Assembly (NCBI GenBank): GCA_965222975.1
Contig: CBDCVJ010000053.1
Location: 2,269 to 66,268, forward strand
From: Saprospiraceae bacterium
GTDB taxonomy: Bacteria; Bacteroidota; Bacteroidia; Chitinophagales; Saprospiraceae
DNA length: 64,000 nt
Reading direction: 5' to 3'
Shown: piece by piece, positions 1 through 64,000 of the stretch
Position numbering within the stretch: position 1 is the first letter of the stretch
Layout: every line of letters begins with the position of its first letter
Made by a program: the position numbers and the translations under genes
The notes under the pieces: generated by a model
The model's input: only the letters and a program-made list of their open reading frames with translations
What the model was told of the DNA's origin: nothing
Database searches by the model: none

Positions 1-173
1 GCATTTGGGGCGATCCAAGAAAAGCAACAAAAAATGAAGGAGAAAAAATAATTTTAGAAATTACAAATAATTTGAGTAAAAAGTGTCAAACTTGCCTTAC
101 TGGGCATAGTTCAAAGTTTCACCAATGAAATTTTAATATAATCCCCCAATACCAAAGCCAATAAGTGAAATAG

Positions 174-407
174 ATGTCCGTTGATATGGCAGTAAAAGTA
201 TTGGATGAAAGTATCAATCAAGTAGTATTGATAAAACTCAAAGGTGGCAAAACCCTTAGAGGTAACTTACTTGGATTTGACCAACACATGAACCTGCTAC
301 TCGATTCTTCAGAAGAAATCCCAACTGAAGGCGATTCTAAAACTCTTGGAACCATCGTCGTAAGAGGAGACAACGTAGTTATGATATCTCCTCCTCCAGC
401 AAACTAG
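174..407 (+). CDS. Archaeal Sm-like (LSm/SmAP) RNA-binding protein
   Basis: 77-aa ORF with Sm1/Sm2-type motifs ([26 protein letters not shown] ... [13 protein letters not shown]). It is followed directly by L37e, the classic archaeal Sm-L37e gene pair. Confidence 0.85.
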
Positions 408-417
408 GTGATTTGAG

Positions 418-586
418 ATGGTAAAAAGGCACAACTTCTATGGGTGGTTTTACAAAGAAAAAAGTCCACATTAGATGTAGAAGATGCGGGAAAAACTCTT
501 TGCATAAACGTCATCATGAGTGTGCTAGTTGTGGTTTTCCAGATGCAAAGAGAAGAAAATACTCTTGGATTAAATGGTACACATAG
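418..586 (+). CDS. rpl37e: Ribosomal protein L37e (C4 zinc ribbon), apparently frameshifted at its 5' end
   Basis: Not in the ORF track (<60 aa). The frame starting at 425 reads [53 protein letters not shown], with stop 584-586. This has the CxxC...CxxC pattern and KGTxS N-terminus of L37e. ATG 418 is one base out of frame; deleting one A from the A5 run 423-427 gives [10 protein letters not shown]. The first in-frame ATG is 440. Confidence 0.8.
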
Positions 587-1090
587 ATGCAAGAAATTGC
601 TATTATTCTTAGTTCATTAGCAGGTGTTGCAACAGCAGCTGCTGTAAGAAGGGCACCAAGAAACAAAACTCAGCTTTTAAGCATCGGTGCTAGCGCACAT
701 ATCAAAAGTCAGGTCAATTCATTAAAAATAGAAAAAGACATTCTTACAAAAACTATATCAAGATTATATCAGTCTGATTCGGAATTTTCTAAAATTCAAC
801 GAGATAAATTATTGGTAAAATATCAACATCAACTAGGAGTTATTCTTGCAAAATTAGAAAAACTTGAAGATGCAAGTAAACATCCAGATCTCGGTCCAGT
901 AGGAGACGGACTCATAACCCTAATGGATCAGAAATTATCTAAATTAGATGATAGATTGTATGAGTTATCATCAAAGATTTCTACGGCTAAAATCACGGTT
1001 CCAGAAATTAAAAAAGAAAAAACATCTCAAGTTGAGACTACCCAAGCAAATTATATGAATCAAAACAAGAACCAGTGGAAAATAAAGTAA
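587..1090 (+). CDS. Hypothetical membrane-anchored coiled-coil protein (probable N-terminal part)
   Basis: N-terminal hydrophobic helix (IAIILSSLAGVATAAAV) followed by a charged, heptad-like region. No family recognised. Confidence 0.4.
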   Translation: MQEIAIILSSLAGVATAAAVRRAPRNKTQLLSIGASAHIKSQVNSLKIEKDILTKTISRLYQSDSEFSKIQRDKLLVKYQHQLGVILAKLEKLEDASKHPDLGPVGDGLITLMDQKLSKLDDRLYELSSKISTAKITVPEIKKEKTSQVETTQANYMNQNKNQWKIK

Positions 1091-1542
1091 AGAGTACTTT
1101 TAATTTTGAAAAATCCACCCCTGCAAAATCAGAACAGGTGATAATCTCTCCAACAAAATCCACACAGTCATTTGAGCTTACCACATTAACCAGACTCTCT
1201 AAAAAAGAACCCAAATTCAATTTATTTGAAAAACAAATTCCAGTAAAAGAGGAAATAGTTAAAGAAGTTGTGGAATCAAAACCGCAAATCCAAAAGAAAA
1301 TAGAATCTGTTCAAACTCAATCTCCCGCAAAATCTAGAGTGATTTTAGAATCAAAACCAGATATTGCAAAAGAAATGGAAAAAATTACAAAATTCAAAGC
1401 TCTTCCTGAACCTCCAAAAGAAAAATCAAACCATGCAGAAAACTTGGAAGATGATTTTGATGATGATTCTGATGATATTGATAAAATTAAAGGAGAAATT
1501 TTGAGCGTTCTCTCCAAGCTTGACCAAGCAGAGGTAGAGTAG
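1075..1542 (+). CDS. Hypothetical K/E/S-rich protein with acidic tail, probably the C-terminal part of the previous ORF
   Basis: Overlaps 587-1090 by 16 nt in another frame. Low-complexity charged sequence ending in DDFDDDSDDID. An indel near 1040-1090 would join the two ORFs. Confidence 0.35.
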   Translation: MENKVKSTFNFEKSTPAKSEQVIISPTKSTQSFELTTLTRLSKKEPKFNLFEKQIPVKEEIVKEVVESKPQIQKKIESVQTQSPAKSRVILESKPDIAKEMEKITKFKALPEPPKEKSNHAENLEDDFDDDSDDIDKIKGEILSVLSKLDQAEVE

Positions 1543-2217
1543 TTGTCCTACGATAGTGCCATATCGGCATTATCTAATGATGCCTTGAAGCATGTAAAAA
1601 ATAACTATATCATAGGTTTGGGTAGTGGAAGAGCAGCTACGGCATTAGTAAAATCACTTGCGTCATTTATCAGAATAAAAAACTACAATATTAAAGGAAT
1701 TCCCACATCGCTTCAGATTAAATTGATTGCAGAAGAAGAAGGAATTCCAATTATTGAAAGTGATCAAGTTGACTATATTGATGTAGTTTTTGATGGAGCA
1801 GATCAAATAGATTCTCAAAAATATGTAATCAAAGGTGGTGGTGGGGCTTTACTTCGAGAAAATATCTTGTTTAGCTTGGCAAAAAAAATTATTGTACTGG
1901 CAGACAAAACAAAATTTGTTAAAAATTTTACGAGATCTGTTCCAGTGGAAATTCATCCTCTCGCGAGAAATTCAGTAACTCAAAAAATTGGAAAAATTGG
2001 AGGAAAAGCAAAACTTCGTACTCTGGATAGAGGATATCCTTTTTTTACCGAAAATGGAAATATTATACTTGATTGTGGTTTTGGGACAATAAAAAATCCA
2101 AAAATATTAACACAAAAAATCAAACAAATACCAGGAGTAATGGAGTCTGGAATATTTCTAAGAAGACCAGATGTAATTTACAAGACAAAAACTGGTGGGA
2201 AATTTGAAATTATTTAG
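1543..2217 (+). CDS. rpiA: Ribose-5-phosphate isomerase A
   Basis: TTG start. Contains GLGSGRAA, FDGADQID and KGGGGALLREN motifs characteristic of RpiA. 224 aa. Confidence 0.85.
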   Translation: MSYDSAISALSNDALKHVKNNYIIGLGSGRAATALVKSLASFIRIKNYNIKGIPTSLQIKLIAEEEGIPIIESDQVDYIDVVFDGADQIDSQKYVIKGGGGALLRENILFSLAKKIIVLADKTKFVKNFTRSVPVEIHPLARNSVTQKIGKIGGKAKLRTLDRGYPFFTENGNIILDCGFGTIKNPKILTQKIKQIPGVMESGIFLRRPDVIYKTKTGGKFEII

Positions 2218-2984
2218 TTAGAAAACTGATTCTCATGCCTAACGGAATTCATAAAATCTTGATGTTCCAACATCATCTCAATCATTTGCTGCCTTATCTC
2301 TGAATCTTCCATCATAAATTCTAGTAAAGTTTCCATCATCTGTTCTGTCATCAAGCCCAAATGATAGTTATTTTCAAACATAAAATTATGCATTTGAATT
2401 CGCATATTCTCATTTAACCAGATATGGTGCATCATATCCTCCATGATTATGGGATGATGAAATCCCAGATTAGAATGAATGCTACGGTTTTCAAATTCTG
2501 GACACCAAGAACATCCCATTTGTCCATGCATTCCTTGCCCCATTCCTGAATTCATGTTAGAACCTCTCATTGGTTGATGGACAGAAACCATCCATTTTGG
2601 ATTCTCTTGAAGAGATTTCATCATTATGTCATTGTTTTTCATTTGTTCGATCATTTGTTTTCTAAGTTCTGGGTTTGTAGTCATTGGACCCATAACATTT
2701 ATCATATATTCCGGATTGCTCTTTAGTTGTAAAATCATTTCTGACATTGTTTGTTGCATAACTTTTTGATCATTCATCATCATCATATGCCAATGATGCA
2801 TTAGTTTTGGATCATTTATCATGCCATTCATAAGATGAATCATCATAACTGGACGTTTCATCAATTGTGACGAATCAAATTTTCCATAACCTCTATCTAT
2901 TAATTTCAGATATGTTGATGATGAAACACATGCAGGAACACCATTATTTTTCTGAATTAAAATTAGGCCTTCTTTGCATGTCAA
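2214..2984 (-). CDS. Met/His-rich exported protein (possible metal, e.g. copper, binding)
   Basis: Strikingly Met/His-rich (HHWHMMMMNDQ, MGQGMHGQMG, MMHHIW, MIEMMLEH). The in-frame stretch upstream of 2984 encodes a signal-like helix (YYALIIGILFAPFLF). An ATG at 3129 lies one frame off across a T run, so the true gene probably spans about 2214-3129. Confidence 0.5.
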   Translation of the reverse strand: MTCKEGLILIQKNNGVPACVSSSTYLKLIDRGYGKFDSSQLMKRPVMMIHLMNGMINDPKLMHHWHMMMMNDQKVMQQTMSEMILQLKSNPEYMINVMGPMTTNPELRKQMIEQMKNNDIMMKSLQENPKWMVSVHQPMRGSNMNSGMGQGMHGQMGCSWCPEFENRSIHSNLGFHHPIIMEDMMHHIWLNENMRIQMHNFMFENNYHLGLMTEQMMETLLEFMMEDSEIRQQMIEMMLEHQDFMNSVRHENQFSN

Positions 2985-3176
2985 TACATTAGGATCAGGT
3001 AATTGTTTCCATTGATGTCTTGGGAGAGTAATTTGATTTTCTTGAGCAAATGTGTTGTCAAATAAAAATGGAGCAAATAAAATACCAATAATTAATGCAT
3101 AATAAAAATGAAAAATTCAATTTATTCATTTACAACTTTATATCTTATTTGGCTTAAATATTGTTCTTAATCCAAT

Positions 3177-4570
3177 TTATGTAACAGGACGTTCCACTAA
3201 TTTTCCATGTCCTAGTTTTCCTACAACTTCGAAATCTTCGGCAACTATCTCTCCCCTTACGACAGTTTTTACTGGCCATCCTTTCAATTTCATTCCCTCA
3301 TATACAATATAATCTGAAAATCCCCCGAACAATTCATTTGAAACTTTGTTTTCTTTTTTCAAATTAATCATTGTGATATCTGCATCAGAATTTTTTTCCA
3401 AAGTTCCCTTTTTTGGATACATCCCAAAGATTTTTGAAGCATTTAGGCTCGTAAAATGGACAAATTGTTCAAGAGATATCCTATCCTTGTTTACTCCTTC
3501 GCTAAGCAAAATTGGGATAACTGTTCCAATTCCAGGAAATCCAGCTAAAGCACTCCAAACATCATCTCCTCCCAACTTTAGTTTTAGTTGGTTTGCCACA
3601 TGAATCAGTCCCCACTGTATCTATTTGGTTATTTGATAGTGCGTTCCATATTGCTTGATTGTCTTTTTGTGTTCTGATAGGAGGCATCACTTTGGCAAGA
3701 TATCCTTGCTGTTTTTCATAAGATAATGTAAGATAGTGAGGACAGGTCTCTACAAATATTTTGGTTCCTTTTTCTCTTTCTTCTTTAATTTGATTTAGTG
3801 CTCTTTCTGAACCGATATGTACAAAGTAAATTGTACATCCATAATCCCGTCCATATTGACACACTGTCTTGATTGCCTTTACTTCAAATTCGGGGGATCT
3901 GCTTTCAGACCATGCCGAAAGACCATCTTTGTGTTTTTCTTTTGCAGTTTTAATTCCACAAGCACATGATTCATAATCTTCTGCATGAACCAATACAGGG
4001 CATCCCAAAGATGCAGCATTCTTTACAGTTTCCTCAACTATTTGGTTATTCACATCAACTGTTGCAGCATCTAGCTCTGATGTATAGGGAGGCATATCCA
4101 TGTATACATGACCAACGTCACCTCCAAGGTTCATGTAAATTTTAAAAGAAGTGATTCCTTTTTCTACGCAAAACTTCATTTCGTTAATTTGTTGTTTAGA
4201 AAAAATTGAGGCATGAATAGAATAATCAACATAATGATTTGTTGCCGAAGCTTCCAATTGATTTTGTAAAGAAGATGAAAATGAATTTCCTAATCGTAAC
4301 ATTCTCATCATTGTAGTTATTCCTCCAATCGCTGCTGCATGAGATTCGGGTTTTTGCGGCCTGATCAATTGAGGAATAAACACCATAGTGAACATGAGTG
4401 TCAATTGGGCCGGGTACAGAAATTAACCCATTCCCATTGATTTTGTGATCACATGAGGGTAGTTCGTGAGTAAAACCAACAATTTTCCCATCATCAATAA
4501 TGATGTTTTTGTCTACTACACCATGAGGTGTAATTATATGAGAATTGGTGATTATTGTATCATAAGTCAT
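3177..4570 (-). pseudogene. Cyclic amidohydrolase (dihydroorotase / dihydropyrimidinase-hydantoinase family) split into three frames
   Basis: ORFs 4570-4226, 4404-3562 and 3599-3177 read together as one amidohydrolase of about 460 aa. Motifs: GPIDTHVHYG (HxH metal site), AAIGGITT, VLVHAED, FVHIGS, GTDS. Frame changes occur at an A5/C3 run near 4350 and near 3600. These may be sequencing indels rather than true decay. Confidence 0.75.
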
Positions 4571-4644
4571 TTACTTTTTTTTCTTTGGGAGTCTTTTATG
4601 CGTTGAGATGATAGAAATTTGGAGAAATTAAATTTATCAAATCA

Positions 4645-5779
4645 TTATGCTGCTTTGTTTAAAACAATTTTTTGATCAGGTGTTGGAAGGCAGATAAAGA
4701 AAGAAGTTCCTTTTCCAAATTCACTTTCCAGCCATATTTTTCCTTCCAAACCTTCTGCAATACCTTTACAGATTACAAGGCCCAAACCTGTTCCACCATG
4801 TTTTCTAGTATGAGAGGTATCAATTTGATAGAATTTTTTGAATATGTTAGCTTGTTTTTCCTTTGGAATTCCAGGACCATTATCTTGGACAGAAAATATT
4901 ACATTGTTTTCTTTAATTTTTGCTTCAACAGAAATTTTTCCATCTTTTGAGGGTACAAAATCAACTGAATTTCTGATTAAATTGTCCCAAAACTTGTCTT
5001 AATCTTTGTTTATCGGTTTTTAATACCAAATTCTTTGGACATTTTACAGTAAAATCAATTTTCTTATTTTTCATAAGATGATTGTTATTTTCTTTTAGCT
5101 CATCCATGAATTCATCAAGACTAAATTCTGTAATCAAGAATGTCATTTTCTTCATATCCAATTTTTGTACATCAAGTAAATCACTAATCAAGCGCTCCAA
5201 CAAAGTAGCGTTAGACTCGATTTTACCAATAAAATCAATCTGATCATTATTTAGAGCACCAAATGTATCTACATCTTTTAGCATCTCACAATATCCCTTA
5301 ATGGGGACCAAAGGGGTGTTGAGCTCATGAGTCATCATGGACGAAAATTCTTCCTTTCTAAGTTCAGACTCTTTAACATTTTTCAGAGCATCAGATAGTT
5401 TTTCCTCTAATATTTTTTGGTTGGTGATATCAGTAAGTATAGCAATGTATTGCTCAGGTTTTCCATCATCTCCTAAAAGTGGAGAGATTGTGGCCTTGGA
5501 CCAATAGTAAGAACCATCCTTGGCTTTGTTTTTTATGTCTCCCTTCCAAGTTTTTCCTTCGGAGATTTTTTCCCACATATCTTTGAAAAATTGTTTATCA
5601 TGATAATAGGAACTTACAATCCTTGGGTTCTGTCCTAAGAGCTCTTCCCTTGAAAATTTAGATACTTTGCAAAAATCATCATTTACATAAATAATTGAGC
5701 CAGTAGTATCGGTAATCAAAACATTTGCAGATTTATTATGCAATAGGACAAATGAAAATGCGGCCAACACCGACTGAAC
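4645..5779 (-). pseudogene. PAS sensor histidine kinase, N-terminally truncated at the junction and carrying one frameshift
   Basis: PAS domain (NVLITDTTGSIIYVNDDF...GQNPRIV) and H-box SSMMTHELNTPL. After an extra G near 4958 the next frame continues DNLIRNSVDF...DNGPGIP...GGTGLGLVICK (HATPase_c) to TAA 4645-4647. The frame is closed upstream by a stop at 5780-5782. Confidence 0.75.
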
Positions 5780-6198
5780 TCAATGCAGTTGAAAATGGAG
5801 AAAAAAGCGAAAATGGAAAATATAAAACTTCCCCTTTGACTGAAAAGCAAATAGCCAACTATAAAAAAGAACTATTGGTTTTAATGGAAAAAGAGAAGCC
5901 TTATTTAAAAACCGCACTAAAAATTTCTGATCTGGCCAATATGCTTAAATTACCTTCCCACCATTTATCACAAGTGTTAAATGAGGGCATGCAAACCAGT
6001 TATTATGATTTAATAAATGGTTACCGGATCGAACTGGCCAAGCAAAAATTAAGAGAGGAAAAATACCGTCATTATTCGATCCTTGCTATCGGAATGGAAT
6101 GTGGATTTGCCAATAAGACCACATTTAACAGAACGTTCAAAAAAATTACAGGCATGACCCCTTCTGAATATATTGAGGCAAATTCAGAAATAAAATAA
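5773..6198 (+). CDS. AraC/XylS-family HTH regulator, C-terminal fragment only
   Basis: Double HTH (ISDLANMLKLPSHHLSQVLNE ... IGMECGFANKTTFNRTFKKITGMTPSEY). There is no N-terminal domain, and the ORF runs back into the archaeal/bacterial junction. Confidence 0.75.
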   Translation, partial: TELNAVENGEKSENGKYKTSPLTEKQIANYKKELLVLMEKEKPYLKTALKISDLANMLKLPSHHLSQVLNEGMQTSYYDLINGYRIELAKQKLREEKYRHYSILAIGMECGFANKTTFNRTFKKITGMTPSEYIEANSEIK

Positions 6199-6405
6199 AA
6201 TCAACCACCTCTCCCTGTGCCGAACAGTTAATAGACTTGTTCGGCTTTGATAGTCAGCGATTTAGCCGTCCCGCTAACGGGACGACGTAAACCGTTCATT
6301 TTCAAACCAGAACAAGTCTAATAGTACCATTTAATTAAGGAAGGCGAAGTGTACCCATATGTATTATTTATTTGCAAAAATTATTTTTTCAAAAACCTAA
6401 TTAAA

Positions 6406-6909
6406 ATGAACCGTAAAAATTTTATTAAATCATTGGGCATTGCAGGTTTTGGGCTCACAGGAATCCCTTTCACTATAAACGCACAATCAGAAAACGATCC
6501 GCCTTTGGATAAAAAATTAGTGCAAGAATTTGTCGGCGCAGGACATCGTGACATGGACAAAATAAAATCCATGCTGCTTGAATATCCTACCCTCCTTAAT
6601 GCCGCACACGATTGGCAAAATGGAGATTTTGAAACGGCATTGGGTGCTGCTTCTCATGTTGGGTACAAAGATTTAGCACAATACCTGCTTGACCAAGGTG
6701 CGCAAGCCAATATTTTTACGGCTTGCCTTTTTGGAAAAATAGAAATCGTAAAACCCATGCTTGAAGCATTTCCGAATACCTTGCATGCAAAAGGGCCACA
6801 TGGTTTTACTTTATTGCATCACGCGACTCGTGGTGGGGAAGAAGCTTTGGAAGTAAAGGAGTATTTGGAAACATTGGGAGCAACGGAGATGAAAATTCCT
6901 TTGTATTGA
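6406..6909 (+). CDS. Exported ankyrin-repeat protein
   Basis: Start moved to ATG 6406 (MNRKNFIKSLGIAGFGLTG, a Tat/Sec-like signal). Ankyrin-type repeats present (TALGAASHVGYKDLAQYLLDQGAQANI; GFTLLHHATRGGEEALEV). Confidence 0.7.
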   Translation: MNRKNFIKSLGIAGFGLTGIPFTINAQSENDPPLDKKLVQEFVGAGHRDMDKIKSMLLEYPTLLNAAHDWQNGDFETALGAASHVGYKDLAQYLLDQGAQANIFTACLFGKIEIVKPMLEAFPNTLHAKGPHGFTLLHHATRGGEEALEVKEYLETLGATEMKIPLY

Positions 6910-6912
6910 AAA

Positions 6913-7710
6913 TCAATAAGCTGGTTTAATAGGTGACTTCCCGTTCCAGTATGGGCGATTACTTTGCAGCCAGTCTTTTTTAAATGGGTTATCAAAAGGG
7001 ACTAAAGGCTTCGAACTGTATTCTGTTAAAATATGCTCCCATTGTTCGGTGCTTATTTTATTGGGGTCAAAAGTATAGTTTTTTATCATAGCGAAAAATT
7101 CTGCCTTCGCATTATTTATTTTTGATTTAATCAATTCCAAATAATCGCTGCGGCTGATTTGCTGCCAAATCTTGTCAGTAATGTCATTTTCGGATTTAAT
7201 GTCATGAAATTTATTTTTATTGAAAATAATTGAGTAATTGTGCCTTTTTCCAAAATATTCAATATGGTGCACAATATGAGCTGTTATAGTTTTATTTATC
7301 TTATCAGAATAATCATTAAATAGTGAGTCTGCTTTTATCTCCGAATAATTGATAAAAGTGGCTTCCCTCATAGCTGCTTTAATAACAGGGGCGTAATCCC
7401 GGCCGCAGACCATTCTTACATGGTGCCGTTTAATAAAATCATCAACAACTTTCCTGTCGATGTTGTCACGCCCATTTCGGCTGCCTGGCCCAAGAAAGGC
7501 AATAATGCCGGATAGTGCTTTTGTCATTTTCTTTAATTCAAGGTCAATGCTGTCTTTTATATATTTGACCGTTGAGTTAACCTGAATTGATTTCTCCAAT
7601 TTAATTTGCAAATAGTCGAAATCTGCTACACCTATTTTTTCTTGAGAAAAATTAAATGGTATGATTACTAATTGGAATAAAAAAGGCAGTAAAATTTTCT
7701 TAAAGATCAT
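6913..7710 (-). CDS. Hypothetical secreted protein
   Basis: 265-aa ORF with N-terminal signal-like helix (ILLPFLFQLVIIPF). No family recognised. Confidence 0.45.
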   Translation of the reverse strand: MIFKKILLPFLFQLVIIPFNFSQEKIGVADFDYLQIKLEKSIQVNSTVKYIKDSIDLELKKMTKALSGIIAFLGPGSRNGRDNIDRKVVDDFIKRHHVRMVCGRDYAPVIKAAMREATFINYSEIKADSLFNDYSDKINKTITAHIVHHIEYFGKRHNYSIIFNKNKFHDIKSENDITDKIWQQISRSDYLELIKSKINNAKAEFFAMIKNYTFDPNKISTEQWEHILTEYSSKPLVPFDNPFKKDWLQSNRPYWNGKSPIKPAY

Positions 7711-7805
7711 GGATAACGGGCATTGTCAAGTCTAATCTTTTATCAAGGTGTCTGGAAAATAAGAAATGGTTGTTTTATATAGTTTTTCCAATCTAACGTA
7801 GATTG

Positions 7806-7938
7806 ATTCGTTTCCTCCCCCCAGCCCCCTCCAAAGGAGGAGACACAGCCTGCTAAATTTTAAATGCACAGCTTAACATAAAATAAAGGAACGGATATAT
7901 CTCCCCCTTTTGGAGGGGGCTGGGGGGAGGAAACGAAT
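7806..7938. repeat. Inverted repeat: 30-bp perfect arms (7806-7835 / 7909-7938) around a 73-bp spacer
   Basis: Left arm ATTCGTTTCCTCCCCCCAGCCCCCTCCAAA is the exact reverse complement of the right arm. Weaker pairing extends about 5 bp further. Lies between two tandem minus-strand genes. Confidence 0.9.
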
Positions 7939-7983
7939 ATTGCATCAAATTACTATATTTTGTTTATAAACTATCTAATTAGT

Positions 7984-9084
7984 TTAATCAATCAAAACCC
8001 TTTCTCCACTTGCTGCTGCCTCATAAATAGCCTCTACTATTTTAATATCTTGCATCCCATCCTCGCCAGGCACCAACATATCCGTATCATTTAAAATAGA
8101 CAAGGCATCATCATCCATTTGTTTCGCTTGCTGGTTAGCTATTTTTTTATTTAATAAAATGCCATCGCTGGTGGTGCCTTTTACACCATTATAAGATTGG
8201 AAGGGTTCCAAACCATACCAGCCATTTTCCGCCGTCACGTGCAATCGGTTCATCCCTTTTGCAAAACTCGTTTCACAATCGGCGATGGCTCCACTGGGAA
8301 ATTCGAGTTGGTAACGGGTAGTGTCATCTACCTCTGTATAAATATGTGGACGGACAGTAAAATGCTCGGCTTTAATAACGGCAACAGGCTCTTCGTTAGT
8401 TGTATATCGGGCAGCATTAATAGTATAGACACCCATGTCGTATAAAGCACCACCGCCCATATCCCTTTTTAATTTCCAATGGTTTTCCCGTCGATCATAA
8501 TAACCCGCTTCCGCCTCTATCTTTTTTATTTTTCCATATTTTTTTTCTTTCCCGAAACGGATAACCGTTTGCGTATTGGGTTCGTGCTGCATGCGGTAAC
8601 CAATGGCCAATTTCACTTTATTTTTTTTGCATGCATTTATCATCGCTTGACATTCTTCAGGTGTGCGGGCCATCGGTTTTTCGCACCACACATGTTTGCC
8701 TGTATTGGCCGCTTTAATTGCGTATTCACTGTGCAATCCTGTTGGTAAAACAATATAGATCACATCAATATTTGGGTTGTTGGCGATGCCGTCCATATTT
8801 TCGTAATTGTAAATATTGCCGTTGGGAATTTTATACTGCCTTTGCCAGCGAACGGCTTTTTCTGGTGTGCCAGTGACAATACCTGCCAGATAGCAATGTT
8901 TGGTCATTTGCAGTGCAGGGGCTAAAAGATCAGTGCTGTAATAACCCAAACCAACAAGGGCGACCCCTATTTTATTTTTTGATTTTCTTGTCAAAATATG
9001 GGGTAGGGTAGCAGCGCCCAATGCAACTGTACCAACTCCGATGGCGGCGGCTTTGATGAATTTGCGGCGTTTTGTTTGATTCAT
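7984..9084 (-). CDS. Gfo/Idh/MocA-family NAD(P)-dependent oxidoreductase with Tat-type signal
   Basis: N-terminal RRKFIKAAAIGVGTVALGAA, Rossmann motif KIGVALVGLGYYS, and VWCEKPMA motif. Confidence 0.85.
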   Translation of the reverse strand: MNQTKRRKFIKAAAIGVGTVALGAATLPHILTRKSKNKIGVALVGLGYYSTDLLAPALQMTKHCYLAGIVTGTPEKAVRWQRQYKIPNGNIYNYENMDGIANNPNIDVIYIVLPTGLHSEYAIKAANTGKHVWCEKPMARTPEECQAMINACKKNKVKLAIGYRMQHEPNTQTVIRFGKEKKYGKIKKIEAEAGYYDRRENHWKLKRDMGGGALYDMGVYTINAARYTTNEEPVAVIKAEHFTVRPHIYTEVDDTTRYQLEFPSGAIADCETSFAKGMNRLHVTAENGWYGLEPFQSYNGVKGTTSDGILLNKKIANQQAKQMDDDALSILNDTDMLVPGEDGMQDIKIVEAIYEAAASGERVLID

Positions 9085-9172
9085 TTCATTGATTTTTAAA
9101 AATTGTCCTTAGCAGGAGTTAGCACTTGGGGTACTAACACTGCTTTTATTCTTGTATCTAATGACAATCCAA

Positions 9173-9586
9173 TTACACATTGGTGATCAAATCGTAAGAA
9201 GCTTTTATCCAATCCAATAATTGCCGATCTATATCTTCCTCACTATCAATGGATACGACATGGAAAAATCGCCGTTTGCTGGTCTGTAAATATTTTTTGA
9301 CAGGTGGCACATCTTCCAAATGATCGAGAAAAAATTCAATATCCAACCATTTCTTTTTTACCTTGACGGCGAGGAAGGTACTTTTGGTCTTGAAGAAAAT
9401 GACATCGGGCGGTACGGCTTCTTCCCGAAAGTCGCCGAACTTTTGAGTCTGCTCTTTGATCGTTTCGTATAGTTCCCGAAAATGTTCCGGACGACGCAGA
9501 AAAAAGGCTTCCTTGTCCACTTTTTTGCAGGTGTGCATTTGGTTGGTGTTTCGGAAGGTGCGGGAGCAGGTTGGGCAGGTCCACAT
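9173..9586 (-). CDS. Conserved hypothetical protein with N-terminal CxxC...HxC zinc-ribbon-like motif
   Basis: 137-aa ORF (MWTCPTCSRTFRNTNQMHTCKKV...). Resembles small DUF-type proteins, but I cannot assign the family with certainty. Confidence 0.4.
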   Translation of the reverse strand: MWTCPTCSRTFRNTNQMHTCKKVDKEAFFLRRPEHFRELYETIKEQTQKFGDFREEAVPPDVIFFKTKSTFLAVKVKKKWLDIEFFLDHLEDVPPVKKYLQTSKRRFFHVVSIDSEEDIDRQLLDWIKASYDLITNV

Positions 9587-9680
9587 GAGTTTGAGTTTTA
9601 TTTTGTGGCAAAATATGTCATTTATTAAAAAAGTGACATACCTGACAAGTAATAAAAAATATTAGAAAATATTTTCACAT

Positions 9681-10178
9681 ATGCACCCAACGATAAAAAC
9701 TGTTTCTCATTCTGATGCTGAATCGTTACCCTTGATCTATAACCCCTATCTCGGCAAAGCCACCCTCGACACCACGCCCCGCCAATCCGATTTTTTTATT
9801 AATTTGATAAATAAACTGGAAGGCCGGGAAACCATGTTAGTCGCAAAAATAAAAGGGGAAATAACAGGTTATGGCATTTTAAAAAAATATAGCTGGAAAG
9901 AGGGTTATTATCATGCGGGCGAAATTTCCATTTTTTTGGACGCTAAATATACAGGAAAAGGCATCGGTGAAAAATTAATGCACCAATTAATTGATCAAGC
10001 AAAAAAGTGGGACTACCGTCACCTCGTCGCCCGTATCATGGCGAAAAATAAAGGCAGCATTTCTTTTCATGAAAAAATGGGGTATGAAATGGTGGGTATT
10101 CAAAAACAAATTGGGTTTGCTCATGGAGAATGGCAGGATGTGGCTATTATGCAGTTGTTAATTAATGGTGAATGGTGA
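9681..10178 (+). CDS. GNAT-family N-acetyltransferase
   Basis: 165 aa. Acetyl-CoA binding region GKGIGEKLMHQLIDQAKK. Overall length and pattern resemble phosphinothricin-type acetyltransferases. Confidence 0.8.
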   Translation: MHPTIKTVSHSDAESLPLIYNPYLGKATLDTTPRQSDFFINLINKLEGRETMLVAKIKGEITGYGILKKYSWKEGYYHAGEISIFLDAKYTGKGIGEKLMHQLIDQAKKWDYRHLVARIMAKNKGSISFHEKMGYEMVGIQKQIGFAHGEWQDVAIMQLLINGEW

Positions 10179-10185
10179 ATGGTAA

Positions 10186-10930
10186 ATGGTGAATAAAATG
10201 GATAATGAAGAATTATTGGAAAATAGATTGGCATTTATTACTTGCCATCGGGAAAAGCGGGAATCCTTTCCGGGAGTAGAAATATTTTATGGAAAACCAT
10301 CTTTTTTCAAAAATGCTTTTTTGTTTGATAAAAAAGGAATTAAAAAAGTCCCTGCCAATTTCCAACTTCATGTACCGGATTGGGTCTCTATTGGTGAAGT
10401 GTTTTTAAATAAGCATGGTTGGGAGTATTCTGAGTCTATGATTTATATGGTCTTGAAAAATGAAGCTGATGAATGGAGGGCCAACCCACAAATTTCAGTT
10501 GAGAAAATAACGGAAAAAAAAGACCTTGTTCGCTATTGCCAAATCCAGTCAAAAGGATTCAGTGGCGGGATCATATGAAGAAGATGATTTTTATCCGGTC
10601 ATGCTGGCGAGCAGCCAGAAAAACTTTCAAAAAAGCAACCATCATTTTTATTTGGCCTCCTTAAATGGTGAACCTGTAGGGGTTACGTTGGCGTATGTAC
10701 AGGAATCATTAATGGGCATTTATTCAGTGGCTACGGTAGAGGAATTTCGCAACCAAGGCGTGAGTACGAGTTTGATGAAGGAGGTTGTACAGCAGGGTTT
10801 ACAGCAAGGGATTGAATGCATCACCCTGCAAACGATGGCTGGAACTTATGCAGAATCGTTTTATGAAAAATTGGGGTTTGAGGCCGCTTTTGAGTGTCGC
10901 ATTTACACACAACAAAATTTAACTCCATGA
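10186..10930 (+). CDS. GNAT-family acetyltransferase, split by one indel
   Basis: ORFs 10186-10578 and 10526-10930 join as ...SKGFSG/SYEEDDF... if one G is removed from the GGG run near 10567. The C-terminal half has the GNAT motif RNQGVSTSLMKEVV. Confidence 0.65.
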
Positions 10931-10952
10931 CCAGTCTTTAAAGGCATTTGTC

Positions 10953-11922
10953 ATGGTGTGCAAATCTTTTATCCATTTTTCCTTTTTCTTTTTGTTGGCC
11001 ACAATTGGTTATTCCCATCCAGGCATTGGCATCGTTTGCGATAGCCAAGGCAATATTTATTATACAGATTTAAATCAGGTATGGAAGGTAACGCCGGGCG
11101 GCGATAAGTCTATTTACGTTCCTCATGTTCATACGCACGAATTATTTATTAATGGCGAAGATGAATTAATTGGCGAAGATGCCTGGTATGAAGGCGAGGA
11201 TACCGATAAATGGGGATTTGCCGTTTGGAAAAAAACGATTGGAAGAGAGTTGGATTTTTTAATTGACACTACCGAAGGTTTTTTATTTGAACACCCTTTT
11301 GGTTTTGTGCAGGATGAAATGGGAAATATGTATTGGCGTGAAAAAAAACGGAAATGACTATTTAATTAAACGGCAAACTAAAGAAAAAGAAATTGAATTA
11401 TTAGCCTCCGGCAAATTTGAAAATATCCGTTGGATGTATTGGCTAAATGGCCATTTGCATTTTGTGGATATGGATGATTTGTACAGAATCAATGATAAGA
11501 ACATCGAATTAGTAGCCAAAGATTTACGCAGCAGTGCCATGCCTTTTTCCGCCTTCGTTCGGGATATGCACAGTATCATGGGAGCATGGGACGATAAAGA
11601 GGGGAATATTTATGTGTCTGTATTTAGCGGCAAAATGGTAAAAAAAATTACCCCTGATGGTGAAGTAACCGATTTTTTTAAATCAAAAGGAAACTGGTCG
11701 CCCACGGGCGGTTTATTTGATGAAAACGGCAATTTATGGTTGTTGGAATATTCGTCCAATAATGAAGCGAGAGTAAGGAAATTCACAGCAGATGAAATAA
11801 AAAATGCGCCTGTGAAAATGGGTGTGAAAAGCCCGATAAAATTTTGGGATCCCTTTGTCGCCTTGGGTGTATTGGTCGTTGGACTGGCATTGATAAAAAT
11901 CATCAACAACCTAAAAACCTGA
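10953..11922 (+). CDS. Exported beta-propeller-like protein with C-terminal TM anchor, split by one indel
   Basis: ORFs 10953-11357 and 11263-11922 join across an A8 run near 11343-11350. Repeated GNIY / GNLW strand motifs, signal peptide, and a C-terminal helix VALGVLVVGLALI. Confidence 0.5.
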
Positions 11923-11986
11923 TCCTTTTTCATATTCCTGCCTTTTTGTATTTCAAATAAAATAACTCCCTCCTCACCAATCCCCT

Positions 11987-11994
11987 TACCTTTG
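11987..11994 (+). promoter_or_regulatory. Candidate Bacteroidota -7 promoter box (TAccTTTG)
   Basis: Matches the TAnnTTTG consensus of Bacteroidota primary-sigma promoters, 82 nt upstream of ATG 12076. No clear -33 TTTG seen. Confidence 0.35.
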
Positions 11995-12075
11995 CAGCTT
12001 CAAAATTAGTGAGTTATGATTTGTGATTGATGAGCGTGTCTCAACAATTGACAATCAACAATTAGCAACCTATCC

Positions 12076-13431
12076 ATGTACTATCAAAATATTTTAGAAA
12101 CCATTGGCCATACGCCTCTTGTCAAGCTAAATAAAACAGTGGCGGACATCCCAGCGCTGGTGCTTGGCAAAATAGAAACGTTCAACCCTGGTCATTCCAT
12201 TAAAGACCGTATGGCTTTGAAAATGCTCGAAGTGGCAGAGGCGGAAGGCAAAATCAAACCTGGCGGCACCATCATCGAATGCACCAGTGGGAATACGGGC
12301 ATGGGCCTCGCCATCGCCGCTTGTGTGAAAGGCTATCGCTGCATTTTTACCTCCAACGACAAGCAATCAAAAGAAAAATTTGACCTTTTGCGGGCCTTGG
12401 GCGCAGAAGTCGTTGTCTGCCCAACCAATGTAGAATCCACCGATCCCCGAAGCTATTACAGTGTGGCCGAACGCTTGAGCAAGGAAATTCCCAATTCCTA
12501 TTGGTTCAACCAATATGACAACCTCGCCAACCGACAGGCGCATTACGAGCAGACTGGCCCTGAGATTTGGGAACAGACGGAAGGGAAGGTCACCCATTTG
12601 GTCGTCGGTGCTGGCACTGGCGGTACAATTACGGGGACTGGTAAATTTCTAAAAGAAAAGAATCCAAACATAAAAGTCTGGGCCATAGATACTTATGGCT
12701 CTACTTTGAAAGCTTACCATGAGACAGGAAAGATTGACGAAAAGGAAATCTACTCCTATATCACCGAGGGTATTGGCGAGGACATCGTTCCCAAAAACTA
12801 TGACTTTTCTGTCATTGACCATTTTGAAAAAGTAACAGATAAAGATGGCGCTGTATGGGCAAGGAAAATGGCCAAAGAGGAAGGCATCCTTTTGGGGTAC
12901 TCGGCAGGGAGCGCTTTGGCTGGTCTGCGTCAAATGAAAGATCAATTGACCAAAGATGATGTGGTCGTTATTGTCTTTCATGACCACGGCAGCCGCTATG
13001 TCGGTAAAATTTATAACGACGACTGGATGCGGGAACGAGGTTTCCTCGATGAAGAATTGAAGGTCAAAGACCTTATAGCCATGAAGCACAACAAGGGATT
13101 TCTCTCCGTGAATAAAACAGACTCCGTGAAAAGTGCTTTTGACATCATGCGCCAAAAGGATATTTCACAAATGCCCGTCATGGACAATAGCGACATCGTG
13201 GGCTCAATTACCGAAACGGTTGTATTGAAATATTTGCTTGAAAACCCACTTGGTAATTCAGAAAAACCTGTGGAAAGTGTAATGGGCAAGCCTTTCCCTG
13301 AAGTGGATGAAGATCTGCCTTTCCGCCAGTTGGGGAAATATCTAAATAAGGGAATACCTGCAGTTGTGGCCAAAGATCGGGCTGGGAGTTTGCATGTGTT
13401 GACGAAGTATGATGTGATTCAGGCGGTTTGA
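12076..13431 (+). CDS. Cystathionine beta-synthase (PLP domain plus tandem CBS domains)
   Basis: HSIKDRMALKM (PLP lysine), CTSGNTGMGLA, GAGTGGTITG, and a C-terminal CBS pair (DISQMPVMD ... PAVVAKDRAGSLHVLTKYDV). Confidence 0.85.
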   Translation: MYYQNILETIGHTPLVKLNKTVADIPALVLGKIETFNPGHSIKDRMALKMLEVAEAEGKIKPGGTIIECTSGNTGMGLAIAACVKGYRCIFTSNDKQSKEKFDLLRALGAEVVVCPTNVESTDPRSYYSVAERLSKEIPNSYWFNQYDNLANRQAHYEQTGPEIWEQTEGKVTHLVVGAGTGGTITGTGKFLKEKNPNIKVWAIDTYGSTLKAYHETGKIDEKEIYSYITEGIGEDIVPKNYDFSVIDHFEKVTDKDGAVWARKMAKEEGILLGYSAGSALAGLRQMKDQLTKDDVVVIVFHDHGSRYVGKIYNDDWMRERGFLDEELKVKDLIAMKHNKGFLSVNKTDSVKSAFDIMRQKDISQMPVMDNSDIVGSITETVVLKYLLENPLGNSEKPVESVMGKPFPEVDEDLPFRQLGKYLNKGIPAVVAKDRAGSLHVLTKYDVIQAV

Positions 13432-13491
13432 AAAGATTGAATAAGAAATTAAAACAAATCAGCGTTTAATGCTAAATTCATTGCGCTGACT

Positions 13492-13989
13492 ATGTTCAAA
13501 AAAAAGATTCTTGCCTGCTGCTTAATGGCAGCCTTTTGTATTCCTGTTCATCAAAAAGCAACGACATCATCATTGCATTATGTCCCTGAAACCTGGCAGC
13601 AGGAAATGCTTCGTATGGTCAATGAGATAAGGTCGAAAGGTTGCATTTGTGGTAATAAAAAAATGCCTGTTAAAAAGCCACTACGATGGAATGACAATCT
13701 CGCCAATGCCGCCCAGCAACACGCCGATGACATGCACGACAACCAATTTATAGGTCATTATGGATCAGGTGGAAGCCGTATTGGCCAGCGGGTCACAAAA
13801 GCTGGATACAACTGGAAATCAGTTGCGGAAAATGTCGCTTGGAATATTAGAACAACCAAAGGTGCAGTCATCGGCTGGAAAAACAGCCCCGGCCATTGCC
13901 GCAGCATGATGGGAGGTTATACTGAAATGGGGGCTGCACGAAAAGGTCGGTATTGGGTGCAGGTGTTTGCAAGGCCGTGTAAGTATTAG
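13492..13989 (+). CDS. Secreted CAP/SCP (PR-1-like) domain protein
   Basis: Signal peptide, with GHYGSGGSRIGQRV, ENVAWN and GWKNSPGHCRSMM motifs. Confidence 0.75.
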   Translation: MFKKKILACCLMAAFCIPVHQKATTSSLHYVPETWQQEMLRMVNEIRSKGCICGNKKMPVKKPLRWNDNLANAAQQHADDMHDNQFIGHYGSGGSRIGQRVTKAGYNWKSVAENVAWNIRTTKGAVIGWKNSPGHCRSMMGGYTEMGAARKGRYWVQVFARPCKY

Positions 13990-14064
13990 AGTGGATTTAA
14001 ATTCACTTAGCTCTGGCAATAAATAATTAATATTCGTGACCTAATTGTTAACGGGTAATTTGAA

Positions 14065-15219
14065 TTATTTATCCATTAGCATTAAATCGACCCCACCCGT
14101 TTGCCCATCTTGGATTGGTAGGGTGAGACGTTTAATGACCTTTCCGTCCTCAACGGATAATTTTACAGGGCCACTTGCTCCTGTAACTTTTATTGAATTT
14201 TTGATATTCGGTTGAACAGTAAGGTCAATGCAAATTGGAACCTTGCCAAGCGGGACGTTGCTCATTACCGCTGTTCCATTATGGGTCACAGTAACGTCCT
14301 CCATGCCTTTTGGATCGTCGGTTTCCAAACAGACCCGGACGGTAGGGGTCAATATTTCTATTTGGGCTGATTCCGTTTGTGATTCGCCCATAACGTTATT
14401 ATCATCTCGAATTGGTGGCTGGCTTTTGTCAGGTTCTTTAAATTTCAACCTGTTCTTTTTGATAGCGGCTGACCACATCCAGGCGATGAGGCCAGCAGTA
14501 ATGGCGCAACCCAAGAAAGCTACCAATGTGGCTGCTCCTTCTTGTCCACTACAAGAGAGGTTACAGGAAGCGGCAATTGTCAGATAGCCCAATATTGTAA
14601 AGATGGCTATGCTCCCTAAGGTCAGCAAGACAATAGTTCCGCCGTCCAATTTGCGGTATGCACTTTTTATTATGGCTAATTTGACCAAGACCCTTGCTTT
14701 TAATTTTTTTAAAAGACCGACCCGCCATTTTTTAATTTTTTTGAAAATACCTTTTCTTTTTTTCTTGGCTTTTTTTACGATCTCAGCATGTTCCCAGCCG
14801 GGACTTTCAAGTGCTTTTCCGTTTTTGCCAATAGCGGACTGTAAAACTTCGGTTTGGGCGGGTTCAGTTAAATTGTTCGGCTGCCAATTTAGAGTATAAT
14901 TTCCAGCGGCAAGCCAGAAAGCACATGAGGATAACACCAATAGCCCATCACATAATTTTTGCCGGGTAAAATTTATTTTTCTGGATTCTTTGTTTTTTTT
15001 CCTGGGATAAAAAATAAATCCAGTCAAATAAACGAGTGCGGAAACTATGAATGCAATATTGGAAAAGTCATTATCTACATCTGCCAAAACTGCACCCCAA
15101 TAAAATGCGTAAAAACCCATGACAATGCGGCTAATTGCGATCAGCCACCGGGCAGCCACTGGGTGTTTTTTTGCCCAAAAGGAGAGCCGGGCGAGGCAAG
15201 AAGGAGAAGTTGGCTTCAT
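14065..15219 (-). CDS. Multi-pass membrane protein with Lys-rich loop and C-terminal beta-rich domain
   Basis: 384-aa ORF with several hydrophobic helices and a KKAKKKRKGIFKKIKKWR loop. No family recognised. Confidence 0.45.
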   Translation of the reverse strand: MKPTSPSCLARLSFWAKKHPVAARWLIAISRIVMGFYAFYWGAVLADVDNDFSNIAFIVSALVYLTGFIFYPRKKNKESRKINFTRQKLCDGLLVLSSCAFWLAAGNYTLNWQPNNLTEPAQTEVLQSAIGKNGKALESPGWEHAEIVKKAKKKRKGIFKKIKKWRVGLLKKLKARVLVKLAIIKSAYRKLDGGTIVLLTLGSIAIFTILGYLTIAASCNLSCSGQEGAATLVAFLGCAITAGLIAWMWSAAIKKNRLKFKEPDKSQPPIRDDNNVMGESQTESAQIEILTPTVRVCLETDDPKGMEDVTVTHNGTAVMSNVPLGKVPICIDLTVQPNIKNSIKVTGASGPVKLSVEDGKVIKRLTLPIQDGQTGGVDLMLMDK

Positions 15220-15556
15220 GTCTGGTTGTGTTGATAGATGGGTTAAAGATAAAATTAATTGGTTTCACATTTACATTTTCACATTGACTTTCTTATTTCG
15301 AAATTTTTAATACTGATTTTTTCTAAATTGACAATTCTCATCTTCTTATGAGACCAATCTCACAACCCATCCTCGACATCATTTGTTCTTTTGCCATCCA
15401 AAGGCCGAACTTTGCGGCCATTTAAAAAAAAATTGGCCAAACGAGTAGGGTTTATAGTTAATCAGAGCTTCAAAACTCAATAACTCTTCCAGAGGAATCC
15501 CTTGTCCAAAGGACTCCCTTTGGGATGGGAAAAACCCTCTAACTCAAAACTCTTTC

Positions 15557-17428
15557 ATGACCCAGCAAATAGAAAAAACAGATGTTGTCATAAAATTCGC
15601 CGGAGACTCTGGCGACGGTATGCAACTCACCGGAAGTTTCTTTACAGGCGATACCGCCCTCTTTGGAAACGACCTTGCCACCTTCCCTGATTTCCCGGCA
15701 GAAATACGTGCACCGGTTGGCACGGTGGCTGGTGTATCAGGTTTTCAGATACATTTTGGCAGTAGGGTCATCCGTTCCCCCGGCGACTATTACGATGTAC
15801 TGGTGGCATTGAATGCAGCAGCTTTGAAAGCCAACCTCCCCCTGCTCCGCAAAGGAGCTACAATCATCGTCAACGAAGATGGATTTGATGCCAAAAATCT
15901 GCGCTTAGCGAAATACGAAGATGGCCATAACCCCTTGGAAGACAATACCTTGGAAGGGTATGATGTTATAAAAATCCCTATCACAAAATTAACTCGTGAG
16001 GCACTCGCTGATTTCTCGCTCGGCACCAAAGAAAAAGACCGCAGTAAGAACATGTTCGTATTGGGTTTCCTGCTTTGGCGCTACAACCGCACGCTCGACA
16101 CTGTCCTGCGATTTCTGACAACAAAATTTAAAAAGAAGCCCGATTTGATTGAATTGAACAGGAAAGTGTTGTTGGCAGGTTATCACCTTGCCGATACCAT
16201 GGAGGAATTTACTTCCCGCTATCTGGTGAAACCCGCCCAACTGCCTAAAGGTAGATACCGCAACATCAAGGGAAATGATGCACTAGTGCTTGGATTGGTC
16301 GCTGCTGCCAAAAAATCGGGCTTGACGCTTTTTTATGGTTCTTATCCGATCACACCTGCTTCCAGTATTTTGAACAGCTTGGCCAATCTCAAAAATTTTG
16401 GGGTAAAAACCTTTCAGGCAGAAGATGAAATCGCTGCCATCTGTTCTGCGATTGGAGCAAGTTATGGCGGCAACCTTGCTGTAACAGGTACATCAGGGCC
16501 TGGCATGGCGCTGAAATCGGAGGCAATGGGGCTGGCCGTTATGCTGGAGTTGCCGTTGGTCATTGTGGATGTACAGCGGGGAGGGCCTTCTACTGGATTG
16601 CCAACCAAAACGGAGCAGTCCGACCTTTTACAGGCACTGTACGGCCGCAATGGTGAATGTCCGCTGCCCGTTCTCGCTGCCCGGTCGCCTGCCGATTGTT
16701 TTGATACGGCCTTGGAAGCATGCCGTATAGCGGTGGAACACATGACCCCGGTCATCCTTTTGAGCGATGGTTACATTGCCAATGGATCACAGCCTTGGCG
16801 TTATCCAAAAGCCAAAGACCTTCCCGCGATAAAAACAAAGTTTGCGAATCCAAAAGAAAATGGCGTCTCTTTCATGCCTTATGAAAGGGATAAAAATAGG
16901 GTTCGCAAATGGGCAATACCAGGTACTCCCGGCCAAATGCACAGGGTAGGTGGCCTCGAAAAGGAAGACCTCACAGGCAATGTTTCTTACAACCCTACCA
17001 ACCACGAACACATGGTAAAAACGAGGGAGGCAAAAGTGGATTTGATCGCCAATTTCATCCCTGAGCAAAAAATGGAAACAGGAGTAGAAAGTGGTGAATT
17101 GTTGTTGCTTGGATGGGGTCCGACCTATGGCATCTGCAAGACCCTTACGGAGCGCTTGAACAAAGAAGGCCATAAAGTCGGCCATGTTCATTTGCGTTAT
17201 ATCAGGCCATTTCCCCGCAATCTTGGGGAGATTTTGAAAAGATTTGATAAAATACTCATCCCGGAAATCAACAACGGGCAACTCAGCAAAGTAATTCGGG
17301 ATCACTACCTCATAGAGGTAATACAATACAACAAAATACAGGGCCTGCCGATGAAGAGAGAAGAACTGACTGAATTTGCGATGACTTTACTTAGAAAGAA
17401 AAATATAGAGAGCAAGGTAAATAAATAG
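15557..17428 (+). CDS. korA: 2-oxoglutarate:ferredoxin oxidoreductase, alpha subunit (fused gamma-alpha type)
   Basis: VIKFAGDSGDGMQLTG, GSYPITPAS, GTSGPGMALKSE and VDVQRGGPSTGLPTKTEQSDL motifs. 623 aa. Followed by the beta subunit. Confidence 0.85.
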   Translation: MTQQIEKTDVVIKFAGDSGDGMQLTGSFFTGDTALFGNDLATFPDFPAEIRAPVGTVAGVSGFQIHFGSRVIRSPGDYYDVLVALNAAALKANLPLLRKGATIIVNEDGFDAKNLRLAKYEDGHNPLEDNTLEGYDVIKIPITKLTREALADFSLGTKEKDRSKNMFVLGFLLWRYNRTLDTVLRFLTTKFKKKPDLIELNRKVLLAGYHLADTMEEFTSRYLVKPAQLPKGRYRNIKGNDALVLGLVAAAKKSGLTLFYGSYPITPASSILNSLANLKNFGVKTFQAEDEIAAICSAIGASYGGNLAVTGTSGPGMALKSEAMGLAVMLELPLVIVDVQRGGPSTGLPTKTEQSDLLQALYGRNGECPLPVLAARSPADCFDTALEACRIAVEHMTPVILLSDGYIANGSQPWRYPKAKDLPAIKTKFANPKENGVSFMPYERDKNRVRKWAIPGTPGQMHRVGGLEKEDLTGNVSYNPTNHEHMVKTREAKVDLIANFIPEQKMETGVESGELLLLGWGPTYGICKTLTERLNKEGHKVGHVHLRYIRPFPRNLGEILKRFDKILIPEINNGQLSKVIRDHYLIEVIQYNKIQGLPMKREELTEFAMTLLRKKNIESKVNK

Positions 17429-17467
17429 AGAATTTTCAATGCTCTATTTATTTACCTTGCTCTCTAT
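17405..17467 (+). repeat. 26-bp perfect hairpin in the korA-korB junction
   Basis: Arms 17405-17430 and 17442-17467 are exact reverse complements, with an 11-nt loop. The left arm is the last 8 codons of korA including its stop. Confidence 0.9.
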
Positions 17468-17476
17468 CAGTGTTTT

Positions 17477-18517
17477 ATGACAGCAACGACCTCCAATCAT
17501 ACACCTCTAAAAGCCAAGGACTTTGCCACCGACCAAGATGTGCGTTGGTGTCCTGGCTGTGGTGATTATTCTATATTGAAACAAGTGCAGACTGTTTTAG
17601 CTGAACTTGGAAAAAAGCAACACGAAACGGTTTTCATTTCAGGCATCGGCTGCTCCAGTCGCTTTCCCTATTACATGGAAACGTACGGCATGCACAGCAT
17701 TCATGGGCGGGCACCGGCCATCGCTTCTGGCCTTCGTATGGCCAACCCTGGTCTTGGCGTTTGGCTCATCACAGGTGATGGGGATGGTTTGTCCATTGGT
17801 GGCAACCATTTGATCCATTTGCTGCGTCGAAATTTCGATCTCAATGTCTTGTTGTTCAACAATCAGATTTATGGCCTCACAAAGGGCCAATATTCACCTA
17901 CCTCTGAAGAAAGCAAGCGCACTGCTTCCACCCCTTTCGGCTCGCTCGATCATCCAGTGAACCCATTGGCATTGGCGCTGGGTTCTGATGCTACTTTCGT
18001 TGCCCGTACCATGGACAGGGACGTGAAGCACCTGCGGGAAATGCTGCGCCGTTCAGACGCTCACCGGGGCACTTCTTTTTTGGAAATTTACCAGAATTGC
18101 AACATCTTCAATGATGGGGCATTTTTCACTTTTACAGAAAAAGCGAGCAAACCCGATAACGCTTTGTTTTTGGAAAATGAAAAACCGCTAGTGTTTGGGA
18201 AGGAATCAGATAAAGGCATCCGTTTGGATGGTTGTACGCCCCGGTTGGTTGATTTGAATGATGGCAAGTTTACTAAAGACGACCTGTGGGTGCATGATGA
18301 GAGCGATATTTACAAAGCCCAAATTCTTTCCCGTTTCTTCGACGATCCTGCGACAAATCCAAATACATTTCCACGTCCTTTTGGCGTGATTTACCAGACG
18401 CAGCGACCTTGTTATGAAGATCAATTGTTGGCGCAGGTAGAGGCAGCGACGGAGCAATTGGGTGAGGGGGACTTGGATGTTTTGTTGGCGGGGGCGAATG
18501 CTTGGGAGATAGGGTAG
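17477..18517 (+). CDS. korB: 2-oxoglutarate:ferredoxin oxidoreductase, beta (TPP-binding) subunit
   Basis: RWCPGCGDYSIL, SGIGCSSRFPYY and ITGDGDGLSIGGNHLIH (TPP motif). Confidence 0.85.
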   Translation: MTATTSNHTPLKAKDFATDQDVRWCPGCGDYSILKQVQTVLAELGKKQHETVFISGIGCSSRFPYYMETYGMHSIHGRAPAIASGLRMANPGLGVWLITGDGDGLSIGGNHLIHLLRRNFDLNVLLFNNQIYGLTKGQYSPTSEESKRTASTPFGSLDHPVNPLALALGSDATFVARTMDRDVKHLREMLRRSDAHRGTSFLEIYQNCNIFNDGAFFTFTEKASKPDNALFLENEKPLVFGKESDKGIRLDGCTPRLVDLNDGKFTKDDLWVHDESDIYKAQILSRFFDDPATNPNTFPRPFGVIYQTQRPCYEDQLLAQVEAATEQLGEGDLDVLLAGANAWEIG

Positions 18518-18582
18518 GGTTGGTGTTATAGGTTTTACGGGTTATATTTGTTTGAAATATCCGAGAAACTAACACTGGACAC

Positions 18583-19014
18583 ATGCTGGGAGAAACTTAT
18601 GAAACGTTGGATTTAGATGACAATACGTTGTTTATATTTGAAAGTATTGGCCCAAAAGGGGCTATAAGAAAAGTCGTCGTTTATCATGAAAGGAGCGATG
18701 GGAAATGGAACCTTGGCTTTGGTGATTATATAAATGGCCGCCTAAATGACAGGGTCGTTTCCAATAATAATGACATTGGAAAGGTAATGTTTACAGTAGC
18801 CGAAACGATTTACAAATTTACAGAAGCACATCCGGAAAAAGTGGTTTTTGTAGAAGCCGTGGATAAGAGGAGAGCGAATTTATATAATCTGATTTTTCAA
18901 AAAAAATGGGATGAAATAAAAAATAAATTCAAAGTGTGTGGCGAAATTAATGGACGGAAAATGAAATATAATCCTTCTTTATTTTTTGAATCATTTGAAC
19001 TGAAATTAAAATGA
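18583..19014 (+). CDS. Hypothetical protein
   Basis: 143-aa ORF. No motif recognised. Its stop overlaps the next start (ATGA). Confidence 0.45.
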   Translation: MLGETYETLDLDDNTLFIFESIGPKGAIRKVVVYHERSDGKWNLGFGDYINGRLNDRVVSNNNDIGKVMFTVAETIYKFTEAHPEKVVFVEAVDKRRANLYNLIFQKKWDEIKNKFKVCGEINGRKMKYNPSLFFESFELKLK

Positions 19015-19358
19015 AACAGACAAAAAAATATATTCCAAATAAAAAAAAGAGTAGCCTCACGCTCGAAGATGCTTATGAAATGCCTGAATACGAATCCAAA
19101 AAAGAGGTCATTGGTTTTTTAATAAAAAACAAAGGCAAAAATCTTTTTCCTAAAAAAAACCTATCAGAGCAGAAAAGAAAATGTCGCCGTAAATTAGAAA
19201 AGAAAATGGAGGGAAATCCTGATATGAATTTCAAGGATTTGATGGCTGACTTATTGAAAGGACTGCCTAATGACTATCCAGTTGAGATGATTGCACCTTT
19301 GATTAAATATCTCTCCGAACACTGGATGAAAAAACATTCCAAAGAACTTGTTTCATAA
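19011..19358 (+). CDS. Hypothetical basic protein
   Basis: 115-aa ORF with Lys/Arg-rich segments (KKYIPNKKKSS, QKRKCRRKLEKK). Translationally coupled to 18583-19014. Confidence 0.4.
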   Translation: MKQTKKYIPNKKKSSLTLEDAYEMPEYESKKEVIGFLIKNKGKNLFPKKNLSEQKRKCRRKLEKKMEGNPDMNFKDLMADLLKGLPNDYPVEMIAPLIKYLSEHWMKKHSKELVS

Positions 19359-19389
19359 AAAACGGGAGGCATTCCGCCTCCCGTTTTTT
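19357..19389. terminator. Bidirectional Rho-independent terminator
   Basis: AAAAAACGGGAGGC-ATTCC-GCCTCCCGTTTTTT. 8-bp GC-rich stem flanked by A and T runs, between convergent genes. Confidence 0.8.
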
Positions 19390-22294
19390 ATTTCACCACT
19401 ACCAATTTTCCTGCCGCCATTTCCTCCTCCTCATTTTTTATCTTAAAATAATAAACCCCATTATTTAATTCTGCTCCATTTATTTCAAACCGATTATTTT
19501 CAAAAATAAATTCTTGCACTAATTGACCATTCGAATTAAATAATGAAAATGTTTTTTTACCTGGTATATCAATACCATTTAATTCGATTATTGCATTTTT
19601 TGAAAAAGGGTTGGGAAAAACATTTGCAACAACAGCAGGATTACCAAGGGTATTTACAGAAACATATATTGGAATAAAGTCCTCCCCAACCTTATGGAAA
19701 GTAGTATTGGTAATGACAGGTGCATTAAAATCAAAATAAATAGCTGCACGATTATTTATTACGGAACCGAGTGGTATATTTTCTTTTTGCGAAATACGGT
19801 ATTTTACAAAGCCATGCGAAGCAGGTTCATTGGCAGTACTGTCCGGCAATAAAATATTATTAAAAGTGAATTTTAAAATACCGGGGCCGGAAATATCGAA
19901 TTCATATGGGCGGCTTGAAGCACCAGGGCGCACAGAGGTCACATCCAAAAAAGGAGAAAGCGTGTCTCTTATTACAACTCTAAAAGCTGTATCTGTTCCA
20001 GTGTTTTGAAAACGAATTAAATATTCGATGTCGATATTTTGTTCAATATAATGCTCATTGTCGTAGCCAGTGGGAAATGCCTGTTTATCATTAGGATCAT
20101 AGCTGCCGATATTTTCTCTGCAATCAATGTCAAGGAACGGGTCTGCATCGTCCATGGGGAATTGGTTCACAAAACCTGGGGTAAAGCCTTGGCCACAGCC
20201 TTCAATAACAAATGCTGGCATTGAGTTGCCAGGATGATTGGGTTCTTGGTTAGCTTCGAGACGATATGTTGCTCCAATGTTTTCAATGGAAACTTCTTGC
20301 ACGCCACCAGCTATCAATTGTTCAATATCGCCTGAATATAATATCACGTCGTCTTCAATGACGATGTATTCCAACCCTTGAGATAGTGTAGAATTTCCGT
20401 CGTTTTTAATGGAAAAGTGGATGGTGTCATTGACACAAATGCCGTTTACTTCCACGCTTCCACCTGACCAAGAGGGGGTTGGCAAACAGAGCGAATCAGG
20501 ATAGATATGTGCTTCGACGCAATGGGTCATGCCGAGGGGTGCATCGCAGTCCACTTCTACTTCGATGGTGAACTGGCCGCACTCTCCGATGCCTATGGTG
20601 TCGAGATCAAAAGTAAATATGTTGCCGTTTTGGTTGGTGAGGGGGAGGCTGCTGTTGAGGAAATTGAGGAAGGTGTCGAGGGTTATTTCGATATAAGGAC
20701 TGTCAGCAGATATTGTCCCATTGTTGCAATAATTAACGTAGTAAGTATTTTCGAAACACCGCCGAATAAAATTAGTTGAAATATCAGTTATTAAAAATGG
20801 ACATTCGACTTCGACAAATGATCCCATGTCGTTTATCATTGTATCATTGGGAAAAGGTATATTAATCTGTGTTGGATTCTCACAATAACCCCAATAATAA
20901 TATGGGTGAGTTGTGACAATATCGTATTCACCAGTATCAACTGTAAACTGGTAAAATCCATTTGAATCAACTAACTTAGTTTCGAAATAATCAAATCCCG
21001 ATATACTCACCAACCTGCCAGTTAAAGTTGGATCAGTTGCGTCAAAAATACAGTTGGAATCTAAATCATTAAATACATTACCTTTTATTAAATTATTAAA
21101 AGTAATACCAAGACTATTAGTTTCAACTAAATATATATCACTTTTATAATACCCACTGTTACCAATTTCTTCTTTTGAATCACCTAATATATGAAAGCGG
21201 CCATTAGAGCTTTTAATTATTTCATGAAAAATTTCGTCTTTAATTGCGTTGCCATATCTTTTTGCAAATGTTGGATTACCTAAAGAGTCGATTTTTAAAA
21301 CATAGGCATCTTCATCACCGTTACCGAACGATTTGGTTGATCCAACTGCGATAATACCTTCACCTGAATCAACTAAAACCGAATTAAAGGAATCATAATC
21401 ATTGCCGCCATAAGTTTTGCTCCATTGTAATTCTCCGTTTTCATTCAACTTAACTATAAGTGCATCAACACTTTGTAACCCCATATTAAATTGGTTTGTA
21501 TTGCCCACTAATATGAAACCGTTGTCTGAAGTAGGTTTTATTTTTACAACTCTTTGATGATCAGGGTAATCATATCTGTTTTGCCATAATTCGTTTCCAT
21601 CCTTATCAAGTTTAAGAATTAAAATATTATCAACATTTGTATAAGTCCCAAATCGCACACTTCCAATAATTATAATTTCTCCATCAGAATTAACTATTGC
21701 ATCGTTGGGAATAAAAGCAAAAGTGCTGTCCCCTTCAATTATTTTTTCCCATACCAAATCTCCATTTAAATCTCTTTTCTCTAATCTAAATTCTTTAGCA
21801 GAACTCCCTATGTAAGAAATTATCAAAATCTTTTCATCAGGCGTTTCAAGTATTTTTGGATAATAGCTTGCCAATCCGCTGGGATTATATTGTTCCCATT
21901 CTGTATTTCCAGCATTGTCTAATTTTCTTATAGAGAAATCAGAGTTGCTCCCACTGAAAGAATGGAAAGTTGCGGTAATAATACCTCCAGTGGACAGATG
22001 CATCAACTCTACAATTTTGCTGTACTGTACGTCTACATCGACTTCATATTTTTCCCACAAATGTGCGCCATCTATATCTGTTCTAATAAGGATTGCTTGG
22101 GCTGTATCCTCTCCTGGTACTGGATTAAGATCCAGCCTCCAGCCACCAATAATCAACCCGCCATCATTTGTTGTTGCCACACCATATAATCTTTCTTCTC
22201 CTCCTAAATCAATTAGCCTTTCAACAGTCTGTGATTTTGTGAAAAGAGAAAAAGAAAAAAGAAACAAAAAGAGAAAGTATATTTTATTTTTCAT
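19388..22294 (-). CDS. Large secreted beta-propeller / adhesin-like protein with T9SS C-terminal sorting domain
   Basis: Start moved to ATG 22294 (MKNKIYFLFLFLFSFSLF). Repeated propeller-like units. The C-terminus VFPNPFSKNAIIEL...GVYYFKIKNEEE...GKLVVVK is typical of T9SS type A CTDs. Confidence 0.75.
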   Translation of the reverse strand: MKNKIYFLFLFLFSFSLFTKSQTVERLIDLGGEERLYGVATTNDGGLIIGGWRLDLNPVPGEDTAQAILIRTDIDGAHLWEKYEVDVDVQYSKIVELMHLSTGGIITATFHSFSGSNSDFSIRKLDNAGNTEWEQYNPSGLASYYPKILETPDEKILIISYIGSSAKEFRLEKRDLNGDLVWEKIIEGDSTFAFIPNDAIVNSDGEIIIIGSVRFGTYTNVDNILILKLDKDGNELWQNRYDYPDHQRVVKIKPTSDNGFILVGNTNQFNMGLQSVDALIVKLNENGELQWSKTYGGNDYDSFNSVLVDSGEGIIAVGSTKSFGNGDEDAYVLKIDSLGNPTFAKRYGNAIKDEIFHEIIKSSNGRFHILGDSKEEIGNSGYYKSDIYLVETNSLGITFNNLIKGNVFNDLDSNCIFDATDPTLTGRLVSISGFDYFETKLVDSNGFYQFTVDTGEYDIVTTHPYYYWGYCENPTQINIPFPNDTMINDMGSFVEVECPFLITDISTNFIRRCFENTYYVNYCNNGTISADSPYIEITLDTFLNFLNSSLPLTNQNGNIFTFDLDTIGIGECGQFTIEVEVDCDAPLGMTHCVEAHIYPDSLCLPTPSWSGGSVEVNGICVNDTIHFSIKNDGNSTLSQGLEYIVIEDDVILYSGDIEQLIAGGVQEVSIENIGATYRLEANQEPNHPGNSMPAFVIEGCGQGFTPGFVNQFPMDDADPFLDIDCRENIGSYDPNDKQAFPTGYDNEHYIEQNIDIEYLIRFQNTGTDTAFRVVIRDTLSPFLDVTSVRPGASSRPYEFDISGPGILKFTFNNILLPDSTANEPASHGFVKYRISQKENIPLGSVINNRAAIYFDFNAPVITNTTFHKVGEDFIPIYVSVNTLGNPAVVANVFPNPFSKNAIIELNGIDIPGKKTFSLFNSNGQLVQEFIFENNRFEINGAELNNGVYYFKIKNEEEEMAAGKLVVVK

Positions 22295-22394
22295 AATAGG
22301 ATTGTTTAAAAGTGAAAAATTTTGGAAAGGTTCCATTTTAACGATGTATCCAACATAGCCAATAATTAGCTTGAGTTTATGCAAGTTGTTAGTA

Positions 22395-23390
22395 TTAGTT
22401 TTCATTTGTCCAGCTTATAAAGTCGTTGAAAATTGCAATCCATTTTCGCTCAATCTTTTTATTTTTCTTTTTAATCTTAAAGCCATGATCGCACCCCCTA
22501 CAAACTTTGTAAATCAGGTTTTTTTTACCCAATCTGGCAAATTCCAATGGAATGAGATAGGTACTCTCAATCGGTGCGCTTTCATCTTCAGTGGCAACGT
22601 GAACGTATAGTGGTATATCTATTTTCAGTAAATTATTAATAGGCGGCTCTGAATAACTCCACCAACGTAAATTTGTGTAACCTTCACTATTGATATTTGC
22701 AGTATCATTTGCTATTTCATTTACAAAACCGTCTATAGTTTCATCTATAATTTGTTGGGACTGCTTCGCTGAAATTTCTCCTTTATAGTATTGTTTGCGA
22801 TTCGCAAGGACAAAATCAAAGAAATCGGGCAATGCATTGCCTGACCAAAACCCAATATGTGTGATCTTGTTATTTTGCGTTCCCAATTTTGCTGCTACCA
22901 CAGCTCCTTCAGAATGTCCATAAACTATTATTTTTTCGAAGTCATAAAGAGAATCCAGATGGTTGATGGCTTCGTTTGCTCTAAAAACCCGGTTATCCAA
23001 TGAATTTCTTTCCTGATAAATTTTAGGTTTTGGAATGTTATCTTCGTCAATCACCTTTTCGAAGCCTATCTTTTCGATAGCAACATAAATGTAGTCAGCA
23101 GAAAGTTCTCTGAATTCACCCTTTAGGAAGCAGAGTTTTTGTATTTCATTTTTATTGATTCTGTACGAAAATAAAGGACTGGGATCGCTGCCTTGCAGGT
23201 ACACGATCAATTTGGATTTTGGGGAGTTGTCTTTTTGGAAGGTATAAAAAACAATTTTTTCGCCGTCGACAGTAATTGAATTTTCATCAAAACCATAATG
23301 ATTTAACAATTCCCTTTTGCTTGGCAATGTCTGTGTATGTAGATTTCCAAGTATGCAAAAAATTAAGATTAAGCCAATTAAATGCTTCAT
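22395..23390 (-). CDS. Secreted alpha/beta-hydrolase
   Basis: Signal peptide, nucleophile elbow GHSEGA, and late D/H residues (ATEDESAP, CDHGF). Confidence 0.65.
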   Translation of the reverse strand: MKHLIGLILIFCILGNLHTQTLPSKRELLNHYGFDENSITVDGEKIVFYTFQKDNSPKSKLIVYLQGSDPSPLFSYRINKNEIQKLCFLKGEFRELSADYIYVAIEKIGFEKVIDEDNIPKPKIYQERNSLDNRVFRANEAINHLDSLYDFEKIIVYGHSEGAVVAAKLGTQNNKITHIGFWSGNALPDFFDFVLANRKQYYKGEISAKQSQQIIDETIDGFVNEIANDTANINSEGYTNLRWWSYSEPPINNLLKIDIPLYVHVATEDESAPIESTYLIPLEFARLGKKNLIYKVCRGCDHGFKIKKKNKKIERKWIAIFNDFISWTNEN

Positions 23391-23562
23391 TACATTTTCA
23401 TTAATGATAATTCAGTGTATTTTATGCCTCAAAATTGAGGTCTTGCCAAGTAAATAACAAATACAAAAATGGTAATTTGCCAATCAAAATATATTGTAAA
23501 ATACTGATTATTAAAAATTTATAATAAATTTACCAGAAAAAATAGTTTATATTCTTTCCAAA

Positions 23563-25008
23563 ATGCAAAATACCTTACTATTAAAATCAATAAAGCGGTT
23601 GACCAAGGAAGATTTCCACCAACTCCGCAAGTTCGTCCGCTCTCCTTATTTCAACCAACGGGACGATGTGATCTGCCTGTTTGACTATTTCGACCAAGTG
23701 CTGAATAGCAAGAAAGGTGGCTCGATAAAAAAGCAAGACGTTTGGAAAGCTGTTTTCCCAAAACAAAAATTCCATGACAAGACGCTGCATTACACGGCTT
23801 CATTTTTATTAAAGGCGATCAAACAATACCTTGCAATATCGGAGGCACAAGAAGATATGTTACAACAACAAATCCACCTCTGTAAGGCATTGCAAAAAAG
23901 GGGCATGGCAAAATCCTTTGAAAAAGAACTGACGAACACAAAAGCATTACAACAAAAGCAGAACCGTCGCAACATTCGCTATCACTTCAACCGCTACCAA
24001 ATAGAAATGGAGCTGTCGGCCCATACCATGCAACAGCGCCGCAGTGGCGAGATGAACCTGCAAACCGTCCACGATGAACTGACCACCTATTTCATCGCCG
24101 AAACGTTGCGGCAGGGCTGTACCATCCTCACCCACCAAACGATGTCGAAACAAGTGTATGATTTAAAATTGTTGGACGAAGTGCTGGCGTTGGTGGAGTC
24201 GGGTGGGTATGACGAGGTGACGGCTATGATGGTGTATTACAATGCATTCAAAGCGCTTTCAGGTGGCAATGAACAGTTGGCATCAGGCGATGAAAGATCG
24301 GCAAGTGGAAAGGATGTTTACTTTTTTGAGTTGAAGAAATTGATTGAAAGTGTGGGAAATGAATTTCCCAGCTACGAGTTGCGGGACATTTACTTATTGG
24401 CGATCAATTTTTGTATCAAAAAACTGAATGCAGGGGAGCGGCAGTACATACGGGAGGCATTTGAATTGTACCGCCTTGGGCTGGAAAATAAAGCGCTACT
24501 TGAAAACGGCATCCTATCTTCCTACACCTATAAAAACATCACCCGGCTGGGCATGAACCTTGGTGAGACGGAATGGGTCGGCCAGTTTTTGGAAAGTTTT
24601 AAAAAGTACTTGCCGCCACGGGAACGGGACAACAGTTGGCGTTACAACTTGGCGTTTTTCCATTTCCAACAGGCGGATTATGACAGTGCCATGCGGTTGC
24701 TCCGTCTGGTCGAGTTCCATGATGTGCTGAACAACCTTGATGCCCGGCGAATGCTGCTCAGAAGTTACTTCGAGTTGGGTGAGTTCACTGCGTTGGATAG
24801 CCTACTCGACAGTTTTAAAGCCTACCTCCGCCGCATGGCAGATCATGGATACCATCGAGAGAATTACCTGAACCTGGTGCGTTTTATCAAAAAATTGATG
24901 AAGGTGGATAAGGGAGATAAGAAGGCGATAACGGCCATCCGTTCAGAAGTAGCCACGACGGAACGAGTGGCAGAGAAGGAGTGGTTGCTGGGGAAATTGG
25001 GAAATTAG
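23563..25008 (+). CDS. All-alpha helical-repeat (TPR-like) protein, function unknown
   Basis: 481 aa, predicted helical throughout with TPR-like pairs in the C-terminal half (YNLAFFHFQQADYDSAMRLL, ARRMLLRSYFELGEF). No Walker A/P-loop seen. Confidence 0.5.
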   Translation: MQNTLLLKSIKRLTKEDFHQLRKFVRSPYFNQRDDVICLFDYFDQVLNSKKGGSIKKQDVWKAVFPKQKFHDKTLHYTASFLLKAIKQYLAISEAQEDMLQQQIHLCKALQKRGMAKSFEKELTNTKALQQKQNRRNIRYHFNRYQIEMELSAHTMQQRRSGEMNLQTVHDELTTYFIAETLRQGCTILTHQTMSKQVYDLKLLDEVLALVESGGYDEVTAMMVYYNAFKALSGGNEQLASGDERSASGKDVYFFELKKLIESVGNEFPSYELRDIYLLAINFCIKKLNAGERQYIREAFELYRLGLENKALLENGILSSYTYKNITRLGMNLGETEWVGQFLESFKKYLPPRERDNSWRYNLAFFHFQQADYDSAMRLLRLVEFHDVLNNLDARRMLLRSYFELGEFTALDSLLDSFKAYLRRMADHGYHRENYLNLVRFIKKLMKVDKGDKKAITAIRSEVATTERVAEKEWLLGKLGN

Positions 25009-25066
25009 AAATTGACCGAACTTGAAATGCTTTTATATAATTTCCCAATTTCTAATTTCTAATCTC

Positions 25067-25074
25067 TACTTTTG
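25067..25074 (+). promoter_or_regulatory. Candidate Bacteroidota -7 promoter box (TActTTTG) for the TIR gene
   Basis: Matches TAnnTTTG, 38 nt upstream of ATG 25112. Confidence 0.4.
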
Positions 25075-25111
25075 GCTTTTCATCAAAAACAAACTCATAC
25101 GCCCACAACCC

Positions 25112-25954
25112 ATGTCAAAGCAAGAAATCATTGACCTCATCATGAGGGACGAGATCGACACGGCCATCAAAGCCATTCAAATAGCGACCAAGACCAGCAA
25201 CGACATCATTCTGCAATCGTCGAGATGGAACAGCCTCCAAAAGGAAATGACTGCTGGTACCATTAGCGATGATAACGCTAAACTGAACAAAAACAAGATT
25301 GTCAGTGGTTTGCTGACCCTTGCCAGAAGGTTGCCTGATGATGTGGTGGTAGAGGGGATTGAAATACACCAATCGGCAGCACGTGCCAACCCTTATTTCA
25401 AGGGAGGCTCCAAGGTTTTTATTTCATACAATCATAAAGACAAGGCGGAGGCCCAACGCATCCGGAATTTTTTTAAAGAAAACAACATACCTGTTACCAT
25501 CGACTCGGAGGCCATGAAAGCCGGCGAAGACATTAAATCCTTCATCAATAAATGTATCCGGGAAACGAACGTGACCATCTCTCTGGTTTCGACCAACAGC
25601 CTGATGTCGGCCTGGGTTGGTATGGAGTCAATTAATACATTGGTGGGGGAACAGATTGCCGATAAGAAGTTCATTGCACTGGCTATCGAAACGAGTTTCT
25701 TCGAACGATCATTCGTGCGGACGGCGGTGGAACAAATCAACAAAACGATGGAGGAAATCGATGATGAAGTGAAGTGGCGGCTTGAAAACAACGTCGGTAT
25801 GGAAGACCTGCAAAATGAGCGTAGCCGTTATAGCGATCTGAAATCTAAACTGCCCAGCATCGTTGCCAACTTGAAGGAGCGTTTGACGATCGATATTACT
25901 GGGGACAATTTTGAGCCGGGCATGCAGCGTGTTTTAGAAACGATTAAGGCATAA
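25112..25954 (+). CDS. TIR-domain protein with N-terminal effector-associated-domain-like helical module
   Basis: Start moved to ATG 25112 (MSKQEIIDLI). TIR core reads KVFISYNHKDKAEAQRIRNFFKENNIPVTIDSEAMKAGEDI...ISLVSTNSLMSAWVGMES, including the conserved Glu position. The N-terminal ~90 aa (IDTAIKAIQ...ILQSSRWNSLQKEMTAGTISDDNAKLNKNKIVSGLL) resemble EAD-type adaptor helices. C-terminal coiled coil. Confidence 0.75.
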   Translation: MSKQEIIDLIMRDEIDTAIKAIQIATKTSNDIILQSSRWNSLQKEMTAGTISDDNAKLNKNKIVSGLLTLARRLPDDVVVEGIEIHQSAARANPYFKGGSKVFISYNHKDKAEAQRIRNFFKENNIPVTIDSEAMKAGEDIKSFINKCIRETNVTISLVSTNSLMSAWVGMESINTLVGEQIADKKFIALAIETSFFERSFVRTAVEQINKTMEEIDDEVKWRLENNVGMEDLQNERSRYSDLKSKLPSIVANLKERLTIDITGDNFEPGMQRVLETIKA

Positions 25955-25958
25955 GAAA

Positions 25959-26034
25959 ACAAGTGCATATCGGAATGCAAAAGACCCGTTCCTATTTTTA
26001 GGAACGGGTCTTTTGCATTCCGATATGCACTTGT
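25959..26034. terminator. 36-bp perfect palindrome (loop TTTT), a bidirectional terminator-like hairpin
   Basis: 25959-25994 pairs without mismatch to 25999-26034. The inner part AAAAGACCCGTTCCTA-TTTT-TAGGAACGGGTCTTTT is a classic terminator. Lies between convergent genes. Confidence 0.8.
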
Positions 26035-26052
26035 AATATGGTAATTTAAGTC

Positions 26053-26598
26053 TCAATCATTCGCTACTGCCTTCCAATCCAGGCTGTTGATTATATTTTC
26101 TAAATAAGCCTCAAACTCGGCCAGTTTTGCAGGACCCTCGTGGGTGTTTTTCACCGTTTTCACTATGTCTCCGATGCGCAGGAAAGTAATAGTAGATGGT
26201 AGATCGGCTACTTTATGCTCCACTGGATATTCATTGTAGAAATCAAAATAGTGAACTTCTGCGGCTTTTTCCCGAATATTTTTGATGGCATTTTCGCCCA
26301 GTTTGGCCTCATAGTGGCCTTTGCGATCCACATTCATTTTCCCATGCCAAGTAGCAGTATTGTTAGTGAAAAATTTCACCTCATACACTGGGCATTTCCC
26401 AAAGCAGGCTGTTTTTTTGAAGCCGACAGTTTGATAAACTTCTGTGGCAGGTTGTTCTTCTGCTTTGTCTTGCTCATCAGGTACTTCCGCAATTTCTTCT
26501 TTGGCTTTGTCTTTCGTGTCCTGTGCCTTTTTGTGGTTGCAGGCAAAGAATAATGCAAGGAATGCCAATGTAGCAAATGTGAGGATGGTGGTTTTCAT
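26053..26598 (-). CDS. Lipoprotein with Cys-containing beta domain (DUF6438-like)
   Basis: Lipobox LALFFAC. The motif CFGKCPVYEVKFFTNNTATWHGKMNVDRKGHYEAKL matches my recollection of DUF6438. Family name is tentative. Confidence 0.5.
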   Translation of the reverse strand: MKTTILTFATLAFLALFFACNHKKAQDTKDKAKEEIAEVPDEQDKAEEQPATEVYQTVGFKKTACFGKCPVYEVKFFTNNTATWHGKMNVDRKGHYEAKLGENAIKNIREKAAEVHYFDFYNEYPVEHKVADLPSTITFLRIGDIVKTVKNTHEGPAKLAEFEAYLENIINSLDWKAVAND

Positions 26599-26674
26599 AT
26601 TTTAGTTTTTATGGCTTCATTGTTACATGGCTTTTTTGTTCCATTGCCTTTGAACAATGAGGCCATGAAACAAT

Positions 26675-28621
26675 TTACCTCTTCCTTTTCTTGGAGGAGC
26701 CAGCTGCTTTGGCTGCCTCCCTTTGTGCGGCCAGCGCTTGCTGTTGTTTCATGGCTTCTTCTAAGCGGCTTCCGAATCCACTTTTCTTTTTGGGCTTCTT
26801 TTTATAGGCTTCGAGATCGGCCTTGATTTTATCGTGGTCTATGATGATGTTTTTCGTGATGAGTGTTTGGGCGATATTGAACAGGTTACTGAAAACGAGG
26901 TAGCATGTGAGGCCGGAGGCGAAGTTATTGAAAAAGAACAAAAAGAAGATGGGCATGAGGAATTGCATGTACTTCATCATTTTGGCGTTGGCGCCGCCCA
27001 TATTGGCCATGTCCATTTGCTGCATATTGTAGTAGGTATAGATCAGCGTCGTAATGACCCACAACAAGGTGAACAGGCTTAAATGGTATTGGTCGGTAAA
27101 TGGGATATTAAATGGAAGCCAGATAGCTGCATCGTAACTTGATAAGTCGGTCGCCCAGAGAAACCCTTCTTGCCGAAACTCAATAGAGGCAGGGAAAAAA
27201 CGGTAAAGGGCGATCCAGACCGGCATCTGCAATACCATCGGCATACATCCACTGAGTGGGTTGACACCAAACTCCCGATACATCTTCATGCTCTCCATTT
27301 GTATTTTCGTCTGGTCGTCTTTGAATTTGTCTTTCAATGAAGATAGCCTGGGTTTCAAAGCAGCCATTTTTGCTTGCGAATGAAGCATCTTATAAGTTAA
27401 AGGGTACAGGGCCATTTTAACGATGAGCGTCAGCACAAGGATGACGATCCCTTTTGTTCCGATAAAACCAGAGAGGAAGTTGAACAGAGGCCGGATGATC
27501 CATCTATTGGCTGTACCAATGATACTACGGCCAAAGGGTACAATGTACTTGATTTCCTGGCCATATTCTGCGAGGATTTCGTAGTCTTTTGGCCCCATAT
27601 ACAATTCCATGGCAAAAGTCTCTTGATCCGTAGGCACTTGCAATTTAGAGTGGACTATTTTCAGGTCAGGATTGTCTTTCCTATTGTTGGAGTCAAACAC
27701 CTTTGTTTCAAATACCCCCCCCTTGAACGGCCTATCCTTAGTCATCAGGATACTGGCAAAAAACTGGTTGGAATGCGACATCCACTGGATGGGTTCGGAG
27801 GGCAGCTCATCTTTATCTTCCTGCATACAATTACAGTAGTCATAGTCGTTGTCAGCAGGTTTATAATATACCGACGAGTACATATGCTCGTAAGTATAGT
27901 TCAGTTCAAGGCGGTCGAGGTATTCTTCCCAATTGAGTTCAATAGAATTACTGGGTGTTGCTAATACATTTCCCAATCCTTTAAACTGGACATTGTAGTC
28001 CATGCCATAGCTTCCTTCTTTGAGGGAATAAACTTGTTCGAAATAACGGCCTTGACCTGCATCGGCCCTGAAAGTGATGGAATTACCTTTCACAGATGGT
28101 GTAAAAAATAAGTCTTGGGAGCTGACTTTTTTACCTGCCGCATTTGCCACAGGGAGAATGTATTCGAAACGGTTCTTTTCGTCCTCCATCAAGTATAGCG
28201 GAACTTGGTGTTCCTTCTTCAAGGAGTCCCGCTCCATTTTAAAATGTTTTTTCAATAAAACCCGCTTAATGCGTCCTCCCTTGTTCGAAAAGGTGATCTT
28301 CATTAGGTCATTTTCCAATACTTGGGTCTTTTCTTCTCCATTGGCAGCGTGGTAAAAGTCGCCGTACTGCAACTGCAATTTCATTTGTTCTTCTGCAGCT
28401 TTGGCAGAATCGGGTTCTGAAGTTGGGGAAGTAGGTGTAGTGGCTGGGGTGGGTTGGGCAATCTGCTGTTCTTCCTCCAGTAGTTGTTGCTCGACCTGTG
28501 CAATGGAATCTTGGAGGCGTTGCTCTTCCATTCGCTTTTCAGCATCAGGAGCCATCATCATGTTCCAGACGAGCAATATTCCAAAAATCAGTATAAATCC
28601 AGTGATAGTATTTTTGTCCAT
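26675..28621 (-). CDS. yidC: Membrane protein insertase YidC
   Basis: 648 aa. N-terminal TM, large periplasmic domain, conserved core LSGCMPMVLQMPVWIALYRFF, and a basic C-terminal tail. Confidence 0.9.
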   Translation of the reverse strand: MDKNTITGFILIFGILLVWNMMMAPDAEKRMEEQRLQDSIAQVEQQLLEEEQQIAQPTPATTPTSPTSEPDSAKAAEEQMKLQLQYGDFYHAANGEEKTQVLENDLMKITFSNKGGRIKRVLLKKHFKMERDSLKKEHQVPLYLMEDEKNRFEYILPVANAAGKKVSSQDLFFTPSVKGNSITFRADAGQGRYFEQVYSLKEGSYGMDYNVQFKGLGNVLATPSNSIELNWEEYLDRLELNYTYEHMYSSVYYKPADNDYDYCNCMQEDKDELPSEPIQWMSHSNQFFASILMTKDRPFKGGVFETKVFDSNNRKDNPDLKIVHSKLQVPTDQETFAMELYMGPKDYEILAEYGQEIKYIVPFGRSIIGTANRWIIRPLFNFLSGFIGTKGIVILVLTLIVKMALYPLTYKMLHSQAKMAALKPRLSSLKDKFKDDQTKIQMESMKMYREFGVNPLSGCMPMVLQMPVWIALYRFFPASIEFRQEGFLWATDLSSYDAAIWLPFNIPFTDQYHLSLFTLLWVITTLIYTYYNMQQMDMANMGGANAKMMKYMQFLMPIFFLFFFNNFASGLTCYLVFSNLFNIAQTLITKNIIIDHDKIKADLEAYKKKPKKKSGFGSRLEEAMKQQQALAAQREAAKAAGSSKKRKR

Positions 28622-28855
28622 TCTATCGGCGTTTATTCGGAAACAAGAAATTTACTCAATATTAATGGGGCATAATTGCTAACAAAATGGGGGCTTTTTA
28701 ACATGAGTCCTCCAATTTCAAATTTCTCAATTTCGAATAGTTTCTATTTGTTTACCTGTTTTTTCAAATTGGCTGCAAAGGTAAGTTTTTCCCAATGACA
28801 AGGTGGTGTCTATGGACGATTGAAGGGAAATGATAGTCGAATGGAAAGAATAGAC

Positions 28856-28885
28856 AAAAAAAAAGCGCAACGATAATCGCTGCGC
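28856..28885 (-). terminator. Rho-independent terminator downstream of 28962-29741
   Basis: Minus strand reads GCGCAGCG-ATTAT-CGTTGCGC (one G-U pair) followed by T9. Confidence 0.7.
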
Positions 28886-28961
28886 ACTCACGTTTTTGTG
28901 TTTAAATGCTGAATCATTAATCTGGTCAGTTGCAGTTTAATTAACCGGACAACCAACCCTT

Positions 28962-29741
28962 TCATATATATTTCTCAGATAAGTAATTTGGTAGCTTGAT
29001 GATTTTGTCGTCGTGCAACGACTTCAACATCATATTGTTACAAAAACCAGTCCTGACAAGAAAGGATTTAGAAATTTTTTCAAAAAGAGCTGATATTTCT
29101 TCCTTTCTTACCTCTCCATCTTCATAATAATTGAGCGCCATGGCTATGAGCAAGCGGGTTCTCACTTCTTCCAGTTCTCCTGCATCGGGATCGGGCATCA
29201 TCCCTTCCAATACACCTAAAGAACGTTTGCTATACTTAATGGCCCTTTCCGACCAATACTTCCTTCCCTTCGTTGCATTGGCCGTAGTGCCCAAAATGGT
29301 GGAAGCGATGCTGAGGTTTTTAAATTTTAACATCAATTCTTCCGTTGACAAGGAAGTGTCATCGTAGCTGCCCAAAAGGGACAGCCATAACATAGCGTCC
29401 TTTTCGAGCGATTTGTTAGCTGACTCCATTTGAGCCAGACGGTTTTCTTGTTGATCCTCTCTGTGTAGTTTTTCAAAAAAAACTGCACTTTCTGCTTGTT
29501 CAAATGGCGGATCAAGAAGAAACTCTCCTAACCAAGCGGCAATGGTCAGAAGTATAACCAATGGCATAGCCAACATGGCTGCGCCATTGCAGGTTTGCAT
29601 GTCCCAAATTTTTGGAAATTGTCGGTGTAATAGTTCCCTGAAGCGTCGAACGGCCTTTTTAGGAATCGCTAATAAGGTTTTAGAGCTTACTGCATAATTC
29701 TTTATGCTTGTGATCAACTGCTTTGTACTCACGATGTTCAT
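28962..29741 (-). CDS. Hypothetical membrane-anchored helical protein
   Basis: 259-aa ORF with one TM helix (AAMLAMPLVILLTIAAWL). No family recognised. Confidence 0.45.
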   Translation of the reverse strand: MNIVSTKQLITSIKNYAVSSKTLLAIPKKAVRRFRELLHRQFPKIWDMQTCNGAAMLAMPLVILLTIAAWLGEFLLDPPFEQAESAVFFEKLHREDQQENRLAQMESANKSLEKDAMLWLSLLGSYDDTSLSTEELMLKFKNLSIASTILGTTANATKGRKYWSERAIKYSKRSLGVLEGMMPDPDAGELEEVRTRLLIAMALNYYEDGEVRKEEISALFEKISKSFLVRTGFCNNMMLKSLHDDKIIKLPNYLSEKYI

Positions 29742-29852
29742 GCGATTTGTCCACTATCACCTGAACGAGTACAGGAAATATGGGCATTTAAGTAAAATAG
29801 ATGTCAATAGGGAAAGTGCAGTAGATCATAAAGTTTGTTTAGTTTGTTTAGG

Positions 29853-29910
29853 AGTCAGGAGTCCGTTTTCGAGGGCAAGAAAGCTGATTCCTGAAAACGG
29901 ACACCTGACT
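29853..29910. repeat. Inverted repeat, 18 bp with one mismatch and a 22-nt loop
   Basis: AGTCAGGAGTCCGTTTTC ... GAAAACGGACACCTGACT, lying between divergently transcribed genes. Confidence 0.8.
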
Positions 29911-29980
29911 TCTCAATCTATAAAGGCCACAAATTATGTCTTTTAACTTGGAATAAACAAATTTGGCCACAAAAATTTAT

Positions 29981-30697
29981 ATGGAAAAAATAAGAATACA
30001 TAATGACGGGGATGCATCTACCCTGTCGGAACGCCTGCAACAGCATTTTGACAACCTTCTTAAAAACCTGCCCACATTGCCACGAGGTGTCTCATGGCTG
30101 TTGCCATTGCTCGAAGAACCTGAGACGGTTAAAGTGACCCAATTGTTTTTGGATCAATATTACAACGATGCCCATGCCCGTACCCTTATCCTCGGCATCA
30201 ATCCGGGCCGTTTTGGGGCAGGTATTACCAATGTCGCATTTACCGGCCCTGTTATGCTTGAGCGAGAATGTGGTATTGAAAATTCCTTCCATAAAAGGGC
30301 AGAGCTTTCGGCAGTTTTTATTTATAAAATGATAAATGCCTGGGGTGGGGTAGCGCCATTTTACCAAAAATATTTCATCAATTCTGTTGTTCCGTTTGGC
30401 TTTGTTAAAAACGGGGTTAATTATAATTATTACGATGATAAAACACTGCAAAACGCCATGTTGCCATTTATCAAATACCATATCGAAAAATTATTGGAAA
30501 TGGGGATGAATAAAGAGGTGTGCTTTTGCCTCGGCGAGGGTAAGAATTTTAAATTTTTAAATAAATTAAATGAAAAAGAAAAGTATTTTGACGAGGTAAT
30601 CCCGCTATCTCATCCTCGTTATATTATGCAGTATAAAAGAAAAAAATTAGAGGAATATATTGGGAGATATGTTGAGGCTTTGAATGCTTGGGTATAA
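29981..30697 (+). CDS. Uracil-DNA glycosylase superfamily protein (SMUG2/DUF4918-like)
   Basis: Start moved to ATG 29981. UDG motif A-like ILGINPGRFGAGITNVAFTG and motif B-like LSHPRY. Confidence 0.65.
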   Translation: MEKIRIHNDGDASTLSERLQQHFDNLLKNLPTLPRGVSWLLPLLEEPETVKVTQLFLDQYYNDAHARTLILGINPGRFGAGITNVAFTGPVMLERECGIENSFHKRAELSAVFIYKMINAWGGVAPFYQKYFINSVVPFGFVKNGVNYNYYDDKTLQNAMLPFIKYHIEKLLEMGMNKEVCFCLGEGKNFKFLNKLNEKEKYFDEVIPLSHPRYIMQYKRKKLEEYIGRYVEALNAWV

Positions 30698-30759
30698 AAC
30701 ATTGACTTGTCACGATTTTTTTGGATTTATTCGATTTATGATTTAGTATCCAACTATAG

Positions 30760-31959
30760 TCAAAACCGCTTTAATATTTTTTCAACAATTGTCTTACCAA
30801 TGGCCAGAGAAGCAGTAGCCGCAGGTGATGGTGCATTGCACACATTGATGATTTTGTCATTTTCAAAAATGACAAAATCATCCAATAAATTTCCTTTTGA
30901 ATCACATGCCATTGCCCTTACCCCTGCGCCGCCTGTGATTAGGTCTTCCTCCCGAATTTCTGGTATTAATTTTTGAAGGGTTTTGACAAAGGCTTTTTTT
31001 GAAAAAGATCGGCGCATTTCGTCCAATCCTTCTTTCCAATACTTTCCAGCAATTTTCCGAAAGCCTTTGCTGGTAAGCGTTTCGAAGAGTTCGCCTAAAT
31101 GGAAGTCGCTTTTTTTATACCCTTCTCTCCTAAAGGCCAATACGGCATTTGGCCCTGCTTCAATCCCGCCTTCCATCATCCGGGTGAAATGTACGCCGAG
31201 GAAAGGAAATGCTGGATTAGGGACGGGGTAGATTAAATTGTTTACAAGGTATTCTTTTTCTTTTATTAATTTATAATATTCGCCACGAAAAGGAAGGATT
31301 ATAATATCCAGTTCAGGCATGGTCATTTTGGCAATTTTATCCGAATATAACCCCGCACAATTCACCATAATATTTGCTGAAAATTCCTGCCTGCTTGAAC
31401 TTATTGTTACCTTGCTGTTTTTTGTTTCGATTTTTTCGACTTTATGTGAACAATATAATTTGCCCCCCATGCGCTCGATTAATTCGCAATATTTAGCCGC
31501 TACATCTTTAAAGTTTATTATCCCTGCTTGGGGTACATATATTCCTTTTATACTTGTTACATGAGATTCTATTGTATTAATTTCTTCAGGTGTTACTTTT
31601 TTTAATCCGACCAACCCATTTGCTATCCCTGTGTTATAAATGTTTTCTAAAATATTTAATTCGCTTTTTTGAGTGGCAACGATCACTTTTCCGCACAACT
31701 CAAACTCGACATCATTTTTTTTGCAAAATTCAATCAACTGATTATACCCTTTTATGCAATTTAATGCTCTTAAGCTTCTCGGTTTATAATAGATGCCGGA
31801 ATGTATTACACCGCTATTGTTCCCAGTTTGGTGTTGGGCTATTTTGTTTTCTTTTTCAATTAAAGCTAACTTTATTTTCGGATTTTTTTTCAGCAATTGA
31901 TAGGCCGTTGCCAAACCGACAATTCCTGCTCCCACTATTATGACATCATATTTTTCCAT
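30760..31959 (-). CDS. lhgO: L-2-hydroxyglutarate oxidase (FAD-dependent)
   Basis: Start moved to ATG 31959. YDVIIVGAGIVGLATA dinucleotide fold and HQTGNNSGVIHSGIYYKPRSLRA signature. Confidence 0.8.
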   Translation of the reverse strand: MEKYDVIIVGAGIVGLATAYQLLKKNPKIKLALIEKENKIAQHQTGNNSGVIHSGIYYKPRSLRALNCIKGYNQLIEFCKKNDVEFELCGKVIVATQKSELNILENIYNTGIANGLVGLKKVTPEEINTIESHVTSIKGIYVPQAGIINFKDVAAKYCELIERMGGKLYCSHKVEKIETKNSKVTISSSRQEFSANIMVNCAGLYSDKIAKMTMPELDIIILPFRGEYYKLIKEKEYLVNNLIYPVPNPAFPFLGVHFTRMMEGGIEAGPNAVLAFRREGYKKSDFHLGELFETLTSKGFRKIAGKYWKEGLDEMRRSFSKKAFVKTLQKLIPEIREEDLITGGAGVRAMACDSKGNLLDDFVIFENDKIINVCNAPSPAATASLAIGKTIVEKILKRF

Positions 31960-32035
31960 AAATAAAAAACATTGACATATACGCCATAATAAAAAGAGAG
32001 GGGATAAAAAAAATATTTTTTTATCCCCTCTCTTT

Positions 32036-33265
32036 TTATTCAACCCTTTTCATCCTCGCCATGTAAAAGCCATCACATCCATATTTGGCAGGAGAGATAT
32101 TTCGCTCTTCTTCCAGTTCGAAATCCTTGTTGTTTTCCAAAAAATGAGCGACCTGTTCTTCATTTTCAGAAGGCAGGATACTACAGGTTGCATACACCAT
32201 CAGGCCACCAGGTTTGACCATTTGACTGTAACGTTGGAGGATGTCGGCTTGCGTCTTTTTTATTCTTTCAATAAAATCAAGTGATAATTTCCACTTTGCA
32301 TCTGGGTTGCGACGGAGAACACCAAGCCCCGAACAAGGTACGTCGAGTAAGAGTCGATCGGCACTTGAGTGGAGCCGTTTAATGGCCTTAGAGGATTTTA
32401 TTGGCCTATGTTCAATAATGTGAATGCCATTACGGCGGGCCCGTTTTTTCAGTTCGTTCAATTTCCAGGCTTCTGTGTCAAGGGCGATGATGGTTCCTTT
32501 GTTTTCCATGAGGGTGGCGAGGTGGAGCGATTTTCCACCTGCCCCTGCACAGGCATCAACCACCCGCATGCCAGGTTCGGGTTTTAAGAAGGGTGCAATG
32601 CGCTGAGAGCCAGTGTCTTGAACCTCGAAATAGCCTTTTTTAAAATAAAGGCTGGTAAAAATATTGCCGCGCTTTGCAAGTATGAGAGCGTCAGGGGCAA
32701 TAGGAGATGCTGAAGTTTCCCAATTGCTTTTCTGAAGTAGTTTCTTCAGTTTGTACTTGGTAGTATTCAGGGTGTTGACCCGGATGGCAACATCGGCTTG
32801 TTTATTGAGGGCTTCTATTTCTTTGTCCCATTGGCCGCCCAATTCTTTAACAGCTAATTCATCCATCCAGTCTGGGATAGATTGAATGATTTTCCGTTCC
32901 TTTCCCAGTTTTAGTTTTTTGTTAAAAACGGCCTTCCTGCTTAGTTCGCTGAACGCAGCCCATTGAGGCAACTGGAAGTTTTTCAGGAGTAGGTTAATAC
33001 CAAGCAATCGGATTAAATCTTCATCCGTCCCTTTTCCGTCATTTTCCCAACGACGGCCATCCAGTTTTCGCAGCAACCTCCACCAACGCACCATTTCATA
33101 GACATTTTCAGCAACAAAAGCCCTGTCACGGCTGCCCCATTTGGGGTTGTTTTTGAATTGGAACTGGATTGCTTTGTCGGCATAGCGGTTTTCTTGAAAA
33201 ATTTCCCGAAGGCAATCAACCACACCTTTGACAAGGGGAGGGTGTAATTTTATCTGTTTCAGCAT
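32036..33265 (-). CDS. RsmB/NOL1/NOP2/Sun-family RNA m5C methyltransferase
   Basis: SAM motif DACAGAGGKSLHLA, plus catalytic cysteine motifs DVPCSGLGVLRRNPD and VYATCS. Confidence 0.8.
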   Translation of the reverse strand: MLKQIKLHPPLVKGVVDCLREIFQENRYADKAIQFQFKNNPKWGSRDRAFVAENVYEMVRWWRLLRKLDGRRWENDGKGTDEDLIRLLGINLLLKNFQLPQWAAFSELSRKAVFNKKLKLGKERKIIQSIPDWMDELAVKELGGQWDKEIEALNKQADVAIRVNTLNTTKYKLKKLLQKSNWETSASPIAPDALILAKRGNIFTSLYFKKGYFEVQDTGSQRIAPFLKPEPGMRVVDACAGAGGKSLHLATLMENKGTIIALDTEAWKLNELKKRARRNGIHIIEHRPIKSSKAIKRLHSSADRLLLDVPCSGLGVLRRNPDAKWKLSLDFIERIKKTQADILQRYSQMVKPGGLMVYATCSILPSENEEQVAHFLENNKDFELEEERNISPAKYGCDGFYMARMKRVE

Positions 33266-33384
33266 TATTTGTTTTTTGTAAAAAGCAAGGCGCAAAAGTC
33301 TTTATATATTGTTGACTTTCAACTATCATTGGCTTTCTTTTTTGGTTCTTTGGCAATTTTTGTGAAGCAGGAAAAAACAAGAAG

Positions 33385-33430
33385 AGAGGGAGGTGAAAAA
33401 TAAAAAATTTTTTATTTTTCACCTCCCTCT
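33385..33430. repeat. 23-bp perfect palindrome without spacer
   Basis: AGAGGGAGGTGAAAAATAAAAAA immediately followed by its exact reverse complement. Lies between divergent gene starts 33265 (-) and 33526 (+). Confidence 0.9.
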
Positions 33431-33525
33431 TTATCAGTGTTTTAGATGGCCTCCACAGGATTCCTGCCTGTCGGCTGACAGGTGTCAAAGAACCTCTTTT
33501 TTTACAAAACACAAAACGAAGAATC

Positions 33526-34644
33526 ATGAAATATTTTTGTCTATTGCTTGCATGCTTTTTTAGTATTTACCTTTTTTCCCAGATACCGCACGAGCATAGC
33601 AGTAACCGGGCGATCCAATTCCCCGATATTCCGGGCTATAAGACATTGACTTGTGATTTCCACATGCATACGGTTTTTTCCGATGGCCATGTCTGGCCAA
33701 GCATCCGGGTAAAAGAGGCGCTTCGGGACAGCTTGGATGCCATTTCCCTTACTGAACATTTGGAGTACCAACCCCGTGAAAAAGACATTCCACACCCTGA
33801 TAGGAATAGATCTTACGAGGTAGCAGAACAAAATGCCCGTGCACATGACCTCATCATAGTAAAAGGCAGCGAAATAACCCGTGCTATGCCACCGGGACAT
33901 CACAATGCCATTTTTATTGACGATGCCAATAAGCTACTGATAAAGGATAGCTTGGAAGTGTTTAGGGAGGCCAATAGGCAAGGTGCATTTGTGTTTTGGA
34001 ACCACCCCAATTGGATAGCTCAGACCAAAGATGGCGTCGCTAAATTGACGGATATGCACCGCTACCTTATTTCCGAAGGCCTGCTTCACGGCATTGAAGT
34101 GGTGAATGAATTTACCTATTCCGATGAAGCTCTACAGATCGCACTTGACAACGACTTAACGATTATGGGCACATCCGATATACATGGGTTGATTGATTGG
34201 GACTACAAGGTACATGAAGGCGGCCATAGACCTGTGACCCTTGTATTTGCTGAAGAGCGTACGGCAGATGCTATCAAGAAAGGTTTGCAGGAGCGTCACA
34301 CTGTAGTTTGGTATAACAATCTTTTGATCGGAAGAGAAGAATGGTTAGTGCCTCTTATCAAGACTTGTCTTTCTGTGGAAAAAGTACAGTACATGGGGGC
34401 AGCATCTGTGTTGCAGGTTTTTATAAAAAACGACAGTGATGTAGAATTTTTATTGACCAACAATAGCGGCTACACTATGCACGACGGGATCGGTGTTATC
34501 CAGGTTTTTCCAAATACTACTACTAAGATTGAATTAAAAACATTCAAAATATTGGATAGAGTTGATATGAAGTTCCGAGTGCTGAATGCAGTGACCGCAC
34601 CAAATATAAATCCTGTAATTGAAATGTCTGTTGAAATAAATTAA
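33526..34644 (+). CDS. Exported PHP-domain metallophosphoesterase
   Basis: Signal peptide. PHP motif CDFHMHTVFSDGHVWP, with later SLTEH, NHPN and TSDIHG metal ligands. Confidence 0.7.
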   Translation: MKYFCLLLACFFSIYLFSQIPHEHSSNRAIQFPDIPGYKTLTCDFHMHTVFSDGHVWPSIRVKEALRDSLDAISLTEHLEYQPREKDIPHPDRNRSYEVAEQNARAHDLIIVKGSEITRAMPPGHHNAIFIDDANKLLIKDSLEVFREANRQGAFVFWNHPNWIAQTKDGVAKLTDMHRYLISEGLLHGIEVVNEFTYSDEALQIALDNDLTIMGTSDIHGLIDWDYKVHEGGHRPVTLVFAEERTADAIKKGLQERHTVVWYNNLLIGREEWLVPLIKTCLSVEKVQYMGAASVLQVFIKNDSDVEFLLTNNSGYTMHDGIGVIQVFPNTTTKIELKTFKILDRVDMKFRVLNAVTAPNINPVIEMSVEIN

Positions 34645-35696
34645 AAATACCTCGGCGAGTTTACCTTTTCTACCTCTCTGTAAAAATCGTAGCCCAGCAT
34701 AATCTCAAAAGAACCATTGGAGTAATTGGCGATTTCGTTCAACGGGTAATCATAAGCGAAGCCAATCCGGATGCCATTTTCGAGAAGGAAGGTAGCCCAT
34801 ATATCCGCAGAGTCGAAGCTGCTCGTTTTACCATTTTGTTTAGCGAAAGCTGCAAAAGCTGAGCGTAAGGAAGCCCCCAGCCAGAGTTTTTTGTTGAACA
34901 GAAAGGAAGCATCCACATCAAATGAAGTAGGTGCTCCAATTTCTCGGACCAGATTGCCTTTTTTGAAAAACTCAGGAAAGAAGCCAACTGTTTTTATCAA
35001 AAAAGAGGGGCGAAATACAAGTGATTCCCCTTTCAAAGGAACAGCTCCACCTACCGTCAAGTAGAAGTGGCGGTAATTTCTTGCCCATTTGCGGATCGTC
35101 TGTCTTTCTTCTTTGCTTACTTCCCGCAATGAGAACTGGGCCAAGTGCGGAAGGGATGCCCCAGCGTAAAATTTTTCGGTATAAAAGAAAAGACCGGCGC
35201 CAAAATCAGGCATCAGTTCGCTTGGGTTGCCTTTGTTGAAAGCGTTGTCTATTACCTGGGCATCCTTGAAATCCAGTTGGCTCCAGTCTGCTTTCCAGTT
35301 CAGTGCGCCAGCTTGCAGCCCAACTGATAAAGTGCCCTTTCCAAAACTTATTCGGTAAGCATAGCTAACATTTAAAAAAGTTGTTTGATGGGCACCTGCC
35401 TTGTCGTTCGAGAGGTTGAGCCCCAATCCTACAGCTTTGTTGATGGGCGAATGGATCGAGAATGTTTGTGTTACTGGCCTCCCGTCATTATCAGCGCCTT
35501 CGCCCCATCCGAACCATTGGTCGCGGTGCAATGCTACAATGGACATATAGTTCCTACTACCTGCATAACCGGGGTTGTAGGAAAGGGTGTTGAACATGTA
35601 TTTTGTGAATTGAGGCTCTTGTTGGGCCGTTGAAGTCTCACCAAAAAAGAAAAGGAAAAAGGAAAGGCACAGCAATTTTATCCCAGCTTTCCACAT
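34641..35696 (-). CDS. PorP/SprF-family type IX secretion outer-membrane protein
   Basis: Start moved to ATG 35696 (MWKAGIKLLCLSFFLFFF). Signature QQEPQFTKYMFNTLSYNPGYAG and a C-terminal aromatic ending (PRYF). Confidence 0.8.
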   Translation of the reverse strand: MWKAGIKLLCLSFFLFFFGETSTAQQEPQFTKYMFNTLSYNPGYAGSRNYMSIVALHRDQWFGWGEGADNDGRPVTQTFSIHSPINKAVGLGLNLSNDKAGAHQTTFLNVSYAYRISFGKGTLSVGLQAGALNWKADWSQLDFKDAQVIDNAFNKGNPSELMPDFGAGLFFYTEKFYAGASLPHLAQFSLREVSKEERQTIRKWARNYRHFYLTVGGAVPLKGESLVFRPSFLIKTVGFFPEFFKKGNLVREIGAPTSFDVDASFLFNKKLWLGASLRSAFAAFAKQNGKTSSFDSADIWATFLLENGIRIGFAYDYPLNEIANYSNGSFEIMLGYDFYREVEKVNSPRYF

Positions 35697-36014
35697 AGAA
35701 GAAGGAGTAGGTGCAAAGTCCCATTGGATGATTGCTGTGTTTGAATGCATTGAAAAGATACCTGTATGATGTGGGGGGATGTCCAGAGAAATAGTTTGTA
35801 GCCCTGGATTTTCACTAACAAGAGAATAGTATGCCGCTTTTGTAGTTGCTTCTTTCGAACTCATGTAACAATGCCCTATAATGTGTTTGTTTTTAGAGAT
35901 TTGGACAGGTAAGTAATGGTCAAAAAAGTTGCCTTTGGGACAATCGACTGAGGGGAAGAATGCCAAATGTATGGCAATATTCGCTTAATAAAAACTTATG
36001 TGAAATTCTGAAAT

Positions 36015-37175
36015 TTATGGCTGGGCGTTTCTCAGTGCCGCTATCATTGCATCCACTTCACTTTGCGTATTGTAATAGTGCGGGGATACCCGCATCGCCC
36101 AATCAACTCCTTTTTCTGTGAAGTCAATTACTGCATTGAAAGTACGGGCGAAACCCGCATTGATATTGGCTTTGACAAGTGCTTTGCTAAAATCTTTAGG
36201 CCTCCCGCTTTCATGATGCGCAGTGACGATACCACATTTTCTCTTTCCTTTATCAAGCACTCGCCAGCCAGGCAGGCTGGCCAGTTCTCGACGGGTGTAA
36301 CTGGCCAAAGAGGTTACCCGCTCTTCAATGTTTCCAAGCCCGATTCCAAGAGCGTAGTCAGTTGCTACTTTGCTCCCCAGCATCAGTGCATAGTTTTTTT
36401 CAAAATAACCATATCGAAGTGCTTTTGGGGAAGATTGGTATTCATTGGCAGCAATCCACGTGGCACCGCTCAGGTCTGGGAAAATGGGTTCGAGGCCTGC
36501 CTGCAATGCTTTATCTGAAACATACAGAAAGCCTGCACCTCGTGGGCCCCGTAACCATTTTCGAAAGGTAGCGCTGAAAAAATCACAGCCCATTTTTTCA
36601 ACATTCAGGGGCATTTGCCCTGCTGATTGACAACCATCCACCAAGTACCAGATATCATGCTTTCTGCACAATTGGCCAATACTTTCCACATCTTGTATCA
36701 ACCCTGAATTGGTTGGGATATGTGTGACTGCCACCAATTTGGGTCTGTGTTTTTTAATTAAATTTTCTACTGAATCGACATCCACTCCTCCTTCTGCCAA
36801 CTTGGCTGCCCGAACAATTTGTACTCCCCTGGTTTTTGCCAAAAACAGAAAAGCGATCTGATTGGAAGAATAGTCGTCATCGGTGGTCAATATTACATCG
36901 CCACTATCAAGTGGGATGGACGAAAGAGCTTTATTGTATGCCTCTGTTGCGCCACTGCACACGAATTCCACATTTTCGGATTTGGTGTTTAGGAGTCTTG
37001 CACAAGATTGATAAAACCCTTCGACCTCACCCGCTCTTGCTGCCGCTATTTCATATCCTCCATGCAATGCTTCTTCTTTTAGATATTCCTGCACTGATTC
37101 GATCACTGGGGTAGGGGGGAAGGCTTGCTCCAGCGTTATTGAGGTGGTTGTGAAATTTGGTGCCTGGAGTGTCAC
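36015..37175 (-). CDS. Class-V aminotransferase-fold PLP enzyme (cysteine desulfurase / epimerase-like)
   Basis: 386 aa. THIPTNSGLIQD, DGCQSAGQMP and SATFRKWLRGPRGAGFLY (PLP-lysine region). Confidence 0.7.
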   Translation of the reverse strand: MTLQAPNFTTTSITLEQAFPPTPVIESVQEYLKEEALHGGYEIAAARAGEVEGFYQSCARLLNTKSENVEFVCSGATEAYNKALSSIPLDSGDVILTTDDDYSSNQIAFLFLAKTRGVQIVRAAKLAEGGVDVDSVENLIKKHRPKLVAVTHIPTNSGLIQDVESIGQLCRKHDIWYLVDGCQSAGQMPLNVEKMGCDFFSATFRKWLRGPRGAGFLYVSDKALQAGLEPIFPDLSGATWIAANEYQSSPKALRYGYFEKNYALMLGSKVATDYALGIGLGNIEERVTSLASYTRRELASLPGWRVLDKGKRKCGIVTAHHESGRPKDFSKALVKANINAGFARTFNAVIDFTEKGVDWAMRVSPHYYNTQSEVDAMIAALRNAQP

Positions 37176-37193
37176 TGCGGAGTTGTTCGATGT

Positions 37194-38087
37194 TCATTTA
37201 ATTGTTTTTGGAAATCTGTAATTGAGCAGCCAGTTCAAAAGCGGCACTGTCGTGTCGGTTGTTTGGGTTGGTAAAACGCCGAGCAGCCAAAAATTTTTCC
37301 ATTTGTAGCCAAAATGAAAAGCGGCATCTACTGGGAAATCGTTTCTCATGGAATAGCCAAAGTAAAATTTATCGGAGAAAAATATGGATAAAGACCCTTT
37401 AAAATCAGAAAAATAGTCAAAATAATCACCGTTCAAAATAGCATCAATTCTAACAGTTACATCCTTTTTTAATCTATAAAAATAATTCAGATAAAAATAT
37501 GGTTTTAAATGACCATAAATAGTTGAAAAATAAAAAAATCCGTCAAAATTAGGAGTGTAACCTGTACCAAAACAATTCCTACAACTTACCCCTATATTTA
37601 AATTTTTCCAACCAATTTCCATCCCTGCATTAAATTGTAAAGTACTTTTCCCATAATAACCTTTTTGTAAATTAAATCCATTTGGCAATACTTCATCCTC
37701 TTTAACAAAAAACGATTGAGAACGCATGGCTATTTCCCCGCCCAATGCAAAGGATAAATTTTTTCTCAAATTTAATTTTTTATTAAAAAATAAACCCAGT
37801 TCTTGAACATTATAATAAAACTTATGGAAGGAGAAAAAATTTACACCGACAGTCATTTTATTTTTTGGAAATGGCATGGAAACCCCACCCGTCAAATTCA
37901 AAAACCCATTCTTTTCTGACTTTTCCCAGGAAGAAATAGAATTGACGACTATTAAAGAATCGGAGGATTGAGCACTCGGATTGTAAAAATTAGGATGCCA
38001 AAAATAGAGGTAAAAATTGCCTGCGTCGTATTGGGCATTTAATCGAAAAAATAAAATAATTAATGATATAGTAAAGAGCGTTTTCAT
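37194..38087 (-). CDS. Outer-membrane beta-barrel protein, divergent PorP/SprF-like
   Basis: Signal peptide then QYDAGNFYLYFWHPNFYNPSAQ (weak PorP/SprF N-motif). Alternating strand pattern throughout. Confidence 0.45.
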   Translation of the reverse strand: MKTLFTISLIILFFRLNAQYDAGNFYLYFWHPNFYNPSAQSSDSLIVVNSISSWEKSEKNGFLNLTGGVSMPFPKNKMTVGVNFFSFHKFYYNVQELGLFFNKKLNLRKNLSFALGGEIAMRSQSFFVKEDEVLPNGFNLQKGYYGKSTLQFNAGMEIGWKNLNIGVSCRNCFGTGYTPNFDGFFYFSTIYGHLKPYFYLNYFYRLKKDVTVRIDAILNGDYFDYFSDFKGSLSIFFSDKFYFGYSMRNDFPVDAAFHFGYKWKNFWLLGVLPTQTTDTTVPLLNWLLNYRFPKTIK

Positions 38088-38296
38088 TTATTAATTTTTA
38101 AGAAAATAACAGGTTTCAATTCAATAGTCTGCATTTTTCCGAAAGCCGAAATTTTGAATCTCGGAATAAATAGTAAAAATAATTTATTGGAAGAACTTCC
38201 AAAATTCAAAATTTCAGTTCTTGTGGCCAATTTCAAAGGCACATTTTTATTTCCATAATACCTAAAACCTAATTCCCCAACCCCCAATTCACTAAT

Positions 38297-40324
38297 TCAC
38301 GGCTTCACCTTCAGCCATTGATCCAACCACCCTGCGAATTCCCGTTGCCAAAGAATACTATTCTGAGGCGAACTGACCCAATGCCCTTCCTCTGGAAAAT
38401 ACAAAAACTTGCTCGGAATGCCCCTTAGCTGCGCTGCCTGAAATGCCTGCATGCCCTCGCTTTCCGGTACCCGAAAATCTTTGCCACCGTGAATGACGAG
38501 CATGGGTGTGTCCCAGTTTTGCACATATTTATGAGGCGAGTCGAGCTTCCATGTTTCGGGCAAGTCTTTTTGCCAATAAGCACCTTCGAGGTCATGGTTG
38601 GCGAAGAACATTTCTTCCGTCGTACCATACCAGCTTTCGAGGTTGAACAAACCACAGTGGGAAATGAAAGATTTGAAACGCCCATTGTGGTTACCTGCCA
38701 GCCAATAAACAGAATAACCGCCAAAACTGGCACCCACAGCACCGAGGTTGTCCTCATCCACATAAGGCTCTTTTGCCATTTCGTCAATGGCAGAGAGCAA
38801 GTCTTGCATAGCTTGCCCCCCCCAATCACCAGCGATCTGGTCGTTCCATTCTTGCCCGAAAGAAGGCAGCCCCCGACGGTTCGGGGCGACAACGATGTAG
38901 CCATTGGACGCCATCATCTGGAAGTTCCAGCGGTAGCTCCAAAATTGACTGACCGTACTTTGCGGACCGCCTTGGCAATAAAGCAGGGTGGGGTATTTTT
39001 TGGTAGCATCAAAGCCGGGAGGATAAATGATCCAAGTGAGCATGTCCTTTCCGTCGGAGGTTTTGACCATCCGTTTTTCCACCTTGCCCATTTCGACATC
39101 CCGTAGTTCGTTTTTGTTGGTCATGGTCAGTGGCATGCTCCTTCCTTTGCCATTGTGCTGCAATGCAACCAACTCGTGTGGTTCTGACATGGAACAGCGA
39201 AAAGAGACGATATTGTTTTTCCCTACAATAAAACCGCCATAATTGTAGGTGCCGGAGCTTACTTGAATCGGCCCATTTCCCGAATCTGTATCCATGTAAA
39301 ACAGTTGATAAGTGGCATTCACCGGGCCGTCAAAATAGATGCGGTCGTTGCCAAACCACTGAGGGTCACTGGCATTTTGATCGAGACCTGCCGTCAGTTC
39401 TGTTTTCTTTTTTGTAATAAAATCATAAATAAATATGCGGTGGCGGTCACTTTCGTAGCCGTCTTCTTCTTGGCTTTCCCACGCGATGTAACGGCCATTT
39501 GGCGAAAAGGCAGGATTCATATCATAGCCATTCATTCCCTTAGTCAGGTTGGTGGTTTCCTTGGTCAAAAGATTGTAAAGATAAATTTCCGAGTTTGTAC
39601 TGATCGTGTATTCTTTTCCTCTGATTTTTTTGCAAGTATAGGCAATGGTATTACCATCAGGACTCCAGGCAATTTGTTCCATGCCACCGAAAGGTTTTAG
39701 TGGTGAGTCGTGAGGTTCTCCCATGATGTTGATAGGTTCGCTTTGCAGTTGGCCATTGGCATATTCGGCCACAAAGATGTTGCTGTAACGACCATCTTCC
39801 CATTCGTTCCAATGCCGGTACATAAGGCCGTCAATCACTTTGGCTTCCGCTTTTTTTAGGTCGGGGTGGCGGTCTTGGGTGGTTTTATCATATTTTACAT
39901 CAGCGATGTAGAGGATCTTGTTTTTGGTTGGGGAATATTTGAAGCCATTCATTGCAACATTGGAAATCTTTTGAACATCACTGCCGTCTGGGTTCATTTC
40001 CCATAAATTCCCTTTGTGCAAAAAACCGATTTTGCTTCCATCGGGCCGAAATTGGGCATCGCCTTCGCTGCCCTCCATGCTGGTCAATTGACGGGCCTTG
40101 CCGTTGTCCGAGCCATCGGTGCTGATCGCATAAAGATCACTACTGCCACTATTGGCTTCTATATCGTAATGACGGACACTGTAAACAACCGTTTTTCCAT
40201 CAGGCGAGACGTCATTCAGGCCGACCCTTCCGAGTTGCCAGAGCAGTTCAGGAGTCATTTTGTTTTGTGAAACAATGGCGTGGGCAATAAAGAATGAAAG
40301 TAAAAGGAAGGTGTATTTTTTCAT
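38297..40324 (-). CDS. S9-family serine peptidase (beta-propeller plus alpha/beta-hydrolase)
   Basis: Start moved to ATG 40324 (MKKYTFLLLSFF). Nucleophile GASFGGYSVYWLAG, with later HGGKDFRVP and EEGHWV. Confidence 0.85.
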   Translation of the reverse strand: MKKYTFLLLSFFIAHAIVSQNKMTPELLWQLGRVGLNDVSPDGKTVVYSVRHYDIEANSGSSDLYAISTDGSDNGKARQLTSMEGSEGDAQFRPDGSKIGFLHKGNLWEMNPDGSDVQKISNVAMNGFKYSPTKNKILYIADVKYDKTTQDRHPDLKKAEAKVIDGLMYRHWNEWEDGRYSNIFVAEYANGQLQSEPINIMGEPHDSPLKPFGGMEQIAWSPDGNTIAYTCKKIRGKEYTISTNSEIYLYNLLTKETTNLTKGMNGYDMNPAFSPNGRYIAWESQEEDGYESDRHRIFIYDFITKKKTELTAGLDQNASDPQWFGNDRIYFDGPVNATYQLFYMDTDSGNGPIQVSSGTYNYGGFIVGKNNIVSFRCSMSEPHELVALQHNGKGRSMPLTMTNKNELRDVEMGKVEKRMVKTSDGKDMLTWIIYPPGFDATKKYPTLLYCQGGPQSTVSQFWSYRWNFQMMASNGYIVVAPNRRGLPSFGQEWNDQIAGDWGGQAMQDLLSAIDEMAKEPYVDEDNLGAVGASFGGYSVYWLAGNHNGRFKSFISHCGLFNLESWYGTTEEMFFANHDLEGAYWQKDLPETWKLDSPHKYVQNWDTPMLVIHGGKDFRVPESEGMQAFQAAQLRGIPSKFLYFPEEGHWVSSPQNSILWQREFAGWLDQWLKVKP

Positions 40325-40460
40325 GGTCGAGTTTTTATTTTTTTGAAAAAGTGCGGGAGCGAAATTAAGTAAAATAGAGACAAACAATCAATCAATGCTT
40401 TTGAGGGTTTCCCTTGTGAACTTGAATGAAAAAATTACTTTTGCGGCAAAATTTTAATCA

Positions 40461-41063
40461 ATGAAATATCCAATTTTTCTCTCCTTTTTCTTTTTAATAT
40501 TAGGATGCCAAAACACCCCTACAGATCAAGAGGATGCTAAACCCCCAACTACAGCTGAAACAGCAGCTCCTGTTCCCCAATCAAAGAGTCCGGTTCCCTA
40601 CTCGACCGATAGCCCAGAAATGTTGCGTAATCTTCTCCGCACCACACTGCGGACTGAATTGTCGCTTACCCTACCAGTGCAAAATGGCGAAATTGAATCA
40701 AAGAAATCCTATTCTTTTGATGTGGAAGAAAATAATGGCAGGCCGACTTGGGTCATTAAGGAAAAGTGGCATAATGCTGCAACGGGCAAGCTCTATGCTG
40801 GAGCAGAGTACCTGCTTCTTTGGAAAGTAGTGGACAAAAACTCCATTGAGATTGTCAACTCCGCTGATGGAAAACAAACTGCTTTACAAATCCGACCCAA
40901 AGAAGAAGATACTTTTCTTTACCATCCTTATTCCAATGATCCGGACGTGGCGGTCAAAGGTGCTATTATCGGATGGTTTGATCGTACACAGGATGCTACT
41001 TTGCTTAGAGCTTACACCTATATGGTGCAGTTAGCGGAGAATATGGATAAGTGGGGGAAATAA
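40461..41063 (+). CDS. Hypothetical lipoprotein
   Basis: Lipobox FLILGCQN. 200 aa. No family recognised. Confidence 0.5.
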   Translation: MKYPIFLSFFFLILGCQNTPTDQEDAKPPTTAETAAPVPQSKSPVPYSTDSPEMLRNLLRTTLRTELSLTLPVQNGEIESKKSYSFDVEENNGRPTWVIKEKWHNAATGKLYAGAEYLLLWKVVDKNSIEIVNSADGKQTALQIRPKEEDTFLYHPYSNDPDVAVKGAIIGWFDRTQDATLLRAYTYMVQLAENMDKWGK

Positions 41064-41539
41064 TGGTGAATGGTAAGAGGTGAACGGTGAATTCTTATTA
41101 CTCACCATTCACCTATCACCATTAATTAATGACCAATCTGCCTCGGCCGACTACTCCTTAGTTCACGTTAACATACTGAATAAGTGGGTGTTGCGCATCT
41201 TCTAACTCAGTCATTATTAAATGTTCGCCAATTATATGGATAGTTTATTAGTAATGACCGAGGCATTGAAATAGAAGTAAATGGCAGCTTCACTTTCAAT
41301 AACATCGCCATGTTGATTATTAGCAGACTGGGCGATGCGGAACCTCACAAAACCAGGTGAGAAATGATCGAAAACAACTTATATATTAAAGAAAAACGAA
41401 TAGTAAGCATTGCCGTGTTTTATATTTATATATTTTATTAAATTGAAATTATAATCGTTATTTTTGTCACATCGCTGCATTTATTGTTTTTATGCAGCCG
41501 AAGATCAACCTATTGTATTACCCACTGAACAACACTATA

Positions 41540-43666
41540 ATGCTCAAAATTACCGATTTTATTCTTCTGTTTTTTCCTTTGTTTTTGATTGGTCAAAACA
41601 GTCAAAATGCTTCCGAATATTTTAAGCCATCTCATCATGAATTAAGGTTAATGGGCAACAATGTCAATTCTGATGGCCCTGACCTTGCCCCTTTCCGATA
41701 TGCAGCCAAACTTTTTTATTCAACATTGGAGCGTAATGAAGAAACGGGTGGAAGTATGTCGAGGATATACACCTTACTAGATGGTGGGCAGGTTCGGCCA
41801 TCTGAGATAAACCCTACTGATAAAAAAAACAACATCGCACACACGTGTCTGACCAAATCTGGATCACGGGCCTATTTTACCTTGTACAGCTACGATGAAA
41901 ATGAAAAAATAGATAGAAGTCAGATATGCTTTAGGGATAGGGAGTACGATGGAAGATGGGGCCCGATCCAGCGGCTGCCAAAATTTGGCTCGAAAAAAAT
42001 GTTGGCATCACAACCTGCAATCGGCATATTTCGTCAGTCGAGGGCAGAGGTTTTGTTTTTTGTGGCTGACAGGCCAGGGGGCAAAGGGAAATTGGATATC
42101 TGGGCTTGCTATGTGGAGCGGGACGGTTCGTTCTCAAATCCTTTTAACCTTCCCATCAATACGCCTGAAGATGACATGTGTCCCTTTTTTGACGTTGTAT
42201 CCCAAACACTTTTTTTCAGTTCGAAAGGACATAGCTCGCTCGGCGGTTTTGATGTTTTCCGTACCCAACTTACGAGGGAAGAAAAATGGGCGGAGCCTGA
42301 GAATATAGGGCGACCTATCAACTCTTACCATGATGACCTATTTTTTACTTTTTACGATAATGGTAAATATTGCTATTTTTCTACTGATAGGCCAAACCAT
42401 ACTTGCCCGAAAAATGAGCCCGCTTGCCGAGATTTTGATATTTACCAAATTGGCCTCAAAGCCACTGTTCAGGTTTTCCTGTTTGATGAATATGATTACG
42501 CTCATCTCGATGGTTGTAATCTTGAATTGAAGGATGTAGAATCGGGTAAGATTTTGACAACCTATATCAACCTCGAGAACAATTATGCTTCCGTTGGCCT
42601 TGAACCTGGAAAAGAATATCAGATTATCATCAGCAAGCTTGGGTATCATCCTGTTTTTAAGAATATCCGGGCGGATGAAAGGGATTTTTTCAAGCCAGGT
42701 TTTTTGGAAATTCACCTCCGCCCGATGGGGCCTCAAGCTATGAAGGTGACCCATAAACCTGTCCTAACTAATGATAAAATTGATGGGCAGACTTATGCAA
42801 AAACAATGAATGTCCTTCCCAAGCAGTCAAAAACCGTTGTCGAAGAATCTATAGATACAACAATCATTGCGTATTCGGAATTAATAAAAGATGAGGCGAT
42901 GACCAGTTCCAGTAGCGAACATTCATTAGATAAGGAAAAGAAGTCAAGCTTAGAAAAACCTTCACAAAAATTGCGAAAGGGTGAATCCATTTCTGAGCCT
43001 AAAATTGACAAGGTGAAGGGGAATGAAATTGTTGCATCAAAAGAATCGGATAAGATTTCCAATGCAAAATCATCACAAGAACTTACCCCACCTGAACTTG
43101 CAAAGAATAAAACCCTTCCAATTGTTGAACAAAAAACCGAATACGAAAGACAACCAGCGGTAATCGAGGTTGAGAACAATGAAGTTAGACAGAACTATAC
43201 ATCTCGAAAAGAGAGTGAGGTAGCTAAGGAGTTGCGCTCAAATAACATCTATATTGAAGATGTAAAAAATCATTTCCTGTCCATTGGCAGGGCCGATTTT
43301 CTTCTAATGACCAACATGCCCAAAATATCTTTGGGTAAAGACGAAGATCCTGTTGACCTGCTTTTTTCACATAAAGATCTCCAGTGTTTGGTAGTGTTTG
43401 ATTTCAAAAATAAAGATTTCCAACCAAATAGCATGGAAACCATGAGTCGTTACCTCAAGTCCATTGATGGATTGTTGAAAGAAGACCAGCGAGCACCAAT
43501 AGGCATTTCATTTTTCAGAGGAAAAGAAAGCAAGTTTGTGGTGTACTCATTTTGGGATAGTAATGCTATCACTGAGGAATCCTCTTTTGTCCATACTTTC
43601 CTTTTTCCTGAACATTATCAAGGTATCTTACCAAATCCTGCGGCATTGATTAAGTTGCTTGAATAG
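41540..43666 (+). CDS. Exported PD40/TolB-like beta-propeller protein with CarboxypepD_reg-like domain, charged linker and C-terminal YhcG-like PD-(D/E)XK domain
   Basis: Start moved to ATG 41540 (signal MLKITDFILLFFPLFLIG). PD40-type repeats (GGKGKLDIWAC, LGGFDVFRT, WAEPENIGRPINS). The C-terminal VDLLFSHKDLQCLVVFDFKNKDFQPNSMETMSRYLKSIDGLLKEDQRAPIGISF...KFVVYSFWD aligns by eye to the DUF1016/YhcG core (iDLLFYH..L.C.VV.ELK..KF.P...G...FYL.a.D.LL...d.P.IGl). Confidence 0.65.
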   Translation: MLKITDFILLFFPLFLIGQNSQNASEYFKPSHHELRLMGNNVNSDGPDLAPFRYAAKLFYSTLERNEETGGSMSRIYTLLDGGQVRPSEINPTDKKNNIAHTCLTKSGSRAYFTLYSYDENEKIDRSQICFRDREYDGRWGPIQRLPKFGSKKMLASQPAIGIFRQSRAEVLFFVADRPGGKGKLDIWACYVERDGSFSNPFNLPINTPEDDMCPFFDVVSQTLFFSSKGHSSLGGFDVFRTQLTREEKWAEPENIGRPINSYHDDLFFTFYDNGKYCYFSTDRPNHTCPKNEPACRDFDIYQIGLKATVQVFLFDEYDYAHLDGCNLELKDVESGKILTTYINLENNYASVGLEPGKEYQIIISKLGYHPVFKNIRADERDFFKPGFLEIHLRPMGPQAMKVTHKPVLTNDKIDGQTYAKTMNVLPKQSKTVVEESIDTTIIAYSELIKDEAMTSSSSEHSLDKEKKSSLEKPSQKLRKGESISEPKIDKVKGNEIVASKESDKISNAKSSQELTPPELAKNKTLPIVEQKTEYERQPAVIEVENNEVRQNYTSRKESEVAKELRSNNIYIEDVKNHFLSIGRADFLLMTNMPKISLGKDEDPVDLLFSHKDLQCLVVFDFKNKDFQPNSMETMSRYLKSIDGLLKEDQRAPIGISFFRGKESKFVVYSFWDSNAITEESSFVHTFLFPEHYQGILPNPAALIKLLE

Positions 43667-43858
43667 GATAATTTTATACTACTGGACATAAGAGATTAGA
43701 CATTGGACTTCAGAATTAAAACATCATTTAATGCTGATAAACAACTGTTTAAAAATAATTTTTTATATAATGTATATCGTTTAAAACCTTATTTCAGGCA
43801 GTATTAGGTAATTTTTATTTGGAAAATATATTTGTGTATCAATATCTTCCTTCAGGTT

Positions 43859-43895
43859 AAAAAATAAAAAGTCTATCCAGATGAATTGGATAGGC
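43859..43895 (-). terminator. Rho-independent terminator after the insertion-bearing tRNA-Ser copy
   Basis: Minus strand reads CTATCCA-ATTCATC-TGGATAG followed by ACTTTTTATTTTTT. Confidence 0.6.
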
Positions 43896-43908
43896 TTTAA
43901 AGATATGT

Positions 43909-44036
43909 GGAGAGGGAGGGATTCCTCCACGGGAGTTCCTTTGGAAGAACCCCCGGTACCTCGCGGTACGCCGGTTTTTCCCAAAGGGACTCCCGTGGAG
44001 CAAGACCGGTGCAATAAACCAGGCTCTGCCACCTCT
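43909..44036 (-). ncRNA. tRNA-Ser(UGA)-derived RNA gene / pseudo-tRNA with two 22-nt insertions
   Basis: Base-for-base identical to positions 3-86 of the tRNA at 44353-44439, except for 22-nt insertions at + strand 43979-44000 (between G35 and A36) and 43925-43946 (between C56 and G57). The two insertions are reverse complements at 20/22 positions. Confidence 0.7.
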
Positions 44037-44045
44037 GGCATGGGA

Positions 44046-44288
44046 TCAGATGATCCTATTGTTTTTTAAGAAACGGTATCCTTCAATGGTTTTGAAAAAC
44101 CGCTCTCTTTTGAGAGCGTCCCTTTTAGTTTCAAACTCCTCGAAATAGTGGACAGACCACTGCTTTCCCGGTTTTGTGGAAGGAACCTTACCGGAGTTGT
44201 GGTATTTGAGCCGTTTTTCTAAATCCGAGGTAGCGCCATAATAGTGCTTTCCTGTTTTTTGGCTTTTTAAGATATAGGTAAAATACAT
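44046..44288 (-). CDS. Small GIY-YIG nuclease-domain protein (COG2827/YhbQ-like)
   Basis: 80 aa: FTYILKS...GKHYYGATSDLEKRLKYHN...FETKRDALKRERFFK, carrying the GIY, YIG, Arg and Glu positions of the fold. Confidence 0.8.
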   Translation of the reverse strand: MYFTYILKSQKTGKHYYGATSDLEKRLKYHNSGKVPSTKPGKQWSVHYFEEFETKRDALKRERFFKTIEGYRFLKNNRII

Positions 44289-44304
44289 GGTAGAATGTTT
44301 TGGA

Positions 44305-44340
44305 AAATAAAAAAGCCCATCCGAAACATTTCGAATGAGC
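44305..44340 (-). terminator. Rho-independent terminator after tRNA-Ser
   Basis: Minus strand reads GCTCATTCG...CGGATGGGC (two G-U pairs that only work on this strand) followed by TTTTTTATTTT. Confidence 0.65.
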
Positions 44341-44352
44341 TTTGCTGAAGAG

Positions 44353-44439
44353 CGGAGAGGGAGGGATTCGAACCCCCGGTACCTCGCGGTACGCCGGTTT
44401 TCAAGACCGGTGCAATAAACCAGGCTCTGCCACCTCTCC
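44353..44439 (-). tRNA. tRNA-Ser (anticodon UGA), class II with long variable arm
   Basis: GGAGAGG acceptor stem pairs with CCUCUCC. Anticodon arm CCGGU-CUUGAAA-ACCGG, variable arm GUACC-GCGA-GGUAC, T arm GGGGG-UUCGAAU-CCCUC, discriminator G. No encoded CCA. Confidence 0.95.
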
Positions 44440-44578
44440 GGTTAATTAACCACATATGTCATCGTGGCAAGATTGTAAAAAGTAAAAACGCTTCGACTTT
44501 TCAAAAGCGGGTGCAAATGTAAATTCCTATTTCAAAATAACAAAACTGTTATCTCGAAGAAATGATTCATTTTGTGAT

Positions 44579-44610
44579 AAAAAAATGCCCACTTCAAGTG
44601 GGCATTTTTT
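44579..44610. terminator. Bidirectional Rho-independent terminator downstream of ugd
   Basis: AAAAAAATGCCCACT-TCA-AGTGGGCATTTTTT. Confidence 0.8.
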
Positions 44611-44635
44611 AATTACATTTTTAAAAACGGATTCT

Positions 44636-45952
44636 TTAGGCTTCCACCTTGTTACGACCAATACTTTCGTACTGAAAGCCAAGGCCAGCCATGGTGTCAA
44701 CGTCATATAAGTTGCGACCATCGAAGATGACTGGGTTTTTCAACAACTCCTTCATGACGTCAAAACTGGGCGTACGGAAAACACTCCATTCCGTAACGAT
44801 GGCCAGTGCATCTGCACCTATCAGTGCTTCATACTGATCCTGTGCCATGCTGACCTGTCCATTGTACTGGGCACGTACATTGGCCATTGCCTCTGGGTCA
44901 TAAGCTTTGACTTTTGCACCTGCTTCGATGAGGTCGTTTATCAGATAAAGTGCTGGAGCTTCCCTGATGTCGTCCGTGTTAGGCTTGAAAGCCAATCCCC
45001 AAAGGGCTATGGTTTTGCCTTTCAGGTTTTTCCCAAAATGGGCTTTGATCTTTTCGGTCAAACGGTGCTTCTGAATCTGGTTGACATTCATGACTGATTT
45101 CAAAATTTTGAAATCATATTCGTAGTCAGCAGCTGTTTTGGCGAGCGCCTGAACATCCTTAGGGAAACAAGAGCCTCCATAGCCAACACCAGGGAACAAA
45201 AAGCGTTTTCCGATTCGACTATCACTGCCCATACCTGCACGTACATGATCTACGTTTGCGCCGACTTTTTCACATAAATTAGCGATCTCGTTCATAAATG
45301 AGATACGGGCAGCGAGGTATGAATTGGCAGCATACTTGGTCATTTCTGCGGAACGTTCGTCCATGAAGTAAATTGGGTTTCCTTGGCGGACGAATGGTTC
45401 GTACAATTTTTTCATCGCCTTTCTGGCCTTTTCCGAAGTGGTGCCAATAACGACCCGGTCAGGTTTCAGAAAATCTTCAACTGCGACACCTTCCCGAAGG
45501 AATTCTGGGTTGGATACGACGTCGAAAAGATCTTCACTGAGGTTTTTGGCCAAAATGGCGTGGACTTTCTCTGCTGTGCCAACGGGCACGGTACTTTTAT
45601 CAACGATCACTTTGTAATCTTTGATAATTTTCGAGAGGTCATCAGCTACCCCCAAAATGTATTTCAAGTCAGCTGACCCATCCTCGTCGGGAGGGGTGGG
45701 CAGTGCCAAGAAAATGATTTCAGCCTTTTCAATGGCTTTTTTCAGGTCGGTGGTAAATTCCAGGCGCCCCTGCCTTTTATTGCGCTCGAAAAGGATTTCA
45801 AGGCCAGGCTCATAAATAGGGACCTCCCCCTGTTGCATCCGGCGGACTTTGTTTTCGTCAATGTCAACGCATATAACATGGTTTCCGGTTTCGGCAAAAC
45901 ATGTTCCCGAGACAAGACCGACGTAACCTGTTCCTACTACGGCAATTTTCAT
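44636..45952 (-). CDS. ugd: UDP-glucose 6-dehydrogenase
   Basis: MKIAVVGTGYVGLVSGTCFA, catalytic GGSCFPKDVQAL, 438 aa. Confidence 0.9.
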   Translation of the reverse strand: MKIAVVGTGYVGLVSGTCFAETGNHVICVDIDENKVRRMQQGEVPIYEPGLEILFERNKRQGRLEFTTDLKKAIEKAEIIFLALPTPPDEDGSADLKYILGVADDLSKIIKDYKVIVDKSTVPVGTAEKVHAILAKNLSEDLFDVVSNPEFLREGVAVEDFLKPDRVVIGTTSEKARKAMKKLYEPFVRQGNPIYFMDERSAEMTKYAANSYLAARISFMNEIANLCEKVGANVDHVRAGMGSDSRIGKRFLFPGVGYGGSCFPKDVQALAKTAADYEYDFKILKSVMNVNQIQKHRLTEKIKAHFGKNLKGKTIALWGLAFKPNTDDIREAPALYLINDLIEAGAKVKAYDPEAMANVRAQYNGQVSMAQDQYEALIGADALAIVTEWSVFRTPSFDVMKELLKNPVIFDGRNLYDVDTMAGLGFQYESIGRNKVEA

Positions 45953-45993
45953 GGTAATTATAGTTTTACTTTAAATGATTAAAAAAGCAGGCG

Positions 45994-46001
45994 CAAAGTT
46001 A
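45994..46001 (-). promoter_or_regulatory. Candidate -7 promoter box (TAacTTTG on minus strand) for ugd
   Basis: Plus strand CAAAGTTA, 42 nt upstream of start 45952. Matches TAnnTTTG. Confidence 0.35.
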
Positions 46002-46190
46002 TGGGTTGAGCCATACTATTTTAATTGGTTATTGAATTAATGCACATTTTAGTCCATTCAGGTGATTGATTATTGATGTCTGATCAAGAGTAATTTGTCA
46101 AAAGATGTGAGGATACCGGTGCGAGGGACTATACATGAGTTGTATAGGAATATTTAGTATTTGCGATTGGAGGAATGTAAGCTGGATTAA

Positions 46191-46198
46191 TAACTTTG
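46191..46198 (+). promoter_or_regulatory. Candidate -7 promoter box (TAacTTTG) for 46216-47217
   Basis: Matches TAnnTTTG, 18 nt upstream of the ATG. TTG triplets lie about 20-30 nt further upstream. Confidence 0.4.
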
Positions 46199-46215
46199 GG
46201 CAAAGTTAAAATTTA

Positions 46216-47217
46216 ATGAAGAATATCCTAATATTTATCAATGTACTTTTTGTGTTACAATCCTGTGCCTACAAACCCAGCAACTTCAACTCAACTTCCG
46301 TGCCGCCTGCCCCTGATTATTCTTCCTCAAACAGTTGGGCTGCATTGCCCCAGATGAAGGATATGGCAGACAGAGTCCCAAATGAAAATTATAAAGATCA
46401 CCAGAACGATGCCCAAGTGGATGTGTTTTTCCTTCATCCAACAACTTATTCGGGCAAACGCAGCGGGTGGAACGCCTCCATTGAGGACGCAAAATTAAAC
46501 GAAAAAACGGATCAAACAACTATTTTATATCAGGCAAGTATTTTCAATGGTTCAGGGAAGGTCTATGCACCAAGATACCGTCAGGTTTCTTTGGACCGTT
46601 TTTATTCCGGTGATAAGGTGTCTATTGAAACTGCACTTGAAATTGCCTATCTGGATTTGAAAAAGGCTTTCCAATATTATCTGGATCATTACAATAATAA
46701 AAGGCCGATCATTATTGCTGCACATAGTCAAGGGGCCTTCCATGCGAAAAAGTTACTTCGGGATTTTTTTGACGGGAAAAGCTTACAGCGAAAACTAGTA
46801 GTGGCCTATGTGGTAGGATGGCCTATTTTGGAAAACGATTTTAAAACGATCCCAGCTTGTGAGTCGTCCTATCAAACGGGCTGTATCTGCTCTTGGCGCA
46901 CATCTAAATATGGGCATGTACCGCCAAGATATTTGACCGGGGATAGTATAATTGTTACCAATCCTTTGAGCTGGAAAACGGACGAAGAATTTGTTTCTAA
47001 GGAAAACAATAAAGGAGCGGTACTCAAAAATTTTAACAAGGTTCTTCCACAAGTAGTTGGTGCACAAATCAAAAACGGTCTGCTATGGGCAAACAAACCA
47101 AAATTTCCGGGCAGTTTTTTGTTCAATAGAAAAAACTATCATATCGTTGACTTCAATTTTTTTTATATGGATGTTAGGGAAAATGCGCAGCGAAGAGTCG
47201 GTGCATTTTGGAAGTGA
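46216..47217 (+). CDS. Lipoprotein, alpha/beta-hydrolase-like (DUF3089-type)
   Basis: Lipobox VLQSCAY and nucleophile-elbow-like AAHSQGA. Family name from memory, tentative. Confidence 0.55.
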   Translation: MKNILIFINVLFVLQSCAYKPSNFNSTSVPPAPDYSSSNSWAALPQMKDMADRVPNENYKDHQNDAQVDVFFLHPTTYSGKRSGWNASIEDAKLNEKTDQTTILYQASIFNGSGKVYAPRYRQVSLDRFYSGDKVSIETALEIAYLDLKKAFQYYLDHYNNKRPIIIAAHSQGAFHAKKLLRDFFDGKSLQRKLVVAYVVGWPILENDFKTIPACESSYQTGCICSWRTSKYGHVPPRYLTGDSIIVTNPLSWKTDEEFVSKENNKGAVLKNFNKVLPQVVGAQIKNGLLWANKPKFPGSFLFNRKNYHIVDFNFFYMDVRENAQRRVGAFWK

Positions 47218-47346
47218 AAAGCCTTCAAGGGTTTCCAAAACAGAAAAAAAACCCCGGACACAAATGCGTCCGAGGTATGATTTTTTGAACAAAAGTTAAA
47301 AGTTAACCCAATTGATGTTTCTTTCAACTTAATGTTAAAACACATT

Positions 47347-47733
47347 TTACCAGCGGTTTCCGCCGCCGCCGCCGTAGCCTCCTCCGCCACGTCCGCCGCC
47401 GTAACCACCACGGCCACCGCCGCCGCCGCCGTAGCCTCCTCCGCCACGTCCGCCGCCGTAACCACCACGGCCACCGCCGCCGCCACGGCTGCCTCTATCT
47501 TCAGCCTGCTTTACAACAATTGTTCTTCCGTCCATCTCAGTTTCGTTAAGGCCCCTAATGGCATTCTCCGCTTCTTCGTCGTTTGGCATTTCAACAAATC
47601 CAAAACCTTTGGAACGGCCTGTGAATTTGTCACTAATAATGTTGCAAGAACTGACTTCACCATATTCTTCGAATGCGGATTGAAGGTCGTTTACTTGCGT
47701 GTCGTAGTTTAATTTTGCTACGAAGATGTTCAT
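47347..47733 (-). CDS. RRM-type RNA-binding protein with Gly/Arg/Tyr-rich tail
   Basis: RNP2 IFVAKL and RNP1 KGFGFVEM. The C-terminal tail is RGGYGGGRGGGGYGGGGGG repeated. Confidence 0.9.
   Translation of the reverse strand: MNIFVAKLNYDTQVNDLQSAFEEYGEVSSCNIISDKFTGRSKGFGFVEMPNDEEAENAIRGLNETEMDGRTIVVKQAEDRGSRGGGGGRGGYGGGRGGGGYGGGGGGRGGYGGGRGGGGYGGGGGNRW
47361..47474. repeat. Perfect 57-bp tandem duplication (2 copies) inside the Gly-rich tail
   Basis: 47361-47417 is identical to 47418-47474, encoding a 19-aa RGG/YGG unit. Confidence 0.9.
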
Positions 47734-48517
47734 TTCAAAAAAAATTAAAAATTAAAAATAACTGAGAACCCGTGGGAAAGCAAAATAATGTAGGATCAAA
47801 TAAGGAAATTAAATACTTGTAGGCTGGAAGATGGATTGTGAGTTGGGAAAACTGACGAATGCTTACTTACAGAACTACTGATTAACCTCTTAACGAATAT
47901 AACTTACTTGCTAATCAGCGAATTACTCAAAGAACGGGGCAAAGGTAAGCGCTTTTTCATATCAGTGTTAGCTTTTTTTCAAATTACTAAAAATGCGCCA
48001 GATAGACATTTGTTATTTTATAATGTATGTGGCAGTGTTTTGGGCTGGGTTTTGAAAAACCAATGTGTTCTCAAATTCATTTTGAGTTTGTCTGTGGCTT
48101 AACCAACTGTTGCCTTTTAATCTTTACCCTTTACTATTTCCTAATTGTATTTTTGCGAACGTAAACCACTTAAAGTTTACCATTTCATCCGTATAATGGT
48201 AAAACTGTCGGAAAAAAGATCAGGCCTTTGCTTGACCATCCCTAACTTGCAGGCTGTTCCTTTTATAGAGGATATGGCGTTTTGCAAAAAACCAAGTGAA
48301 GTACATATTTCAACCCCCTATTCTTGATACAGGAAGGAAAAATGTTATTTATTTTAAGGTTTTCCTAGAATGAATTTGGAAATGAACATCCTTCCCAATT
48401 GAAATAGGGGCAAATTATCGTTCTGCATTTTCAATGGAAAAAATTGCATCACAATTAAATGATTTTACCCAGTTGGAAATATCATTCACACATTTATATT
48501 TTTTTAAAATAGTCGAA

Positions 48518-51500
48518 ATGAAAAAAATCTTGACAATCTGTTTCAACACGTTATTAGCGGGCATGCTCTTTGGCCAACAAGTGCCTAATCTCTGGAAGCA
48601 AGTTCAATACAATGAGATATTCCTTCCTGAAAAATCAGAAACAATTGATATGCCCACCAATTTTATCACCTATTCATTGGATTTGGATGCTCTGCGGAAT
48701 CATTTAAGGGATGCCCCTTTAGAAGGTTCACAGGAAGCAAAAGCTGGGGTGCTAAGGGTTCAGTTGCCAATGGAAAATGGGGAAATGGAGACATTTCGGG
48801 TGTGGGAGACATCTGTTATGCACCCTGATCTTGCAGCGAAATATCCGATGATTAAAACATTTGCTGGTAAAGGGCTGGACCATCCTTCCTATACGGTTCG
48901 GTTGGGTTTTGGGCTGGATGGGTTTCACGCAATCATAAAAAATCATAGTGGTGGAGTGGCAATCTCGCCCTATGCGACGAATCAGGTAAAATATTATGCA
49001 TGCACCAATGTAACGGAATTGTTGAAATCTTCTCTTGACTTGGTTAATTGTGGGCATGTAAATGCCGCAAATACCGAAGACCAACCTATAGATGATTCTT
49101 CTTCTCCATCAGATCATGACGAGGTTCAACTTCGAGGCGGGGGAGAGGGCGCCAACGCCAAGTTGAGAATCTATTTTTATGCTTTATCATGTACCGGCGA
49201 ATATGCTCAACTATATGGGAGTGATAAGGATCAAGTCATGTCTGCTTTTGTCACCTCTACCAATTTATTAAACAGCGTACTTGAACCTGAATTGGGGATT
49301 CGGCTGGTTCTTGTGCCAGATAATGATCTTTTAATATTTCTCGATCCAGATAATGATCCTTATAACCAGGTTGGAGATGCTACCGCGCTAGGCGATCAAA
49401 ACGTCAACACGGTGAACCAGATTATAGGGGAAATGAATTATGATATTGGCCACTTGTTCGTAAGGACACCTTGTGAGTTACCGAATGGGGTGGGCATTGG
49501 CGGACAAAGTCAGGGGCGTTTTTGCACGCCCAATAGAGCAGCGAACTATTCATGTACAGGCAATTCGAATATCGTCTCCTTTACGCTCAATACCGCTACC
49601 CATGAAATGGCTCATGCCCTGACTGCTTCTCATTCATTCAACAATTGCCCTGGGGTCTATAATTTTGCAGTTGTTTCAGCAGCGGGGTGGGAACCTGGCA
49701 GTGGCAGTACGATTATGTCTTATCAGGGGGCTTGTCCAGGAGGTGGCCAGCCACCACCAATACCACCCAACAACAATATTCCAGGGCCAGGTGGATTTTA
49801 TTACCACTCTGGGAATATAAACCAAATGTGGAATTTTATTACGCAGGGCGCTGGATCGGCCTGCCCAAGTACTATTGAAACCGGGAACCGTACCCCAATT
49901 GTTGAATTGGACTATGAGAATGGTTTCTACATCCCGATTGGAACTCCTTTTGAATTGGAAGCTACTGCATCAGATGAGGATGGGGATCCTTTGACTTATT
50001 GCTGGGAACAAATAGACACGGACAACCCAGCCCAATTGGGGCAACCAACGGGAGAATCCCCCCTTTTCAGAAGCTTCGACCCCAACCCCTCGCCCGTGCG
50101 TTATTTTCCCAATTTATCAAGTATCCTGAACAATACTTCCGATATCACAGAAGTATTGCCATCCTATTCGAGAATTATGTCTTTTCGGGTTGCCGTGCGT
50201 GACAATAACATTGACGAAGGGGCAGGCGGCATCACTTGGGAAGATGTTATTTTCAATGCCACCAATACAGCCGGCCCTTTTTTGGTTACCTATCCAAATA
50301 CAGGTGCTGAAAAATGGGTTGCAGGGGAAGAGGTTGAAGTAACTTGGGAGGTCGCCAATACGGACAATGATATTGTGAACTGCAAAGCCGTGGATATCTG
50401 GCTGTCCTCCGACGGTGGTAATACATTTGATTATCTGGTTGTTTCAAATTCTCCAAATGATGGCAGTGAAATTTTTACCGTACCAGATTATGTTGGCACC
50501 GATATCCGGTTGAAAATCAAAGGCTCCAATAACATCTTTTTTGATGTTTCCAACTTCAATTTTGAAATCAAAGCGGCTGACGAACCGGGTTTTTCCATGG
50601 TCATTGGCCCACAATTTCAAACGTCTTGCCTTCCAGCTAACAATTTAGTTGAGTTGGATGTAAATCCAATTTTGGGTTTCGACCAACCAGTTGAACTGGA
50701 GGTAGTGGAAGGACTTCCCCCAAATGCTATTGTTAATTTTAGTACAAACCCCGTTATGCCGGGAGCCTCAACCACCCTTGATTTTGATCTAAATGATGTA
50801 ACAGAAACTGGTGTATTTGAAGTAATCCTGCGTGCTGTTTCTGGTATGGATACTACTTACCGTTCTATTTTTCTGGATGCCGTGTACAATGATTTTTCTG
50901 ATCTTGTCTTGGAAGGCCCGGTGAATGGTGGTTCGGGCTATGGCTTACTACCTACATTTACATGGACAGATTTGCCTCAGGCAGACCGCTATGACTTTCA
51001 ATTGTCCACAACTCCGCATTTTGAACCAGATGACATCATTGACGAGATCAACGACGTAACTAGCACCAGTTATACTCCAAATTTTGCGTTGGAAGAAAAT
51101 TCAATTTATTATTGGCGTGTACTTCCGCACAATAGGTGTGGGAAAGGCGAATTTTCCCTTAAAAGTGTTTTCCAAACTTTTAATTCTGAATGTACTTCAA
51201 AAAAGAGTACAGATGTCCCAGTTTCCATTTCAGGAACTGGCCTTCCGGTGATAGAATCGGTTATAACTGTTTTGGAAAGTGGATTCATATCTGATGTCAA
51301 CATTAAGGACCTCAAGGGAACGCATGATGCCCTTCCTGATCTGCGGGTTACATTGATCAGCCCTGATGAAACGAAGGTGATTTTATTTGAAGAGATATGC
51401 GGCAACGTTTCAAATTTCGAGCTTGACCTCAATGATGAATCACCATTTGATATTGAATGCCCTCCACTCAACGGTCTTGCTTATAAACCACAAGAACCGC

Positions 51501-52237
51501 TCGCCAATTTTAAGGACGAAAATACCCTTGGCAACTGGACTTTAGAAGTGGCTGTAATCAATACTGCCGGCCAGGGAGGCAGCCTGCAAGGATGGACTTT
51601 AGAATTTTGCGCAAGCATTACTCCAGACCATCCTTTTTTGTTGGAGAACGATACTATTTATGTGAAACCCAATGATACCAGAACTATACATCATTCCGAA
51701 CTTTGGGCTGCTGACCCAGATGACGCTACCACTGACCTTCGTGTTAATATTCTCGACGAAACGAAGTTTGGCTATATTTCCAAAAATGGGGTGCAATTGG
51801 GAGTTGGTGACTTTTTTAAATTTACTGATATTTATAACGGTTTTGTCACTTATACGAACACAGAGCCTGATGCTGAATCTGATTTTTTCACATTTACGAT
51901 TACCGACGGTCACGGAGGGCTTTTTGGGACACCGAAGTTTAATATCGTCATTGATGAAAATGCAATCACAGGTGTGGATGACTTAGGGTATGAAAATACA
52001 ATAGCACTCTATCCAAACCCCGCTGCTGACTTGCTGAATATCCATTTTATAACGCCACTTACCTCAGATGCAGATATTTTTATTTCTGAAGTGCAGGGTA
52101 GGGTGGTATTACAACAGCAAGTGAGTCAAACTGAATTGGCGCAAATTGATCTTCATGACTTAGCAGATGGCATCTATTTCTTGACAGTTCAGACTAAAAG
52201 TGGGGTAGTGACGGAGAAATTTGTGGTGCAGCATTAA
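48518..52237 (+). CDS. Secreted zinc metalloprotease (reprolysin/M12B-like) with proprotein-convertase P-domain and T9SS C-terminal sorting domain
   Basis: Start moved to ATG 48518 (MKKILTICFNTLLAGMLF). Zinc site HEMAHALTASHSFNNC. P-domain-like LPDLRVTLISPDETKVILF...GNWTLEV...GWTLEFC. CTD LYPNPAADLLNIHF...GIYFLTVQT. Confidence 0.8.
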   Translation: MKKILTICFNTLLAGMLFGQQVPNLWKQVQYNEIFLPEKSETIDMPTNFITYSLDLDALRNHLRDAPLEGSQEAKAGVLRVQLPMENGEMETFRVWETSVMHPDLAAKYPMIKTFAGKGLDHPSYTVRLGFGLDGFHAIIKNHSGGVAISPYATNQVKYYACTNVTELLKSSLDLVNCGHVNAANTEDQPIDDSSSPSDHDEVQLRGGGEGANAKLRIYFYALSCTGEYAQLYGSDKDQVMSAFVTSTNLLNSVLEPELGIRLVLVPDNDLLIFLDPDNDPYNQVGDATALGDQNVNTVNQIIGEMNYDIGHLFVRTPCELPNGVGIGGQSQGRFCTPNRAANYSCTGNSNIVSFTLNTATHEMAHALTASHSFNNCPGVYNFAVVSAAGWEPGSGSTIMSYQGACPGGGQPPPIPPNNNIPGPGGFYYHSGNINQMWNFITQGAGSACPSTIETGNRTPIVELDYENGFYIPIGTPFELEATASDEDGDPLTYCWEQIDTDNPAQLGQPTGESPLFRSFDPNPSPVRYFPNLSSILNNTSDITEVLPSYSRIMSFRVAVRDNNIDEGAGGITWEDVIFNATNTAGPFLVTYPNTGAEKWVAGEEVEVTWEVANTDNDIVNCKAVDIWLSSDGGNTFDYLVVSNSPNDGSEIFTVPDYVGTDIRLKIKGSNNIFFDVSNFNFEIKAADEPGFSMVIGPQFQTSCLPANNLVELDVNPILGFDQPVELEVVEGLPPNAIVNFSTNPVMPGASTTLDFDLNDVTETGVFEVILRAVSGMDTTYRSIFLDAVYNDFSDLVLEGPVNGGSGYGLLPTFTWTDLPQADRYDFQLSTTPHFEPDDIIDEINDVTSTSYTPNFALEENSIYYWRVLPHNRCGKGEFSLKSVFQTFNSECTSKKSTDVPVSISGTGLPVIESVITVLESGFISDVNIKDLKGTHDALPDLRVTLISPDETKVILFEEICGNVSNFELDLNDESPFDIECPPLNGLAYKPQEPLANFKDENTLGNWTLEVAVINTAGQGGSLQGWTLEFCASITPDHPFLLENDTIYVKPNDTRTIHHSELWAADPDDATTDLRVNILDETKFGYISKNGVQLGVGDFFKFTDIYNGFVTYTNTEPDAESDFFTFTITDGHGGLFGTPKFNIVIDENAITGVDDLGYENTIALYPNPAADLLNIHFITPLTSDADIFISEVQGRVVLQQQVSQTELAQIDLHDLADGIYFLTVQTKSGVVTEKFVVQH

Positions 52238-52292
52238 ATTGCTTATATTTACATCTTCATAATTTTTATGTTTTTAAAAAATAATAATAAAG

Positions 52293-52319
52293 GCCAGAGA
52301 GATTCTCTCTGGCTTTTTT
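52293..52319 (+). terminator. Rho-independent terminator
   Basis: GCCAGAGAG-ATT-CTCTCTGGC followed by TTTTTT. Confidence 0.8.
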
Positions 52320-52343
52320 GTTTTCCGATCTACCTTATTTTTA

Positions 52344-53279
52344 TTAACCCAATAACCCTCCAAAGCGCTCATTAAAACCTGCAATCCCTTGCAGCCCACC
52401 AGTATGTAACATCACGACTGTTGAACCTTTTTCAAAAAAGCCCTTCCCAGCCAGGTCAAAAAGGGCGAACATCAATTTCCCCGTATAGATGGGGTCGAGC
52501 GGGATACTGAATTTTTTTTTGAAATCATTGATAAATTCAATGAGTTCTGGTCTGAACTTGGCATAACCACCAAAATGGTATTCATCATTTACTTTCCAAT
52601 TTTTGAAATATGGCATTCCACATTTTTCCAAAAAACCATTGACTTCTTTTTCCATAAATCCTCCTTTCAAAACTGGAATGCCAAGTACTTGCCCCTTTTC
52701 TTTTATGCCAACAATAAGACCAGCTAAAGTAGCACCTGTGCCGCAAGCAGAGCAAACATAGTCAGGCGAGTTTGGAAGTTGCATTTTCAATTCATCAGCC
52801 AATTCGGCAACACCTTTAAGAGCCAGGCAATTAGAACCGCCTTCTGGTAGGATGTAATACACATTAGGATTAATTTTAAGGTCTTCAAATATGGAATTCT
52901 GGTTTTTATTTCTGAATTTTGTCCTACTCACATGTATTAGTTCCATTCCGCACATTTCCGCATACTTTAAAGTCGGGTTCATTGGCAACACTTTTTCACC
53001 TCTGACAATACCCAAAGTTGAAAAGTTGAAAGCTTTGCCAGCAGCTGCCGTTGCTGCCAAATGGTTGCTATATGCACCGCCGAAGGTCAGCAGCTTGGTA
53101 TGACTGAGCCGCTTGGCTTCCAGTAGGTTGTATTTCAACTTTCGCCATTTGTTGCCGGATATATCTGGGTGCAACAAGTCATCCCTTTTGACCAACAAAC
53201 GGATTCCCTGCTGTGAAAAAACGGCTGGTCTAATCTCCTGAACGGGTGATATCTTATTTTGAAATACGTGGATTTCCAT
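52344..53279 (-). CDS. ACC deaminase / D-cysteine desulfhydrase-family PLP enzyme
   Basis: Start moved to ATG 53279. PLP-lysine motif SGNKWRKLKYNL. GGAYSNH and GTGATLAG also present. Confidence 0.75.
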   Translation of the reverse strand: MEIHVFQNKISPVQEIRPAVFSQQGIRLLVKRDDLLHPDISGNKWRKLKYNLLEAKRLSHTKLLTFGGAYSNHLAATAAAGKAFNFSTLGIVRGEKVLPMNPTLKYAEMCGMELIHVSRTKFRNKNQNSIFEDLKINPNVYYILPEGGSNCLALKGVAELADELKMQLPNSPDYVCSACGTGATLAGLIVGIKEKGQVLGIPVLKGGFMEKEVNGFLEKCGMPYFKNWKVNDEYHFGGYAKFRPELIEFINDFKKKFSIPLDPIYTGKLMFALFDLAGKGFFEKGSTVVMLHTGGLQGIAGFNERFGGLLG

Positions 53280-53715
53280 GAAAGTTTTCTGAAATATTTT
53301 GGTAAAAAACGGGAAAAAGCAGGGTTTTTCCACCAATTAGTACATATTAAGAATTTTCGGAATAATTTATGTGGCAATATGATGGCTGTATTCCCTTAAT
53401 TAATAACGCTGATTTAAATTTCCCCCTAATGAAAAAACAAACTGCTCACAAACCTAACGACCAAAAAGTAATTTCCAACAACACCCCAAGTCTGCCCACA
53501 GTGCCTCCTTCCGCTGAACCTGTTGCTAATGGAACAAAGGTGAAAAGTAATGACGGTGGATATATTTGGATTGTTTGATGGTTTTTGCCATTATGCCATG
53601 TCATGAACAGCCAGTCAACCATTGAACCATCCAACCATTTAGCTATCCAACCATTTAACCATTCCAGTCATTTTCCCTACCTTGCCTGCCATTTAAAAAA
53701 CAAACCCTTTCAACT

Positions 53716-54669
53716 ATGGCAATGCTCGAAGTAATTTTAGGAATGATGTTTACCTACATGGTTCTCAGCTTGTTAGGTACAACAGTCAATGAATTGATCT
53801 CCTCATGGAGAGGCTGGCGTGGGTTTTTTATGGAAGAGGGGATCAAGCGACTGCTCAAATTTGATGACGACCCATCTGTTTTCAAAAAATTTACCGATAA
53901 CGAATTTTACAAACAACTGATGCAGCACAAGGCACCCTTTCGGGTATCAAGGGCCCCTGAATGGCTCAGCTCCAAGAACTTTGTTTCTATTCTCGTCAAC
54001 ACATTGAAAAAAAGTGAAACAGCAGTGGCCAAAGTAGATGAGATGATTGAAGGGCTGCCAGAAGGGAACAAGTTGAGGGAAGTGCTGGAGCAGTTCAAGA
54101 GTGAAGGCCATGAAAATGTGGAAGCATTCAAAGGCCGCCTGCAAAACTGGTTCGACGATGTGATGGCGCACAGCAGCGGCTGGTACAAACGGCACCTGCA
54201 GATGGTGACCATGTTTGTCGGGTTGGTCATTGCCATCACCATCAATGCTGATAGTTTTGATATGTACAATACCCTCTCCAATAGTGCCACCGCCCGCCAA
54301 AGCCTCTCTAAAATGGCTGAGGCATTCGTCGCCAATAATGAAGCCCTGCCACCTCCGAAAACCTTTGCAGACTCACTTACTTTGGCGGAAATAAAATCAG
54401 AACTAAGGAATTTCACTGATTCTGAACAATATGCGAAAATTTCTAATGTGCTGGGCCTTGGATGGGATACGGGCGATATCTTCATCAGCCCTGCGGCTTG
54501 GCTGAAGCGAGTGTTGGGATGGTTTGTGACGGCATTGGCCATTTCACTGGGCGCACCTTTTTGGTTTAGTGCTTTGAAGAAAATCATTTCGATCCGTACT
54601 TCTGAAAATTCTAATAGTAATTCACCGCAAGTGGTCATAAATACTGGTGAGAAGAAAGAGGTTGCCTAA
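53716..54669 (+). CDS. Hypothetical integral membrane protein
   Basis: 317 aa with three hydrophobic helices (N-terminal, central, C-terminal). No family recognised. Confidence 0.45.
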   Translation: MAMLEVILGMMFTYMVLSLLGTTVNELISSWRGWRGFFMEEGIKRLLKFDDDPSVFKKFTDNEFYKQLMQHKAPFRVSRAPEWLSSKNFVSILVNTLKKSETAVAKVDEMIEGLPEGNKLREVLEQFKSEGHENVEAFKGRLQNWFDDVMAHSSGWYKRHLQMVTMFVGLVIAITINADSFDMYNTLSNSATARQSLSKMAEAFVANNEALPPPKTFADSLTLAEIKSELRNFTDSEQYAKISNVLGLGWDTGDIFISPAAWLKRVLGWFVTALAISLGAPFWFSALKKIISIRTSENSNSNSPQVVINTGEKKEVA

Positions 54670-54778
54670 AGTTACTTGGTGGCTCGACCCAGCAGGTTTT
54701 AGGTTTTTCCAACTTATCAATTGGCTCCTGCCGGTAATGATGTTTTCTTAGCCTGCCGCTCTATTTTCTGGACAGATT

Positions 54779-57550
54779 TTAAAGCGAAAACTGAACCCCA
54801 AACACCACCTGCCTGCTCCGGTAATAGCTTTCAAATGGTTCTGCCCCTCCTGCAATTGCAAGGTTATATTCATGATAAACAGGCTCAGGGTCAATGCCCG
54901 TATAGCGGGTCAAAGTAAGCAGATCGTGCCCTGCTAAATAGATGCGGATGTTCCCCTTTTTCATGGGTGGCCGAAACCCAACTGAGAGATAGTCGAGTTT
55001 AAGGAAAGCTGCATTTTCAAGAAAAATATCAAGAACGGCCGATTCTCGATGGGTTCTTTCGCTATTGAAGTACTTTGTCTTAACAATATTGTTTTCGCTG
55101 CCCCCATTTATTTCCAACAAATACCTCGTATAGTTGTACAAATTATGCCCAACAATACTTCTAAGTTTAATGGCCATATCCCATTTTTTCCATTTCAATT
55201 CGTTCGAAAAAGTCAACTCAAAAGATGGTTTGGTTTGTCCTATAATCTCTTCCAATGTAGTATTGTCAGGATTGAGGATTAGGGCGTACCTGCCATTTTC
55301 AATGGTGCCATCCGTTCTGTTGCCAAAAAATTGCCCAACCTGTTCATAGGGTTCTAACCAAATGTTATTAAAACTTATGGGTTCGTTTGTATCTGAGAAC
55401 TTGTAAAAGAGAGATTTATTGGTAAAAAAGCCAAGACCTGATTTCCAATACAATTTTTTATCTGCTTTTGTTTGATACGAAAAATAGGTCTCTAATCCTT
55501 TATTGCCGATTTCACCCATAGTAAAAAAATCAAGATTTTGATCGTACAAGAAGTTGTCGTACACGTTGACCAGAATATTTAATTGGTTGTTAAAAAGGGA
55601 ACAGTTTAGTTGGAGGTCAATTTCCGTTTTATATTCATTGATGTAATTTTCATGTACATTTTTTAAAGCAAGGTATTCCCCTGCAAACTGGTTACTTATG
55701 GTAGGCCCGTAGCCATAATTGTCAATCCAGAGAACACCTGTTTTGCCAAAACCCAGGGTCAGGTTTGCATCGTCAAGCCAATCAAAATCCAATATTTTTT
55801 TCAGGTTGGAGGCAATGCCGGCATGAAAAAACAATTTGCCGGCTATTGCATCGTCAATATAAACCAAGTCGTACCTGACACCGCCGAACAGATTGAAAAT
55901 GTTCCATATTGCCTCGCCTCCTGTAAAAGCCGACAACATGGCTTTTGGGTATTTTGTTTCTTCATAATCCAAATCGTCCCATTCAGAACTTGGGTCTTGG
56001 AGCATCTTAAAGTTTATATCGTTAAAGTTATTTGGACGCCTCGAAAAACTGCTTTGTTTTTCAAATAGGACAGAAGATTCAATACCAGTATATCGCTTGA
56101 TCTTCATATTCCCTAATACATGTTGTCTATTGGTCTGTATTTTACCGAATACGTGTTTTTTGTCAAACCTCGTATAATTGAGCCTTGTGCTTGTGAAAGA
56201 GTTTTGCCCTATCATGAGGTTTCTTCGCCGAAAAGACAATTGGTATTCCCAAGACTTTCTCTCTGAACTTCGCTTCTTTGCATGAAAACTTCCCACCCAG
56301 TCACGGGTCCGGGCCAAATTTTTGGTAAGCAAAATATGGCCTACTGGATTTGGGAAAGCGAACTCAAACCCGAGTTTAACAGTTAGGTTTCCATTTTCAT
56401 CATACACAGGGATTGTTGGATTGTACTGAATGGCTTCCCGGAATGCGTATGGGGCTGACAGACTTGCATCCCTTTGGGTGAAAGATGAAGCCAGTGTATA
56501 AGATGTTTTCCCGTTCTTGCTTGTGCCTCGCAGGTTCAATCGGGCATTCCCTTGCTTAAAGTCCGATTGTTTTAATATGCCTTCCTCTTCATGGTAGCCG
56601 AGCGAAGCATAGATGCCTTTTCTTACCGACCCCGTTGCGTAAGATAAATGGTGTCGGTGTGAAATCCCGGTTTGAGTGATTGCTCCAATCCAGTCTGTTG
56701 ATGCCCCTTGATCATGCTGCGGTTTGAATTGACGATACTCGGTAGCATCCAGTATCGGTACGGTTTGTTGGACTGTCGCAACACCCATACTTGAATGGTA
56801 ACGCAAAACGGGCATTGCAGTATCGAATTGCATGGTCTGCACTTCGACAACACCAGCACCACCCATGATGCCATATTGGGCACCGCCCATGGCATTCTTA
56901 GTTACGGACATAGAAGCAATATCTTCAATGTTCAACCGCTCCAACGACATCTCTGGCATTCCATCAATAATGATATGGGGGGTATTTCTTTGCGTGGCAG
57001 ACGAGATGCCTCGGTTAAATAATTGGAAAGGAGCATTAGGGTTGTTTCCTGCACGTGTAACGGTTAGACCAGGTACGGTGTGCTGAAGCATAAAGGCTGC
57101 ATTGGAAGGGTTGCTTATTTCAATATTGCTTGATGAAACAATTATTTTGGAAGGTTGGCTTAGGGCACTATCCGTAAAAACAATGGGTAAGGTTTCTGGC
57201 CGACTTCTTGGGCCTCTTTTTATAACATGTACCAATGCATCCTTTTCTGGATATACTGTAAATTCAATAGGCTCAAAGCGTTTGTCATCTACCACAACCT
57301 GAATGGAGTCCTCCCTTTCATCATAAATTACAAAAACTCCCAAGATGTCCGTATAGGTTATATCTTCTGTTGCAGGTACACGGAGTTTAACACCAAGTGC
57401 GGCATTCCCATTTTTCGATTTGAGTATTTTGCCCCTATATTTAGTTTGGGCGTTTGATTCAAAACCCATAAATAAAAAAAGCAAACAAATAATTCCAATT
57501 GTCAATGAGTTACTTAGAATATAAGAATAAGAGCGATAAGAGTTGGCCAT
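54779..57550 (-). CDS. TonB-dependent outer-membrane receptor (SusC-like, CarboxypepD_reg N-domain)
   Basis: Signal peptide, regulatory-like domain (YRGKILKSKNGNAALGVKLRV), plug (GLTVTRAGNNPNAPFQLFNRGISS), and a long barrel ending VVFGVQFSL. No adjacent SusD-like gene. Confidence 0.8.
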   Translation of the reverse strand: MANSYRSYSYILSNSLTIGIICLLFLFMGFESNAQTKYRGKILKSKNGNAALGVKLRVPATEDITYTDILGVFVIYDEREDSIQVVVDDKRFEPIEFTVYPEKDALVHVIKRGPRSRPETLPIVFTDSALSQPSKIIVSSSNIEISNPSNAAFMLQHTVPGLTVTRAGNNPNAPFQLFNRGISSATQRNTPHIIIDGMPEMSLERLNIEDIASMSVTKNAMGGAQYGIMGGAGVVEVQTMQFDTAMPVLRYHSSMGVATVQQTVPILDATEYRQFKPQHDQGASTDWIGAITQTGISHRHHLSYATGSVRKGIYASLGYHEEEGILKQSDFKQGNARLNLRGTSKNGKTSYTLASSFTQRDASLSAPYAFREAIQYNPTIPVYDENGNLTVKLGFEFAFPNPVGHILLTKNLARTRDWVGSFHAKKRSSERKSWEYQLSFRRRNLMIGQNSFTSTRLNYTRFDKKHVFGKIQTNRQHVLGNMKIKRYTGIESSVLFEKQSSFSRRPNNFNDINFKMLQDPSSEWDDLDYEETKYPKAMLSAFTGGEAIWNIFNLFGGVRYDLVYIDDAIAGKLFFHAGIASNLKKILDFDWLDDANLTLGFGKTGVLWIDNYGYGPTISNQFAGEYLALKNVHENYINEYKTEIDLQLNCSLFNNQLNILVNVYDNFLYDQNLDFFTMGEIGNKGLETYFSYQTKADKKLYWKSGLGFFTNKSLFYKFSDTNEPISFNNIWLEPYEQVGQFFGNRTDGTIENGRYALILNPDNTTLEEIIGQTKPSFELTFSNELKWKKWDMAIKLRSIVGHNLYNYTRYLLEINGGSENNIVKTKYFNSERTHRESAVLDIFLENAAFLKLDYLSVGFRPPMKKGNIRIYLAGHDLLTLTRYTGIDPEPVYHEYNLAIAGGAEPFESYYRSRQVVFGVQFSL

Positions 57551-57786
57551 GCCTTGTGGGTTTTAGTGAAAGTGGTATTCGTTAAGACGTACTTTTGGAG
57601 TTGGATGGTTCATGGGAAAAATAATTAACAATATAGAATATTTATTTATTTTCAAGAGCAGCCTCATCGTACTTTCCTTGAGATAGGACAATTTTTGAGA
57701 TAAAAAAAGGTGCAATCCCGTATTTCCATTTTATTCTATATTTTGGCATCTCGTCATTTATCACATCACCCGTCACAATTGTATTT

Positions 57787-59007
57787 ATGAGGTGCTTCAA
57801 TTTGTTCCTCTTTATTGTTTTATTTTCCAAAAGCCCATTGGCCCAATCAATTTGGGGCAATGACCGGGATTTCAAAAGGATCGATATCCCATTTGAGTAT
57901 AAGAACAACCTTATCCTTGTGGATATAATGTTTAATAGAATATTTCCCCTGAAATTCATTTTTGACACAGGCGCAGAGAATACCATATTAGCCAAAAAAG
58001 AAATTACCGAATTGCTTAAAATCCCTTACGAGCGGGAATTCAAGATATTAGGCTCGGATATGAAAACCGAGCTGACTGCCTACCTGATACGCAACATCCA
58101 TCTAAGCTCTGGCAATTTGGTAATGCCAAGTCATTCAATGTTGGTTTTGGACGATGATTATTTCCGTTTTGAAGAAGTGGCCGGGCTGTCGGTACACGGT
58201 ATCCTTGGGGCCGATGTTTTTAGGAGTTTGGTCGTAAAGATTAACTATGAAAGAAAAGTTATCACCCTAACAAAAAGGCAGTATTTCAACCCGCCCGACG
58301 ATTATGATAATATCCCAATTGAAATTGACAGAAGCAAACCCTACTTGAATACAGACCTACAAATTGTAAGGGATAGTACAATCAGGGTGAAGTTATTGTT
58401 GGACTCTGGGGCTATGGTTGCCCTGATTATCAATACGAATACTCATCCCAAACTCCACCTGCCACCAAACGTACTTTCCGGTAAATTGGGCGCCGGGCTT
58501 GGCGGCTATTTAGAGGGATATATCGGTAGGATTAGTTTATTGGATATCGGAAAACGAAAAATAGGCGAGGTAATCACTCATTATCAGGATATTTCGGAAG
58601 CGATTGACACCTCTATGCTTAATGGCCGCAATGGTATTATTGGCAGTCAGATTTTAGACCGTTTCCACGTCATTATTGATTACCCTAAGGAAATGCTTTA
58701 TCTGAAACCCAACCGGAAATTCGAAAAAGAATTTGAATTCGATAAAAGTGGCCTTGTCATCATTGCTGCGAGTGCCAGGTTGAATAAATTTCTTGTCCAT
58801 GAAGTGATACCGGGTTCTCCCGCAGCAGAGGCTGGGGTTTTGCCCAATGATAGAGTAACCAGGATCAACGGCATGCCGCCTGGCATGCTGTCATTACCAA
58901 ATATAAATAAGATGCTTAGGAAAAAAGTGGGGAAAAGGATCAGGCTCCGAATCAAAAGGGATGGGAAAAAGATGAAATTTACTTTCAGGTTGAGGAAGTT
59001 GATTTAG
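57787..59007 (+). CDS. Retropepsin-like aspartyl protease with C-terminal PDZ domain
   Basis: Two D-T/S-G motifs (FIFDTGAENTIL, LLLDSGAMVALI). PDZ region VHEVIPGSPAAEAGVLPNDRVTRINGMP. Confidence 0.75.
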   Translation: MRCFNLFLFIVLFSKSPLAQSIWGNDRDFKRIDIPFEYKNNLILVDIMFNRIFPLKFIFDTGAENTILAKKEITELLKIPYEREFKILGSDMKTELTAYLIRNIHLSSGNLVMPSHSMLVLDDDYFRFEEVAGLSVHGILGADVFRSLVVKINYERKVITLTKRQYFNPPDDYDNIPIEIDRSKPYLNTDLQIVRDSTIRVKLLLDSGAMVALIINTNTHPKLHLPPNVLSGKLGAGLGGYLEGYIGRISLLDIGKRKIGEVITHYQDISEAIDTSMLNGRNGIIGSQILDRFHVIIDYPKEMLYLKPNRKFEKEFEFDKSGLVIIAASARLNKFLVHEVIPGSPAAEAGVLPNDRVTRINGMPPGMLSLPNINKMLRKKVGKRIRLRIKRDGKKMKFTFRLRKLI

Positions 59008-59065
59008 GAGGATGCAAGAGATCCAGTGGCAAAAACATCTGCCTCATTTCTTGACTCAAAAAAGT

Positions 59066-60442
59066 TTACCAACCATACTGCAACGATAATTGGAAATAGC
59101 GGTTGAAATCTTGGTCGGAATTATTTTTCAATACATCAATTAAACCATGGTGGTAGGAAAATTTTACACTGGCATTTTTAGTAAACATATAGCCCCCTCC
59201 TATGATGCCTGATAAATCAATATTGGAGTAGGGTTCGGTTTTCGAATTTTGTTCCAATTGGCTGCCAAGTGTAAGGTCAGCTTGTTCATTTTTTGATAGG
59301 TTTAAATCTTTAAATAAGCCGCCATTAATATTTCCGTTGGTAGCATGTAATAAGATATCTGTTTGCAATCCACCACTAATGAAAAACCTTCCGATTTTAC
59401 GGTTTATTGTTATAGGTACATTTAAATAATGCAGTTTTAATTTTTCAAGGTTATTAGTGTTTGGGGGCGGTAGCATAGGTGAATTAACTATATTGTTATC
59501 TTCTTCTCTAACGGTGTTTTCATTCCCAAAGCCATAGTCAATTAAAACATTGGTTGGGTCTGAAGTCGCTGGGTTGATATCCTGCTCAACGACATAGCTG
59601 AGTGGCTGACTTAAATAGGAATAACCAAGACCTGTTTCCACCCACCATTTTTTATTCTTTAATTCAATTGTTTTTGAAACGCCTGCTCCTATGCCCCTTG
59701 TACCTTTCCCAATCCTGAATATGGAAGTGGCATAAACCAATAGTCGGGAGGATTTGCCAAATTTATTAGTTGGGGTTATTGTCAGTTCAGGTGAATTATG
59801 GTTTTCGAGTCCTTTTATAGGTATTTGTGCCAAATGATTTATTTCATGTTTGTCCGAAGGTTGTACTGACTCAGTGGAATTGATTTCGGTAAAATTATTT
59901 TCTTCTAAAATCTGTTTTTGCTTCGTCGTGCTTTTTTTTATCTCTGCAATATCAATTTCTTTTTGTGCAATATTTTTTTCAATAAATTTAGAAGGTTGAT
60001 TTTCTGTGGAATTTTTTATGTTGTTTTCATTTGTGAATTTATTTAATTTTTGAAGAACCGTTTTTTCGTTTTTAGTTATATTTTTATCTTCTTTAATTTC
60101 AATTGTTTTATCTTTTTGATTATAATCGGTTATAGCCTCTGAACTATTATTTGCCATTAAATCATTTTCGTTTATTATTTCCTTGTTTTTTTGGTTGTTT
60201 TCAGAAATAATTGTTGGTGTATTTTGAATATTTTCTGGTTTATTTTTAAGTGTATTAAAATTAAAGAAAACAAAAAAAGCAATGGTTGATGCAGCTAGCA
60301 CCGCAGCACCCGAATACCACCAAAAAAACGGATGCCTATTATTCTCTTTATCCACAGGGAGTTCCTGGTCAAGGAGGCGTTTCATTTCCATCCATGCCTG
60401 GTTGGTGAATTTTTTATCTATATGTAAATTTTTATCCTGCAT
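59066..60442 (-). CDS. Putative anti-sigma factor: short cytoplasmic N-domain, one TM, N/K/E-rich linker, C-terminal beta-barrel-like domain
   Basis: Overlaps the upstream ECF sigma gene by 11 nt. TM helix FFWWYSGAAVLAASTIAFFVFF. C-terminal alternating-strand region ends FQLSLQYGW. Confidence 0.5.
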   Translation of the reverse strand: MQDKNLHIDKKFTNQAWMEMKRLLDQELPVDKENNRHPFFWWYSGAAVLAASTIAFFVFFNFNTLKNKPENIQNTPTIISENNQKNKEIINENDLMANNSSEAITDYNQKDKTIEIKEDKNITKNEKTVLQKLNKFTNENNIKNSTENQPSKFIEKNIAQKEIDIAEIKKSTTKQKQILEENNFTEINSTESVQPSDKHEINHLAQIPIKGLENHNSPELTITPTNKFGKSSRLLVYATSIFRIGKGTRGIGAGVSKTIELKNKKWWVETGLGYSYLSQPLSYVVEQDINPATSDPTNVLIDYGFGNENTVREEDNNIVNSPMLPPPNTNNLEKLKLHYLNVPITINRKIGRFFISGGLQTDILLHATNGNINGGLFKDLNLSKNEQADLTLGSQLEQNSKTEPYSNIDLSGIIGGGYMFTKNASVKFSYHHGLIDVLKNNSDQDFNRYFQLSLQYGW

Positions 60443-60989
60443 AATTCCTCAATTCATGTTTGTAAATTAATTCTTTTAATTTTTTCCGAGCTGCTGAAAG
60501 GTGCCATTTGGAAGTGCCGTCGCTGATGCCCAATTGCTCACCGATTTCTTTGTGGGAAAAACCCTCGATGGCATAGAGCCTGAAAACCGCTTGGGTTGCA
60601 CTAGGCAAATGATCGATCAATTTAACAAGGTCTTCGAAATACAAATTGTTGATGGGGGTTGTGCGTACCGTTTCGTCCCTTTCTTCAAATACCAGATAAT
60701 GAACGGATTTGGATTGCCCTCTGAAATGGTCGGCTAAACTATGCCACACCAACCGCCTGATCCATCCTTCCAAAGACCCTTTGAAGGTGTATAAATGTAT
60801 TTTTTTGAATACACGTAAAAACCCATTGTTCACAATGGACATGGCCTCGTCCCGGTCATTGGTACGCCGCATGCACATATCCATCATGGTCGGGAAAAAA
60901 CGACGGTACATCCTTTCCTGCCAAAGACGGTCATTGGCGAGGCAGCCAGTCACCAATTCTTCATCTGTATATTTTTTTTTAAATAGCAA
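60432..60989 (-). CDS. ECF-type RNA polymerase sigma-70 factor
   Basis: Region 2 (DRDEAMSIVNNGFLRVFKKI) and region 4 HTH (FSHKEIGEQLGISDGTSKWHLSAARKKLKEL). Confidence 0.85.
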   Translation of the reverse strand: MLFKKKYTDEELVTGCLANDRLWQERMYRRFFPTMMDMCMRRTNDRDEAMSIVNNGFLRVFKKIHLYTFKGSLEGWIRRLVWHSLADHFRGQSKSVHYLVFEERDETVRTTPINNLYFEDLVKLIDHLPSATQAVFRLYAIEGFSHKEIGEQLGISDGTSKWHLSAARKKLKELIYKHELRNYAG

Positions 60990-61055
60990 TTAGGTGTAGA
61001 ACGGTTATATTGTTACATGGCTTCATGGTTCCATCGTTTCATGGAGCCATGGAAA

Positions 61056-61847
61056 TCATTTTTTTGCCCATAAGGCTATGCCGACCCTGACAACGAACCT
61101 TTGGAAGACGAGGCTCCTCACTTCAATATCCCCGTTGAACAGGTCTCTTGAAAATACGGCTTTTTGAAATTTGGCCCCCATATCAATATTCACATCCACG
61201 CCTTCCTTTGTCGTGGTGCGGTATCCCAGCGCCCCGTGGAACATATAGCCACCTTCTGCGTCATTGATGCCAATGCTTTCCCTGGCGAAGGCGAAACCGT
61301 AGCCTCCATTTAGTGCAATGTAATACGCATTGGGTTTTTTAGTAAAAGGGAGGTAACTTCTTATGTCAACAAATACAGGGTAAATGGTTTCTCCTCTCCG
61401 TGCGTAGTTATCGAGGCCAACGCCAACCCCTATTCCGAACATTGGCTTTATTTGGTATCCGAGAATGGTGGAGATGCCTGCCCCAAGTGCAAGCCCATCA
61501 TCATTGCCACTTCCCATAGCAAAGGACAGTTGAGTAATACTGTACAACCCCTTTGATTTGGGTTTCACATAAATTTTTGGTTTCGGCTCAAAAACCTCTT
61601 TGACAGGCTTTTCTTCCTCGTCCACCACTTCTTGGATGATCCTGTCAATTTCTTCATCTACAATAGTTATTTTCGATCCATCTGCCAACATTAAGATGGC
61701 CTTTTCATTTTGTTGGTATTTGATAAGTTGCCCACTGAGGCGGTCTCCATTTTTCAAAATAATCACATCCGAAGTCTGTGTTGTGTTCTGGGCAAAAATG
61801 CTGCATGCGAGGCAGATAAGAATCAAAGAGATAAATGCTGGTTTCAT
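61056..61847 (-). CDS. Outer-membrane beta-barrel protein
   Basis: Signal peptide. The C-terminal half is rich in Gly/aromatic alternating strands (GAGISTILGYQI, ALNGGYGFAF, GALGYRT). Confidence 0.55.
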   Translation of the reverse strand: MKPAFISLILICLACSIFAQNTTQTSDVIILKNGDRLSGQLIKYQQNEKAILMLADGSKITIVDEEIDRIIQEVVDEEEKPVKEVFEPKPKIYVKPKSKGLYSITQLSFAMGSGNDDGLALGAGISTILGYQIKPMFGIGVGVGLDNYARRGETIYPVFVDIRSYLPFTKKPNAYYIALNGGYGFAFARESIGINDAEGGYMFHGALGYRTTTKEGVDVNIDMGAKFQKAVFSRDLFNGDIEVRSLVFQRFVVRVGIALWAKK

Positions 61848-62125
61848 ACTTGAATTGTTTGTTAGGTGTTATTCGGTTTATGGTCAGTAGCTTGCCCCGA
61901 TATACCTTGGGAAAAGACTATCATAAAACTCTGAATAAAATCTATTAGTTTGTGAGAGAATAAAATTAAGAATCCCATCGGTTCCCAGACAAAAAAGATG
62001 AAGAATTTTCAATTTATTTTCTAATCCCTTTTGCTATTGAAGACAGTATAAAGATATGGAAAGGTTGGGTTGATAGGAAATGTGATCCAGCAGTATAGAT
62101 TGGATTGCCTTTGGCTTGGGTAATG

Positions 62126-62683
62126 TTAATTATGTGCTGCTGTGTCGGGTAGGGTAGCAATCACGGAATAGGCGTCGCCTTTGTTTGACATGATCTGTTC
62201 CCAGAGTGCGTTCGGTTTGGATTTGAATAGATAATTGGGATGCATATCTGCAATGACCCATGATTTTGCCTCCATTTCTTCGTTGAGTTGATCTTCTGAC
62301 CAACCCGAATAACCAACAAAGAAACGGATATTTTGAGGTGTAATTAGTTCAGAAGAAATAAGGAATTTTAATTTTTCAAAACTTCCTCCCCACCATACAC
62401 CATTTGAAACCGAACGACTATCTTCGAGGAGGTCGCCAACGTTGTGAACATAATGAATGGTATCTGTTTGTACAGGGCCACCAAAATAGACGGGTGCATT
62501 GAATTCAGGGAACTCAGCGATCAATTCATCTACCCGCATGTCCAGTTTTTTATTGAGGATAAAACCGATGCTACCTTCTTCTCCATGTTCGCAGAGCAAT
62601 ACGGCAGAGCGCTTGAAATTAGAATCAAGCATAAAAGGCTCTGACAATAAAACGTCTCCAGTTCTTAAAGTTTTCCTTGTCAT
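62126..62683 (-). CDS. YqgE/AlgH-family protein (UPF0301)
   Basis: 185 aa. GDVLLSEPFMLDSNFKRSAVLLCEHGEEGSIGFILNK and GGPV motifs. Confidence 0.8.
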   Translation of the reverse strand: MTRKTLRTGDVLLSEPFMLDSNFKRSAVLLCEHGEEGSIGFILNKKLDMRVDELIAEFPEFNAPVYFGGPVQTDTIHYVHNVGDLLEDSRSVSNGVWWGGSFEKLKFLISSELITPQNIRFFVGYSGWSEDQLNEEMEAKSWVIADMHPNYLFKSKPNALWEQIMSNKGDAYSVIATLPDTAAHN

Positions 62684-62860
62684 GGTCTCAGTTTGCTGCC
62701 AAATATGAGGTTTGTATTTTTATTTTGCAAATTTCATTTCCCATTTAATGTCAGCATAGTGAATTCTTTTATTACAAGCTTGAAAAGAGTCTTTGTGTAG
62801 ACTTGGGACACGTAAGTGATTATGGCAAATAATGATCCAGTCCTGATAAACGTCCATGGG

Positions 62861-63742
62861 TTATAAAGCCGAATTTGGAAACCTTCTGTCCATTCGCATC
62901 ACAAAGCCCCGCAATACTTTTCCGGTTCCCCCTACTTCAATGAATTCAGAAACCCCGTCAGCGATCATGTTCTTCATCGTTTGTGTCCAACGAACGGGTG
63001 CAGTGAGCTGCTCGACGAGGTTGGCTCGGATCTTTTCAGGGTCGGATTCAGCCGTTGCATTTACGTTTTGATAAATTGGGCAAACGGGTTTTCCTATTTC
63101 TGTGTTGGAAATAGCAGCTTCCAATTCCTCCTTAGCTGGTTGCATTAATGGTGAATGGAATGCTCCGCCAACCTGCAAAACGATGACCTTTCTGGCACCA
63201 GCTTCCTTTAATTTTTCCACAGCAACTTCGATGCCCGGTACAGAACCGGAAATTACCAATTGGCCAGGACAATTGAAATTGGCTGGGACAACGACTTCCT
63301 CTTCTATTGAAGCACAGATTTGTTCCACTATTTCATCTTCCAAACCAAGTACGGCAGCCATTGTGCTTTCCACTGCTTCGCAGGCCTTTTGCATGGCCAA
63401 TGCCCGTTGCTGTACCAACTTCAGCCCATCTTCAAAAGCCATTGCACCTGCTGCTACAAGTGCAGAAAACTCGCCAAGAGAATGTCCGGCAACGGCTTCC
63501 GGCAGAAAACTATCACCTGCCATTTTGGCTTTAACAATGGAATGTAGGAAAACAGCGGGTTGGGTGATCTTGGTTTGTTTGAGGTCCTCTGCATTACCTT
63601 CGAACATTATATCGGAGAGGCGGTAGCCCAATATTTCATTTGCTTGCTCAAAAAGGTTTTTAGCTAGGTCGCTACTCTCAAAAAGGTCTTTGCCCATCCC
63701 CTCAAATTGCGAACCTTGGCCGGGGAAAATATATGCTTTCAT
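62861..63742 (-). CDS. fabD: Malonyl-CoA:ACP transacylase
   Basis: IFPGQGSQFEGMG, active-site GHSLGEFSAL, and GAFHSPLM. Confidence 0.9.
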   Translation of the reverse strand: MKAYIFPGQGSQFEGMGKDLFESSDLAKNLFEQANEILGYRLSDIMFEGNAEDLKQTKITQPAVFLHSIVKAKMAGDSFLPEAVAGHSLGEFSALVAAGAMAFEDGLKLVQQRALAMQKACEAVESTMAAVLGLEDEIVEQICASIEEEVVVPANFNCPGQLVISGSVPGIEVAVEKLKEAGARKVIVLQVGGAFHSPLMQPAKEELEAAISNTEIGKPVCPIYQNVNATAESDPEKIRANLVEQLTAPVRWTQTMKNMIADGVSEFIEVGGTGKVLRGFVMRMDRRFPNSAL

Positions 63743-63751
63743 AAATAGTGA

Positions 63752-63831
63752 TTGTTGGTTGTTAATTGTTGGTTGTCAGGGGTAAAAGTAGGAATACGTT
63801 CAAAAAACAATCAACAATTAACAACCAACAA
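63752..63831. repeat. Inverted repeat of TTGTTGG/CAACAA words: 20-bp perfect core, about 25 bp with one wobble, about 30-nt loop
   Basis: TTGTTGGTTGTTAATTGTTG (63752-63771) is the exact reverse complement of 63812-63831. Lies between the folE stop and the fabD start. Confidence 0.85.
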
Positions 63832-63837
63832 CAGCAA

Positions 63838-64000
63838 TTAATGCAATTTAGTCCCAATCAGATTCATGAATTCGGCCCTTGTTTCCTGGTTTTCAAATTG
63901 CCCTCTGAAGGCAGAAGTAGTAGTGACAGAATTTTGTTTTTGTACTCCTCGCATCATCATGCACATGTGCATTGCTTCTATGACTACCGCAACTCCTTGA
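63838..64000 (-). CDS. folE: GTP cyclohydrolase I, C-terminal part (gene runs off the window)
   Basis: The minus-strand frame reads [53 protein letters not shown] then a stop, matching the conserved FolE C-terminus. Confidence 0.85.

Follow-up and report, generated by a model that had tools for sequence, protein, structure and literature searches.

The 64-kb window, i.e. the whole stretch of 64,000 nucleotides that was analysed, carries on its minus strand one member of a family of selfish elements which is widespread in Bacteroidota and related groups, resides at their tRNA genes and seems not to have been described before. On balance, the locus is probably a homing-type selfish cassette that sits at tRNA genes, has a minimal GIY-YIG nuclease at its core and duplicates tRNA segments, the target sites in the spare copies being blocked by short hairpin modules. 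This reading draws on the anatomy of the locus, the family to which it belongs, the site motif of the modules, the covariation of their hairpins and the polarity of flank conservation; from these we infer the activity and specificity of the nuclease, homing, and the role of the modules. No description of such a system was found in full-text literature, where searching for UPF0213/YhbQ/YazA was swamped by unrelated words beginning with "Yaza"; an earlier note on this DNA likewise knew of no matching class.

Anatomy of the tRNA-Ser locus

The sole tRNA gene of the window codes for an intact, presumably functional class II tRNA-Ser(UGA) (44439→44353, minus strand), which was called by ARAGORN and matched Rfam family RF00005 over its full length (55.4 bits). 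A promoter-like block upstream of it, TACATTTGCACCCGCTTTTGAAAAG (44497–44521, minus strand; read from the sequence), holds what we take to be a Bacteroidota-type −7 element (TAnnTTTG), and in the related loci L001 and L002 the first tRNA or tRNA copy has a similar block ahead of it. The nuclease gene (44288→44046, minus strand) encodes a stand-alone GIY-YIG protein of 80 aa of the UPF0213/Slx1 type (Pfam PF01541, E 6.6e-15). A terminator scan detected a hairpin of 14 pairs with a T-tract at 44302–44343 (minus strand), which lies between tRNA-Ser and the nuclease gene and presumably acts as an intrinsic terminator. Nine nucleotides past the stop codon of the nuclease gene, a disabled duplicate of positions 3–86 of the tRNA-Ser begins (44036→43909, minus strand), identical to its source at 84 of 84 aligned positions and interrupted solely by two inserts of 22 nt. 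A second terminator-like hairpin with T-tract, found in the same scan and by alignment not homologous to the first, lies 3′ of the copy at 43860–43893 (minus strand). Set more narrowly, the two structures span 44343–44312 and 43893–43873. The sequences 3′ of the tRNA-Ser and 3′ of the copy (28/64 identical, ungapped) are unrelated except for the T-run, so that nothing beyond the tRNA body was duplicated. At acceptor positions 1 and 2 the copy reads CC instead of GG, and the discriminator likewise was not duplicated. Tested in the same way as the tRNA-Ser, the copy was not called a tRNA by ARAGORN, nor by Rfam even at E≤1; with no detector call, acceptor positions 1 and 2 altered and both loops split by 22 nt, it does not qualify as a functional tRNA. 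All coordinates and counts which the earlier note had given for the tRNA-Ser, the open reading frame, the copy and the inserts hold, as do its identification of the GIY-YIG domain and of both terminators.

Module 1 (CTCC-ACG-GGAG + TCCC-TTT-GGGA; 44000–43979, minus strand) is inserted at CTTG|AAAA in the anticodon loop, between G35 and A36, and module 2 (TTCC-AAA-GGAA + CTCC-CGT-GGAG; 43946–43925, minus strand) at GTTC|GAAT in the T loop, between C56 and G57, with 16 nt of the copy left beyond it. As had been proposed from the sequence, the two are one module in opposite orientations, reverse complements at 20 of 22 positions, each composed of two mini-hairpins with 4-bp stems and 3-nt loops. 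The two differences are compensatory inside one mini-hairpin (TCCC-TTT-GGGA vs TTCC-TTT-GGAA); both keep the 4-bp hairpin, not the duplex between the inserts. Module 1 belongs to a family of 51 unique 22-nt modules, and its insertion site fits the motif STYS|RAW. The modules occupy both motif sites of the copy, whose D loop has neither the motif nor a module. No further occurrence of the 22-mer was found in the 64-kb window at ≤3 mismatches (0 expected in shuffles); one extra module-like cluster is present at 15487–15525.

Group I introns measure several hundred nucleotides, contain a P1–P9 ribozyme core and occupy the anticodon loop. Such an intron had been dismissed because of the small size of the inserts; consistently, no Rfam intron model matched 43800–44500 at E≤1, and the positions 35|36 and 56|57 differ from the canonical intron site at 37/38. 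It is highly improbable that the locus is nothing special, i.e. an assembly artefact, a tRNA pseudogene in decay or what an integrase has left of an att site. Integrases do, as a normal by-product of insertion, duplicate 3′ parts of tRNAs (PMC9897764), and many of the related loci are situated at contig ends, with the nuclease gene ≤400 nt from the end in 20 of 84 loci. However, the copy of the window spans positions 3–86 and not a 3′ part alone, no integrase adjoins the locus, and instead of an island just a 243-bp ORF separates tRNA-Ser and copy. Moreover, 5′-partial copies upstream of the intact tRNA, which integrases do not make, are common among the relatives. These readings, of which random decay had already been rejected in the earlier note, are contradicted by the 84/84 identity outside the inserts, the exact insert positions and the covarying hairpins, and by the same architecture being found again in isolates, in complete genomes and in assemblies made independently of one another, which number in the hundreds. 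The prokaryotic tRNA gene fragments treated in PMC9897764 are CRISPR spacers and integrase remnants; module-bearing copies are not covered there.

The predicted GIY-YIG nuclease

The GIY-YIG domain spans residues 1–66 of the 80-aa protein, and the AlphaFold model (pLDDT 96.8) consists of a single compact domain. The best sequence and structure matches are UPF0213 proteins (YazA/YhbQ group) and Slx1, with about 28% identity to this group: PDB sequence matches comprise the UPF0213 proteins BH0048 and EF2693 (E 8e-12 and 8e-11) and SLX1 (E 2e-3), and the best Foldseek matches are UPF0213, Slx1 (TM for Slx1 0.70–0.72, rmsd 1.6–2.3 Å) and the catalytic domain of I-TevI. Invariant columns among 15 homologues include Y5, Y16, R26, H30 and E62; these Tyr/Tyr/Arg/His/Glu positions of catalytic type, taken together with the Pfam match and the modelled fold, place the protein in the GIY-YIG superfamily. 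The closest homologues among the matches listed derive from Saprospiraceae MAGs. A NCBIfam model for group I intron endonucleases matched weakly (21 bits, cut-off 56). Unlike characterised homing endonucleases, the protein has no separate DNA-binding domain of the kind that confers a long recognition site, as judged from the extent of the Pfam match and the AlphaFold model. UPF0213 chains are similarly small (96–107 aa), and to our knowledge neither tRNA linkage nor mobility has been reported for them. Slx1, a structure-specific nuclease, acts together with Slx4 and carries a RING domain.

Distribution and architecture of related loci

Species-representative genomes contain at least 555 relatives of the nuclease, the groups concerned being Bacteroidota, Ignavibacteria, Calditrichia, Balneolaceae and Chlorobiota, and elements of the family are present on at least 120 metagenome contigs. 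Cultured carriers include Fulvivirga lutimaris KCTC 42720, Tangfeifania diversioriginum DSM 27063 and Rosettibacter primus. As a class of elements associated with tRNA genes of bacteria, the family is large and has gone without annotation. Its members cause assemblies to break and give rise to spurious ORFs, and the tRNA-derived copy escapes tRNA detection in the one case tested, that of the window. The search of relatives for GIY-YIG genes with duplicated tRNAs, suggested in the earlier note, revealed an intact tRNA gene on the same strand within 200 nt of the nuclease gene in 68 of 84 loci, and within 10 nt in 23. Most of these tRNAs are tRNA-Ser; the target tRNAs include Ser (UGA, CGA, GGA, GCU), Glu-CUC and His. 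At least two nuclease copies, forming tandem arrays, are present in 20 of the 84 loci. Such a placement beside a tRNA, at several isoacceptors and in tandem arrays, agrees with what is expected of a free-standing, Seg-like homing endonuclease gene, namely a position next to its target and a patchy, mobile distribution.

A partial or near-complete tRNA copy often lies on the other side of the nuclease gene, and disabled tRNA duplicates at nuclease loci are the rule. Among relatives, the copies represent 5′ parts, 3′ parts or the whole tRNA, and are located upstream of an ORF, downstream of it, or without any ORF. The start positions of downstream partial copies are broad; a sharp 5′ boundary at the anticodon loop was sought among them and not found. 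The nuclease ORF often starts 0–3 nt past the 3′ end of a tRNA or stops 2–6 nt before the 5′ end of one, which suggests that its expression is coupled to tRNA transcription and processing. In L171 and L194, a partial Arg-CCU copy matches the tRNA of another lineage (L086 type) and not the neighbouring tRNA, which points to a horizontal origin. Neither the 22-mer nor the pattern of T-loop modules was detected in a scan of viral contigs, which hence gave no sign of a phage origin.

Hairpin modules and their insertion sites

The copies are interrupted by mini-hairpin units of 11 nt, usually two (22 nt), the stems of which covary (92% Watson-Crick). Precise, equal-length paired inserts, which the earlier note had cited as an argument against random decay, turned out not to be general, most relatives carrying one module or at least three, and many copies being truncated in varied ways. 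What instead defines the family is a hairpin unit of 11 nt that is placed at a specific motif of the loops. At loci ascertained through the nuclease, 46 strict modules were located in T loops, 35 in anticodon loops and 9 in D loops. The motif STYS|RAW, derived post hoc from the same data on which it was scored, holds 79 of 90 exact insertions, as compared to 11 insertions over 3,678 non-motif positions, and 72% of the spanned STYS|RAW sites are occupied by modules. Sites of this type are found in the T loop (GTTC|GAAT), the Ser anticodon loop (CTTG|AAAA) and some D loops. Anticodon loops with the motif contain a module in 52 of 55 spanning copies and motif-free ones (Glu, Pro, His, Ala) in 1 of 21, a contrast which is confounded by tRNA identity. 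Occupancy of D loops tracks the motif weakly (11/21 with, 10/37 without).

Modules occur in both orientations at both T and anticodon loops, i.e. they are symmetric at the DNA level, and identical modules are found in different tRNA types and metagenomes; TCCCGAAGGGACTCCTTTGGAG, for example, is present in Arg, Glu, His and Ser copies. Selection of the whole 22-mer as a perfect palindrome was considered and rejected, since loop 2 is the reverse complement of loop 1 in 17 of 163 modules (30 expected), and the unit stems often differ between the module halves.

Short palindromic units, gene-free copies and identical units at different loci are features also of REP, BIME and MITE repeats. A scatter of this generic kind, which had been named as an observation that would speak against a special role of the inserts, was not seen: 162 of 165 strict modules in 700 kb lie near tRNA-derived sequence and 3 far from it, and 188 kb of far flanks contained no core module. 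Since the 22-mer moreover does not recur in the window, classification as a dispersed REP/MITE-like repeat was rejected; further differences are the lack of target-site duplications and the restriction to one exact motif.

The flanks of the modules are conserved with a marked polarity. In downstream copies, the flank beyond the T-loop module (far side) is 96% identical to the tRNA and perfect in 100 of 137 cases, as compared to 83% and 37 of 137 for the near-side flank; in upstream copies the pattern is reversed (93% vs 77%). Such a polarity would be expected of an outer flank that serves as a homology arm or conversion tract and of an inner flank that can be dispensed with.

Proposed mechanism and role of the modules

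According to the cassette reading, the nuclease would cut tRNA-gene DNA at a short motif, approximately 5′-[G/C]T[T/C][G/C]|[A/G]A[A/T], which is shared by the universal T-loop box (GTTC|GAAT), the anticodon loops of Ser UGA and CGA (CTTG|AAAA, CTCG|AAAA) and some D loops. Repair of the break on a cassette-bearing template would copy the nuclease gene plus a piece of the tRNA, always regenerating one intact tRNA; on the opposite side of the nuclease gene, a partial or near-complete copy would be left over as redundant sequence. If the intact tRNA that survives were cut again and again, tandem arrays would arise. Each cuttable motif in the redundant copy would be filled by a 22-bp module of two 11-nt mini-hairpins, which would destroy the target motif, make the copy useless as a tRNA and reduce the homology between copy and real gene to short blocks. 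The outcome in the window would be the observed order of tRNA-Ser, terminator, nuclease gene, copy with modules at its two motif sites, and terminator. Two of the speculative options of the earlier note, a nuclease-immune target copy and the footprint of a palindromic element that targets loops, come close to this best-supported reading.

The known system most similar to the proposed cassette is that of the phage GIY-YIG nuclease SegB, a protein of about 220 aa with a C-terminal DNA-binding part, the gene of which is embedded in the tRNA cluster of T-even phages, much as the genes of the present family have tRNA genes for neighbours. The cleavage sites of SegB lie within tRNA genes, the preferred motif having been mapped experimentally as RAWTSGAAC, and the nuclease activity of SegB drives recombination-dependent tandem amplification of the tRNA + segB unit in phage T6 (PMC13096335). 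The reverse complement of this motif, GTTCSAWTY, is the T-loop box; it is related to STYS|RAW, and tandem tRNA-nuclease arrays are common in the present family, too. The resemblance of the motifs and the tRNA-linked spread support a homing-type cassette. In contrast to the phage enzyme, the 80-aa protein comprises the catalytic core only, is of the UPF0213/Slx1 type, and is encoded on chromosomes of the Bacteroidota-Ignavibacteria-Calditrichia group; tRNA copies interrupted by hairpin modules have not been described for SegB. The principle that GIY-YIG nucleases reshape tRNA gene arrays would thereby be extended to bacterial chromosomes, and a minimal predicted nuclease with an apparently short, predictable target might be of value as a tool.

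Several observations run counter to the cassette reading. The intact tRNA beside the cassette keeps all motif sites, so that the host allele is not immune. Site blocking does not explain why the insert consists of two covarying 4-bp mini-hairpins conserved across phyla, a question that bears on how cells handle palindromic heterologies in recombination and repair. Among the loci examined, no pair of empty and filled sites was recovered. About 60% of the T-loop modules with >1 kb visible on each side (28–29 of 46) lack a nuclease gene in cis; these nuclease-free modules are found at tRNA types (Arg, Pro, Val, Ala) rarely used by nuclease-linked cassettes, and solo module-bearing forms adjoin more than 20 different tRNA species. 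Other nuclease ORFs were sought beside the solo copies and not found, the neighbours being HEPN/nucleotidyltransferase, EVE, deaminase and PTS-EIIA genes.

The frequency of nuclease-free modules would be accounted for if the 22-bp module itself were mobile, as a micro-element of two hairpins inserted at STYS|RAW by a cut-and-join reaction, with the enzyme (GIY-YIG or other) acting in trans. Nuclease-free partial copies would then be a non-autonomous, MITE-like form, and the nuclease cassette the autonomous form or a frequent companion. Insertion in both orientations at the same site class, the identical modules in different tRNA types and metagenomes, and the inverted sequence shared by the two modules of the window agree with this idea, and modules placed at different loops of the same element resemble each other slightly more than modules of different loci do (16.7 vs 15.7/22; 141 of 5000 random sets reach 16.7). 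Nevertheless we regard it as unlikely: the modules have no target-site duplications and no terminal inverted repeats beyond the hairpins, they are almost absent outside tRNA-derived sequence, and we know of no strand transfer by GIY-YIG enzymes. The ever-available redundant tRNA copy and the polarity of outer and inner flanks would also be left unexplained.

A bolder reading, possible but rather doubtful, would treat the 22-bp double mini-hairpin as a sequence-targeted insert, placed either way into a 7-nt tRNA motif by a minimal Slx1-like nuclease system. By acting as a "lock" on the DNA itself, it would mark redundant tRNA copies and silence them throughout a whole bacterial superphylum, the solo forms being non-autonomous progeny. 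If this were true, the 22-bp module would be the smallest site-specific mobile module known, and the 80-aa protein the smallest self-sufficient targeting nuclease.

The arrangement of the modules, which invariably separate the intact tRNA from the short outer block, could also indicate an anti-deletion (addiction-like) device. Most crossovers between tRNA and copy would then yield a dead, module-bearing tRNA, viable deletion would proceed solely via the outer block of 16–36 nt (16 nt in the window), and the cassette would be stabilised. The additional modules of upstream copies toward the 5′ end (D loop, 9|10) and the T-loop modules of downstream copies are in line with such a function. However, it predicts selection against identity of the outer block, yet this block is best conserved; the downstream copies of L021, L047 and L083, with an anticodon-loop module alone, retain a continuous 52-nt stretch of homology; in some downstream or upstream position, solo copies lack a gene that could be protected; and the site motif is unexplained. 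We therefore consider this function improbable.

A function at the RNA level has a similarly low probability. The copy, transcribed together with the nuclease mRNA, would then yield a structured RNA of tRNA origin, acting as a bridged-loop RNA or as a tRNA-like signal for punctuation, stability or processing that sets the ends of this mRNA. The copy of the window indeed folds at −64 kcal/mol with a 21-pair helix between its modules (z = −4.2), L016 and L047 fold likewise, the unit stems covary, and the ends of the nuclease ORF often abut tRNA ends. On the other hand, pairing between the modules is absent from 3 of 6 copies that have two modules, and complementarity within 16 other same-copy pairs (14.1/22) does not exceed the between-locus control (13.95 ± 2.8). 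The 22-bp helix proposed to bridge the two loops thus applies to the copy of the window, an outlier with its 20/22, and not to the family in general. An RNA function is also at odds with the occurrence of modules in both orientations, the single module in most copies, the copies being 5′ parts, 3′ parts or whole on either side of an ORF or without one, the lack of a Rfam match, and the uncompensated decay of the inner T-stem strand, 26 of 38 divergent copies having lost a pair.

Comparison with organellar elements and archaeal introns

Some homing-endonuclease ORFs of organelles are accompanied by a partial duplication of the gene that hosts them, and double-hairpin elements have reportedly been found in Allomyces mitochondrial DNA (Paquin, Laforest & Lang 2000, Mol Biol Evol 17:1760). 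The former resemble the present loci in that insertion of the nuclease brings a replacement segment, the host gene remains intact and the displaced fragment is left, and the latter in that they are short, mobile-looking inserts of two hairpins. These cases are mitochondrial, concern protein genes and rRNA variable regions, and involve longer, dispersed elements, whereas here the host gene is a tRNA and the module of 22 bp is confined to one motif in redundant copies.

Archaeal tRNA genes can contain multiple small introns of the bulge-helix-bulge type at non-canonical positions. Like the modules, these are inserts of tens of nucleotides in the D, anticodon, variable and T-loop regions, sometimes several per gene; the gene they interrupt is the sole functional one, and EndA splices them out, while the interrupted copies described here lack a full acceptor stem and accompany an intact, intron-less tRNA. 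An assignment to archaeal-type introns was rejected on these grounds, the intact tRNA being adjacent in 68 of 84 loci, and because the units pair with themselves (92% Watson-Crick) instead of with the exon and occur in both orientations. In L040 and L049, a tRNA-like gene of about 166 nt, which matched no Rfam family, is located beside the nuclease gene.

Organization of the tRNA-Ser(UGA) locus

Direct reading of the minus strand at 43859–44439 agrees exactly with the layout described in the earlier note. The tRNA-Ser(UGA) gene (44439→44353; called by ARAGORN, 55.4 bits in Rfam) is followed by a hairpin and T-tract predicted by a terminator scan, by an 80-aa GIY-YIG ORF (44288→44046; Pfam PF01541, E 6.6e-15) and, starting nine nt past the ORF, by an interrupted copy of tRNA positions 3–86, for which the same scan predicted a terminator-like hairpin and T-tract of its own. 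Outside the inserts, the tRNA body of the copy is undrifted, as had been claimed (84/84 identity to the tRNA); the two inserts are each of exactly 22 nt, lie between G35 and A36 and between C56 and G57, and are reverse-complementary at 20/22 positions. The copy was not called as a tRNA by ARAGORN and gave no Rfam match at E ≤1. Matches to the 22-mer in the window, with up to three mismatches allowed, were confined to the two inserts (0 expected). Since the sequences 3' of the tRNA and 3' of the copy are non-homologous, the duplication is limited to the tRNA body. The observation is real and highly non-random. The positions at which the two inserts differ compensate each other inside a single mini-hairpin (TCCC/GGGA versus TTCC/GGAA), so it is the 4-bp hairpin that has been kept, and not a long duplex.

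A perfect 7-bp palindrome inside the nuclease ORF (44101–44118, CGCTCTC-AAAA-GAGAGCG) was flagged as terminator-like on both strands; it codes for a conserved KRER segment and is therefore probably coincidental.

Distribution of the cassette and properties of the nuclease

The locus is a local instance of a widespread and conserved, apparently undescribed system. Searching one-genome-per-species contigs for two conserved peptides gave at least 599 candidate stretches, at least 555 of them encoding a relative; the 84 loci examined comprise the best 80 of these relatives, three loci retrieved by matching the exact protein, and the window itself. Among the matches listed, carriers belong to the Saprospiraceae, Lewinellaceae, Chitinophagales, Cytophagales, Bacteroidales and Flavobacteriales, and further to Ignavibacteria/Melioribacteraceae, Calditrichia, Balneolaceae and Chlorobiota. 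The presence of the cassette in cultured strains and closed chromosomes rules out an assembly artefact.

An intact tRNA gene on the same strand lies within 200 nt of the nuclease gene in 68/84 loci and within 10 nt in 23/84, upstream in 37 loci and downstream in 28. The linked tRNAs are Ser (UGA, CGA, GGA, GCU), Glu-CUC and, now and then, His, and the opposite flank nearly always carries a partial or near-complete copy of the linked tRNA with short inserts. Two or more nuclease copies occur in 20/84 loci; in 20/84, the nuclease gene lies less than 400 nt from a contig end. The array at locus L019 comprises two 5' copies upstream and the intact tRNA, followed by three successive pairs of a nuclease gene and an interrupted copy, every ORF beginning right after a tRNA-type 3' end.

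In two Bacteroidota MAGs (L040, 1830–1995; L049, 86–251), an 80-aa nuclease gene follows not a tRNA, but a 166-nt tRNA-like gene with an acceptor-type stem of 8 bp, a T arm (GAAGGTTCGAGCCCTTC) and, in place of the variable arm, a region of about 90 nt. It was not called by ARAGORN and matched no Rfam family at E ≤1. Its copy 3' of the nuclease gene is interrupted at GGGGTT|GACCACC (bar, insertion point) by a single 22-nt module in L049 and by up to four mini-hairpin units in L040, where a second site holds more such units.

The ORF product consists of the GIY-YIG catalytic core only. A profile of 15 homologues, compared with solved structures, matched the UPF0213 proteins BH0048 (E 8e-12) and EF2693 (E 8e-11) as well as SLX1 (E 2e-3). 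The AlphaFold model of the 80-aa protein, predicted with very high confidence (pLDDT 96.8), gave its closest superpositions with UPF0213 and the nuclease domain of Slx1 (TM 0.70–0.72), followed by the I-TevI catalytic domain. Sequence comparison and the predicted structure thus both place the protein in the UPF0213/Slx1 branch of the GIY-YIG superfamily. Residues Y5, Y16, R26, H30 and E62 are invariant, and Y17 and G18 nearly so; an active nuclease is plausible.

Structure of the modules and their insertion sites

Among 114 catalogued inserts, 65 (51 unique sequences) measure exactly 22 nt and are built from a pair of 11-nt units that follow the pattern YNCC-NNN-GGNR; one unit alone, or three to six in a row, can also be found. 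Stem positions are Watson-Crick paired in 375/408 cases (92%), as compared to 68% with shuffled partners (maximum of 1000 shuffles, 297), and the stems are of many types (TCCC/GGGA, CTCC/GGAG, TGCC/GGCA, TTCC/GGAA, GCCC/GGGC, TCGC/GCGA, CCAC/GTGG). Covariation across so many stem types indicates that the mini-hairpins are selected or mechanistically enforced. A purine-rich first loop is combined with a pyrimidine-rich second loop in 141/163 modules, an order that is invariant under reverse complementation. With orientation called by which unit is of the conserved YCCC/GGGR type, both orientations are found at T loops (51 versus 25) and at anticodon loops (5 versus 11), so the inserts in the window represent one module in two orientations. 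Opposite orientations are ordinary at the level of the family population, but unusual within one copy. As a component, the site-specific double mini-hairpin may be of a new kind.

Modules scored strictly at nuclease-ascertained loci are located in the T loop (46), the anticodon loop (35), the D loop (9), between positions 9 and 10 (4), and elsewhere (4), the contexts being CTTG|AAAA, GTTC|GAAT, GTTG|AATG, GTCG|AATG and CTCG|AAAA. The earlier note had considered a palindromic element targeting hairpin loops, which comes close to the mark. Of the exact insertion events, 79/90 fall at the motif STYS|RAW, [G/C]T[T/C][G/C]|[A/G]A[A/T], albeit a motif derived from the same, phylogenetically related loci on which it is scored. 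Only 31 motif sites spanned by a copy are insert-free, and inserts at spanned non-motif positions number 11 over 3,678. Anticodon loops with the motif (Ser-UGA, Ser-CGA) contain an insert in 52/55 spanning copies, those without it (Glu-CUC/UUC, Pro, His, Ala, most Ser-GGA) in 1/21, a contrast confounded by tRNA identity which nevertheless suggests that the loop by itself is insufficient for insertion. The link is weaker for the D loop, with inserts in 11/21 copies with and 10/37 without the motif. In the window tRNA, the motif is present in the anticodon and T loops, both of which are occupied; no motif occurs in the D loop (CCTGGTTTATTGC), which is unoccupied.

Origin of the interrupted copies

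Where the copy lies downstream of the tRNA (n = 137), identity to the tRNA is 96% over the 15 nt on the outer side of T-loop modules (100 perfect) and 83% over the 15 nt on the inner side (37 perfect); in upstream copies (n = 18) the polarity is reversed (5' flank 93%, 3' flank 77%). When the T stem of a copy differs from that of the neighbouring tRNA, one pair has simply been lost in 26/38 cases, and losses are nearly always due to a change in the inner strand. Flank polarity and uncompensated inner-strand loss speak against the copy being selected to fold like a tRNA; the polarity favours a DNA-level process that would keep the outer flank matched to the real tRNA. At loci L171 (~451) and L194 (~12440), a partial tRNA-Arg(CCU) copy is located downstream of the intact tRNA, and its T-stem and acceptor 3' strands are those of another tRNA-Arg(CCU) lineage, identical to the tRNA of locus L086 and unlike the neighbour. 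This foreign type points to horizontal arrival of copy and module.

The central structural idea of the earlier note, a helix bridging the two loops, did not hold up. Folding the window copy as a single strand does predict a 21-pair inter-module helix (−64 kcal/mol, z = −4.2). However, the modules all follow a single quasi-palindromic consensus with variations, so that any two are complementary at about 14/22 positions; same-copy pairs (14.1, n = 16) match between-locus pairs (13.95 ± 2.8), the 20/22 seen in the window is attained by 2% of random pairs, and inter-module pairing is absent from the minimum-energy folds of 3/6 two-module copies. The helix is a local accident. Complementarity at background level, these unpaired folds, the two orientations, the varied truncations and the uncompensated inner-flank decay make a conserved structured RNA, which had also been proposed, unlikely.

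Solo copies and dispersal of the modules

The T-loop search pattern (GGTTC, two units, GAATCC) matched at least 120 metagenome contigs and was not found in viral contigs. Among the matches listed, a nuclease gene lies within 1.2 kb in 47 contigs (tblastn) and within 1.5 kb in 44 (profile search), and of the 46 contigs that show over 1 kb to either side of the module, just 17–18 contain one. The solo form, without a nuclease gene in cis, consists of an intact tRNA, a gap of 7–90 nt, and a partial copy of the 3' part in which the module sits precisely between positions 56 and 57. It involves Arg-ACG/CCU/UCG/UCU, Pro, Val, Ala, Ile, Gly, Met, Leu, Cys, Tyr and other tRNAs, and is sometimes tandem (2–4 units, period 59–120 nt). 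No other nuclease was found beside solo forms, whose neighbours are ordinary genes. Identical modules occur in different tRNA types and samples. The earlier note had raised a generic, scattered REP/MITE-like repeat, which is rejected: modules in 700 kb are found near tRNA-derived sequence in 162 cases and far from it in 3, and the 188 kb of far flanks of nuclease loci contain none. Group I introns, archaeal-type introns and integrase att remnants were rejected on membership tests.

Tandem arrays of three to four short units (59–120 nt), each made up of a 3' tRNA fragment carrying a T-loop module, are present without intervening nuclease genes in L095 (5072–5347), L139, L140, L155, L195 and L024 (2305–2520). 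In several solo arrays (L098, L118, L131, L135), distal units appear by eye more decayed than the tRNA-proximal unit. A cytidine/adenosine-deaminase-family gene (MafB19-deam/dCMP_cyt_deam_1), possibly coding for the tRNA deaminase TadA, though this is a guess, lies directly downstream of tRNA-Arg genes bearing solo copies in L188 (7305–7778) and L189 (2656–3129), which possibly reflects mere normal synteny. In the window, a third cluster of module-like units, TTCCAGAGGAA tccctt GTCCAAAGGAC TCCCTTTGGGA tgggaaaaaccc, occurs far from tRNA and nuclease genes at 15487–15525 (plus strand), immediately upstream of a 623-aa ORF (15557–17428). Its unit TCCCTTTGGGA is identical to one unit of module 1, the anticodon-loop insert, and its flanks contain GAATCCCT and AAAACC, which resemble T-loop and anticodon-loop junctions; the cluster may be the fossil of an old interrupted tRNA copy.

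Proposed mechanism

The element combines a conserved minimal GIY-YIG gene tied to tRNAs, tandem arrays, outer-flank conservation and a foreign-type copy with redundant tRNA copies in which double mini-hairpins with covarying stems, facing either way, interrupt a single motif. A homing-type cut-and-repair mechanism appears most likely. The nuclease would cleave tRNA-gene DNA at STYS|RAW, and repair off a cassette-bearing template would copy the nuclease gene along with part of the tRNA, so that one intact tRNA is restored and one spare copy remains; arrays would grow through renewed cutting of the intact tRNA. Modules would fill every cuttable site of the spare copies, rendering them uncuttable, non-functional and poorly recombinogenic. 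The earlier suggestion of a nuclease-immune target copy is close to this, occupation of cuttable sites being a putative role of the modules. Homing does not account for the need for a blocking insert to consist of two hairpins, for the way in which modules come to occupy new sites in either orientation, or for the origin of solo copies at tRNAs seldom used by nuclease cassettes. These gaps leave room for an alternative in which the mobile entity is the 22-bp module, a micro-element mobilised in trans.

The strongest outside support for the homing-type mechanism comes, by analogy, from phage T6 SegB, a GIY-YIG nuclease in a tRNA cluster, which cleaves within tRNA genes with the preferred motif RAWTSGAAC and whose activity is needed for recombination-dependent tandem amplification of tRNA and segB (2026, PMC13096335). 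By our own reading, the reverse complement of this motif, GTTCSAWTY, corresponds to the T-loop box. The cassette would work like a Seg-type free-standing homing endonuclease, with cleavage and homing putative here, and resembles organellar endonuclease ORFs carrying a replacement piece of the host gene, whereas the separate DNA-binding domain usual in Seg and I-TevI is absent from the 80-aa protein. We file the system as a tRNA-gene-linked nuclease cassette of the free-standing homing type. In line with the earlier note, which knew of no such class, the full-text literature covered, which leaves out most subscription journals, yielded no account of tRNA copies interrupted by hairpins, nor of small GIY-YIG genes located at tRNA genes of bacteria.

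Expression of the nuclease gene

Given how tightly the nuclease ORF is packed against tRNA ends, tRNA promoters probably drive its expression; at the window locus, this would need read-through of a predicted 14-bp terminator, which suggests low-level expression. Three distantly related genomes share a conserved block, TAnnTTTGCnnnCCGnTTTTGAAAA, ahead of their first tRNA-Ser gene or tRNA-Ser copy (window 44497–44521, minus strand; L001, ~2884–2910; L002, ~2826–2850); it is probably a promoter of the Bacteroidota type together with an additional conserved element.
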